Assembly: GCF_000315625.1 (NCBI RefSeq)
Contig: NW_005434639.1
Span: 463,615-527,614 of the forward strand
DNA length: 64,000 bases
Reading direction: 5' to 3'
DNA from: Guillardia theta CCMP2712
Taxonomy: Eukaryota; Protista; Cryptophyta
Positions 1 to 64,000 of this stretch are shown here, one piece after another. Every line of letters begins with the position of its first letter. Position 1 is the stretch's first letter. The position numbers and the translations under genes were made by a program. The notes beneath the pieces were generated by a model. It did not search any database. It was not told the DNA's origin and saw only the letters and a program-made list of their open reading frames with translations.

Positions 1-44
1 TTTAAATTTGTTGTCCTCATCTCATCTACGGTTCGCCCACATCC

Positions 45-2123
45 ATGATGCGATCGCCTCTCCTCCTCCTCCTCCTCCTCCTCCTCCTTGACCCTGCACA
101 TGCTTCCAGTCACGAAGAGCCTGTCCACCATCCGTCCAGCAAGGGGCTTCACGGCTCCTTCCACATCGCTCCCGATTTCAAGAAGCTGGCCGACACAATC
201 GCACAAAACATGATGGCGGCGAAGCGAGCTCTCCAGCTCCACAAGCTCCAAGATGCTGGCAAGCCGCAGACAGGCAGCTCTGTCCGTCAATCTACATCCT
301 GTCCAGACTCTACTCAGGTCATCGCGAACTGCAGCTTAGAGTACTCCAGCATGTACAGCCCAAGTGCCGACATGGCAAGCATTTGTCAATCGAGCAGCAC
401 CTGCGTCAGTCAGCTGCAGACGCTGTCGAGCAAGTACAAGAGCACAGCCGGATGCTCGACCGACTATCAGGCTCAGAGTGTCCAGGCCTGGCTGTTACAG
501 ATCAAATATGGCTGTGTGAAAGACGGAAGTAAGTACTGCGCGACCACATGGGCGAGCGCTACCGATTTGTCGTACAAGGTGGTGGACGCGAGCTGGATAA
601 GACGTCGCGGCTGACAATGCTGTCAGGATCTGTGCAGCTCTGCGTGCTTCAGCCAGTACAGGACCATATACCAAGAAGTGTACGGGGCCTCTGAAGCCGA
701 GTACCTCAACATGGTGTGCCAGAAGGACTCCAAAGGCAACTACTGCATGGACACGATGACGTCGTCAGAGACAGCAATGTCCGGCAGCATGATATGCTCT
801 GAGTGCGGCGCGCTGGTACGGCCTGTCGGATCAGGAGGCAGAGAAGCTTGCGGGCTGACAACGTGCGACAGATGATAAAGATGTCCCAGTCGTCTGGCGC
901 ATCGATCGCTGACAGCAGCGTCGACATCGACACCGTATATGGGGCCATGTGCTCGAAAGGTGATCAGAGCCCGACGTGACCAAGCGCTATGAGCTGACGT
1001 CATGCTCAGACGGCGACTCCTACTGCTTTGACAAATTCATCGCGGCAGCTTTGTCCACCGGAGCCAGCGGCAGCAGCAGCTCCGAGACCTGTGACGGGAC
1101 GAGCTCGACCTGTACCAACGTCTGTAAGGTACGCGCGAGTGCCAGACTGCTCCGGCCGCCTTCCTTCTCAATGAGTCTTGATGCCTCCCAGAACGACCTC
1201 AAGACGGTCAACGACATTGGCTGCTGCGCAGGCTCCATGCTCGCAGCGATCCCTGAATCGAAGAAAGAGGCCGAGAACGCGGCGAAGCTCTGCTCTCAAA
1301 GCCTGCCGAAGCCATGTGAGCTCTGACAGGCCGCACGCGGAGCTTGTGACAGCTGACGTCTCGAGGGGCTGCGCAGGCGGGGCGGGGCCCTCGTTCAACC
1401 TCAAGATCGAGATATCGAACCTCAAGCAGAGCTGGTACGCCGCAAACAAGGCCACCGCAGACCCCTTGGTGAGTCGCGTCATGTCTCGAGAGAGAAGGCG
1501 GCGCCATGCCTGATCTTGAGCAGCTCGCCACGGACATGAACTCGGCCTTCGGCACTACAGCTGGGCAGGTGAGAGAGAGCGCAGAGGCCCCGCCTGCGCG
1601 TGCGATGATGGGCGGGGGGATGACGAGAGGCTGGCAGGCGAAGATGGGGGCGTCGACGGCAGGAGCAGGCGGCACTTCCATCGACGTGAGCATCACCACC
1701 GCCAACAAAGATCAGGTAACTTCGCTAGACCCGTAAGCGCTGCTCTGATGACGTCACGGCTAGGGTACTGCGGTAGAGAACAACATCAAAAAGTACAAGG
1801 CGAGGCGGAGCGGAAGCGTAAGTCAAGGACTGTGTCTCTGACCGAAGGCGCTGACGGATGGCTGGTAGTCCCTTAGCCTGGCCACCACGAGCACAAACCT
1901 TCCCTCCGACGCCAAGATCGACCCGTCCAAGGCTTTAAGCGTCACGGTCTCGTCCTACGTCAAGGGCTCCTCGGCTGCCTCGCGATCTCTTGCGTGGTCG
2001 GTGCTGTCGGTGGTTGTGCTGAACGTGTTGGTGAGACCTGCGATGCCGGGGCTTGCGAGAGACCTGACGATCAAGGGCTGCTGCAGGTCGTGGGGAGGAT
2101 GGGTGCTCATTGGTGAGGGATAG
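45..2123 (+). CDS. Multi-exon secreted cysteine-rich surface protein, possibly GPI-anchored (copy A, apparently intact)
   Basis: Signal peptide MMRSPLLLLLLLLLLDPAHA; repeated Cys motifs (CVKDGSKYC, CQKDSKGNYC, GDSYC, IGCCAG); short GT-AG introns; hydrophobic C-terminal tail SLAWSVLSVVVLNVL. 3' end approximate. Confidence 0.7.
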
Positions 2124-2557
2124 GATCCTACTGTGAGGATCCGGACTCGTGGAGTGCTCTTTTGGACAAGAGAAGTGGTAGCCATGAGGCATGAAGAGAT
2201 CGCAGTCGGATGACCGCGTGAAGCTGATGCTTGACGGAGCCTATGTTGCTGACCGTACTCAATGACAACGTAGTCATTAGTCACTTGCCACAACACAATA
2301 CTTACAAAGCTACCTACAAGAATACTTGATAACATACATGATCACGGATCTTTTACACGTTATCCTGGCCCGCGCACAGACCGACGGTGCTGCTCGATGA
2401 GAGCGTGTTGCCGACTGACCATCTCATTGAAACTAGCACTGAGTGTCTTCAAGGTCGTTTCGCAGGCCACTGGCCTGCAATACTTGATTAAGAGTAAAAA
2501 CAAACCTTCCAGTCAACAATCAAGGATATTTGAAAACTTGACCAAGGAGATTCCTCA

Positions 2558-5507
2558 ATGGCTGAAGATGATGTTCTCCAGTCGCTGGTGCGGTTATGGC
2601 AGCGGACGGCCTCCCCCTCCTCCCCCTCCTCCCTCCCTCCCCCCTCGTCCTCCTGCCTGCCCAGCGCTCCCGCAAGTCAGCTTCCTCAGCCCTCCAGTCA
2701 CTCCTATCAAGCTGCGTTCCTGTCCTCCTGCGCAAGCCTTCCTCATGCGGCGAGGGTAGCCAAGATGAAAGCTACTCAAGAAGACTTGCTGCGAATGCTG
2801 CTGCTGGCCTGCCGGGAAAGGATCGACGGCCTTTGCTCATCCATGAGGATGAGCGAGGAGGAGAAGACGTCACATCCGGAGTTACTGAGCAGCGAGGTGT
2901 CTGAAGGGCTGCTGCTGAAGCTGGAGGATCTCGAAGCAAGGCTGACGAGGGACATGGAGAGCATGAGATCACTTCTTGCAGGAGTGGCTGAGTACGAGAA
3001 CCTTCTCCGAGAGCGGGCGATGCTGGAAACAACCTTCACCGACTCCTCCAGGCTGCTGGATCGCACTTCGAACTCGTACACTCTTCGGCGATCGGAGGAG
3101 CGGTACAAGGCTCTGGTGCTCAAGATCATACCTGAGAGAAGGAAGGAGCTGCTGGGGACGAAGGTACCTTGACAGCCCAGATGAAGTGATACCAGCGGAC
3201 GAGGAAGGTGTACGGGGACGAGGAGCAGAGCAGTCTCAGGTGAAGGCGAGCAGAGGAAATGATATGAAGGGATCGCAGAATGTTTCGAAAGAGAGGATAG
3301 TCCGCATCCAGCACAATCGTGACAGAGGCGAAGAGCACATCTCCCAAGTCTCACAGTCTATCTCCTTCATCTCTGCTGCAGAGCCTTCTATAGAGCCAGA
3401 CGCTTCTCCAGGTCAACCGCTAGTCTCCTCTCTGCACAGTAGCTCAAGTGCTTGTAGCTCGGCGGTCGAAGAAGCAAGAGCGTGCTTCAAGCCTGCTGAT
3501 GGACCGGGTGGAAGCCCTGGAGACCTGGGCAAGAGAGCGGTGCGACAGGGGTGGTGTTCTTGACTGCGTGGACGTCAGGTCCTGAAGCAGCAAGGAGAGA
3601 TATCAGCGATGCAGGACCAGGAGAGGCTGATGAGACAAGGTCCGTGATGAGGCGGCTGGTTTTCTGTGCTAACCCCTCCTCGCAAGAGCTGGGAGAGTCG
3701 GACTCCAAGAGCAGAGACGCGGCTATCCACAAGCTGACAGTGAGGATGAGAAGAATGGAAGGTGGAGTTTCGGGGCGTCCTCCTGCCCCTGACATGAGCG
3801 CAGACATGATGAAGAGATGTCAAGTCGGACAAGACTCGCCCAAGGCAGAGGGTCACACCAATGGTGGGTCTGGCGCTTGCTGACATGCTGCAGAGAAATC
3901 CAAGAGCATGCCTGCGGATGCGTTGGTGCTGAAGAAGGATCATAGCAAACTCCAAGAATCGCTCAAGCTTGCCCAAGAAAAGATTGTGACGTTGGAGGTT
4001 CGGGTCGGGCGCTCGCACCGCCTTGTGACAAGCCGAGCAGGCCAAGCAAGGGAAGCTGATAGAGCAGCTGGCGGAGCTCTCGCTCAAGCTGCAAGGTGAG
4101 TCAGGAGGGAGAGACTCGATGGGATGAGCTCAGGATGAGGTGCAGACAAGAAGTTCGTCCAGCCGTTAGACCTCAAGTCTGCCTTTCAGAGCTTGTTCCA
4201 AGGCTTCACCAACGTCCTCGACCCCTCTCAGCCAAAACGAGCCGGTTCCCCAGCTTTCTCCTTCTCCTGCTCTGCTCCTGCCCTTGTTTACCTCCTGCTC
4301 TGCTCCTGCTCATCCTCCTTCTCGCCTTGTTGGATCCTCAAGTCTCTCTAGGTAACTCGGGTGAGGAGAAGAAGGTTCGCTTCGCCTACATCGGCGAGCA
4401 CTTCGCTCACTCGCTACTGAGCGGCTTCAGCGCCATCGAGAAAGTGGAGAAGAAGCATCTTGAGCTCCTGGTCGAGCTGGAGGAGCAGCGGGAGAGGCAC
4501 CAGCAGGAGAGGATCGAAATTTCCCGCAAGCTTGCGGACGTCCTGTCGAGATGCGACAACTGCGACACCGTGGCAGAAGAAGTTAAACTCGACCTGCAGG
4601 AGGTCGCTGCTCGCGCAGAGGAAGGGAGGGAGGCAGCTCGGAGCGTGTGCTGTCTGAGCGACGAAGTGATTTCCTGCCAGCAAGGCTTGGACGAACTCCG
4701 CTCGCGCACTGTCATGCTGGAAGAGAGGAGCGGGCAATCTGAGGGGAGCAAGTCAGCACAGAGACAGGGAGATGTAAAGCAGGAAGGAGGTACAAGAGAG
4801 TGCGGAGAAGAGCATGGGGAGGAGGGGAGGAGCGCGTTGGAGGATCTTTCCTCGCGCGTGTCTCTCCTTGAAGCTTCTCTGGCAGCCTCTGCTCCCTCTC
4901 CCTCTCCCTCTATATCCGCTGAGGCCATCAACGCGCTCAGTGAGGAGCTCACAGAGAGGATAGAGGAGTCTGCGGCGCGACGAGACAGCAGCCTGATGAA
5001 GACGCTGGAGGAGGCGATGCTCTCCTGCGTGTCGCGCGACGACGTGCGAGAGAGTCTGCTGCTGTATGCCAGCAAGAAGGACCTCAAGGCGAGCGAGAGC
5101 AGGACCTGGGAGCGCATCGCCAAGGTCGAGGAGGAGGGAGCGCAGACTTCTGCGATGATCAAGCTGGCGAGGAAGGAGCTGGAGGGGATGAAGAGTAGCT
5201 TCCTCCTCTCCTCGCAGGAGCTCGCGGCAAAGCTCTCGAGCCACGAAGAAGACTGTGCCGAGGCGGTAGACGCGCTGTCAGGCAGCATTGCACAAGTCTC
5301 GTCCGAGCTCTTCAAGTTTGCAGCAAGTCAGTCGGAGCTGTTTGTTCGACGCGACGAGCTCGCCAGCATTCGAACCTTGACGAGCAAGGCGGAGAGTGAA
5401 GACAACAGAAGCAGCGAGCTAGAGGAGGAGCGGGAGGGGGAAGAGACACAGCAGCATTCGAGGGAAGAGGAGGCAAAGAAGGATCAGGAGGGGAAAGGAG
5501 AGGGAAA
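2558..5507 (+). pseudogene. MAP65/Ase1/PRC1-domain coiled-coil gene, copy A: frameshifted and 3'-truncated
   Basis: Lacks 50 bp present in copy B (17346-17395) after 3153, removing the EAIEEWERSNGKAFL motif and shifting frame; homology to copy B stops at 5507, 13 nt before the element. Confidence 0.8.
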
Positions 5508-5520
5508 CTTGACGAGACAA

Positions 5521-8104
5521 ATGGTATCAGCATGTGGGTATTGTTGACTTCATTGAAAATTAGCATTGCACTGCAGTGGTTTTCATCGAGGAATTTCAAA
5601 TATGGACGACTGAAGACCACCCTGAAGACCATCAAAATAACAGAGGGTCTTGTGACTCTGTACGTAAAAACGATGATTCCTGCGTACAATACAACAATAA
5701 ATCTATTACACTACTAAAATTTAAATATATTCCTATTGCAGTACAATGCTAATAATATCCAAATTAAAACACTTGAAAACACAATGACAAAATTTCTATT
5801 AAGATTATGTTCAATAAATATTAATCACCCATTGCAATAAATATTATTTCAATTAAAATAATATCCAATAAATATTAATCTTGAATCTTGTTGCCATATC
5901 AATGTAAATTAATGCTGCAGTGTGGTGCATAAATTACACAATGTAAAACGGCGGTATAGCATGAGCAAAGCGAATGCTATGATGAGCACGCAGTGCTCAT
6001 CTATTCCATTGCAACTTGTGCTACACTTGTTATTCCTATTACACTAGAATACCAACAAGATTCAAGATTCAACATTGGAAAAATATATTATAACCCAATT
6101 ATATTTATTGAACAAAATTTGAATAAGAATAATAAACAAGATATTTTTCTAATTTCATATCAATGTAAATCATTGCTGCATTGCGGTGCATAAATTACAC
6201 AATGTAAAACGGCGGTATAGCATGAGCAACGCGAATGCTATGATGAGCGCGCAGTGCGAATCTATTCCATTGCAACTTGAGCTTCACTATTACACTCGCA
6301 AACCCTTGATTACAAGTCTTCAGTCGTCCATATTTGAAATTCCTCGATGAAAACCACTGCAGTGCAATGCTAATTTTCAATGAAGTCAACAATACCCACA
6401 TGCTGATACCAAATGGTAGAATTCATACCTTTAAACACAGGCATGAATCCTTAATTAAAAAAATGAATCTGTTTCAATATCAGTGTCTAAAACATCAACA
6501 GATGCCTCCTAAAAAACAATTGGATGACCATATGCCACCAAATATTATCAAATCCGCTGATGCTCCTCTTCCTAAAACATTTATTGATTTAGAGATTCTT
6601 GATTAATTCATTTATAGAACTATTCAATAAAACAAAAATAAATCATATTTTTTTATACTTACTATATACACCTATGTCGTGCATGTTTTACACTTTTCCC
6701 ACACATTTTAACAGCGTTACTGCATGAAATGCGGTGGGCAAGGCCCTATCACTGTTACACTTGCTAAACTTGATTACAATGCTTACCATTAATATATCCT
6801 TTCAATTATAGCATCACATCACTGTTTGTTTTCACAACATTTCAATAAATATCAACGAGCGTACCCACGGAGTGGCTTGAACAAACATATTATACATTTG
6901 TTTTCCTATTAATTATCTCAGGCATCACGAGCTTAAATAAGTGATGCTCCACCAATCAACCTATTGGAAATACATCTGCAACGATTCTCTCTTTTGAATG
7001 TGCGTGAACCTGTAACTCTATATCAACACAAATTTAACATTAATTATCAAAACCAATAAGTGCAACATTTTTTGTGTGGTGTGATCATGCACGCATATAT
7101 ACATCTGCAACCCGAATACATAAGCAACGATTCTCTCTTTTGGAAATACATCTGCAACTTTTTGGATGTGCGTGAACCTATAACTCTATAGTAACCTATA
7201 TCATTCACACCAATAAGTGCAATCCGTTTTTTTGTGTGGTTTGATCATACACTCATATATACATGTGCAACCAATTGGAAATACATCAGCAACCTGAATG
7301 TATCTGCAACTTTTTGGATGTGCGTGAACCTATAACTCTATAGTAACCTATATCATTCACACCAATAAGTGTAATACGTTTTTTTGTGTGGTGTGATCAT
7401 ACACTCATATACACATCTGCAACCAATTGAAAATACATCAGCAACCCGAATGCATCCGCAACGATTCTCTCTTTTGAATTTGCGTGACTCTGTTAACCTG
7501 TGACAACTCAAATCTAACATTAAATATTAAAACCAATAAGTGCAACCTTTTTTGTGTGGTTGCCTCCGGCAAGCACAGCGTGTGATGATACACGCATATA
7601 TACATCTGCAACCCGAATGCATCAGGAACCAATTGGAAAGACATTTGCAACCTTTTGGATGTGCGTGAACCTGTAACTCTATAGTAACCTATATCATTCA
7701 CACCAATAAGTGCAATACGTTTTTTTGTGTGGTTTGATCATACACTCATATATACATGTGCAACGATTCTCTCTTTTGAATGTGCGTGAACATGTAACTC
7801 TATGACAACCCAAATCTAATATTAAAACCAAAAAGTGCAATACGTTTTTTGTGTGGTTGCCTCCGGCAAGCAAAGCGGCAAAGCGTGTGATGATACACTC
7901 ATATATACATCTGCAACCCGAATGCATCAGGAACCAATTGGAAATACATTTGCAACCAATTGGATGTGCGTGAACCTGTAACTCTATAGTAACCTATATC
8001 ATTCACACCAAAAAGTGCAATCCATTTTTTTGTGTGGTGTGATCATGCACGCATATACACATCTGCAACCAATTGGAAATATATCTGCAACCCGAATGCA
8101 TCAG
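5521..8104 (+). repeat. Left terminal inverted repeat (2,584 bp)
   Basis: Reverse complement of 11473-14056; mirrored ORFs, e.g. 7694..7927(-) / 11650..11883(+) and 6334..6606(+) / 12971..13243(-); one mismatch seen (6264 vs 13313). Confidence 0.97.
5522..6411. repeat. 890-bp terminal module bounded by its own 96-bp inverted repeat (5522-5617 / 6316-6411); mirrored at 13166-14055
   Basis: TGGTATCAG...GACTGAAGAC is the reverse complement of GTCTTCAGTC...CTGATACCA; the interior holds a ~120-bp direct repeat (about 5896-6019 and 6157-6279). Confidence 0.92.
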
Positions 8105-8415
8105 GAACCAATTGGAAATACATTTTCAACCAATTGGATGTGCGTGAACCTGTAACTCTATATATCAAGTTAAATCTAATTTATCATTCCCACCAAAAAG
8201 TGCAATCCATTTTTTTGTGTGGTGTGATCATGCACGCATATACACATCTGCAACCAATTGGAAATATATCTGCAACCCGAATGCATCAGGAACCAATTGG
8301 AAATACATTTGCAACCAATTGGATGTGCGTGAACCTGTAACTCTATAGTAACCTATATCATTCCCACCAAAAAGTGCAATCCATTTTTTTGTGTGGTGTG
8401 ATCATGCACTCATAT
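6960..8415 (+). repeat. Degenerate modular tandem array, 9 units; 7 mirrored in the right TIR
   Basis: TGCGTGA(A)C anchor at 7001, 7169, 7321, 7481, 7662, 7783, 7967, 8141, 8326; shared sub-blocks AAGTGCAA, TTTTTTGTGTGGT, CATCTGCAACC, CCAATTGGAAATACAT. Confidence 0.93.
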
Positions 8416-8485
8416 AAAAAGTAAAGCTTTTGTGGTGTGAGTACTTAAAAAAATGAACATTGAAATATAAGATTAAGATAGAAAA

Positions 8486-8992
8486 ATGTCTGATTCCCTA
8501 GAAAATTCATTAGGGAAAATAGAGATAGATATGAAAGAATATGTAGAAGAATGGAAAATAGAAGAAGATGTGATAACTTATGGGAAACATATATGTTGTG
8601 TATGCAATGAAGAAGAAGCGACAATAGAATGTGAGCAATGCAAATCATATCCGATATGTATAGATTGTATAAATAATCTAAAGAAGAGATATGTATATTA
8701 CAAAGAGATATTTGAAGTGAAGGGGATAACACGTAAATATGATGAGAGACATAGTCATAAGATAACATTTGAATGTCCATTGTGTAGGAAGGTGAATGAG
8801 ATAAGCATGTGGAAAGAAGAATTAACGAAGGAGGATGTGATAAAATTCACGTTTGGAGATTATGCATTTATCTCAATGCTAGTGAATGAGAATAAAATCC
8901 TGAATGAAAGCATGAAAAACTCATATCATAGAGATTATCAAGGAGATTATGAAGGAAAACATAGAATTGAAGGACTACAAGAAAAGATATGA
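8486..8992 (+). CDS. C8 RING-type zinc-finger protein (element ORF1)
   Basis: Cx2C-x8-Cx2C-x5-Cx2C-x35-CPLCR pattern; intronless; AT-rich codons; AAAAATG start context. Confidence 0.75.
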   Translation: MSDSLENSLGKIEIDMKEYVEEWKIEEDVITYGKHICCVCNEEEATIECEQCKSYPICIDCINNLKKRYVYYKEIFEVKGITRKYDERHSHKITFECPLCRKVNEISMWKEELTKEDVIKFTFGDYAFISMLVNENKILNESMKNSYHRDYQGDYEGKHRIEGLQEKI

Positions 8993-9323
8993 AGACTTGA
9001 TGAGATATATAAATGAGAAGAAAGATATATTTGATAAAGAATCGTGCAATATAGAGAATCAGAAATTAAGATTTAAATTGAGCGATAGTGTAAGGGAAAT
9101 AAAAGAATTGAAGAGAGAGAAAATGTTGCTAAGAGCATATAATGAAGGTTTATGTCACATGATGGAAAAATATAAATCAATGGTGAAAGAAAGTTTTATG
9201 AAAGTGGATAGATATACGAAGAGAAAAAGGGATGAATTCATAGGAAAACTAGAATTGCGAATGAGAATAAATGTAAAAGTGAGAGAGGATAACACTCATG
9301 AATGTTATAGTTCATGGATATAA
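8949..9323 (+). CDS. Coiled-coil ORF2, probably the frameshifted C-terminal half of ORF1
   Basis: K/E/L-rich heptad-like sequence; overlaps ORF1; its frame stays open back to the A5 run at 8915-8919. Confidence 0.6.
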   Translation: MKENIELKDYKKRYEDLMRYINEKKDIFDKESCNIENQKLRFKLSDSVREIKELKREKMLLRAYNEGLCHMMEKYKSMVKESFMKVDRYTKRKRDEFIGKLELRMRINVKVREDNTHECYSSWI

Positions 9324-9347
9324 AGGTTTTTTATTTATAAAGAGTAA

Positions 9348-9770
9348 ATGTCGTGTTCAGAAAAACAAAGGGGGGAAGCAAAAGAGGATAAACGAGAATA
9401 TAGCAACAGGAAGAATAGAGAACACAAGGAACGAATGAAGGCAGACGGTACAATAAAGAAATATTATGATCAGATAAACTCATTGAACAGGGAGAAATAT
9501 CAAAAGAATGAAGAATTCCACAAGATGATGAATGAAATAGTAAGAAGGAATCAACATAGAAGATATAATGAAGACCCAGAATATAGAGAGAAGATCAAGA
9601 AGAGGAATCAAGAAAGATATTATATGAAAAAACAAGCTGCATTAACAGCAAAAGCAGGTTTGTGCGAAGGAGAAGATGATCAAACCTTCCTTTCCGAGTC
9701 CATCCATGCTTCTATCGTCGACCTTTGCATTGTCAAGATATGGAAAACATCCATCAATTCTATCCAATGA
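9348..9770 (+). CDS. Small basic helical protein (element ORF3)
   Basis: Repeated R/K-Y motifs (NREKYQKNEEF, RRYNEDPEYREKIKKRNQERYY); 24-nt AT-rich spacer after ORF2; composition shifts near 9655. Confidence 0.65.
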   Translation: MSCSEKQRGEAKEDKREYSNRKNREHKERMKADGTIKKYYDQINSLNREKYQKNEEFHKMMNEIVRRNQHRRYNEDPEYREKIKKRNQERYYMKKQAALTAKAGLCEGEDDQTFLSESIHASIVDLCIVKIWKTSINSIQ

Positions 9771-11197
9771 ATTTGGATAGCCCTCAGGTTGCCTCGACTT
9801 TGAACCATATCAGTCCAAGGCCAGACCGTCGTTTGCCGTCATGGGACCTGAAAACCTGGAGGGGAGTAGAGTACTTTGCTTGGATGGAAGGCTTCCTTGA
9901 TTGCAAAGGTAGACCAGATGTCAGCACATTTATGAGCTTTGTTGGAAATGGATATTTGTTTTCACCAGCATCTGTTGTCGGCAATACCATACAGGGATAT
10001 TTCAGTCTGTCATGTCAGGTGAATCAGCTACAGTATGAAAAGGAAATGCTTACTAGGGAAAATATGGCGCTGAAAGAGTTGTTGCCAAACGTAGACAGAA
10101 TTTTGAACTTGACGTTCGAAGACATTTGGAAAGCCAATTATCCCAATGATAAGTGCCCCATGAATGTCGAAGATATCCCCAAGGAGTTCGAGTATCGGAA
10201 GGAAAAAATTCTCAAAGACATTTTCTCCGAGGTTGGGTCATTATCTGCTTTGTTGTCAAAAGGTATTCGTCAGATGTCTGGGCTTAATGGCTCTAGTCAG
10301 GCTGGAAAGGCATTCGGCCATCTTTCCACGTTGAGGCAAAATCCGGATTCATTGTTTCATTTCGAAAATTTTTTGACAGGATATGCTCACGCAATTGCAC
10401 CGAATTTGGACAGCCGTTGTGAGAGAAATCGCAAAGTCAAAAAAGCCATCCAGAGCTTGTATGATGCAATAGCTCCCAACGTGGATGAAGTTGGTCTCTT
10501 GACTATGGGTCAACAGCTGACACACAAATCTTTGAAATTCGTTCATGACATGATGAAAAAATGCGGAGTCAAAATATTTGGAAGTACATCTTCTATCAGT
10601 ACTTCGAGAGCCAAGCAGAAGAAGCTTGTGACTGACATGGTGGACGGAATCAATGAACTTCCTGGCGGACATGGTGCTTCCATTCTCAAATTGCTCGAAC
10701 TGTTGTTCATGAAGCTTGCGCGAGAAGATCCAAACATGTACCTTGTAGAATCCTTGGTGCTTTCCCTCTGTTTCGATAGCACGAGATTGGGATCATCAGC
10801 TCAGTCAGGTACAGAACAGACAGAGTTTGCAATGAATCTCATAGCTGTGTGGAACAAGGCGGTTGACGTTGCAAACTCTATGTTTGACCAGGAGACCAGA
10901 ATGAATTCGCCTGCTTCATATATCTCTTTCTTGTTGTTGTACCTGAAGGACACTATCGAGAATATTGACAAGAATCTGTGGAATGTCTATGGTTTTGATT
11001 TGAAAAGCATCTTGAAGGATCTGTTTGTCACTTGTGAGAACGGAGAGATCAAGAAAATCAAAGCTGGACTTCACTTCTACAAGGACAAAGATGGGGTTTT
11101 GAACTGCATTGGGGGACGTGATAGAACAGCCAGTGATCCGAATTCCACACCTGATCTCGTCATTGAAATAAAAAATATTTGGCCTACCCCACCTTAA
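9725..11197 (+). CDS. Putative RAG1/Transib-like DDE transposase, C-terminally truncated (element ORF4)
   Basis: 490-aa uninterrupted ORF (coding status likely). Family call is by motif order: LTHKSLKFVHDMMKKCGVKIFGS, then LVLSLCFDSTRLG (D codon 10775-10777), QTEFAMNLI, NSPASYISFLLLYLKDTIENI. No CxxC or catalytic E region follows. Confidence 0.5.
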   Translation: MHCQDMENIHQFYPMNLDSPQVASTLNHISPRPDRRLPSWDLKTWRGVEYFAWMEGFLDCKGRPDVSTFMSFVGNGYLFSPASVVGNTIQGYFSLSCQVNQLQYEKEMLTRENMALKELLPNVDRILNLTFEDIWKANYPNDKCPMNVEDIPKEFEYRKEKILKDIFSEVGSLSALLSKGIRQMSGLNGSSQAGKAFGHLSTLRQNPDSLFHFENFLTGYAHAIAPNLDSRCERNRKVKKAIQSLYDAIAPNVDEVGLLTMGQQLTHKSLKFVHDMMKKCGVKIFGSTSSISTSRAKQKKLVTDMVDGINELPGGHGASILKLLELLFMKLAREDPNMYLVESLVLSLCFDSTRLGSSAQSGTEQTEFAMNLIAVWNKAVDVANSMFDQETRMNSPASYISFLLLYLKDTIENIDKNLWNVYGFDLKSILKDLFVTCENGEIKKIKAGLHFYKDKDGVLNCIGGRDRTASDPNSTPDLVIEIKNIWPTPP

Positions 11198-11472
11198 GAC
11201 ATATGACATAAAAACAAGGGGTAGTCATCGGCTGTCTTGCCTGAGCGGACGGGTGCCTAGAAGATTCAGAAACTTTTTGGTACAAAATTTGTACGAAGGG
11301 GTCAGGACCCCTCTGGTACAAAACATGCAACGATTTGGTACAAGTATTTTAAAGCCCGTACAAACAAAATGGTCTGGTACAATAAATTCCAGAAGGGACT
11401 TGGAACGGAATGCAACCTAAACCTGCTAAAAAACCAGCTAAACTGCATCCTAATTCCCTGTTAGCATTGGAA

Positions 11473-14056
11473 CTGATGCATTCGGGTTGCAGATATATTT
11501 CCAATTGGTTGCAGATGTGTATATGCGTGCATGATCACACCACACAAAAAAATGGATTGCACTTTTTGGTGTGAATGATATAGGTTACTATAGAGTTACA
11601 GGTTCACGCACATCCAATTGGTTGCAAATGTATTTCCAATTGGTTCCTGATGCATTCGGGTTGCAGATGTATATATGAGTGTATCATCACACGCTTTGCC
11701 GCTTTGCTTGCCGGAGGCAACCACACAAAAAACGTATTGCACTTTTTGGTTTTAATATTAGATTTGGGTTGTCATAGAGTTACATGTTCACGCACATTCA
11801 AAAGAGAGAATCGTTGCACATGTATATATGAGTGTATGATCAAACCACACAAAAAAACGTATTGCACTTATTGGTGTGAATGATATAGGTTACTATAGAG
11901 TTACAGGTTCACGCACATCCAAAAGGTTGCAAATGTCTTTCCAATTGGTTCCTGATGCATTCGGGTTGCAGATGTATATATGCGTGTATCATCACACGCT
12001 GTGCTTGCCGGAGGCAACCACACAAAAAAGGTTGCACTTATTGGTTTTAATATTTAATGTTAGATTTGAGTTGTCACAGGTTAACAGAGTCACGCAAATT
12101 CAAAAGAGAGAATCGTTGCGGATGCATTCGGGTTGCTGATGTATTTTCAATTGGTTGCAGATGTGTATATGAGTGTATGATCACACCACACAAAAAAACG
12201 TATTACACTTATTGGTGTGAATGATATAGGTTACTATAGAGTTATAGGTTCACGCACATCCAAAAAGTTGCAGATACATTCAGGTTGCTGATGTATTTCC
12301 AATTGGTTGCACATGTATATATGAGTGTATGATCAAACCACACAAAAAAACGGATTGCACTTATTGGTGTGAATGATATAGGTTACTATAGAGTTATAGG
12401 TTCACGCACATCCAAAAAGTTGCAGATGTATTTCCAAAAGAGAGAATCGTTGCTTATGTATTCGGGTTGCAGATGTATATATGCGTGCATGATCACACCA
12501 CACAAAAAATGTTGCACTTATTGGTTTTGATAATTAATGTTAAATTTGTGTTGATATAGAGTTACAGGTTCACGCACATTCAAAAGAGAGAATCGTTGCA
12601 GATGTATTTCCAATAGGTTGATTGGTGGAGCATCACTTATTTAAGCTCGTGATGCCTGAGATAATTAATAGGAAAACAAATGTATAATATGTTTGTTCAA
12701 GCCACTCCGTGGGTACGCTCGTTGATATTTATTGAAATGTTGTGAAAACAAACAGTGATGTGATGCTATAATTGAAAGGATATATTAATGGTAAGCATTG
12801 TAATCAAGTTTAGCAAGTGTAACAGTGATAGGGCCTTGCCCACCGCATTTCATGCAGTAACGCTGTTAAAATGTGTGGGAAAAGTGTAAAACATGCACGA
12901 CATAGGTGTATATAGTAAGTATAAAAAAATATGATTTATTTTTGTTTTATTGAATAGTTCTATAAATGAATTAATCAAGAATCTCTAAATCAATAAATGT
13001 TTTAGGAAGAGGAGCATCAGCGGATTTGATAATATTTGGTGGCATATGGTCATCCAATTGTTTTTTAGGAGGCATCTGTTGATGTTTTAGACACTGATAT
13101 TGAAACAGATTCATTTTTTTAATTAAGGATTCATGCCTGTGTTTAAAGGTATGAATTCTACCATTTGGTATCAGCATGTGGGTATTGTTGACTTCATTGA
13201 AAATTAGCATTGCACTGCAGTGGTTTTCATCGAGGAATTTCAAATATGGACGACTGAAGACTTGTAATCAAGGGTTTGCGAGTGTAATAGTGAAGCTCAA
13301 GTTGCAATGGAACAGATTCGCACTGCGCGCTCATCATAGCATTCGCGTTGCTCATGCTATACCGCCGTTTTACATTGTGTAATTTATGCACCGCAATGCA
13401 GCAATGATTTACATTGATATGAAATTAGAAAAATATCTTGTTTATTATTCTTATTCAAATTTTGTTCAATAAATATAATTGGGTTATAATATATTTTTCC
13501 AATGTTGAATCTTGAATCTTGTTGGTATTCTAGTGTAATAGGAATAACAAGTGTAGCACAAGTTGCAATGGAATAGATGAGCACTGCGTGCTCATCATAG
13601 CATTCGCTTTGCTCATGCTATACCGCCGTTTTACATTGTGTAATTTATGCACCACACTGCAGCATTAATTTACATTGATATGGCAACAAGATTCAAGATT
13701 AATATTTATTGGATATTATTTTAATTGAAATAATATTTATTGCAATGGGTGATTAATATTTATTGAACATAATCTTAATAGAAATTTTGTCATTGTGTTT
13801 TCAAGTGTTTTAATTTGGATATTATTAGCATTGTACTGCAATAGGAATATATTTAAATTTTAGTAGTGTAATAGATTTATTGTTGTATTGTACGCAGGAA
13901 TCATCGTTTTTACGTACAGAGTCACAAGACCCTCTGTTATTTTGATGGTCTTCAGGGTGGTCTTCAGTCGTCCATATTTGAAATTCCTCGATGAAAACCA
14001 CTGCAGTGCAATGCTAATTTTCAATGAAGTCAACAATACCCACATGCTGATACCAT
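11473..14056 (-). repeat. Right terminal inverted repeat (2,584 bp)
   Basis: Begins CTGATGCATTCGGGTTGC at 11473, matching GCAACCCGAATGCATCAG ending at 8104. Confidence 0.97.
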
Positions 14057-14235
14057 ATTTGGTTGCAGCGCAGGTGAGCACCCCTACAGTTTAGCGTAAA
14101 TCAAGGGGTGAAGGTGATCAATCTAAAACCCTTTATATGAAGTTGACATTTTAGGGAGAAGTACCCCGTGGTCTTCCCAGTTTCTTGGGAGTGATAGGGG
14201 TGGGTAGGGGAGAAAGGCGGTGCCGCGCTCAAATT

Positions 14236-17200
14236 CATGATGCGATCGCCTCTCCTCCTCCTCCTCCTCCTCCTCCTCCTTGACCCCGCACATGCTTCCA
14301 GTCACGAAGAGCCTGTCCACCATCCATCCAGCAAGGGGCTTCACGGCTCCTTCCACATCGCTCCCGATTTCAAGAAGCTGGCCGACACAATCGCACAAAA
14401 CATGATGGCGGCGAAGCGAGCTCTCCAGCTCCACAAGCTCCAAGATGCTGGCAAGCTGCAGACAGGCAGCTCTGTCCGTCAATCTACATCCTGTCCAGAC
14501 TCTACTCAGGTCATCGCGAACTGCAGCTTAGAGTACTCCAGCATGTACAGCCCAAGTGCCGACATGGCAAGCATTTGTCAATCGAGCAGCACCTGCGTCA
14601 GTCAGCTGCAGACGCTGTCGAGCAAGTACAAGAGCACAGCCGGATGCTCGACCGACTATCAGGCTCAGAGTGTCCAGGCCTGGCTGTTACAGATCAAATA
14701 TGGCTGTGTGAAAGACGGAAGTAAGTACTGCGCGACCACATGGGCGAGCGCTACCGATTTGTCGTACAAGGTGGTGGACGCGAGCTGGATAAGACGTCGC
14801 GGCTGACAATGCTGTCAGGATCTGTGCAGCTCTGCGTGCTTCAGCCAGTACAGGACCATATACCAAGAAGTGTACGGGGCCTCTGAAGCCGAGTACCTCA
14901 ACATGGTGTGCCAGAAGGACTCCAAAGGCAACTACTGCATGGACACGATGACGTCGTCAGAGACAGCAATGTCCGGCAGCATGATATGCTCTGAGTGCGG
15001 CGCGCTGGTACGGCCTGTCGGATCAGGAGGCAGAGAAGCTTGCGGGCTGACAACGTGCGACAGATGATAAAGATGTCCCAGTCGTCTGGCGCATCGATCG
15101 CTGACAGCAGCGTCGACATCGACACCGTATATGGGGCCATGTGCTCGAAAGGTGATCAGAGCCCGACGTGACCAAGCGCTATGAGCTGACGTCATGCTCA
15201 GACGGCGACTCCTACTGCTTTGACAAATTCATCGCGGCAGCTTTGTCCGCCGCAGCCAGCGGCGGCAGCAGCTCCGAGACCTGTGACGGGACGAGCTCGA
15301 CCTGTACCAACGTCTGTAAGGTACGCGCGAGTGCCAGACTGCTCCGGCCGCCTTCCTTCTCAATGAGTGCCGAAAGTAAACATGCCCTAATGAAACCCAA
15401 CATTTTTTACGTTGATCTGAAGAATCTAGGACGAGGAGCAGAAAAGAATAATGAAAGAGGCCGAGAACGCGGCGAAGCTCTGCTCTCAAAGCCTGCCGAA
15501 GCCATGTGAGCTCTGACAGGCCGCACGCGGAGCTTGTGACAGCTGACGTCTCGAGGGGCTGCGCAGGCGGGGCGGGGCCCTCGTTCAACCTCAAGATCGA
15601 GATATCGAACCTCAAGCAGAGCTGGTACGCCGCAAACAAGGCCACCGCAGACCCCTTGGTGAGTCGCGTCATGTCTCGAGAGAGAAGGCGGCGCCATGCC
15701 TGATCTTGAGCAGCTCGCCACGGACATGAACTCGGCCTTCGGCACTACAGCTGGGCAGGTGAGAGAGAGCGCAGAGGCCCCGCCTGCGCGTGCGATGATG
15801 TGCGGGGGGATGACGAGAGGCTGGCAGGCGAAGATGGGGACGTCGACGGCAGGAGCAGGCGGCACTTCCATCGACGTGAGCATCACCACCGCCAACAAAG
15901 ATCAGGTAACTTCGCTAGACCCGTAAGCGCTGCTCTGATGACGTCACGGCTAGGGTACTGCGGTAGAGAACAACATCAAAAAGTACAAGGCAAGGCGGAG
16001 CGGAAGCGTAAGTCAAGGACTGTGTCTCTGACCGAAGGCGCTGACGGATGGCTGGTAGTCCCTTAGCCTGGCCACCACGAGCACAAACCTTCCCTCCGAC
16101 GCCAAGATCGACCCGTCAAAGGGTTTCAGCGTCACGGTCTCGTCCTACGTCAAGGCCTCCTCGGCTGCCTCGCGATCTCTTGCGTGGTCGGTGCTGTCGG
16201 TGGTTGTGCTGAACGTGTTGGTGAGACCTGCGATGCTGGGGCTTGCGAGAACCTGACGATCAAGGGCTGCTGCAGGTCGTGGGGAGGATGGGTGCTCATT
16301 GGTGAGGGATAGGATCCTACTGTGAGGATCCGGACTCGTGGAGTGCTCTTTTGGACAAGAGAAGTGGTAGCCATGAGGCATGAAGAGATCGCAGTCGGAT
16401 GACCGCGTGAAGCTGATGCTTGACGGAGCCTATGTTGCTGACCGTACTCAATGACAACGTAGTCATTAGTCACTTGCCACAACACAACACTTACAAAGCT
16501 ACCTAGAAGAATACTTGATAACATTATACATGATCACGGATCTTTTACACGTTATCCTGGCCCGCGCACAGACCGACGGTGCTGCTCGATGAGAGCGTGT
16601 TGCCGACTGACCATCTCATTGAAACTAGCACTGAGTGTCTTCAAGGTCGTTTCGCAGGCCACTGGCCTGCAATACTTGATTAAGAGTAAAAACAAACCTT
16701 CCAGTCAACAATCAAGGATATTTGAAAACTTGACCAAGGAGATTCCTCAATGGCTGAAGATGATGTTCTCCAGTCGCTGGTGCGGTTATGGCAGCGGACG
16801 GCCTCCCCCTCCTCCCCCTCCTCCCTCCCTCCCCCCTCGTCCTCCTGCCTGCCCTGCGCTCCCGCAAGTCAGCTTCCTCAGCCCTCCAGTCACTCCTATC
16901 AAGCTGCGTTCCTGTCCTCCTGCGCAAGCCTTCCTCATGCGGCGAGGGTAGCCAAGATGAAAGCTACTCAAGAAGACTTGCTGCGAATGCTGCTGCTGGC
17001 CTGCCGGGAAAGGATCGACGGCCTTTGCTCATCCATGAGGATGAGCGAGGAGGAGAAGACGTCACATCCGGAGTTACTGAGCAGCGAGGTGTCTGAAGGG
17101 CTGCTGCTGAAGCTGGAGGATCTCGAAGCAAGGCTGACGAGGGACATGGAGAGCATGAGATCACTTCTTGCAGGAGTGGCTGAGTACGAGAACCTTCTCC

Positions 17201-19703
17201 GAGAGCGGGCGATGCTGGAAACAACCTTCACCGACTCCTCCAGGCTGCTGGATCGCACTTCGAACTCGTACACTCTTCGGCGATCGGAGGAGCGGTACAA
17301 GGCTCTGGTGCTCAAGATCATACCTGAGAGAAGGAAGGAGCTGCTAGAAGCGATAGAGGAGTGGGAGAGGAGCAACGGGAAGGCGTTCTTGACGTGGGGA
17401 CGAAGGTACCTGGACAGCCCAGATGAAGTGATACCAGCGGACGAGGAAGGTGTACGGGGACGAGGAGCAGAGCAGTCTCAGGTGAAAGAGAGGATAGTCC
17501 GCATCCAGCACAATCGTGACAGAGGCCAAGAGCACATCTCCCAAGTGTCACAGTCTATCTCCTTCGTCTCTGCTGCAGAGCCTTCTATAGAGCCAGACGC
17601 TTCTCCAGGTCAACCGCTAGTCTCCTCTCTGCACAGTAGCTCAAGTGCTTGTAGCTCGGCGGTCGAAGAAGCAAGAGCGTGCTTCAAGCCTGCTGATGGA
17701 CCGGGTGGAAGCCCTGGAGACCTGGGCAAGAGAGCGGTGCGACAGGGGTGGTGTTCTTGACTGCGTGGACGTCAGGTCCTGAAGCAGCAAGGAGAGATAT
17801 CAGCGATGCAGGACCAGGAGAGGCTGATGAGACAAGGTCCGTGATGAGGCTGCTGATTTCTGTGCTAACCCCTCCTCGCAAGAGCTGGGAGAGTCGGACT
17901 CCAAGAGCAGAGACGCGGCTATCCACAAGCTGACAGTGAGGATGAGAAGAATGGAAGGTGGAGTTTCGGGGCGTCCTCCTGCCCCTGACATCAGCGCAGA
18001 CATGATGAAGAGATGTCAAGTCGGACAAGACTCGCCCAAGGCAGAGGGTCACACCAATGGTGGGTCTGGCGCTTGCTGACATGCTGCAGAGAAATCCAAG
18101 AGCATGCCTGCGGATGCGTTGGTGCTGAAGAAGGATCATAGCAAACTCCAAGAATCGCTCAAGCTTGCCCAAGAAAAGATTGTGACGTTGGAGGTTCGGG
18201 TCGGGCGCTCGCACCGCCTTGTGACAAGCCGAGCAGGCCAAGCAAGGGAAGCTGATAGAGCAGCTGGCGGAGCTCTCGCTCAAGCTGCAAGGTGAGTCAG
18301 GAGGGAGAGACTCGATGGGATGAGCTGAGGATGAGGTGCAGACAAGAAGTTCGTCCAGCCGTCAGACCTCAAGTCTGCCTTTCAGAGCTTGTTCCAAGGC
18401 TTCACCAACGTCCTCGACCCCTCTCAGCCAAAACGAGCCGGTTCCCCAGCTTTCTCCTTCTCCTGCTCTGCTCCTGCCCTTGTTTACCTCCTGCTCTGCT
18501 CCTGCTCATCCTCCTTCTCGCCTTGTTGGACCCTCAAGTCTCTCTAGGTAACTCGGGTGAGGAGAAGAAGGTTCGCTTCGCCTACATCGGCGAGCACTTC
18601 GCTCACTCGCTACTGAGCGGCTTCAGCGCCATCGAGAAAGTGGAGAAGAAGCATCTTGAGCTCCTGGTCGAGCTGGAGGAGCAGCGGGAGAGGCACCAGC
18701 AGGAGAGGATCGAAATTTCCCGCAAGCTTGCGGACGTCCTGTCGAGATGCGACAACTGCGACACCGTGGCAGAAGAAGTTAAACTCGACCTGCAGGAGGT
18801 CGCTGCTCGCGCAGAGGAAGGGAGGGAGGCAGCTCGGAGCGTGTGCTGTCTGAGCGACGAAGTGATTTCCTGCCAGCAAGGCTTGGACGAACTCCGCTCG
18901 CGCACTGTCATGCTGGAAGAGAGGAGCGGGCAATCTGAGGGGAGCAAGTCAGCACAGAGACAGGGAGATGTTAAGCAGGAAGGAGGTACAAGAGAGTGCG
19001 GAGAAGAAGATGGGGAGGAGGGGAGGAGCGCGTTGGAGGATCTTTCCTCGCGCGTGTCTCTCCTTGAAGCTTCTCTGGCTGCCTCTGCTCCCTCTCCCTC
19101 TCCCTCTATATCCGCTGAGGCCATCAACGCGCTCAGTGAGGAGCTAACAGAGAGGATGGAGGAGTCTGCGGCGCGACGAGACAGCAGCCTGATGAAGACG
19201 CTGGAGGAGGCGATGCTCTCCTGCGTGTCGCGCGACGACGTGCGAGAGAGTCTGCTGCTGTATGCCAGCAAGAAGGACCTCAAGGCGAGCGAGAGCAGGA
19301 CCTGGGAGCGCATCGCCAAGGTCGAGGAGGAGGGAGCGCAGACTTCTGCGATGATCAAGCTGGCGAGGAAGGAGCTGGAGGGGATGAAGAGTAGCTTCCT
19401 CCTCTCCTCGCAGGAGCTCGCGGCAAAGCTCTCGAGCCACGAAGAAGACTGTGCCGAGGCGGTAGACGCGCTGTCAGGCAGCATTGCACAAGTCTCGTCC
19501 GAGCTCTTCAAGTTTGCAGCAAGTCAGTCGGAGCTGTTTGTTCGACGCGACGAGCTCGCCAGCATTCGAACCTTGACGAGCAAGGCGGAGAGTGAAGACA
19601 ACAGAAGCAGCGAGCTAGAGGAGGAGCGGGAGGGGGAAGAGACACAGCAGCATTCGAGGGAAGAGGAGGCAAAGAAGGATCAGGAGGGGAAAGGAGAGGG
19701 AAA
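14236..19703 (+). repeat. Segmental direct duplication, copy B (partner 44-5507)
   Basis: See copy A; continues into unique sequence after 19703. Confidence 0.97.
14237..16312 (+). pseudogene. Cysteine-rich surface protein gene, copy B: probably disrupted
   Basis: 15369-15452 is unrelated sequence replacing copy A 1177-1262, removing a splice acceptor (CCCAG) and the NDLKTVNDIGCCAGSMLAAIPES coding segment; upstream DNA also differs from copy A. Confidence 0.7.
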
Positions 19704-20175
19704 GAGAGAGCAAACAGATGTCAAGAAGAGGGAAGAGAAATGCAGAGAAGGGCTGAAAGGGAGCGACGAGGATCAAAGAGGAGAAGAGGAGCTCGAGCAC
19801 GAGGAGCATGAGCAGCAGCAAACGAGGAAGCAGCACCACGAACAGAACGAGGATACCATGCATGACAGAGAGGACGGGGACACGAGAAGTCAGAAGCTTG
19901 AGGCAGCGAAGGAGAGGGGGGAGGAGGAGCACAGGGCTAGAGAGGTCACGAGAGAGGGGAGGGAGGAGGGGTCGCGTGAGAGCGCCATGGAAGCATCTCA
20001 AGCGTCGCTGGGCATGAAGAAGAAGGTGCGGCTTGGCGCGCTCTGCTCTGCTTGCTGCTGATAGGTGGACGCAGTCGCTCAAGCTCAGGCACGAGGAGCG
20101 GCTGAGGATGAGAACGATGAACAAGCTGCTGGGAAGGTGAAGATGGAGGAGGAGGCGGACGGAAAGTTTGTGTGA
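16750..20175 (+). CDS. MAP65/Ase1/PRC1-like microtubule-binding domain plus long acidic coiled-coil protein (copy B, apparently intact)
   Basis: DSSRLLDR...LRRSEERYK...IPERRKELLEAIEEWERSNGKAFLTWGRRYLD matches the conserved Ase1/PRC1 motif; multi-exon; last exon VDAVAQ...GKFV-stop. Confidence 0.7.
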
Positions 20176-23100
20176 TTTTGTACATCATCGTATGAACACT
20201 TCGTAATGAAACAGAGCCAAGGACGTCGCCACCATCCCCAGCAGCACCCCCAGTGTCGTGCCCACCACAACCTCTAGCCAGACCCACGTGCCCTCACCCG
20301 CCCCCTGCTGGCCCGTCAAGAGGAGCAGGAGGAGGAGGCACGTCGCTTACCTGCTGAGAGGTAGGAACTAGCCTTGTCCCGTTGGTCTGCATCCACTCCA
20401 GCCCGTTGTGCAGATTCATCCCTGCCGCACTCTCATCTCCTGCTCTCCTCCTCCTTCACCGCCACCCTTCCCCCTCCTTCTCTTCTCCCCCCTGCTCTCA
20501 CTCGCCCCCTCTCGCTGCCCCCACAGCCTCCTCGTCAAGACGAACCGAAGACAGCAGACACGAAGACTCCCGCGCTCAACCACGCCAGGGCCATCTGGAA
20601 GGCAACCTGCAAAGACGTGACCTTCCATCTCATTCGCCCCCTCCACGTCCTTCTCCGTCCTCCCCTCCTCTCCTCTCCTCTCCTCACCCTCTCCCCGCTC
20701 CCTCCTCCCCCCTCACCTCCGCGCGCAGAAGTTTGTTTTGCGAGTAGCTCAGTTTCAGCTGAACCAGCATCTTGCTGTCATGGATTTCCTGCTTGAGGTG
20801 AGCCCAACGAAAGATGGGAAGGGGGGACAGGGGAGCTGGGAGGGACAGGCAGCAAGTGGATGGATAGAAGGGAGGAAGGGAGCGGAAGAAGAGTGAGGTT
20901 AGGAGCAGAGATGGAGCGGCATAGAAGGGAGGGAGACGGGTAGAAGGCGAGGAATGAGAGCGGGGAGATAGGGGAGGGGAAAAGGAGAAGAGGAGGAGAG
21001 GAGAGGGGGAGAGGAGAGGGGGAGAGGGGGAGAGGGGGAGAGGAGAGGAGGAGAGGGGGAGAGGGGGAGACTGAGGGAGACGGGAGGAACCTTGAGGATC
21101 TTTCTCAAGTTGAATCTTCAGATATCCACACGTCAGCAGTGGCTCGTCAACCGTCTCCTCCAAACCTCAAGTTGAGAAGCTCGACCATGTAGCCGTCCAG
21201 TCGACCCTCCACCTTGAGGCCAGTCAGAGGCCGATCCCCATCCTCCCTCCTCCCGCCTGCTCCCTCCTGTTCCCTGCTATTTCTCCCTCCTTCTTGCTCC
21301 TCTTGCCCTCCCATCCTGTCCAATTTCCCCTTCCCCCCCCCCTCCTCCTTCCTCTTTTTCCTCACTCCCTCCTGCTGCTCCCTCCTTCACGTTCACCTGC
21401 ATCTTCTTGTACATGAAGTCGCCCTCCTGTGGCTCCGGTCTCTCGGGTTCTTCTTCTCCACCGGCAGCCCTGCAGATCCTCACTTCCTCCTCTCAATTTC
21501 TCCCTCCAGCTCCCACTCCCTTACCCTGAATCATGCACGGATTCCAACGCAGCATACACTCCGTCAACCTTCTCTGTTCGTTAGATTCCGATTCCACTTC
21601 TCCATCCACGTCCCCCCTCCCCCTTCCCCGTAAATGTCTCTCTCCCTCCCTCTCCCTCTCTCCCTCCCTCGCCCTCTCCCTCTGTTCCTCCTCGGGGCGC
21701 CTCGTCTCCACCTGCCGCAGCATATCCTCGAGCTGCACCTGCATTAGCGTTCGACAAGAGACTCGCTCGCTCTCACCCGCGAGCGGAGGCAGTAGAGCCG
21801 ATGGAGCTGGGGCAGAGAGTGAGCGGCGGCTAGAGGACAGGAGAGCTCACGTCCTGACTACCGATCCTCTTTTTCATGGACAGTTGGATCATGGCACTGA
21901 GAGTGAACGGGGATCAGCGGAGGAGGCTTGTTTCCTAGGGGGCTGGTACCTGCTGTAGATATGGAGTTGGATCTGGTCGATGTAGCTACAAGGCAGTGAG
22001 AGGCGAAGCTGGAAGGACGAGGAGGCGTCAACCTCTGTAGGACGGTGTCAACCAGTGCGTCCATGACAACCAGCTGGAAGTCCTGCTGGGACTGTCCAAC
22101 ATCATCAGGACGGTGGAGAGGAGACGCCGTTTGCCCTTTACCTCCTCCTTCCTCCTCAAGATTTCACTGCGGAGCTGCTGCAGCAAACCCTCGTCGCCTT
22201 CGGGAACAACCTGCTCGGAAGTTAATTTCTCTGGCACTTTCCTCTCCCTTCCCCGCTTCTTCTCCCCTCCCCTCAGCCTCCTCCTTCCCTTCCCTCTCTC
22301 TCTCTCGCCCCTCGTCCTACATCACGTTCACTCACCACATAGGCAGCTCGCTCCATGATTACTGCGCGGAGAGGGTCCAGACCTGCTCAAATCACACGAT
22401 CAGACAAGGAGAGAGGGTCGAGAGAAGAAGGAGGAGGAAGTAGAGGAGGAGGAAGGAGAGAAGCAGAGAAGAGAAGGGAAGAGAGAAGGACGAAGAGGAG
22501 GGGGAGGGAGGAGAGGAGCGCATGAACGAGATCAACGCACCCACTACAATCGCTCCCTCCTTCACAATTACAGCGGCAGTAGAAAGCGTCTGCAGGCCGC
22601 AGCATGACAACGAGCTAGCCGGGAGGGAGCAAGACCTGAAGAGGACGGAGGTCTCGCATGCGGAGAAACTGGTCGGACATGCAGGATGACTCGCGGAAGA
22701 AGCTGCAGTGAAGCATACATGTCACAAGGCAGAGGAAGAGACGTCCTCATCTTCAGGCTCACTGAGTCGTCTTCTTGCTTCCTCCATGCCATGGCTTCCC
22801 TTGCAGGTCCACCTGCCCAGTTCCCCTCACCCTCCCCGCGCATGCCCTCCTGACTCACGTTGGGGAATAGAATCTTCCGCAGGCCCGTCTCAACTTTCAT
22901 CCCAACAAAGTACTCAGCGAGCAGACCAAACTGCAACGAAATCAGCCCATAAAATTCCCCTGGTACTCCACTTTCCTCCTCCTCCCCCTCCTCCTCTCCC
23001 TCACCTGGTTCAGATCTTCCCGCTCGACCATTCGTCCGTCCTGTGAAATCTCGCAGATCTTCATGGGAAGACAGGTGACAAGGTTTGAAATTCCGGGCTT

Positions 23101-23747
23101 GAGCCTTTACATGGTCCAACTTCAGTGCAAGACCCACTCAACAAGCAATACCGATGAGAGAAGAAAGAATCACAAAGGAAAACATGCGCTGGAACTTGTG
23201 GTCTGTGCGAACTTTATCAGGACACCTTGTTTCACAAAAGAGATCCACAACGTGAAAGTGTGCAGCATTGTTCGGAACGGGTTGACAACAAAGGTCTGCA
23301 TGCTGAATGCTCCCTCCAAGTTATCCGAAGACCTGGAGCCATGATGAGTGCAATGGGCAACCGGAGGATCAACCCTCACGATATGCTCTCTGCATCTTTC
23401 TCTATCCTCCGCATCGCATCTGATCCCTGAGATGGTGATCAGGAACACTCGAGCCACTAGCAAAGTCACCCATCGCGCAAGAGCCGGAAAGAGCATCCGT
23501 TCTCCTGCTGACCAGCAGCTCGACGAAGAGACTGCTGCTCGGAATACCGAGAATCTCCCCTCATCAACCTGAGAAGAGGTCAGAACAATGTCTCACAGCT
23601 CTCATCGTCGACGTCTTCCACCTCCTCCCCTCCTCGATCTCTCGTCCTCACCTGGGAGAGAGCAACCCCATCGCTGCGACGACGTCCTGGACTGTACTCC
23701 TCCTGTTGTTCATCCTGACTGTGCAGGAGCGGCCTCCTTAGCTCCAT
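20085..23747 (-). CDS. Multi-exon hypothetical protein(s) with N-terminal hydrophobic segments
   Basis: ATG at 23747 (MELRRPLL...) followed by a GTGAG donor; small AG/GT-bounded exons such as GLDPLRAVIMERAAYV; hydrophobic stretches. May be more than one gene; 3' end uncertain. Confidence 0.45.
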
Positions 23748-24121
23748 GTTTCCTCGTATGTGACGAGAGTGCATCCTGTTCTACGGGATGTCTCCTCTCG
23801 CCCTCTCTTCTCTTCCTCCTGCTTCGTCTTCCTCGTCCTCCTCTTCTTTAATGCCCTCACTGCATTGAAGCCGATCGAAAACCTTTTGGTTTCTACTTTT
23901 ACTCAATTGAAACTTTTAAAAACACAAGTCAAGTCTGCCTCAGGACTTAAACTATCATAAGATGAAGGCAGTAATACTCCACCCCTTTGTTCGCAACCAG
24001 GTTCGCGACACCTGCAGACCCTGGGTCAGCCATCATCCCCCTTGCGAGTCAAGCCGTATCGGAGGGCATGGCATATGGGAGGAGCGAGGAGAAAGAGGGG
24101 AGGAGGAGGTAGAGGACGAGG

Positions 24122-26154
24122 ATGACGACGATCACGATGCTTCAACTTGTGCTGCTTGTTGCAGGCTTCGCCTTTGTCATGCCATCGGTGGGTTGCAGGC
24201 TTGTTTGTTTCTCAGGGAACCTCCAGTTGAGGGGGGGGGTGTACGGGGCCATCCAGTTCGAGGAGGAAACGAAGGATCCGATCTTCAGCGGGAGGTGGCA
24301 GCAGGACGTCAGTGATGAGCCAGACAATGAAGAGCTGAGAGACATCTTTCTTGCGCGGGACCATGTCCCTAGAGAAGGCGATACCCTGGTAAGATCTGAT
24401 GCGTGAGACGTTTTTAGCTTCTGATGCTGTCCTGTGGCTCATCAGCAAATGTCCTATGTCAGGGAAATATTGAGGAGAGCGAAGATTGAGAGAGGAGAGC
24501 TGCCCAATGAAAAGTGTCTTCGAGGATGCACAACTTCAGGGCTAATGCTGATTCAGGTACTTGAATCGAACGGAGGAGGAGCTCAAACAGATTGACGCGG
24601 ACGAGCTGCTATGGTTCGGGGCTTCGCAAGGCGACGTTGCTCTGGTTGGTGCATGCTAAGATGTGGGATCGAATACTGAAGAAGGTTGCAGGTGCGGCAA
24701 GCCATCAGTGAAGGTGCCAACGTGAATTCAATTGACCCGTCCAAAAACAATCAGACTGCGTTGCACTGCGCTTGTGATATGATGGTAAGAAACGAAGATT
24801 GAAGAGTCGAGAGCTGAAATGCTTTAGACGGGCTACCTGGATGTTGTGGAGGTTCTTACGGCTCATGGAGCGTCTGTGAATGCTGTGAATTGTTTCAACA
24901 CAACTCCGTTGCATCAAGCAGCTTTCTGGGCCCACAAGGTGAAGGACTTTGTCTTTGAGGACGCGACATGATCGGCAAGCAGGACGTTGTGGTGAAGCTG
25001 CTGGAGCTGGGAGCTGATCCTGTCGCGAAGAATGATGCTGAGATGACTCCCCTGCTCAATGCCGACGCTGAGTGGAAGGTGAGACTGCGGCACGTGAAGA
25101 GGGTGGGAGTGACGACGACTAGGTCAACTCCCGTCCGCTACCCATTAGAGAGGTTGCTGACGAGAGGAAGCATACCTTCGAGGATCCCAACAAAGGTGGA
25201 TGGGGCCAGCGGTGCGTGAGCAACCAGAATGAGTCGGGAAGCTGACAAGGCCTGTCAGGTTGAGAACCCCGGCACATCGCAAGGAGGTGCTGGATATTCT
25301 GCACGCAGCAGCTGGCAACAGGAGCTACGGGAGAGGAGCAGATCCTCTTCTAGGAGGACTCAAGTTCCCTGATGTTTGGGACGAGTGGAACGAGGAGGCA
25401 GAGATTGTGAACCCCTTGTCTCGCAAGGTAACTCTCGTTGAGACCTCTATGTGACTGATTTGAACCTCTCGTAGCGAAAGGTTCCCGGGTCGATTCCTCC
25501 TCCTCGCAACTTCCTCACGCCGGCCCAAACAAAGATAAAGTGGAACTGGTGCAGTAGTGGCGAGTGGGAGGCTGAGAGCTGATGAGAAGGTCAGGACGTT
25601 GGAGGAAGTGATTGACGAGGCGATCGACAAGCAATGGGAGGAAGACAAGCACTTGATGGAGGCGTACGGTAGCCCGACATGTCTCCTCCTTGCTTTTTTG
25701 CTGAGTGCCTTACCAAGGGATCAATCCGAACGAGGAAGAGACGAGTGAGAGCAAGTTATTCTCCGACGAATTAAAGGTTCTACCTGCAACGGCGAGGGAG
25801 GGAGTGATTACCTGCAGGACAAGAACTCCGATGGGTCGTCAGCCGACACCGACAAGATCATGGAGGAGTTTCACAAGCCCGAGCTGGACATGTTCGGCAA
25901 CGAGATGGAGGACGAGATAGGTGAGGGAGCGGACGATTGAAAGTCCACTTATAGCACGTGCAGCGGGTTCGATTGGTCCCGGTTCCAACCGAGTCCTCAT
26001 CGATGATGTGAATCGCTCCTGCTCTTTCTCACCCGCTGCTGACGCACTTGAAAGGATGGGCAGGACGACGCAGGCTTGCAGTGAAGGAGAAGGTCAGCAT
26101 CGAGGAGTGCAAGAGGAGAGAACAAGATCAAAACAAAATGGTGCCCTTGCTTGA
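24122..26154 (+). CDS. Ankyrin-repeat protein with signal peptide and LQLRGG motif
   Basis: EGANVNS..QTALHCAC, GYLDVVEVLTAHGASVNAVN..TPLHQAA, DVVVKLLELGADP; leader MLQLVLLVAGFAFVMPS; many short introns. Confidence 0.85.
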
Positions 26155-26158
26155 AGTT

Positions 26159-29100
26159 CTATTGACTGTGGACGACTTCCACTTCTTCTCCTTCTCCCAC
26201 CCCCCGTTGCCTCTCACCCGACGAGATGCGATCAATCACGCAATTCTTGCAGCTGATGATCCACTGAAAGAATATCTTGTTCAACTTCTTGTACGCCAGC
26301 AGGTCTTCATAGATCTTGACGAGCTTCGAGGAGTTCAATCTTGCTCCCCGCCCGCTGTCACAAACCCTCCGAGGAGTGAAGGAAGACACAGACAGTCTAC
26401 ATCTGTTCGTTTCCTGACCAAGAAGGAAGATGTACCTGGTCTTGAAGAAAATTTCCTCCTTTGTTCTCATCGCTTCTTCCCTCAGCGCTTGCAACTCAAG
26501 CTGGAATTCACTCATCGACTTGCCTACCTGCTTCAGCACCCGTTCGTCTCTTCGTCGCTTTGCATCCTCCTGCAAGGCTTGGAAAGAATTTGTCATGGTA
26601 GCTCTCAGACGCGCCAACAAGAATTGTCGTAATCGCCTTCGTTTCCGCTTGTTCGCTGTCACGCGTTGAGACCAGATATGATGATAGATGTCTATAAGTT
26701 GACGATTCTTTATCGTCACACACACATTAGCGACTTGAAGCAGTCGACGGGCCTGCCTTGACATGTCTTCAGACTGCTCACGACGCCAGCTGTCCTTGAG
26801 CTGCACACAATCACAAGACATTTGATGCAGAGCTCTGGTGAGACAAACGCAACGAGCTCGAGCCGATATGAGGGAATGCTGTTGGCGGGTCAGAAAGAAT
26901 GAACCCTGAGTGACTTGATGATGAATGCTCTTGATCTGCAGCGACAACTCCCGCATCGCAAGGTTTTCTTTTGCATCCTGCACCCATTGGAGCCAAAAGA
27001 CGAATGGTAGAGCACACATCTTTTGCTTCCTCAACGTCTTGAGCTTGTTTTCTGCTGAACTCAAGAGCAAAGACTGCTCGGCGATCGACTTCCAACCGTG
27101 CAAGACTCTTCTTCTTCTTCTCTTGACATCACCTGCGACTAACATCCTTGCGATGTAGCTCGTCCTACGGGAGTGCTTGGCCGCTACTGACCAAGCAAAG
27201 CAGGCACGAGTCAGTGACTTGTAACGAGCAGCAGCGTCAAGTCTCAGGTACGTCGACGTCAGTCTCATCTTCATTCGAATTTTGCGATTCCAGTGCTTCA
27301 AGTGTTTGATGCAAAGTGACATCTCGCGCTTTTCTGACGTGGCGTCTTGAGCGTGCTTCAGGTGGATCGACTTGCATTTCCTCAGCCACCACATGTGCAT
27401 CACTCGTCTCGAGGTGTTGAGCCCCACCCTCAAATTGATATGAGCCAGCCTCATTTCTTCTATCCAACGTCGCTGCGAGGAGAATATCCAGCTCAAGAAA
27501 AGTCCCTTGAGGACCCTAGCCGATCTCCTCCCTCGAGCGACGTTCAACTTTTTGCCCTGATGAATCGTTCGCATCCATACGCTGAAGACTCTATTTGCCA
27601 CTCTTCTTCGATGCTTGTGCTGAAATCGGAATACCACACTCAGATTTCGAGTCAGACGATGGACTATAAGCTGCCAGCAACGAAAACTGGAAAGAAGCTG
27701 CTTGATTTCTTGCTTTTTTTGGACATAATTCAATTCATTCCTCCTGAACGTTTGCTCTGCCCAAAGCAGTAGAAGTTCTCGCTTTGTGAATAATCTATAC
27801 TTCGCCACTTTGACGAGGAGATTGCGATCTCGAATCGACCTGACTGATCTCTTCCATTTCAAGGTTGTTTGCCACATTGAAAACATCAAGATTAGATTGC
27901 AACGTTGCATTCTCCTCAGCAGCAGCAAACAGAGAGAGTCATTGCTGTCCAGCTTTCTTTCAACGTCTGCCCTTGCCTTGATAAGCCATTCTTGGCAGAG
28001 CTGAGAACCCTTCACGACTTGAAAGCTTCTCATCGCCGTCTCGGCCTTGAGCTCCCACGTTCTTTGATGGCAGCGAAGAAGAATCGCGTCCAGCAGGTCA
28101 AGACGGTGAAAAAAGACATCAAGGAATCGATCGTGATGTCGGCTGCTCACTCCAATGTCGGCGATAAGACTTTGAAGCTCTTGCTCCACCTGCAGGAACT
28201 CCTCTCTTGAGCTTGTCTGCGCCTGCTGGATGCTGGACTTGTAGTGCTCGAAAGCATCCTGCTGACTTTGCATGTCTGCCTCCAAGCAGACTATTCTCTT
28301 CTGGTACGAGCTGAGTTCATCGAAGTATTCTTTCGCACATTCCTCCCATTTCTTTTTGATGTTCTCATTTTCAATCTTGATTTTGCCTAGTTCATTCTTG
28401 CATTCAAACTGATCTCTTCTTGCTCTTTCCATCTCTCTCATCGCATGCAATATTCTCGTCTTCACCTTGCGATCTCGGATCGATTTTACAGTCACCAAGT
28501 CTTTCTGAAGTTGCAACATCTCCTCTCCCAACTCATGTACTGCATGTCTTATTGCGATGTTTGCCTTCTCGACCTCATACAAAATCTGTGGCCACACCTT
28601 GAACTTGTGTATCTCTTGAAGCAGCTGCGAGATCAGCTCAACTGATCTGCTCTTGAGCCTCTTCAAGTTGGAGCTCATCCCTTGATCCCTCACATGCTGC
28701 TCCATCAACACGTTGGTGAACTTTGTGACACAGTTGTCGACGTAGAAGATGATCTCGTTGTTCTCACTCACAATCGCATTCTCCTTGATGTCCGCAAAGC
28801 ATTCAAACAGCTCGATCCTCTCAGCCATCTCAGTCCTCGCTACCCTCGTGAGCGTCACCTCCACAACCTCCTGTCAACGTCAAGCGCGTCAGAGACGTAT
28901 GAGATCAATGTCAACATCACCTTCGCACTCTCCTCTCCCTTCTCAACCGTCAAGTTCACCTCTGATCCAGGAGTGTCTTCCCCTACCAGCACTTCTTGCA
29001 GGTTTTCCATGGACACTTCGATGCCATCTACCTTGACGATCTTGTCTCCCCTCCGCAACATCTTGCTGTTGTACGCAGGACCTCCAATCAGCATCCCATC

Positions 29101-30135
29101 GATCGTCAGGTCATTCACCATGATGCCCACCTGCATCAAGAACGTGTTACCCCTTGCGACTCCTCGGGAAACCATTCACCGTTGATGATGGGCCAGAGCT
29201 GGAGTGAAACTTTGAAGCCCCGTTGCAAGAATATAGCGCGATGTTTGTTCCCAGCACTTCTATCAGAGAATCGCAGATCTCAAAACACTTCCTGATGCTC
29301 CGACGATATTCATTCCGTTGTTGGTTCCTTTCCAAGTGACCGCTTTCCGGTCTCTGTCTCGTCAGCTCAGACATGGGAGGAGGATTGTAGTGACATGCTG
29401 TCTTTCCGTTACGTTCGATCTGGTCCAGGACATTCTGAGAAGGAAGTCACAACAGGGTGAAAGAGCAAGGATCCGTCAACCTGAATGTCCCTTGAATACT
29501 TCTCACAAGTGGAAAGATGACCAGCAAGGCTGTTCATGGTCTTCAGTTGGAGCGCGAGGGCATCATTCTCAGCCAGAAGTTTGTTTTGACTTGCGTTTGC
29601 GTTCTCTTGCACTCTTCTGATCAGCATGAGAATCTCGTCGAAGTGGCTCATAAGCTCGTGATCCTCAGAGTCTCTCAGCAACTGCTCCATGTCTGTCAGC
29701 TTCTGAAACAGCTTCACGTTCTCCATCATGTCTTCTTTCGCTGCTCTTATCAACTGGACGTCATGCTCCGTGCCCTGTAGGAAGCTCAGGAGGGAAATGG
29801 AAATATGAATGTACATCTTCCGGACGAAAAATCGTCAGGCTGAGCACGCTCCCTGGTTTGTCGATGCCGACGATCTGCTCTTCGTAGTCGTCAAACCTCA
29901 CGAGGTTTCCGTCTATCTGAGACAGACTTTCAACATGATAAGAGCGCACGTGACGATACCAACCTTGACGATCTCATCCCCGACTCTCAGGTCCGAGCAG
30001 TGATATGCCGGTGATCCCACTACTATCTCCCGTATCCTCAATCCATCCAGCATCAACCCCACCTGCGCAGCTTTCAGAGTGTGTCATCTTCGCGACTCGG
30101 CATCTTCTTGCTCGTTCCAAAGGCGCCTTGCCCAT
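26159..30135 (-). CDS. Two-PDZ, coiled-coil, Sfi1-like Trp-repeat protein
   Basis: GGPAYNSKMLRRGDKIVKVDG and GSPAYHCSDLRVGDEIVK PDZ motifs; 901-aa ORF with coiled coil and periodic F/L-x-x-W in basic helices; ends approximate. Confidence 0.75.
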
Positions 30136-30684
30136 TTATCTCATCGAGCTACTTTCATCCAGCAACTCTCATCCTTGTTGTCCGAGAAGTCGCTCAGCTC
30201 CTATTTTCCTTCCTCTCACGTCACACTGTTTCAAGCATTCACTTGCTGTATCTAGTCATCTTATGGCATTCTTGTGATCTCTGTATCTGTTGTCTTCCTC
30301 TTCCTCTTCTTCTCTTCGCTCCAAACTTACCGTGCATCTCGCCATACCAGGATCACTGTTACATACACAACCGCTCACTTTGTCATCACCAGTGTTTCAA
30401 CAACCACCCCTCCATTCCCCTGGTCGTACCCGTACCATCCTCCCTCCTACCCCCGAGATTACTACCACCCTACCCTACCTGGTGGCTCGGATGGGGCACA
30501 CTGAGGGAACAAAACCCGCCTCAAAAGGTACCGAGCCGCCTCGCCTCGGTACGATGCCATGATGCCATCGGTATCATCTTTACTCAAAGTTAAGTTAAAT
30601 GCATAGCCCCGGCTAGCCTAGTAGTCACGGCGTTGCCGCAGTAGCGCCCGAACCTCATTCTCACCCACTGAGCCTACCTACTAC

Positions 30685-30831
30685 TAGTAGTCTCAGCCTA
30701 GCAGTCCTTTCTCACCGTCCTCATCATAGTAGTCTCAGCCTAGTGATAGCAGTCCTTTCTCACCGTCCTCATCATAGTAGTCTCAGCCTAGCAGTCCTTT
30801 CTCACCGTCCTCATCATAGTAGTCTCAGCCT
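30685..30831 (+). repeat. 42-bp tandem repeat, 3.3 copies
   Basis: TAGTAGTCTCAGCCTAGCAGTCCTTTCTCACCGTCCTCATCA at 30685, 30727 (6-nt insert), 30775, partial at 30817. Confidence 0.92.
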
Positions 30832-31087
30832 GCTGGGCCCAGTGACATCCCGAGTCCGCCGGAACATCGGGCCGGCCCTTGCATCGGTGACCCGACGTTC
30901 CCTCTCAGTCTGACAATGAAGCTCCGACGCGGCGGTTTGACAAGTTTGACTAGCAGTGAGAGCCGAGAGGGAGCCGGGGAGCATGGGAAAGCGGCGGGGA
31001 AGGGGGTTGGGGAGGGGGAGTAAGAGGAACGATTGTTGCAGGGTGGAGGCTCGGAGGCTACGCTAGGGCTCAAACAACCTTCTCAGG

Positions 31088-31782
31088 ATGAAGAAGCTGC
31101 AGCAGTTGTACCGAAGAGCCGCAAGACATGTTGACCTAGACTTTGATGCAACGGAAGTGATCAAGGTGCGAGTTTGGAGGCCTGTGAAGGACCTGGATGA
31201 CAGTCTTGCAGGAGGGATGGATGTGGAAGCAAGGTGAAGTGAAGAAGACGTGGAAGAAGAGGTTTGAAACAGTGATTTCGCCTCAGCTTCTCTTGTATGA
31301 CAGGTTGCCCTTGTGCCCTACGAGCAGATGGTGTGTGCTGACTCCGAAGCAACTGACCTACTACAAGAGCAACGATTACTCCCACGCCCTCGGCAGCGTC
31401 CCAATCGTTGTAAGCCCGGAGCACTCAGCTTCGGCTCGTTTCTTCCTCCCCGCCCCCCCGTTGAAACGCTCGCAGGATTGTCTGATGGTGGAGGTTGGGT
31501 CTGACAAGACGGTCAGCAGCCTTCCCTCTCAAGACGTGAAGGTCTCCTGGTCCTTCCTCGTTCAGGGCGCGGTGAGAGGAAGCCGTTGAGGCTTGTTTGA
31601 CGTCATCCGCTGCAGCAACGCACTTTCTACTTCGTGGCGGCGTCAGAGCTGGTACCTGCTGCCAGCGTCGACAAGCTCGAGTGACGTGGGTCTGACAGGA
31701 CAAGCATGAGTGGATGCAGGAGATCGGACATCTCATCATCTGCCTAACAGTCGATGAAGCTGATGCATACAAACTTGGATGA
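31088..31782 (+). CDS. PH-domain protein
   Basis: Spliced reading EVIK/EGWMWKQGEVKKTWKKR/WCVLTPKQLTYYK...RTFYFVA...EWMQEI; start may lie further upstream. Confidence 0.85.
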
Positions 31783-31973
31783 GCTGCAGACATCGATCTC
31801 TGCGAATCATATCGACGACTCCCTTCTTTGGTGTCTCACAAATCCTGCCCCATCCCTCCTGCCCCCCCCCCCCTCCCCTCCCTCCTTCCACTCCTTCTCA
31901 ACCCCCACTCCTCCTTACCGCATCCACCATCATGATCATTCACCACACAATTGGCATGGCCCTTTGACAGTAA

Positions 31974-34775
31974 CTAGCGAGTTTGATTGAATCGTTTCAT
32001 CTTGCAGCTATGACATGAGCTCTGCTGTCGTTTGGCCCCCCCATCTTCCTGTCCACCGACAACCGCAGGAGCGACAGGAAGCGATCGGCCCACCCTCCTC
32101 TGCGACACGTCAGCAACGTCCAACCTTGCCCTCCCTCCAGCACCTGTCGAGAAATTTGGTTTCCCATCTCCTCTGCACCAGCCTCCTCCTCCATCCCTTG
32201 GCCAGCTCTGCCCCCCTCTCCGCTGCTCGAACAGCAAGTGCAACATACTCACTCAGGCTACGAACGAGCGTCTGCTCCATCCCTCAAGTTGTCGTCAGCC
32301 CCCTTGCTCCTCCTCTTGTAGTCTCACCAGTGCAGATCAGCAGGGAAGCTGCGACTCGGTTCACGATGCCGGAGCCTGCCATGCTCAAAACAGGGACACC
32401 AGAGGCGAGCGAGTCAGCTGCGGAGCTGCGGCAGGCAGTCAGAAGAGGAAGGAGCAGGAGACGTGTACCTGTGAGCATTGTAGACGAGAGTGTCTAGGAA
32501 GAGTGATGCTCCGCTCTTCTTCTGCAGGTGCTCAGCTCGAGGGTAAAGGTCGGTGAAGACTAGGCGCTTATCATCCACTCCTCTTGCCTTCGCCTCCTTC
32601 CTCAGCCGCTTCTCTGCGCTGGAAGGAAATTTGAGCAGCCACAAGATGGAGGAGTCAACTTGAGAGAGGATCTAGACATCTGTTACAGTAGCTGTGGAAG
32701 TAAAGGGCTGACCTTCATCCATGCCCCGAACACAGACGGCGTCAGCTTATACAAGCTGTTGAAGGAGGCGTAACGGAAGTATGATGGGCCAATGCCCAGC
32801 TCCTTTCCAACTGATCTGGCAGCATATTCGCCGTCTTCTTCGTGCTCTCTGTCATCCTGTCCTGCGAGGTCAGCTGATTCCCGTCATAGTTTCAGCGCAC
32901 CAGCCGCCCGTAGTCCTCAACGAGGAAGAAGGAGAAGGCAGGAGGAAACAGCATCAGTTTCTCCGTCATGAACCCTGAGAACTCTGGAGGCACGAGGATT
33001 CTGTCGGCCACGAACAAGTCGATGAAGTTCGCGCCGCTCGTTCCTGCATATCCATGAAACAAGACCTGTACCTCCACGTCATTGACCTTGCAGTCTGACC
33101 GTTGGAGCCCACCTGGACTGCAGCTGGGCGCAGAGAAAGAATCTCGATGCGATTTCCTTTGGTTTGACCATTAAGGTCCAAGAGAACGTGCAACTGAGAG
33201 AGCAGGTGAGACCGGCAAGTCAGCTTGTCCCTCCACCTTGTCTGCGTTGATGTGCCGAGCTGCAGCTTCTGTGCTCCAGTCCCGGATGTCCGTCAACTTC
33301 GAATATTGCTCGATCTGGCGCCGAGGATGCGAGCCGTCGTCCGAGGAGAGCGCGTAGCAAAGGACAGTCGCTCCTCGCTCCTGCATCAGCGGCAGGAGCG
33401 CTGCGATGCCATGCCCGACGATGTGATTGGTGAGGTCAGAGGAAAGAATTCCTAATCTTATACCCCCCTCTCGCACATCAGCAGTGAACCTGGTCAAAAG
33501 CGTTAGTTTTAGTTGAGGGATGGTCAAGCTCTACCAAGGTTTCAGGGGCAGAAGATAGCGAACGGAGGAGAATGCTGAGTTCGAGTGATACTCAGCGACC
33601 TTCTTCAGGAGCTCCAGGTCGACTCCGAAGATGTTTGCGTAGAATGTTGACAATGACAGCTTCTTTCCATCTGCATTGACAAATTCTCTCAATCTTGTAG
33701 CTGCGGATCAACAGCTAACCTCTCAGTTCTTTCCTCGACACTTCGATAATCCGCTTCAAGAAGGACTTCCTGTTCCTCCAGTCGCACAAGTACGCTTTTG
33801 CAGATGCCATGTTGACCATGATGTCCCCGCTGTCGGGCATCAACTTCAGCGCATTCTTGTATGCTTCCACAGCTCCCTCCAACTGTCATGACGTCACCCG
33901 GTTGACACGAGCCTCGTCCACCTCACGTCTCCCACGTCTCGCTTGAAGTTTGCGAGGTTGTTATAGGCTTCAGGAAAGAAAGGATTCAGCGCCAGCCCTT
34001 GCTCCAGATACTGTATCCCGGCGGTCAAATTCTTCCTTGCGCTTATTCCCCCTGCCCTCGGGGTCACGGTGGACCCATCCTCCTCTCCTCGGATCTCACC
34101 CATGTTCACGTAGTAGTTCGCCTCCTTCGGATTCGCTCTGATGGCGTAACCGTAGCTCGCTCCCGCCTCCTCGAACCTCGACATGCTCATAAGGCAGTTC
34201 CCAAGGTTGTTATAAGCGTCGCCGTATCCTGGCAGCAACCGCGTTGCACGAAGGAACGCCTGACGAGCATCAGCATCGGCAGCAGGAGATCCGCATCACC
34301 TTTCGTGCTGTCTCCAAGTCCTGCATCGCCATCCTGACGTTGCCCCTGTAGTCACAATCAGCAAGGAGAGGGCAGGGAACGGGGGGGCGGATGGTTACCT
34401 GCGATAGGCATGAGTAGGACCCGCAGGATCAAGGCGGCTCGCAAGGATGTAGCAGCGTTCCGCCAGGTTCAAGAGACCCTCTTCCTTCATGACGACCCCG
34501 AGATTCGATGCTGCTCCCCCCCATCGTCCACCGAGGAGAGTTCCTGAGCAGAACCCACCGCACAGGACCCTCCCTGCCCCTCGGATGCTGCCCTTCCCAT
34601 GATGCTCAGCAGCCTTACGCTCGATCTCATCTCCTGACATCTTAGCCACCAACACCTCAAGGTCCCTGCAGTCACCGCACAGAGTGTCTTCTCCTTGCCC
34701 TCCTCGCTTTGCCCCTCCCCCGACAGCGACGACCAACATCATCAGCACCAAGACCTTCATGGCGTCAACCATCAT
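31974..34775 (-). CDS. TPR + GT41 O-GlcNAc transferase-like protein (OGT/SEC-like) with N-terminal hydrophobic leader
   Basis: TPRs (DAYNNLGN, EAYNNLAN); GILSSDLTNHIVGH, DLNGQTKGNR, RPAAVQV, GYAGTSGA, FNSLYKL, WLLKFP, FLDTLVYNAH, GVPVLS..RVAASLL. Confidence 0.9.
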
Positions 34776-35791
34776 CGACAGAAGCTTCTGATCGTGTTCT
34801 CCCCTTGCTCTTGCATTCTATACTCGCCTTCTCCTCCTCTCCTCCTCTCCTCCTCTCCTCCTCTCCTCCTCTCCTCCTCTCCTCCTCTCCTCTTCTTCTC
34901 TTCGCAACTTTTCATCTTCTCATCGTAGTCGCTTGCATTTTGCACTCATACAGCACCCTGAGCAGCTCTTACCAACAAGTACCCACCCCCTCATCTTCCT
35001 ACTACCTTGCATACCCCTACAGAGCAGGTCCAAGACACCCCTCCAGGCCCCCAAGGAAATGACATTGCCTTGGGGTTATAATCTACCCCGTCCTACATCC
35101 CTTTTACTACCCCACCCCTCACCCGTCGTAATCCTTCCGCATGCTTGTGGGGAAATGAAGTTGAAAGGCGGCGAGAATAGGGAGAGGGGCGATACGTGGA
35201 GGAGGAGGATGATGGAAGAGAGATGAGGGAGAAGAGAAGAAGAACGGTCAAAGTAGTGTAGAGGAGAAGGCACAAGGGAAGAGAAGTGAGAAGGTCGACA
35301 ATGTCGACGAAGAATGGGACAAGGATAGGGAGTGGGAGAGGAATAGGGTGGGGGCAAGAAATGAGAGGGGGAGGAGAGGGGGAGGGGAGGGACAAGGTTG
35401 GGACAATACTGTCAAGGATGATTATAAGAGAGAAAGAGTAAGAGAGAAAGAGAGAGATGTGTAAGGAGAGGCGTTGTGAAGTGATAGATGGAAGCAAGGA
35501 GCGGAAACATCAGAATGGATTTGGTAAATGCAGAATGAAGGAGAAGTAGGCGAAGGGATTATGCCGGATTCTATCGAAAGATTGGCAAGAAGAGATTTCC
35601 TAGGGAGTTCGTAGATAGAGAGTTTCGACTCACTTCGGCCGAGGGTGTTTGTCGCGAAAACTCTCTTTAGTTTGAGTGTTGTTTACCTCAGGTATTGTGT
35701 TGAATCTTGTGTTGAATCTGCTGCAGGAATGCAAGTTGCTGCTCTGCTGGTCTAGAACGGAAGAGATACGCAGCTTCAGTGATCGCCTTTC

Positions 35792-38747
35792 ATGTCCTCT
35801 TTGCTTCGCTCGCGGGTTCTCAAAGGCCTCGGAGACCTCGGCCATGTTCTCAAGACCCGCAAGAGCAAATGCTCATGGCTTCCTAGCAGTCTTGTCCGAG
35901 GGACCAGGCAGCTCAGGCTACAGTCGTTCACGTCGACGTCTAGTTGGGGGAAGACGACCCGATCTCGTTGGCTCGTAGTTGGCACTGGAGCCGCCGCCGG
36001 GCTGGCATGCTGCATGTTGGAAGCGAACAAGACTTATCTAGCGGAGATGGAAGGTGAGTCCTGGCTGTGACAGAGTGAATAGAGCTGAGAAGCTTCAGGT
36101 GTGAGTGTGGCTGCTCTGAGCGATGCGGTGCTCGGCAAGAGCGACGTTTCGAAGCTGCAGAGTATCCTAGAGTCGGTTGCTAGCCAAGTCGCGTCGAACG
36201 ACGTGGAAGACCGGAGAGTGATCCTTCAGCTGCTCTCGCGGAGAGACATCTTGCTTCATCAGAAGGACGCGATCAGACGTGGAGCCTTGAAGGCCCTCAA
36301 AGAATGCGTCTCGACGCTCTCTGATGATTCCGGCGCCGCAACCATGGTGGCTGTCCAGAGCGAGGCCTACAAGAATTTGCTTGCGTGTGCAGCAGACACT
36401 TTCAATCGAGTGAAGGAAGGTAAAGGTGACGCAGAAGCAGCGGAAACTCTTCACCTCGTCATGGGCTGTCTGTCTGAATGGAATCTCAAGGCGAAACTCA
36501 GCCCTGAAGATGCGAAAGGAATTCTCAAGATATGCAGGAGTGACGACATCTTGAGAAGTCAAAGTGCCGGGCTGATTGAAAACTCACTGCAAGCTCTGCT
36601 ATTCATATCCAAGGCCAAAGGTCAGCCAAGAGCTCGCTCTCTACCCAATCCATTGATTCCTCTTCTCCTCAGATGCTCTTCCTGGCCTTATTAGTGCTGA
36701 GTCGATCGATCTGTGCTCGAGAGTCTTGGACGACAAGTCTTCGTCAGCTAGCGCAAAAGTCCTGGGCTCGCAGGTTTTGGCTCAGTTGACAGAGTACAAG
36801 GGCTCGTGGCTGAGCTCCAACATCTCCAAGTATCGAGGTTCCAGTCACCTGGATCTTGTATTGGAGGTCCTGACTAGTAGCAGGGTTCTCTGACGTGGTG
36901 AAACAAATCGCGCTGCTGTCTTCGATAGATATGGACGCGGATCTCAGTATGAGATGCCTTGTAAGGATCCTGTCTCGCCTCCAACACCTCTAACGACTGC
37001 TGGCAAGGAATCTCTGGCCAAGATCGCTACGTCAGGGTTTCACAAGAACCTCAGTCAGCAGGCAGCAGAGTCTTTGATTGGAGCCTTCACCTTTGTGTTG
37101 ATGCCTTCCAGAGGTTCTAGAGGAGAGAGTGGAGGATGTGTATGAGAGTTGACTTGAGAGCTCAGGCTCGAGTGATGAGCAGATGTCTCTGGCCATCGAG
37201 TCCCTGGCGACTGCAGCAACAGATCCGAAACTGATCTCTCTCGTTGCCAAGTATTTGTCGTAGTTCTCGCGCGCCATGCTGACTTTTCTCAGATCTCCGA
37301 CGGCAGACCACATCATCTCGGTCGCAAGCACTTCGCTCAAAGTGTCGAACGCTGTTGCTGCTCTCCACGTCTGTCTTGCCCTCCTGTCTCTGCGCGCCTC
37401 AACACGGTGTGACAGATCCTCTCCGCCATCGCCAAGTCGTCCCTGGAGGCCGCTGAGTTTCTCAGCCACAGCGGAGCCATCCAAGGTGATGGAAAGGAGA
37501 GTTTTCTCCTTCTGATGTCCGCCAGGTCTCGTTAGCGCCGCTGAACATCACAAGAGTACCATTGAGATCCGTAAGTGTTCCAACGTTCGTTTCTAGGTTG
37601 ACTGCCTGCCAGGGGAAGCGGTCGCGACGTGCCTCGATGCCATTGCCTCAGCTGATTCTGATGACTGCAAGACGCATGTTGCTCACTTTGCAACGTAAGT
37701 CAAGATGACTGCCGGCCGTTGTTTGATGTGCTGCAGCCCCATCATTATCGCCCTCGCAAGGACTTCGGATGAGGACATGCAGGTGACTTAAGCGTGAAGG
37801 TCCGGGATCCTTTGACGGTTCGATGTAGCTGAAAGCTCTACAAATCTTGCTGAAGCTGTGCTACAACTCCTACAACAAGTTTAACATGCAGAAGACCTTC
37901 GGAATCATTGGCGAGCTCGTTCCTTTCCTCGCAAGGGAGGACGTCAAACAACTCGTAATTCCTCTTACTCGCAGCTTCCTTTGGGCAGTCTTGACGTAGG
38001 GTGAGCAGGAAGTTGTGACTGAGTGCTTGGCTCGACTTGCTAGTACCGACAACGCTTACTTTGGGGAGAACACGGAAGAGTTAGGGCGAGCAAGAGCGAT
38101 GAAGCCGCTCATGGTACCTCTAATGCCTCCTCTGAAAATTCTGACATTCTCCTTTCAGATCCTCGCCAAGTCACAACATCCCCTCGTCCATCGGAACGCT
38201 ACTTGGGCCCTCGCCTGCATGACTGCCTGCGACAACAATCACGTTCCAATGCGAGCGTCCATCGACACGCTCTTGCTGGTCTGCTGCTCCATGCACGTCG
38301 AACCTTGACGCCATGCAGGTGCTGGCTCATGGGACAAGAGACGCCCAGCGTCTGGCTGCCATGGCAGTTGCCAACTTGGCGGCGACGGAGAGGACGCGGC
38401 AGATCTTGAAGGTGAGTGACCGTTTTGTCCTCCTCTCGTTCTCCTCAGGTGCTGTCCACCAGGACAAGGGCGCGGAAACACTGCTGCGCAACTGTGCGCA
38501 GATGAACTCCTCGGATCAGATCCTGAAGCAGGTGAGGAAGAGAGTGAGGGAAGGAGGAGAAAGACTGGAAAACAATCGAACGAATACGAAAGGAATTTAG
38601 AAATGCGAAAGAGAGGGCATGTTAGCCAGTGGGAGGGAAGGGGAGGAAGAAGAAAGGTGACGATTGTGTTGGTAGGTGTACAAGACGGCCATGACAAACC
38701 TGAAGCGAGGAGGGCAACAAGTTTTCAACATTCCTTTGCCTGAATGA
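35792..38747 (+). CDS. Armadillo-repeat protein with possible mitochondrial leader
   Basis: R/S-rich N-terminus plus hydrophobic segment; ARM-like VHRNATWALAC and AQRLAAMAVANLA; many short introns; stop after NIPLPE. Confidence 0.75.
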
Positions 38748-39137
38748 GGATCTTTAGAATGAATCAAACCTCACATGTCCCCGAGTCCTCAAGGACTTTT
38801 CACAACTAGTCAGTTTCAACGAGTTATCATCGACGATGAGCTCTGCTATACGCAGATGAGAGACTATACGCACTACGGTAATGGTATTTTACACTGATTT
38901 CATTTCTTTTTCTCTCTTTCTTTTTCTTTCTTTTTCTTTCTTTTTCTTTTTTCCTTTGTCACGTACAGTCATCCACCCCTCGTATTTAACTTTTAAAATA
39001 GGGACGAAGGGGGTAGGGGGGTTACTTTCTTTTACCCTACCCCCTTCTGATTTGCTTGAAAACACCGGTACTAAGGGGTTGCCCTCAATAACCCACCCTC
39101 CCAAGATTGACACCCGTGTATTCCCCCCTATTTCGCC

Positions 39138-40584
39138 ATGGCAGGCAGACGGGTAGCGGAGGCGATGCGATCATGCGCAGCATGTCCGTCCTCTTCCTCC
39201 GCAGCCCATCGCATCCTCTCTTCGACTTTTGTCTCTCTCCCTTCCTCGTCCGCCTCCGTCTCGTTATGTCCTCAGACCAGGTCCATCATGACCTCCAATC
39301 CCTCCCGGATGCTGCATGCCACTCCCCCTCCATTCATCAAAGGCGCAAAGGCGTTTCAGACTCCCCTTGTCTCTGCTTTGCCTTCTACCTCTGGGTCCTC
39401 AGGATCGCCCAGTGCACTTCAGCTTCGTGCAATGACGACATGGCGACGAGTAAACGATGAGGAGCAATGGCAGGGGATCAAGCAAGCAGTAGCTCTGGGC
39501 CTGGCCAGTCTGTTTGTAGGAGCAGCATGGATGGTTTCATCGCGCGAGACTTCATGCGAAGCCAAAGTAGATGACGATGAGGACAAGTTCACTCCAGAGG
39601 AGAGGAAGGCGCTTCCAGCTCCAGGGCAAGTGAACAACCTCAAGCTATACACCAAGTAATTGTAGACCTTTGCTTGCCTAACTTGACGAAGCCCCTTGAT
39701 CAGAGCCGAAGTTGCTCAGCATATCAGCAGAGAGGCAGGAGGCATCTGGGTGACTTACAAGGACGGAGTGTATGACATCACCGAGTTCATCGAAAGTCAC
39801 CCAGGAGGAGCAAGCAAAATCCTCCTGGCCGCCGGCAAGGCCATCGATCCGTACTGGAACATCTTCCAGCAGGTGGGGGGGCTGGCTCTCCAGCTCCAGC
39901 TCCAGCTCCAGCTCACACTCTTGTCCAGCACTTCAGGACAGGCTTCCCTCTCCAGCTCCTGGAGTCCATGAGGGTTGGCTCCTTGGCCCCAGGAGAGGTT
40001 CCAACCTGCTTGTTACTGTCTAGCTGCCCTGACGCTCTGTCTGGCCAGTACGTGGAGGAGAAGCAGGCGGATCCATACGCGGTGAGCGAGCTGCTGTGCC
40101 GGCGAGACGTTGAGGGCGTGTGAGCTCAGGTGGATCCCATCCGAGACGAGAGGCTGATACTGCACAACTCGGCCCCTTGCAACGCTGAGATACCGGAGCA
40201 CGTGACCTGACGCCCCGCCCTCGTGCTCCTGCGTGACATGTCGCAGTACATCATGGAGTCCTACCTCACCCCCAACGAGTTGTGGTTCGTGCGGCATCAC
40301 AACCCCGTTCCCATCATCGACCCCAACAACTACACGCTGACAATCAAGGGCAAGGTCATTACATGGGCTGTTCTTGCAGCTACTCACCGGCTAGCAGTGC
40401 TGCAAGGATGTCACCTTCTCCCTTCAAGATGTCTGGCTGCTGTTGTTTCTTGTCCTCCTCCTCTTACTCGTCCTCCTCAGCTGCAAGAGAAGTTTCCCAA
40501 GCATGAGGTTGATGTCACGATCCAATGCTCCGGGAACAGAAGGTCCCACTTTGATGGAGTCAAGAAAGCTCAGGTGAGAGGAGA

Positions 40585-40620
<36 letters not shown>

Positions 40621-40711
40621 AGCAGGAGCAGGAGCAGGAGGGGGAGCAGGAGCAGGAGGAGCAGGAGCAGGAGCAGGAGCAGGAGGGGGAGCAGGAGCAG
40701 GAGCAGGAGGG

Positions 40712-40776
<65 letters not shown>

Positions 40777-41718
40777 AGCAGCCGGAGGCTGCATTAGAAT
40801 GAGTTCAGCTGAGAACCTGAGAAGCTCATTGCGTTTTTCTCAGGGTATCCCTTGGAACATGGGAGGAGTGAGTACAGCCCGGTCTGAGTCAGGGAGAGAT
40901 CGCAGCAGCTGCTGACGAGCTTTAAGGTTTGGAGGAGCGAGGTTGAAGGATGTGCTGGAGTATTGCGGTGTCAAAGATCCGGAGAAGAACGGAATCCACC
41001 ATGTTCAAGTCAGTCGTTTGACTGACCTCCTCCTCCCCTGCTGCTCCTGCTTTTCTTTCCCACTCCTCTCCTGTTCTTCCTCTCCACTCTCCTTCTCCGC
41101 TCACAATCCTTGTAGTTCATATCACAAGATGAGATGCTTGCATCTATTCCCATCGAGAAGGCGTTCTCGGTAAGGTGCCATGAAGGAGGACAGTGCGTAG
41201 TGACATGCTGTTGAAGTATTCGGGTGATGTTCTACTCGCCTACGAGATGAACGGAGAAGAAATTCCGACAGGTTGAGGTGCCTGCAGCACCTGCTCCTCC
41301 TCCTTATTGCTTGCAGATCACGGCTATCCTGTTCGAGCTGTTGTTCCGGGATACGTTGGTGTTAGAAATGTGAAGTGGGTGAAGGAGGTAAGGAAAGGAG
41401 GAGGGAGGAGGAAGGGGGGGGGAGGGAGGAGGAGGGTGGGGGGGGAGGGGGGGGCAGGAGGAGGAGGAGGGTATGTGAATGGGGATCATCGATGATGCAT
41501 TTCTCTGCAGGTCTTCGTCTCAGAGCAAGAGGCTGAGGGCCCGTGGCAGAGAGGAGGTGAGCGAGCGGGAGGTGCAGCGGCAAAGCTGACGACCCTCCTA
41601 GTTGCCTACAAGGGGTTTGCTAGCAACATCACAGACCTGCAGCACCTCCCAACTCACGTCATCGAGCGGGCAGCTCCAGTGCAGGAGCCGCCAGTCACGG
41701 TCGGGTCCTCTCGTCTCT

Positions 41719-41753
<35 letters not shown>

Positions 41754-42461
41754 ATCCTCGTCCTCGTCCTCTTCCTCTTCCTTCTCCCTAATGATCGATC
41801 CCTTGGCTCCTACATATCCACTTCTGCCTCCTCTCACTCTACTTGCAGAGTCTCATCGTTCACCCTGCTAACAACGCTAAGGTTCACTCTCAAACGCTCG
41901 AGGTGAGACGCGAGGACGTGCGCGTGCGAGTGACCGGGGAGCAGCTCAAGGGATGGGCGTACAGCGGCGGAGGACGAGGCATCGTTCGGGTGGAGGTCTC
42001 GATCGATGGAGGGAAGTCTTGGCACACGGCAGAGCTGAAGGAGGTGACATCACTCCTGTCGTTTGCTGGGCACTCAGACAGGTGCCAGGGGTCAGAGCAG
42101 AAGCTCACGAGGGCATGGGCGTGGACCTTCTGGAGCGCGAATGTGATGGAGTTGATGGCAAGGAGACGAGCTCACGCCATCCGCAGGTTGAGGTTCCTAA
42201 AGAGCTCCAAGGAAAGAGCAGCGAGATCATGTGCAGAGCCACCGACGCGTCATACAACTCGCAGGTGAGCAGAGGAGAGATGCGCGAGAAGGAGAGAGGG
42301 AGAGAGGGAGAGAGGGAGAGAGAGAGAGGAGGAGGAGAAGAGAGAGAGAGAGAGAGAGAGTCTGATTCCCATCCCCTCAGCCCGAGCACGCGTCTTCCAT
42401 CTGGAACGTCCGTGGGCTGTGCAACACAGCATGGCATAGGAAGACCGTCCACTTTGACTGA
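39138..42461 (+). CDS. SUOX: Sulfite oxidase (cytochrome b5 + Moco + dimerisation domains)
   Basis: VYDITEFIESHPGG, LWFVRHH, QCSGNRR, DHGYPVRAVVPGYVGVRNVKW, GWAYSGGGRGIVRVEVS, IWNVRGL; b5 domain N-terminal as in animal SUOX. Confidence 0.95.
40584..40781 (+). repeat. Intronic (GGAGCA)n microsatellite
   Basis: Directly follows the CAG/GTGAG donor at 40574 in the sulfite oxidase gene; similar tract on the minus strand at about 62885-62945. Confidence 0.95.
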
Positions 42462-42736
42462 TCATCGCCAGTCAGACCAGGAGCAACGAGCGTCCTTAAG
42501 ACTCTCATGCACCCTCGAGCACTTCGAACAATGGAGAACGCTTCTACCATTCCCTTTCCTGCTTCAGACCAGATCAACAGCTTGCCTACAAGTCAAGACA
42601 CTGTTGGTCTCGCGTGCCATGTACCGCATGCGCTACTTGAGATGCAGTATGAGATCCAGTTTACTCTACTTGTTCAATGAAACAGGTACTTCACGACTAG
42701 GCCAGCCATGACTCCTGGGCCAGCGTGTTCCACGTC

Positions 42737-44235
42737 TCACTTGCATTCATCTAGTATGATAGGCAAGACATGAGTGTCAAGCTGATTGATCCAGCTTCTC
42801 CTCCCCAGCCGCGGGTGAGCTCCCATCAAGAAGGTGATCCAGAAGGGAAGGAGCATTTGTCTGCTCAGCCAGCTCTCAAAGCTTGCCAAGCAAGACTGAC
42901 AGATCGTCGACATTGATCGCGTCGCTTGTTCGAGGCTGAACAGACCGGAGCCGCCCATGTGAACGCATGTCTTGCATCGGATGGATGAAACCATCTGCAG
43001 CCTTCTGATACTTGTCTCGCATGCCGCCCACAGCTCGAGCTGCTGGGGACTTGTTTCCCCCTGCTCATTCCGCTGCTTCAGTTGATCCAACAGCCTGAGG
43101 ATGAAGAGAATACTCGGAAGCGACCTGCGCCTGCTGTCTCACTCTCCTCCTCTCTCGCACACAGCGTGGATGCGTCATCACCTGTCGATCAGGCTGTCAA
43201 CAGCCTCGAGCGCGACCTGTCGCACCCTCCAGTCCTCATCGCCCAGCAAGACATGCATCCTGTAGAGAACGAAAGGGCAGCCGGGGGTTGAAACCTGACG
43301 GCTGGCGTCATGGACCAGAGAGCAAGAGCCAGGAATGAAAGAAACGTACTTGTACGAGCGCATCGACCGCCGACTCCCTGACCTGCCAGTCCTTCTCCTT
43401 CTGTTGTCAACCAAGTCAAGTGTGCGAGTGCAACACGAGTGCCCATACCGCGATCGCCCATACTCGATCGATCGTCTCCTCGTCGCCTTTGGCCGCGACA
43501 TGACCGAGAGCAGCGAGGACGGCAGATCGAACTTGAGGGATGGGGTGAGAGAGGCGGGCGATGAGCTCTTTCACAATCTCCCTGCCGTTTCTCGTCACCT
43601 CCTCTCCTCTTCTCACTCTCCTGCAACCTATTCTCGTTGCCGAAGATCCGCGATGTAGCCCAAACAGCCACTTGCCTTGATCGCTCGTTCTTGCAACATA
43701 TCTGTGACAAAACTGCCTCTGATACCAACGTTTGATCCGAGCAAGCGATGGAGGAAAGTTCTTTGACTGCAAACTGAGCGCTCGTGTCAACAAGAATTCC
43801 ACACATTCATTTGGAAACGACCTTTCTGCATTCCCAACGTTTGTCTTGAAGTTGTTTCAGCAGGCTGTTCACATGGTTTTTCCGCAGCTTTCTACTCGTT
43901 TCATCATCCAGCCTCTGACGTGGCGAGGGCCAGGCCCTTTGCAAGGAAGGCAACACAACGTCTTCCTTCATCCTGCTCGACAGATTCTTTCGCGGGGTGC
44001 TGAGCTTTACGTCTTGCAAGGCGTTGTGCTCGGAATGTAGCATGTTTCCGTGCCTGCCGTTGGCGGGTTTGAACTCTCTCATCGGACTGAGGGCGGGATC
44101 TCTTCTCACACAGTCATCTTTGCTCTCAGCGCACTCGGAGCATCTGTCATGCGACCTGGCGTACTTGACGACGCCGAGCCTGACATGTGACTTGTCGAAC
44201 TCGAGCTTGTGCTGACTCTCAAAATGCCTTGACAT
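42737..44235 (-). CDS. HEAT-repeat protein with C-terminal FLMGxHxRLG motif
   Basis: LQDKRWECRK, LSHPIPQVRSAVLAALGHV, LGDEDWRVRQVALEAV; ends FLMGAHPRLGRRSWINQL; start may be slightly upstream. Confidence 0.75.
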
Positions 44236-44883
44236 GCTCAGCCCACCCGTTCACCTTCTGCCGTGAACAGGCCTAGCTACGAGCTCTACCTCCTCTGATC
44301 TCGATCTGAACATCTCACCATGATGTGCATGTCGTCTGATAGTGTCCCTGTCCTCCATTGCCTTTCTTGCCAATTCAGCTGCTGTTCCTTTCTTTTCTGT
44401 TTCCCAAACTCCAGTCCCCTGTTGAAGTTATCTCAATAGATGCTTCTTACAACCTTGAAGACTGGTAGTCAATGATCAATTCTATCCGAATCTTTCTTTC
44501 TCTATAGGCTCTCATGACCTCTATCTATGTCTCTTCAAGTTCCGACGGCCGGCCATCGCTCAGCTGTCTCTACTGGGCCTCTACTATCATTGAAACCTGA
44601 CTCTGTGATATCTCACAATGACCGTGGAGGGAGCCACTATCAACGTAGAGCCCAGGGATACACATCTACTTACACTGACCAGGCATCATCATACGGAATG
44701 ACAGCACAACTTGCCAACTTCTCATCATGTGCGGACTGCTCTCAATCTCACTCTTTCTCTTTGCTGCCGGCGGCGCTACCCCGCCATCGTCTCACGGTAT
44801 ACTACCGTTTTTAATGTCATGGCAACCGGCGACCCGGGCCGGTACCACGGTCACGGTCACTGACCCGGCTGGTGGCCGGGCAC

Positions 44884-45032
44884 TCTGATTTTTAACTTAA
44901 CTTTGAGTAAAGCCGGTACTGATCTTTAACTTAACTTTGAGTAAAGCCGGTACTGATCTTTAACTTAACTTTGAGTAAAGACGAGGACTCCCCAGGATTG
45001 CTCGCACTGATTTTTAACTTAACTTTGAGTAA
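44884..45032 (+). repeat. Four copies of CTGATYTTTAACTTAACTTTGAGTAAAG
   Basis: Copies starting near 44885, 44919, 44953 and 45007; related copies at 30578-30599 (minus strand) and 51704-51724. Confidence 0.92.
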
Positions 45033-45839
45033 AGAGGGACCCGGTCTCTTCTTACTACCAAGATGTCCGGGCCTCGGATTCTCCGACCGGGGCCCCCGGG
45101 CCGTCAGGACGGAGTACCGGCGGGACATACCCCGATTTTTTAGCAGTAGTATTGACTTCGGCAGTACCGGTACCTCCGACCGGAATTCCGGGGGGACCGT
45201 GAACCGTGAACATTCTTCGGAGCTCCGGGCCAGCGGAAGTGACTCATGGGACAGACAGCCTGTGCTGTAGCGGGGATTTTAACCGCAGTGCCCCTCCAAT
45301 AAATTTGAAATGTCACTTGAAATTTTCAAATATTTTTTTTATGAATATTTAGAATCTAGCAGGAAAGAACTGCCGCGGGAGTAGTCAATGTCACGTCCCT
45401 CTGATGAATGACCAGGTCACGTCCCCTCTATGACTACTGACTAGGTCACGACCCCTTGCCTTCATCAACTTTACAACAGTAAGAGGTCTAAAGGGCAGTT
45501 TAAAATGAAATGTAGGAGATCACTGGTACAAATAAAAACTATAACTATACATATTGGTACTAACAAAAGATCAACTCTATAAATGATACAAGGAAGGGGG
45601 AAAGTGTGGGGAGAAGGTGATGTAGGTGAAGAGGGAAAGGGCGGTGGTTGAGATCGAAGGAGGAACAAGAGCTTGAGAGGACATGAGATGCTTTCGGAGA
45701 CTTCAGTCTTTCGGAACAAGTTGGAGCGGAATTTGAAGTGAATTGAGAGGAGACTAGGGTTGGATTGGAAGGAGGGGAACGGGGAGGAAGGGGATGATCA
45801 AGGTCGAGACCTTCCGTGACTTGTTGTCTTGCAGGGAAG

Positions 45840-48800
45840 ATGGACAAGGAGAAAGAAGTCGATGGTGCCGATCAGACTAACCAAGATCATATGAAGGAAC
45901 CTGAAAGCTCCTTCTCCTCATCTGAGCAGCCTGTAGAGAAAAACTTCTTCACCGATGATGAGGGACGGCTTGTGTTTGTGAACCGAATAGTCCGATGCCC
46001 CTGTATCTCTCTTTTTCTAGCCATCATCCTCGCCCTAGGTGTTTCTATCATCGCCCTTGCGGTTGCCTTTGGAGGTTCGAACAAGAATCCCTTCACCGAC
46101 GATCAGGCCCAGTTCGCGTTGAACGACATCAGATCGATCAAGTACGATACTCTGCGACTCGCGTCAGAGGCGGTGTCGGCAGACAGGAACAAAGTGGTTG
46201 TTGCAAAGACGCCTCTCAAGACACAATCAACATCAGTCGGAATCTTCTACTGGATTTATGAAGCCAAGACAAGCCAGGGAATCTTTACCAAGGACGCGCT
46301 GATGGATATCTACAATGCAGAGACAGAGATCATGAACGACAATCTCTACAAGAACTACTGCCTTAGAGAATACGACAACACCACCGTGTACGAAGAGACC
46401 GAGTGCGCCCGTCCCCTGTCGGCTACCGTGATCTTCTTTGCGGAGAAGTGGGACTCGGTTCTCGTCAAGAATGTGACTGCGCGCCTGAAGGATTCGCGAC
46501 TGGCTGAGCTGTACAAGAGGATAGGTGACGTGCTTGCTGTCTGCTTGCCTGGTTGTCTGACGTCCTGGCAGCTCCTTGCCTTGAGTTTGGGATCAACTGC
46601 GCAATAGTGCTGAAAGATGTCTCATCCACGGACGAAGCCGAAGTCAGGAAGCTGTCCAATGACCTGACAAGCATCATGCGGTGGTGGAACGGGAAGAACA
46701 AGCAAGTTGTTGGAGATCCAAAGTGAACCACCTCTGCCTTATGCTCCTTCACCCCACTGACTTTGGACCTCATGCAGGGAGATCGCTGAGTTCTGCGCTC
46801 TTATCCGACAGTTCCCCACAAGATCTCCATTTGTCGATTTCTACTTCGATGCAAACTTCACTCTAGCAAACCCAACCAGCATGTACTCGCGCTCCCTCTA
46901 CCGCTTTGGAGGACCTCTCAAGGGCTACAAGTTGGTGGACGGTAAGGAGGGAGACGAGCAAGACAGTGGTATACACGTGCGATCCAGGACCTGCTCATCT
47001 GACTTGCGTGCCAGAGCTGAAGAAGTGGATCATCGACAATCATCTCAAGTCGATCGACAAGGCGACTAGCTCGGGCTACAGCAAATTTGTGAATGTCTTC
47101 TACTTTATGTCAGCTCTGATCTTCGATGTCTTGATCCGGATCATCCTCTATGATGCCATGAACGCGATCATCAGCATTCTCCTCGTCTTCTTCTACATCT
47201 GGTACATGGTGGGTTCAGGCTTTCTCGCGGTCATCGGCATGGTGGAGATTCTCCTCAGTCTCCCGACCGCCTGGTTCTTCGTGAGATGCATCTTCCAGAT
47301 CAAATACTTCGGAGGGTTGAACATGCTCTGCATCTTCATCGTGTGTGCGATCGGGGCCGATGACATCTTCGTCTTCATGGACGCATACAACCAGTCCAAG
47401 GTGAAGGGGCGACATGTCAACAAGGACATGGCCACGAGGATGAGCTGGGTGTACAGGAAGTCCGGTCTCGCCATGCTCATCACGTCTGCCACCACTTGTG
47501 CTGCCTTCCTCTGCTGCCTCTCCTCCCCCATCGCAGGCACTCAGAGCTTCGGCATTTTCGCTGCTTTTGTTATCCTGGCTGACTATCTCTATGTTATGAG
47601 CATGTGAGTTTGTCTGCTCGCAGCGTGTCTTGTCCTGATGTCTCCTCGCAGTTTTTGCACAGCTGTCGTCGTCTATCATGATTACTTCGAGAAGCCGCCC
47701 TTGTGCCAGTTGCCGGGATGCTGCGGATGTTGCGTCAAGGATTGCTCGAGGATCGAGACGAGCTCGACTGTGCTTGCTCGGCAGAACAGCCACGAGGACG
47801 GAAGGGAGTCGGAAGCCGAGGACAAGATCACAGTCTTCTTCTCCACCACCTTCGCCAACCTCATCCTGGACTACAGGTCAAGGATCGCCATCGCTCTTGT
47901 CCTGATCGGCTGGCTGATCCCAGCGGTGATCTACACGACCAAGTTGACCCCCACGACCAAGACGGAGCAGTTCCTGAAGGACAGCCATCCCCTGCAGAAG
48001 TCCATCACCATCCTAAACGAGAAGTTTCCTACCTCTACGCAAGACCGCGGGTTGGACGTGTTCTACGCGTGGGGGCTGGAAGACATCAGCAGGAGTGGAG
48101 TGAACCAGCTGCTCGACGACAAGTTCCTGGGAGAAGCGAAGTTCGCTCCCTCGTGGACGTTCACCCCCGCATGCCAGCAGAAGATCTTCGAGGTCTGCCA
48201 GCGTGTCTTGCAGTCACAGGACCTGAGCGACCTGATCAAGCTCAAGGACGATGGCACCCCGTCTCACCGCTGCTTCCTCTATGAGTGGAAGGATGTGATA
48301 GACAAGGAGGGCTGGAAGAACTCGCAGGGATGGGTGGACACAAATCAGGTGGACGAGAAGATGCAGAAGTTCCTGGCGATGCCTACGAAGAAGTCGAAGA
48401 GCAACCAGCTAGTGCTGGACTACTACAACGAGCTGGGAGCTGATCAGCTCGGGTTCGACGGGAAGAAGCTCAAGTATGTGGCCATCTCCGTGGAAGCGAA
48501 GCACCTGGACCGATGGAACAACCCGTCTGAAGCCTATACGCGCAAATACTACGACTGGTTCAACAATCTCGGGGACGAGTTCAACAAGATAGCTGAGGCT
48601 GAGTGCGGGAAGGTGACAATGACGGACATGGACCAGAAGTTCATCTTCATGAACAACCAGATGATCTACCGCACGTCAGCCATCCAAGGAGCAGGCATCG
48701 GAGTTGTCATAGCCTTCGGCGTGCTGGTCCTAGCTACCCGATCTCTCCTCATCTCCGTGCTGTCCTGCTTGTCGATCCTCGCGACTATCGTCTCCGTGAT

Positions 48801-49456
48801 CGGCCTGACAACAATGATGGGATGGCAGCTCGGAACGATTCAGGCGATTCTCTTCTCTATCCTGGCAGGCTTCAGTGTGGACTACGTCGTGCACTTGGCG
48901 CATTCCTATGCCACCTGCAGCGGGACAAGAGAGGAGCGCATTCGAAAGGCCTTCGCAGAGATGGGTTCTCCTGTGCTGAGCGGTGTTTTTCTTCACCTGT
49001 GCTCACCGTGCCATCGCTGATCCGAGAAACTTTACAGGCATGCTCACGTCAGTCCTGGCCTCCATCCCCCTCTTCCTCTGCCAAGTCGGTGAGTGAAGCC
49101 CATTCCTCTCTTCCTCCCCTTTCTCAACCCTCCTGCAGTCTTCTTCTCAGTCTTCGGCACCTTCCTGTGCTTCACCATCCTCTTCTCCTGGATTTTCGCC
49201 AACTTTGGGTTCATGTGAGTGCTCTGTCCTGCCGCTCCTCCTCGGCTCACGACCCTCCTCTCCTGCAGGAGCATCATGGCGACCATCGGGCCGCAGACTA
49301 CGGACAAGAAGGAAGAATCGACGACAGACTTGGACAGAGGATCCAACTATCCGGTCACCACTAGTGCTTGATTGCGTCTTGAGCTGTTTGAGCTCCCCAC
49401 GTCATCAAGTGAACGTCGAGGTACAGGTTCCCGTCGGAGAGCCCCAGGAGTTTTGA
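45840..49456 (+). CDS. Patched/Dispatched-family RND membrane protein with sterol-sensing domain
   Basis: Two luminal loops each followed by TM bundles; AIGADDIFVF and GFSVDYVVHLAH motifs; AMLITSATT. Confidence 0.92.
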
Positions 49457-49673
49457 GAAGCCTCGACGAAGCAGCTGTGGGGAGCCGGAGTTTGAGTGTA
49501 ACTCAACCATCGAGTCTTGCGGTTGAGATGAAATGCTGTAATTTTTTGTTTGAATACTTTACAATGAAAACGACACCTGTTAACTGACCAAGTCAAGCAA
49601 TGCTGGTGTTGACATGTAAGGAAAGTAATAAGTCATATCGTTTATTCTAGTGTTAATGTTCTCTACTACTCAT

Positions 49674-49787
49674 TTACTTCTTTGTGGCCTTCTTGGCGTC
49701 CTTGTGAGCAGCCGGCTTGTGCTTCTTGTCCGCCAACTTCTTCTCTGCGTTGTGCTTCTGCTCGTGCTTGCTCTTGAGGAATTCAAA
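49674..49787 (-). CDS. Probable last exon of a small Lys/His-rich protein
   Basis: CAG acceptor then FEFLKSKHEQKHNAEKKLADKKHKPAAHKDAKKATKK-stop with host-like codon bias; upstream exons not identified. Confidence 0.45.
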   Translation of the reverse strand, partial: FEFLKSKHEQKHNAEKKLADKKHKPAAHKDAKKATKK

Positions 49788-51850
49788 CTGGTAAACGAAG
49801 TCAGCACCCCAAAGTCACGATGGTAAAGCATGTCCCCCCAGCTTTCATAATAGCATCTGAAAGAAAGGAAGACGTTTTTGATTCTTTATGTAGGAAGCAT
49901 GACAGATCAGTGAGTGTCTTCTTTGTGGAGTAGATACCAGAAAGCAAGCAGCAATGCATGACAGACTTTGTTATGCGTATGGTTTCTGCATTCGAGACAC
50001 GCTCTTATAATTGATCATATGCTATCGAACGATACAACAATGCACACCCATGTCCTTCGTCCTCCTCCTCCTCCTTTCTTACCATGGATGCTGAGGAGCG
50101 CTGTGCTACGATTACGAATCCCCTGGTTTTATAATACTGTTTCGGTTCCCAAAAAAAAAATAACCCCCACCCCCTAAATAACCACCCTAAATGCATCATG
50201 ACCCCCATACCCCATGGTTCAAATGACCCCACCCATATATTGATGTCATAATTGGTGTTTCTGGAAATAAGTAGGTGGGGTGGTGATATGAGGGGTTCAT
50301 CTTCCCCAATCGGAGTACCTAACTCATGTATAGCCACTCCTGAATTGATGACCCACCCTGACACATCACCTCAATTCGTACAACCGGGTACATTTACTGC
50401 AAATATACCGGTATTCTATCAATATTTATATTGATACCCCTACAAGAATAGACCCCACCTCGTGAATGGACACGACTCTTCACCAAAGGTCGTGTCGACC
50501 CATTGAAGCACCCGATGACCCCTGGTTGGTCATATGGACCCCTTCGAAGTCAGCACCAAGGTCAACATACAGGGGTACAGAACTGCTACAACCCTACCCC
50601 CACCCATTATTTACAACCACCCCTTGTTGCGGCATTCCTCAAAAGAACTTCGTTTCGATCGTGAGGAAAAACGAAATTAATTGAAAAAGTTTTGAAAGTT
50701 TCCAACTGCCAAGTTTTGAAACTTCACTGCGTACAAACTTCCGAGGCTTCCGAACTTCAAGTTCGGAAGTTGAACCGGCGGCCCGGCCCGGCCGGGCGCC
50801 GCCGCAGCCGGCCCGCCCGGCCGCCATTCCGAAGGCCGCGGGCCGGGGCCCGGGACTCGCCGTGAGTCTCGGTACGGTACCGGGTGTCACTGTGCCACTG
50901 AGTGAGTCCGGGCCATGGAGCGGTTCAGTGCCACTTGAACACGGAAGCTACGGTAGTACCCGACGGACTGAATGACGGAATACAAGTTTGTTGGACTTGT
51001 ACTAGTCCAAAGTCACGCAGACATCACATCGACCTCAGTTGTAACAAGACAGTTTTTGCTCAAGACCGAGTTTAATGCACACAAAAACAGAATTGAGGAG
51101 CACTTGAGAGATAGACTGTATGCTAGGATGTGAAACCCAAGCATCCAGACATGAGAGGACCTTAACAAGACGGCTAGGAAGGTCCCCTCTTCATCCCATG
51201 TACTACATGCCGCCTCGCCACGTAAGTCGTCTTGGTTTACAGGAGAGTTTTTGTTAACTCGGCGCTATCTGACTGGCACGGCTGGCATACGTTCCATCAC
51301 TGAAAGGCTGGCATACGTTCCATCCTCTCCGAGGCTCGTAGGGAAGAGAACCCCGGCGTCCTCGGCCAGTTGCATCCACAAGACTCACCGGTCCTCTTCA
51401 GCTTGTAGACCCGGCACCACGGGGACACGGTTCCTGCAACAAAGACCTCAGGCCCAAAGGGGTCCTTTTCAGCAGATCACACCGGCTGGCATACGTTCCA
51501 TCCTCTCCGAGGCTCGTAGGGAAGAGAACCCCGGCGTCCTCGGCGGACTCGGTGTCACCGAGTCCTCGCCGGCGGCCGCGGCGCCCGGCCCAGAGCACCG
51601 CGGCGGCACTGAGCCCCGGGAGTCACGGTCGGAGCGCTCGCCAGCCTGGCAGTGACCGTACTGAGTCGGCGTCTGATCGGCCACGGTTCAACACGGTCAC
51701 CGGGCTGATTTTTAACTTAACTTTCGGCGGAGTAAAGAAGGCCCGGTTGATCGGATAGTAAAGTTTAAATCTGCGGCCGGGGCCCGGAGGCCGGCGCGGC
51801 CGCGAGACTCAACACAACCGTAGGTAGTGTAGTGCGAAACCTGGAGCGCA

Positions 51851-53369
51851 ATGCTCTATTCTCGGCATAATGCGGAGGGCAACGGCGGAAGGAAGCTGCT
51901 GCTACTTTTTGCCGCCTTGCTCCTCATGACGGCTGTACTGACAGTCTCCTTGTATATCTCAGATCCATCCTCCTCCTCCTCCTCCTCCTCCATCTCCTCC
52001 ATCTCCTCTTCCGCTACTTTTTCCCTCCTTCAGAAAAACCTTTGGGATTCGCGCGCAGGCCTTCATGTGCTGCTGAAAGCAGTCACGGCAGCCAAGGCCA
52101 TCCTCATGCAGATGCGAACTGAGAGGGAAGGCAAACCCCTATCAAGAAACGCAACGGTCGCAGGCTTCAAAGCAGACCAGCAGACCAGCAAGAATGTAAC
52201 GCATGAACTCAGCGCAAAACTGGACAGGCATGGCAGTTTTTTTCATTGCCGTACCAACCCCCCATTCTGATCTTCTTCCCTTTGCAGGACCGCCAAGCTG
52301 AATAAATCGAATGCCAAGAAGAAGAGCATTGCGGTGTTGGGGCAAAGACGCCAAGAGCAAGTGCAGTCCTTGCTAGCAGAAGAGCGAGCAATTCGGGCGG
52401 AGAAGCAGGGTCTCAACGCAGAACTGGCGCGCATCCACCTGAAGTTGAAAGCGCTGGTAGACAGTGGAGACAAGAATTTGCAGCCGGTGGCCATGCACTC
52501 TCAGAGCGAGGGCGGCAAGGAGGACTCCCAGCGACCTGCGAACTTTGTTCTGACTATGGGAACCCATGGCTCGCAGCTCGTGGACTCGAGGCCGATTTCA
52601 TCTTCTGATGTTGACATGTATGTTTGGATCATGATCAAATTTTGATCTGAATGCGTTTGTAGCACTGGAACCGCTCCGTACTGGGCTGTCGACGTGCCTG
52701 GGAAGCAACAGAGGGAAGCAGAACTTGAGGGGAAGGATAGTCTGTTGAACAGAATCTCGCCGGAGCTCAGGAAGAATTTCCGACAGAGGATGATCGATCT
52801 ACTAGCTGAGAGAGCAAAGAGCCACAAGAGTGACTCGGTTGATCATGCAGCAGCCTCGACTCGCTCGCGTGACTTTAGTTGTGGCAGGCTGCGTTGAACC
52901 AGCTCGCTGCGAGCATGAAGCGGATCTCTTCTCATTCTGCTTCCCCAGCAAGGATCTTAGAAGGGTATGAACTGAAGATTGTCTTGTGAAAGCTCGTTTG
53001 ACTCTCCTTGCCACCGAAGGTCGAAGCACCATATGTGGTCTGGTTACGGCAAAGTACCGCCATGGGACCAGAAATCGTTCTCAAAGCAACAGGTGAACGT
53101 CAAGAGTGCCTGGGATCTTGTTCGCCGTCATTGTCGATGTGCTTGTTGCGAATGCTCTGCTTGCATGAGTCAGGTTGTCTGAGGACAAGGCTGACTTGAT
53201 CCCATTGAAGGTGCTAGAGACAACCGCCGACAATTCCGCCGATGCGTCGAGCGATCCTCTGAACGCGAACGATTTCTACAATCGAGAGATGAAAGAGGAT
53301 GTCGAGCGCAAGGAGCACTCGTTCCATGCCTTCGAGAAGTCTCTGCATTACAACTCCAACCTCTATTAA
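51851..53369 (+). CDS. Hypothetical type II membrane protein, multi-exon
   Basis: N-terminal TM LLLLFAALLLMTAVLTVSLYI, coiled-coil exon, short GT-AG introns, stop at 53369. Confidence 0.6.
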
Positions 53370-53906
53370 TCTCCGAGGCATCACTTTCTTGTGTGATTTC
53401 TGTTTTATTTGTAAATAGTACACTCATGAACTTCGGAACTCAAGGCCAGCAGTCAAATCCTCGGACAACTTCGCGGCTGTTAGCCTGCCTTCCACACTGG
53501 GCCGCGGCTCAGTTATATATCACTATAGTACAAACGGTAAGTAACGGCCGCAACATCGTGTAGAGGTCAATAGTTTTGAAAGGCGGCGGGAGCAGGAGCA
53601 TGCAGGAATCCGTAGAGGGTACGGGGAACAATGAAGGGAGAAGGGGAGGGAAAGGGGTGGGGGGGGTGGGGGGGTTTGATGATGAGAGGGTGAGAGAGAG
53701 GGAGGAGGAAGACCTGAAGGAAGAAGAGGAAGGGCGCTAGCGAACTTCGGAGGAGAGGAGGTGAGTGCGAGGTACAGAGGGGGTTGAAGATTGAGAGGTG
53801 GGAGAACGGACTTGAAGTTTCTTTTAGAGAGATTCAATCCATTGTTTCCTTGCCAAGGTAACAACTGGTCATCTGACGTTGGGCTTCAGTGCCCGAAGCT
53901 ACCGCC

Positions 53907-56195
53907 ATGAACGATGCTTGCTTCCCCGTCAACGATGGCACGTTGATGGGACCAGACCTTCTCAACAACCGCCTGCTCCTCAGGGTCCATCTCAGGGAAT
54001 CTTCACATTCGGAAACGTTTGCGGTCAACGCCGATCACTTCCGGGGTGAGGACATGCAAAGGCTGGTGAACATCCTCTGTGAGCAGATGAAGATACCTCG
54101 AGAGGAGGCGTCAACCTATGCACTGCAGATCAGCGATGGGGTTAGCCCTGATGTGTGAAAGCCACGAGAACGTGATGGTTGTGTTCCAGACCAACAAGGT
54201 GGTTGAGAGCTTTGAGCTGATTGAAGACATGATGGAGCTTGACCTCGTCAAATGTCTTCTCTTCTTCTCTCTCTGCGCCGAATCACCCTAACCAGACAAT
54301 CAGGTTATCGTCAAGATGGCCTGTTTGCTTCGCACGTGCAGAAACCTGAACACAATGGTCTGAGCGTGGACCGAGTAGATGAGGAAAGTGAGGCAGATCT
54401 GAGCGATCCAACAAGCACCAGCAACGACGTCGCGAGCAGGCGGCAAATCTTGCTCGACACGGGTTTGAAGGAAAGACAAGGCGGAATGAGATGGTGTCCT
54501 TGTCACAATGCCCAGCAGGTTAGGGACATTTCAGATCGTTTCAACCAGATGCTCATGGCGGAGACGGACGAGCTGCGTCTACAGCTGGATATCGTTCAAG
54601 CTTCCGTGCAAGCCCGGGTCTGATCCGCACCTTAACCGACGTGCGGGCTGAAGCTGATAGCAGGTGGAGACTGAAACTCGCCGGATACTGGCTGAGCTTC
54701 TGGAAGAGGACGAGGTTGTTTCGCTGTTGGTGTGTGTGCGTGCTGATGGGTTCGTTTGAAGCACCTGCAACATGGCATCGTTGAAAGGTACCTGACGCGT
54801 AACGCTTGTGCCCGCGTTCATGGCTTGTGCCAGGGAAGGAGCGAAACCGGGGCCTCACCGCAACATGTCGGAGAGAGACGGGGGAAAGGACATGGTAGTT
54901 CAAGGAAGTAGCTGGTGTATGCGGTATTGAACATGTTGGTAGGAGATTTGGCTCTACCAGTTGGTCATGCCAGTCATCAAGGTTCTGGGGCGGGCATCTT
55001 ACCGTTGCAATCTCAACCGTTGCAGATGGAGATGGACAACATCAAGGAGAGGCTCTGGACTCTTGCCAACCGTGACTTCGAGATGACGAGCAGTGTAGAG
55101 AGAGGCTCAGGTTACCGCAGCTGTTCTGAAACCCAACCTGTCCGAGAAGAAAGTCCCGTGTGAATTCTGGCGTTTTGCAGAAATCAGGAAGTCCCACGTG
55201 ACGACACCGAAAACGCCGCGGCAGACTGTCTTGCCCAAGAGCTTTCCTCACAGCAGGTGCCTTTGATCGACTACTTCTGTCTCTTGATCCATCCCAGACT
55301 CGGAGGCGAAGACACTGCGATGTCACGGTCCCCCCTTCTCTGTATCCTTCCCTTGCCTGCTAGATACCCTTGGTGACTGCCTTTGGCAGCTGCTGGGACC
55401 GAAGGCTGTCAAACGAGCGGTTCTTTCCTTGTTTGGTTGGCTTACGTCCTTATCTCCTCCCCTTCGCAGGTGAAGGAATTCTCAGCTGGGCCAAGAGCTT
55501 GAGGATCAGGACCCCGAGGGCGGAGCATCACAGATCGCCGAGGCGACTGTTCGATTCCCGCGGGGATGCAACCCAAGACAGCCTGAGAGGGTCCAAGAGC
55601 AGAAGCTCGTCGGGATTGGAGCGAGTGCGAAGGAGTGTCGCAGGTAGGAGGGATGGAAGAGGGACTGACGCCTGACGACTGGTTGCCTGCAGAGCCCTCG
55701 ATAGAGGAAATGCACAGGAGGGAGGACGGATGGAAAACTCCAGATCGGTAGGTCTGCGATTGGGCCGGCGAAGTTGGCTGACCACTCTGCCTGCAGGAGA
55801 TCGCAACAGAACGCCACTGACCAGGAGAACTGTAACCTAACTTCTCTGTGCTCGCTCAAGTTCACCCTTGTCAAAGTTTCCGCCAACTGGAGGGTGATCG
55901 ACTCGGAAGAAGCAGCGCGCAAGCAGAATCTGGAAGACGTTGTGGCGATCCTGCACATAGATCCTGACTATGCACAGCACATGCCCGGGTGCGCATTTCT
56001 AGCTAGTCTTCCTTGTCACTGACTTGTCTTGGAAGCCCCATGAGGGAGAGAGCTCTGAGCCTCCTTAGGAAATCCCTTCCAGAAAACGTCACGATGACTC
56101 CTCACGTCCGATGGATTTCTGTGCTTCTTGTACTGATTGCTGTTTGTGACAGACTACACACGCACTTTTTACCGCAACTCTTCGATCGTAACTAA
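53907..56195 (+). CDS. Hypothetical multi-exon protein (possible N-terminal ubiquitin-like fold, central coiled coil)
   Basis: Chain of plus-strand exons separated by ~45-nt introns; LLRVHL...LVNILCEQMKIP...YALQI pattern. Confidence 0.55.
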
Positions 56196-56270
56196 TTCAA
56201 GTATGTTACAATGAAATGGGCCTGATAATACAATGATTTGTTGAATTTGCAGACAACATTGTGTTGATAT

Positions 56271-57836
56271 TCACATAACAGTCGCTGCAAAGAGCGACCG
56301 CTGCGAAAAGAAGGGAGCTTCTGTCTGTACAGTCCCTACCATCGGTGCTGGAGCAAAGTCACATTGCATAACGCTAAAACATTTGGAGCCAACCTGCTTG
56401 TGTCGTGAAGAACCCGTTGATCTTGCTCTGAGATTGGTCTTCCTCCATCTCATCTGCTTCCCTGTAGAGACAAGTGAGTTCTTCCTCAGTAACCTATGAG
56501 GCAACCATTCAAAACTCTCGCCCTGTGTTTCTATGATCTTCTTGGTCGTTGACCAGCTAAACCTTACGAGGTCTGGGTAGCCGAAAACCTGCGGCTCTCC
56601 GGGTCAACAGAAGTTTGCAAGGGGCAACTGCTCAGAGTACAGGATCACAGTTGCTCTCCATCCATACTTTGGTGAATTCATCTGAGAAAATTTCAAATCG
56701 CAAGGACATGATTGGATGTCGGTATTGAAAACCTGATGGGTATCCTGATCCATAGTCTGTGGAAAACGAAACCCCCGTCTCCTTAAATTGCCAATCTCTC
56801 ACACACCGATCGCGCGTGACTTTAGCGCAGATCGAGGCTGCACTGACGACAGGAAACAAGCTATCTGCCTTCTTTCGTACAGCAAACTCAATTGAGGGGA
56901 AAAGACTGCTCAGCTTCGATTCATAGCGTTCTGGATCGCCAACGGTATCCACGAACACCTGGAGGACCTCTCAGCAAGCTCATGGGATAGAGGACAAGGA
57001 TGTTGCCTTCTTAAGGTTGAAGTTCGCTGCCAACACCTTTCTGATCATCCCTATAGCTGTATCGTGCGAGATTGCGTTGAGATTGTACGGGGCTCTAAGA
57101 CAATGTGAGGATAAGACACGAGACTAGACGCCTGTCACCTTTGAAGCATACTCCCAGACAGCTGCTTCGCTGATAAGACCTCCACCAGCCACCCAAGAAC
57201 ATTGCTCTCCTTGATCCTTTCAAACAGCACTTCGCGCTTCTCCTCCGTCAAGGTCTTGGAGTCGGCAAACCCCATCTCCTTGAGCTCATTGTTTCGCTTC
57301 GAGCAGATAATGCAAGCACCATAGACCTGAGCTCTCGGCGTCAACCCTTCTCATGGCTGGCTCGATCACAAGCACTCCTTACCATAGGTCCGATCACTGG
57401 CCCTCGACCTGCTTCGTCAATCCCCATCTCCCATTCTTCATCCTACACACAGCATGATTACGCAGTGATGCATATGAGATCATTGAATCCTATTTTTTGA
57501 CAAGTATATTCCTTCACTATATTCGTCATGTCTAGTCTCACTTACGATTGCTAATCGTCATCCTATCACTGTACCGTTCTCTTTCCCACGCCCAACGGTA
57601 CCCTCACCATTACCCTCACCATATCCCTTCCCTCCTCCCCCTCCCCCCCTCCTCCTCCTCTCCTCCTCCTCCTCCCCTCCCCCTCCTCCTCCTCTCTCCT
57701 CCTCCTTCTCTCCTCCTCCTCCTCCTCCTCCTCCTTCTCTCCTCCTCCTCCTCCTCCTCCTCCTTCTCTCCTCCTCCTCCTCCTCCTCCCTCTCTCCCCT
57801 CTTCTCTCCCACCTTGCCGTCGATGAGCCCCTCCAT
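56271..57836 (-). CDS. RNASEH2A: Ribonuclease H2 catalytic subunit A
   Basis: MGIDEAGRGPVIGPM, GFADSKTL, YNLNAISHDTA, VFVDTVG, KKADSLFPVVSAASICAKVTRD, GSGYPS, VFGYPDLVRFSW; an 8-codon first exon 57813-57836 splices in phase 0. Confidence 0.96.
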
Positions 57837-57837
57837 G

Positions 57838-57849
57838 TTTCCCGCCAAA
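57838..57849. promoter_or_regulatory. E2F-type site TTTCCCGCCAAA
   Basis: Exact TTTSSCGC consensus one base from the inferred RNase H2A ATG. Confidence 0.55.
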
Positions 57850-58385
57850 TGCGCGTCCTACCTACCCTAGTGGACTCATTCAGAAGGGAAGCCTTTTGTT
57901 TCCCACCATGCTTAGGAGAAAAAGGGGGTAGGGGTACCCACCACTACCCCTAGAATATTAGATTATCTGGTTTGTGGCCTTGATATAAAGCTACTAAGTG
58001 TTTTTATTTATGACTTTTGTACCATTTTTGTACTGCATTTCATGTTTCGTATATTATTAAAACTATTTAGATTATATTTGAACCGCCTTCAGAATCTTGG
58101 TAATAATCATAAAACCAGGTTGTAAAATCAGTAGGGCTGTCCAACGGTCCAACTAGGGGAGGCAGCAGGGAGCAGGAGAGGTTCAGTGAGGAGAGAGCGA
58201 GGAGAACTATGCACGCAAGAGGAGGAGGAAAGGATACTTACGATCTGAGGGAAGATACGATGCCCGAGCCGAAGTTTGTTAAGCAGGCGTGTTAGGCATG
58301 ATAGCTGCATGACAGGAGAGAACTTGGGGGGGATCCGACATTTGTGTACAGAAATCCAGTGTGTCACTAGCGGTTTTGTTTCATC

Positions 58386-60441
58386 ATGCAGGGCAAGAGG
58401 GAGAAACGGAGAATCTGGCGAAATAATGGGATCAGTCGGATGGAAGAGATCCCTCGCTCACCAAGAGCCACGGGCAACAGGGGGAATGCACAGGAAAACA
58501 TCCAATCCGCCGAGGTCGAGGAGGACGATAGCTGTAGATTGCTGCAGGGGAACAGCGATGAGGATCAACACAGCAATCGTCATGTTGACCAGCACGAGAT
58601 GGTCGACGACGTTCATCGTCTCTTCCCGTCGCAAACTGTTCAACAGGCCGCTGATCGACCCGCTTCAACGTCAAAGGTGCCTCGAGACTGTGAGGAAGAG
58701 AACAACAACGTGAACAGCATGAAAGCTGCTTCTCTGCCTCCATCGACACCTCAGCATCAGGTCCATCAGCCTATCATCATCGAGAAGGTCAAAGAAGCTC
58801 TTTCTCAAAGGTTCAAATCCGCCCGTAAGGCATTTGCTTTCTTCGACCTCAAAGGGGCGGGGAAAGTTTCGCCTAAAGATTTCAAGTCAGCTCTTGATGA
58901 GCTGGGGATTAAAGTTGACTCGAACTCATTGAAAGAGATTTACAAGAGAATAGTCAGAAACGGATTCATACACTCGCAGGAGTTTCTCTCAGCTTTCTCG
59001 TGGAATTCAATTCAAAGTGATGACAGACAAGCCAAATCTGAGGATATTCCAAGGTGATTTTCCCATCGTTATCTCCGTCCTCCTCCTCCTCCTTATCACT
59101 ATCATCATCATCATCATCATCATCGCCACCACCACCATCATCATCATTATCATCATCATCGCCATCATCAGCGTGACAAAAACATGACTTTTCATTTTAG
59201 TGCTCAAAAGTCACTGGAGAAGTCAAAGAAGTCTCAGAGCTCCTTGGATCAACGATGCCGTCAGCTTTATGAGGCCTCCGCGTACCAGGCATGTCAACCT
59301 TGTTGTTGCGAACGTTCTGTGTTGACGATGTACCTCAGGCTCTCGGCAAGAGTGCCGGTCACAGTTTGAAGCAGCCATGGGGTACAGACAAGAATCCTCT
59401 GTCGAACAGCTCCAAGGCGAGGATGAAGACGAAGCAGAGCTCGCGATCGTTGGGGAGAAGTGTACATGACCAAGGAAGTGAGGGAGGGAAGACGCTTGAA
59501 GGGGACAACGGTCTGCAGTATGATGCGAACCAGGTTCTAAAGCTCCGTGGGACCTCAGTGGGCTCGAAAGAAGCGAGAGAGATTGTTCTTCAGCTGCAGA
59601 ACAACAAGCTGCTCTCAGTGCTGGACATGTCAGACAGCTCTATCTCGGTCGCTGCAGCCAGCATCATCACCAAGGCCTTGGTCGCTGACCCCAGCCTGTC
59701 CGAGAGGGTTTCCTCCATCGTCATGTCAAGATCTCCTGCTGGGGACCAAGTGGCTGAGAAGATGTGGAGCTGTCTGGCCAACACCAAGGTTGTGGCGCTC
59801 GACATGCAGGTACGGATGATGAAGCTTGACATGTAACTGTCTACTGACTTGACTGTTCGCCGTTGCTTCACGGAGCAGAGCACGCTGCTCTCGCCTTTCT
59901 CAGGTCGTGTCCACTGCCGAGTTGTCACTCTGCCCCTCATCTAGTCGCTTGCTGACAGGCGCATCTCTGGCGAAAGTGCTGAAGGAGAGCGCGAGTTTGA
60001 GCCACCTGCACCTCGGGGGGAACAGGTCTGCCATGTCCTCGTGCAGGTCTCGCTGATCTCGTCGCAGTCTGCTGTCGACGGGGGTCGAGGCTCTTGCTAG
60101 ATCCCTCCCTCACGCCGCGAGCCTCGAGTGTCTGCACCTGGAGGGGAACGGGATCGATGACAACGGCGCGAGGGCGTTGGCTGAGGGTGAGGGGAGGGCA
60201 GGCTGGCTCGCGTTGTGCTCCGCTGAGTGGTGTCTGGTCAGTGTTGGGGACGACGAGGATCTCGCATCTGTTCCTGGCGAGCAACGAGATCTCAAGCATC
60301 GGGGCCACCATCCTGGTAGAGGCCATCAAGAAGCGAGAATCCGCTCCACAGGTTTCTTCTCCCCATCCTTATCTCGCTCCTCTTCTTCCGTCCTTGCCGC
60401 CGCCGCCTCATACTCCTCCTTGCGCTTTCCTCCCCTTTCTC

Positions 60442-60474
<33 letters not shown>

Positions 60475-60734
60475 TGTTCAGGTCAATCACTCAGCTTCCA
60501 CAGCCGATATCAAGAATTGATCTCTCGCAGAATCCAATCTCGGATCCTGACAAAGGTCTCCAGCTCTGTTCGCTTTCTATCTCCTCACCACTTCTCTTCT
60601 CTTCGCAGAGCTCCTTGCACTTGAGAGCGGTGGCAAACTTTTGTTCGGCAGCAGCGCCAAATCTGCTCCTCTCGTCTCTTACTTTCAAGACGGGCCAGTC
60701 CCTAGTTGTAAATAATACCTGCTATTGTACCTAG
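58386..60734 (+). CDS. EF-hand + RNI-like leucine-rich-repeat protein
   Basis: AFAFFDLKGAGKVSPKDFKSALDELG EF-hand; LSHLHLGGN, LHLEGNGIDDNGARALAE, LFLASNEISSIGA, IDLSQNPI LRRs; 3' end approximate. Confidence 0.85.
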
Positions 60735-61783
60735 ACATGTCCCTGAACTGACGCGTCAAGTCTTGTACGTCAATCTCCTATCTGATGACTTGTACGTCAA
60801 TCTCCTATCTGATGAGATCTTGTACGTAAATCTTGTATCGTCACAGCAAGTCAATGATTGGAGCCCGGGCTGCCTTATGGGCCCGATCGCACTCCGACAA
60901 ATTCAAACTGGCGTGTACAAATTGACGGTGGTGTAATTTAAGGCATAGAGGCATCTATGCCTTAAATTTAGCCAATTCGCTAACTAAATCTTCAGAGTCG
61001 CAATACGCAGGTTCACTTCCTGACCCTTCCCATGGTTGTGGGTTTCGTAGCGCCATGCGTACTCGGAGTGATGGTGATCGTTGCCGTCGCGTTCCTCGCG
61101 CCATCAGGTCAGCAGCGCATGTTGACATGGCTTGTCTTGATGGGTCTCTCTCCTTGATCTCTGTCGAATCCTTGTTATGAGGTGCACGCTTGTGTTGCTG
61201 CGCAGCTCGTTGCTGTTTGTTGGCCCTCCATTTTCGGTCCGTTTTGAGCGAGAATATTGCAAGTCGTCAATGATCAGTCTCCTGCTTACTCCTGCTTATC
61301 CTCGTCGTATTCCCTTCCCCCACCCCCCCTCTGCTCCTCCTCCTGATCTTCACTCCCTCCTCCTCCTCAGTCCACTTCTTCTGAACCTGTTGCTCATCTG
61401 CATCTCGTTTACCCTTGACATTTCCTGATGCTTCTGCACGCAGGAACTATCGTCGTTGCAAACCTTCAGAACGAGTGAGTGACCTCCCCCGAAATCTGCA
61501 ACCCAAACTCAACAAACATGTTTTATCTCCCCATCGGATGATATGCATCGCTGTGGTCCCTCCTCACATGCTTGCAGGGAATCGGACAAGCAGCGAGCTG
61601 GACAAGGAGATGGTCGAAGAAAACAAGACTGACACAAGGAGTTGATGGTGTCGGGCATGATAAGTCACACTGACTGAAAAGTTTCTGTTGGAACTTTGTA
61701 CAAAGCTAGATAACAAACATCTACATGTCTACATTTCCATCCTCTCCTGTCTATCTCTGCATCTCGTCTCCTCCTCCCAACTC

Positions 61784-62277
61784 TCACCACAGGAAGCCAG
61801 TGGGAGGAGCCATCTTGCTGACCAGTGTCATGGGAACTACTGCAGCGTCAGTGATCAAGGCAAAGAGCTCCTGTACAAGACCTTGTTCACCTTCCTCCAT
61901 GTGCTCCAACCTGCAGCAGCAAGTCATTCCGAGGAGGAGCGTGACAAGCTCAGGTCTTACCCTGCCTGCCCGTCCTCGTGCTGGGACGGTGAACCCGTCG
62001 CTTCCGCTCTCTTGATCACCACGAGCTCCTGCGGCCAGTCTCAACATGGGATATTTCGAGGGGGTTCACATGTCGCTACCTTGTACTTCTGGTCCAGAGG
62101 ATGCTCCCACTGACTTATCTTCGTCTTGTTGTTGAAGTAGTACACCTTCTCCCCGTCACTCACATCGCAAGCTCGACTGACTTCACCTCGCCCTTCTTGT
62201 TCGTGTGCTGAGTGTAGTCCTCAGGCAGCTCAGCTGCTACACCTGAACGCAACGATCGGCAGACAGTCAGGATCTCA

Positions 62278-62326
<49 letters not shown>

Positions 62327-62883
62327 TTTCTATTTCCTTCTTGTCCTCTCCGTTCCAACAACCCGCCTTCCTCCTCCACCTTCTTCGGCGATCCAAAGGA
62401 GATGGGGCTCGGTGGTAGGATCAATCCCGATATAGAGGGCGTACTCGAGGATCTGCTTGGGATCTGACAGGTGAAAGTGAGAGGTGACGAGGAGGAGGAG
62501 AGGAAGGAGGCAACGTGCTCAGAGATGATGATGATGGTGATAGTGATGATGAGAGAGGATATGGAAACAGATCAAAGAGGGAGACACAGGAAGAGGAAGA
62601 GGAGGAGGAGGAGGTGGTGGTGGTGGTGGTGGTGGAGCAGGAGCACCGAGGCCGTTGAGCGTCATAGTTGTCGTCATGTCAGTTGATGAGTTGACATCGT
62701 CCTGCATCTCTTTTCACCCCTTGAAGCGCACACACTACGAGCTCACCTTGCCCACCATGGCGTCAAGCAGAAGGTTGCTTCCTCCCTTGGACTTCTCCTT
62801 CTGGAGGAGTGGAGGATGAGCTTCAGAACTTTCACGATCTTTCTTCCCCTCCTGCCTCTCTTCTTCTCTTCCCGACCCCTGTA

Positions 62884-62935
<52 letters not shown>

Positions 62936-64000
62936 CCTGCTCCTTCCTCCAACTCTCCACAACTTCTCGTCCTTGTTCTGCTTACCAGCAGCTCGAAGGC
63001 CTCGTCCTCCTCTGTGTCGTAGTCCTCAGGACGATCCCACTGCGCTGCGATCAGCTCATTGAGTAGCAGAGGCTCTCTACCTGAGTCGCCTTGGTGGTGG
63101 TGTGGTAGAAGTAGATTTCGTTGGTGCTGCCGGGTGGTCGTCAGTCACTGGTCAAGTAGAACTGAAGAGCAAGGAGGAGAGGAGGAGGGAGGAGAGGAGG
63201 AGAGGAGGAGAGGAGGAGGGGAGGAGAGGAGGGGAGGAGGAGAGGAGGAGGAAGGAAGTTGGAGGATGAAGGAGGGAGGAAGAAGAAGAAACAATAGGGC
63301 AGCAAGAAGCCCCACTTTGGATCGAGTGCTTTTCTCCAAATGCTCTTGCTGGGCATCGAGAAATTCTTCTTTGCGCTGCTCATGCTGTAGCTGTCCATCC
63401 TTGGCGTGGTCACACTCGCATCCTTGTAGATCAATGATCAGAATAACGAAAGATAGGAGGAGAAGCTTCGTGGCAGTAAAGAGGAGGAGGAGGAGGAGGA
63501 GATTGGAGTAAGGATGAACGCGACAAGGAGGAGAAAGGCAAGGAGGAGGGAGCTAGAGGAGGTGATGGTGAAGGAGGGGTCCACCGATTCGTTCTGAGCT
63601 GTCAAGATCTCCTCCTGGAGTTCATTGAGCGCTTGCAGCATCGCTTCCGCCTCCTGCTGGAGAGATGAAACATGCAGGAGAGAAGGCAGAGAGAGAAGGG
63701 AGGGAGAAGGGGAGGGGCAAGAAGGAAGGAGAGGAGAGCAGGAAAATCTCTCGAGGATGAAGATTATGTACAGCTTCCTCGTATGCTTGTCTGGCGATGA
63801 TGACAGCTGCCAGCGCCTCTGAAAGCTCCTCCGCCTTCAAGTGGTCGACAGCCTACAGGAAGGTGAAGGGAGGAGGAGGAGGAGGAGGAGGAGGAGGAGG
63901 AGGAGGAGAGGAGGGATACAGAGAGATAAGAAGAAGGAGGCAGAGGAGGAGAGGAGGGAGGAGGGAGGAGAAGGACGAAGAGGAGGAAAGTGAGTAAAGA
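61784..64000 (-). CDS. CEP164-like WW-domain protein, 5' end outside window
   Basis: Spliced QILEYALYIGIDPTTEPHLLWIAEE/GVAAELPEDY...GE/VYYFNNKTKISQWEHPLDQKYK resembles the CEP164 N-terminal module. Confidence 0.75.

Follow-up and report, generated by a model that had tools for sequence, protein, structure and literature searches.

A 3'-truncated transposase gene in Guillardia theta probably derives from a cryptophyte DNA transposon family with RAG1/Transib architecture

Results

ORF4 is a truncated copy of a probable cryptophyte transposase gene

The window, a 64,000-nt stretch of Guillardia theta CCMP2712 nuclear DNA, contains an open reading frame (ORF4, 9725-11197 on the plus strand, 490 aa counted from a TTG) that is very probably an inactive, 3'-truncated copy of a transposase gene, originating from a hitherto unnamed cryptophyte DNA transposon family with RAG1/Transib architecture. 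In protein searches, its product is 99% identical to GUITHDRAFT_145307, an annotated hypothetical protein of G. theta CCMP2712, and related proteins occur in G. theta, Hanusia phi, and metagenomes, which shows that ORF4 is not a chance ORF. Because the alignments of homologues begin at the ATG at 9740, this codon rather than the TTG is the likely start. As assessed by tblastn, ORF4 covers residues 1-370 of the partial 596-aa gene model GUITHDRAFT_145307, and shares 50% protein identity with an 816-aa paralogue, GUITHDRAFT_149260 (P0002), over residues 1-482 of the latter. Three features define the coding part of the window copy.

9740..11197, plus strand: CDS (485 aa) of a truncated transposase with predicted RAG1/Transib fold, corresponding to residues 1-482 of P0002
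9688..11174, plus strand: segment 99.7% identical to positions 9625-11111 of locus L002, i.e. the 5' part of GUITHDRAFT_145307
10775..10777, plus strand: codon for D351 of ORF4 (D343 in P0002), the first Asp of the candidate catalytic residues

An initial annotation, made from the letters, had likened ORF4 to the first half of a RAG1/Transib-like transposase core. The strings on which it drew are all present, i.e. LTHKSLKF from 10517, LCFDSTRLG with its Asp at residue 351, TEFAMNLI after it, and TYDIK at 11199-11213. It had also placed the end of ORF4 at about the second catalytic Asp, in agreement with our finding that coding homology runs out a few codons short of FRGD, the second-Asp motif in intact copies. 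The last 7-8 codons of ORF4 and its stop are supplied by a rearrangement, which comprises the following features.

11171..11175, no strand: rearrangement junction with short A-rich microhomology, where coding homology stops
11173..11412, minus strand: the outermost 240 bp at the left end of the L002 element (L002 8655-8894), inverted and 99.2% identical
11384..11412, minus strand: 29-nt TIR of the element (CATTCCGTTCC...), with its tip at 11412

Homology between the window and the L002 element extends precisely as far as the TIR tip. The reading frame of L002 continues past 11111 through EIDFRGDLKG, a short intron, and CCLYC, on to the C terminus. Since this frame is uninterrupted at 11111, the break in the window is a head-to-head rearrangement and not a frameshift. 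The event joined coding position L002 11111 head-to-head to the inverted left end of the element itself, and the 99.7% identity to the L002 copy indicates that it is recent. We discarded TYDIK, previously read as the counterpart of RAG1 GYDEK, as a second-Asp motif. It sits within the inverted non-coding left end and is therefore a chance match; intact copies read IDFRGDLKG at the corresponding position, and the same string occurs in a minus-strand reading of the left subterminal region of L002.

ORF4 keeps the N-terminal region and the first three strands bearing the first Asp, D351, which is the sole member of the D, D, E triad in the window. It lacks the second Asp, zinc module, and Glu, and is not accompanied by the partner gene described below, so no transposition catalysis is expected, and judging from its sequence the window copy should be a catalytically dead fragment. 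Mapped onto the AlphaFold2 (AF2) model of P0002, the break separates strand 3/helix 1 from strand 4 and so interrupts the RNase H fold, which should destabilize the ORF4 product. Over 9688-11174, there are 5 differences from L002 in 1487 nt, all of which are non-synonymous. They show no sign of purifying selection, as would fit a recently formed, unconstrained fragment.

These properties argue against ORF4 being a functional gene as it stands, either as an N-terminal DNA-binding/dimerization repressor or regulator of intact elements, for which truncated P-element or KP-type repressors provide a model, or through splice fusion to the RING/coiled-coil ORFs upstream. Although 485 codons are open from the native ATG, 52 nt of native upstream sequence are kept, and the upstream ORFs lie on the same strand, the latter differ in composition and are broken by stops and a frame change. 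No gene with such a product is on record, and look-ups of the exact products of ORF4 and of the RING ORF gave no entry. Together with the non-synonymous differences and the break within the RNase H fold, this makes a functional ORF4 very unlikely. As an inactive fragment, the window copy would have no functional importance beyond marking its family and a recent rearrangement.

The predicted fold of the full-length protein matches RAG1 and Transib

To characterize the family, we used the full-length paralogue P0002, which was modelled by AF2, template-free, from a 20-sequence alignment; the modelled protein is thus P0002 and not the window fragment itself. The model has a mean pLDDT of 74.6, rising to about 90 across residues 290-780. 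When it was compared with the PDB using Foldseek, matches 1-49 were all RAG1, amphioxus BbRAGL (BbRAG1L), or HzTransib, with E values from 2e-10 to 1e-3, which bears out the RAG1/Transib-like assignment made for ORF4. They included 6dbq_A (RAG1, best E 2.2e-10), 6b40_A (BbRAGL, 1.9e-7), and 6pqx_A (HzTransib, 1.2e-6), with target-normalized TM-scores of 0.46-0.57 (0.57 for HzTransib). These TM-scores are moderate (about 0.5) and the rmsd is large, as expected for multi-domain proteins. Rank 50 was occupied by P element transposase (E 1.2e-2). By these matches, P0002, which is 50% identical to ORF4, is predicted to have the RAG1-core fold, a fold composed of PreR and RNase H domains, a ZnC2/ZnH2 insertion, and a CTD.

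The tblastn search for full-length paralogues had been suggested by the initial annotation, and P0002 indeed bears a second Asp, a CxxC, a His pair, and a Glu. Setting aside truncated or misaligned alignment rows, eight residues are invariant in the members that cover the respective columns: D343, D477, C496, C499, H616, H752, H758, and E783 (P0002 numbering). They lie in recognizable motifs, with D477 in F/xRxD..G.W, H616 in C613-x2-H616-x3-R620, H752 and H758 in Y.H752-x5-H758, and E783 in E783-x2-H786. D343 is within strand 335-346 of the AF2 model and D477 directly follows strand 470-476, which is where the first two carboxylates of an RNase H-like transposase would be expected. D343, D477, and E783 are thus candidates for a D, D, E triad, placed by secondary structure as expected (strand 1, after strand 4, and a C-terminal helix). 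D351 of ORF4, proposed earlier as the first catalytic Asp, corresponds to the family-invariant first Asp, within strand 1 of the RNase H sheet as predicted. The putative equivalence of D343/D477/E783 to the RAG1 triad is based on motif order, spacing, and secondary-structure position. The residues in mouse RAG1 are numbered D600, D708, C727, C730, H937, H942, and E962. By this numbering, the distance from the second Asp to CxxC is 19 residues in both the family and mouse RAG1, and the long insertion between the second Asp and Glu (275 residues) is closer to RAG1 than to HzTransib.

In RAG1 and RAG1L, two Cys that follow the second Asp (ZnC2) and two His that precede the Glu (ZnH2) make up the zinc site (PMC7204232). 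The residue pattern of such a ZnC2/ZnH2 site is found in the family, where C496-x2-C499 lies 19 residues past D477, and H752-x5-H758 lies 25 residues ahead of E783. In the full-length protein, a helical region at the N terminus would be followed by an RNase H-like catalytic domain containing both Asp. A zinc module (CxxC plus Hx5H) would be inserted ahead of the catalytic Glu, and a His is conserved in the active-site region. On the basis of the model, the family is best described as very divergent transposases of the RAG1/Transib kind.

Family members were found in cryptophyte and metagenomic sequences and match no known profile

An exhaustive HMMER search of 1.84 billion representatives returned only 29 family proteins. 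The named ones are hypothetical proteins of G. theta or H. phi and the others come from metagenome contigs, with no annotated RAG1 or Transib relative among the results. A word-index protein search with ORF4 retrieved only three cryptophyte proteins, and the C-terminal half yielded nothing new. A phage DNA search gave no match, and no related loci were found in viral and metagenome contigs with a closer family alignment. At least five G. theta gene models belong to the family, in addition to the window fragment. Full-length proteins are about 800-870 aa long and contain no RING detectable by Pfam.

Pfam, including its RAG1 model, reported no meaningful family for ORF4, neighbouring ORFs, three paralogues, ten distant homologues, or a 17-member core alignment. 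No match to RAG1 (PF12940) or Transib was seen in at least 13 family members, even at E values up to 10. Likewise, family profiles of 4, 17, and 20 sequences found no RAG1 or Transib chain among PDB sequences. The sole match in phmmer/hmmsearch comparisons of ORF4 and the three profiles with the PDB was an IS256/Mutator-family transposase, at a non-significant E of 0.12-0.59.

This match might be taken to mean that the family should be placed in a different DDE superfamily that has an insertion domain, such as P element, hAT, or Mutator/IS256-like, its similarity to RAG1 reflecting a generic RNase H fold with a helical insertion. TIR termini and TSD that are unlike those of Transib (see below), and the presence of P element transposase at Foldseek rank 50, would be in line with this. 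However, the Foldseek E value for RAG1 is about 8 orders of magnitude better than that for P element, above which no hAT or Mutator structure was ranked, and the Mutator alignment sets the catalytic IES motif against a stretch that is not conserved in the family. Furthermore, the conserved CxxC 19 residues after the second Asp and the His pair located just ahead of the Glu correspond to the ZnC2/ZnH2 arrangement of RAG1 and RAG1L (PMC7204232). We therefore regard membership of another DDE superfamily as highly improbable and retain the RAG1/Transib-kind description.

Intact elements have TIRs starting with CATTC, and a neighbouring CATTC-ended element has a 3-bp TSD

At L002, an intact element of 5.1 kb carries the transposase gene and a convergent 390-aa ORF between its TIRs. 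These form a 29-nt pair (CATTCCGTTCCAAGTCCCTTCTGGAATTT, 93%) at 8655 and 13757; no other inverted repeat of 25 nt or more occurs within 10 kb of L002, and the GC content of the element is 0.42 vs. 0.53 in its flanks. At locus L001, a similar TIR pair (CATTCCATTGGG...), about 10.1 kb apart, surrounds the two paralogous genes. The TIRs of intact elements are 27-29 nt long, and start with CATTCC in L001, L002, and the window. No TIR start resembling a CAC heptamer was seen, all TIRs starting with CATTCC or, in a small element at locus L003, CATTCT. A TIR search around the genes of P0037, P0009, and P0031 gave nothing convincing.

Neither L001 nor L002 shows a clean TSD or a 5-bp TSD. At L003, a 2.1-kb non-coding element (16504-18607), whose 25-nt TIRs start with CATTCTGGGG (CATTCT; TIRs CATTCTGGGGTCAAACCGCGGTAGT), lies 2.5 kb from another family member and is flanked by a 3-bp TSD (GCT). 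It is inserted in one of two inverted paralogous gene copies, and the other copy (around L003 14183) provides the empty site, with a single GCT and no insertion. Among the three insertions examined (L001, L002, and the small L003 element), a 3-bp TSD, probable for the family, was thus seen in the last, which is tied to the RAG1-fold transposase only by its CATTC terminus and proximity. By analogy with RAG1, Transib, and hAT enzymes, and from the predicted fold, transposition by an intact enzyme would begin with a nick at the tip of the TIR, a hairpin would then form on the flanking DNA, and the excised element would integrate via a short staggered cut.

Several other observations were made at these loci. 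An 88-nt piece of the 2.1-kb L003 element recurs at L001 13299-13386. The two L002 flanks (8636-8654 and 13783-13793) share an 11-nt direct repeat (GTTGGCCGGGC), which is separated from the left TIR by 2 nt and from the right TIR by 25 nt. The L001 flanks (1-74 and 10227-10300) are inverted repeats of each other over 74 nt or more and adjoin a 332-bp tandem array (10191-13187). Such flanks could reflect target preference or satellite nesting. The transposase genes of both paralogues have a short intron at the same position (about 11200-11250 in L002 and 4762-4830 in L001), between the GM(S/K)G and CxxC motifs, which is missing from the distant metagenomic loci L004 and L008.

A partner gene is conserved tail-to-tail with the transposase gene

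In five loci (L001, L002, L003, L004-6, and L008), a partner ORF of 380-445 aa lies tail-to-tail with the transposase gene.

L002 12361-13533, minus strand: partner gene
L001 5923-7197, minus strand: partner gene
L003 12599-13933, minus strand: partner gene
L004 6139-7437, minus strand: partner gene
L008 3102-4253, minus strand: partner gene

The L001 and L002 partners are 46% identical, and the most distant copy is recovered with an hhalign probability of 99.5%. The partner has no sequence match in Pfam or the PDB, and a word-index protein search found nothing. AF2 gave only a poor, helix-rich model (pLDDT 46), and the Foldseek matches of this low-confidence model, although weak (E 2e-3), are uniformly BAH domains, which we take only as a hint of a BAH-like fold. 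A RAG2-like protein with a six-bladed Kelch propeller is not supported, as there is no Kelch signal and the helix-rich model gives weak BAH matches instead.

Comparison with RAG1, Transib, and other transposases

RAG1 is the nuclease behind the diversity of vertebrate antibodies and T-cell receptors, and its descent from Transib/RAGL transposons is a subject of active debate. RAG1/RAG1L is the best structural match of the cryptophyte family and has the identical residue order (D, D, CxxC, H, His pair, E), but there is no detectable sequence similarity and the family lacks the N-terminal RING/ZDD. Transib and RAGL are defined by CAC-heptamer TIRs and 5-bp TSDs, RAGL having in addition a tail-to-tail RAG2L gene (PMC8355894). 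In the family, neither CAC TIRs nor a 5-bp TSD were found, and the tail-to-tail partner is present in layout only.

The two-gene convergent layout of RAG1L-RAG2L (PMC8355894) is shared by the cryptophyte element. Unlike in the RAGL systems compared here (ProtoRAG of amphioxus and AanRAGL of the pelagophyte Aureococcus), the partner shows no Kelch signal but weak BAH-like fold matches, the ends are CATTC instead of CAC, and a 5-bp TSD was not seen. Transib, as represented by HzTransib (6pqx, E 1.2e-6, TM 0.57), resembles the family in fold, both being DDE cut-and-paste transposons with short TIRs. Transib is, however, a single-gene element with a 5-bp TSD and CAC-heptamer TIRs (PMC8355894), whereas the family has two genes, CATTC ends, a probable 3-bp TSD, and a protein about 300 aa longer. 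P element/THAP9 shares with the family an RNase H fold with a large insertion domain, but the fold match (E 1.2e-2) is much weaker than that with RAG1, and Pfam found no THAP or GTP-binding domain in the family.

According to an earlier study, the pelagophyte Aureococcus has RAG1L-RAG2L pairs, RAG1L fragments occur in "several other primitive eukaryotes," and bacteria, fungi, and plants contain Transib-like proteins (PMC9435367). Guillardia or cryptophytes are not linked to Transib in the text and supplements of that study, nor by a full-text literature search. Our findings point to RAG1-like elements reaching a further lineage, the cryptophytes, with its own TIR type, its own conserved partner gene, and members that are all named "hypothetical protein" and are invisible to Pfam/HMMER. 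This lineage offers an independent comparison for deciding whether RAG1 features such as the zinc module, the long insertion, and the two-gene layout are ancestral, and for asking how partner subunits get recruited. A more speculative proposal, which we consider rather doubtful at present, is that cryptophytes carry a still-active two-gene RAG-like transposon, in which the RAG1-fold transposase, having diverged beyond the reach of any sequence model, would work with a BAH-like chromatin-reader partner and not with a Kelch/PHD RAG2. If true, the pairing of a RAG1-type nuclease with a chromatin-reading subunit would have arisen more than once, or very early in eukaryotes, and the RAG1 fold would be able to work with non-CAC ends and a 3-bp stagger.

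The truncated copy lies within an AT-rich palindromic island

The ORF4 fragment is now central within an unrelated AT-rich palindromic island of 8.5 kb (5521-14056), with a GC content of 0.32-0.35 vs. about 0.57 in flanking DNA. Two arms enclose a centre of roughly 3 kb that holds ORF4. A further ORF is found in this centre.

5521..8104, no strand: left arm of a perfect 2584-nt inverted repeat of the island
11473..14056, no strand: right arm of the same repeat
8486..8992, plus strand: RING/B-box-like zinc-finger ORF, with weak Pfam matches (E 0.002-0.014)

There is no TSD at the ends of the island and no Rfam match on it. It may be a foldback-type element or palindrome, or an assembly artefact.

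The initial annotation had pointed to a separate RING ORF upstream of ORF4 as an echo of the RING-plus-core layout of RAG1. The ORF is indeed present and separate, but the echo did not hold up. With a GC content of 0.32 vs. 0.43 for the RAG1-like element, the RING ORF has the composition of the island and is absent from all intact loci, and since the family is devoid of RING, the resemblance to the RAG1 layout is accidental.

Between 8486 and 9770, three consecutive ORFs lie on the same strand, the RING/B-box-like one followed by two that are Lys/Glu-rich and coiled-coil-like. A frame change and a stop break up this series, which may represent a decayed or intron-containing island gene. The coiled-coil-like ORFs, like the RING ORF, have the low GC content of the island (0.32) and no counterpart in the intact loci. 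The island arms contain tandem subrepeats of 152/185/305 nt with a recurring unit of ~22 nt (ACATCTGCAACCAATTGGAAAT). The outer ends each form a ~0.9-kb foldback (5522-6414 and 13163-14058), bounded by 99-nt inverted repeats (5522-5617/6316-6414 and 13163-13261/13960-14058).

The flanks have few long ORFs and encode eukaryotic MAP65/ASE1, EF-hand, and Patched-SSD proteins, which led us to reject both a prokaryotic origin and an inverted-repeat segment of a herpesvirus-like genome. The island is situated between two direct copies of a 5.5-kb host segment (34-5507 and 14226-19703), which have diverged (96.6%) and carry a MAP65/ASE1-like gene. Of these, the first breaks off at 5507, whereas the second runs into unique sequence.
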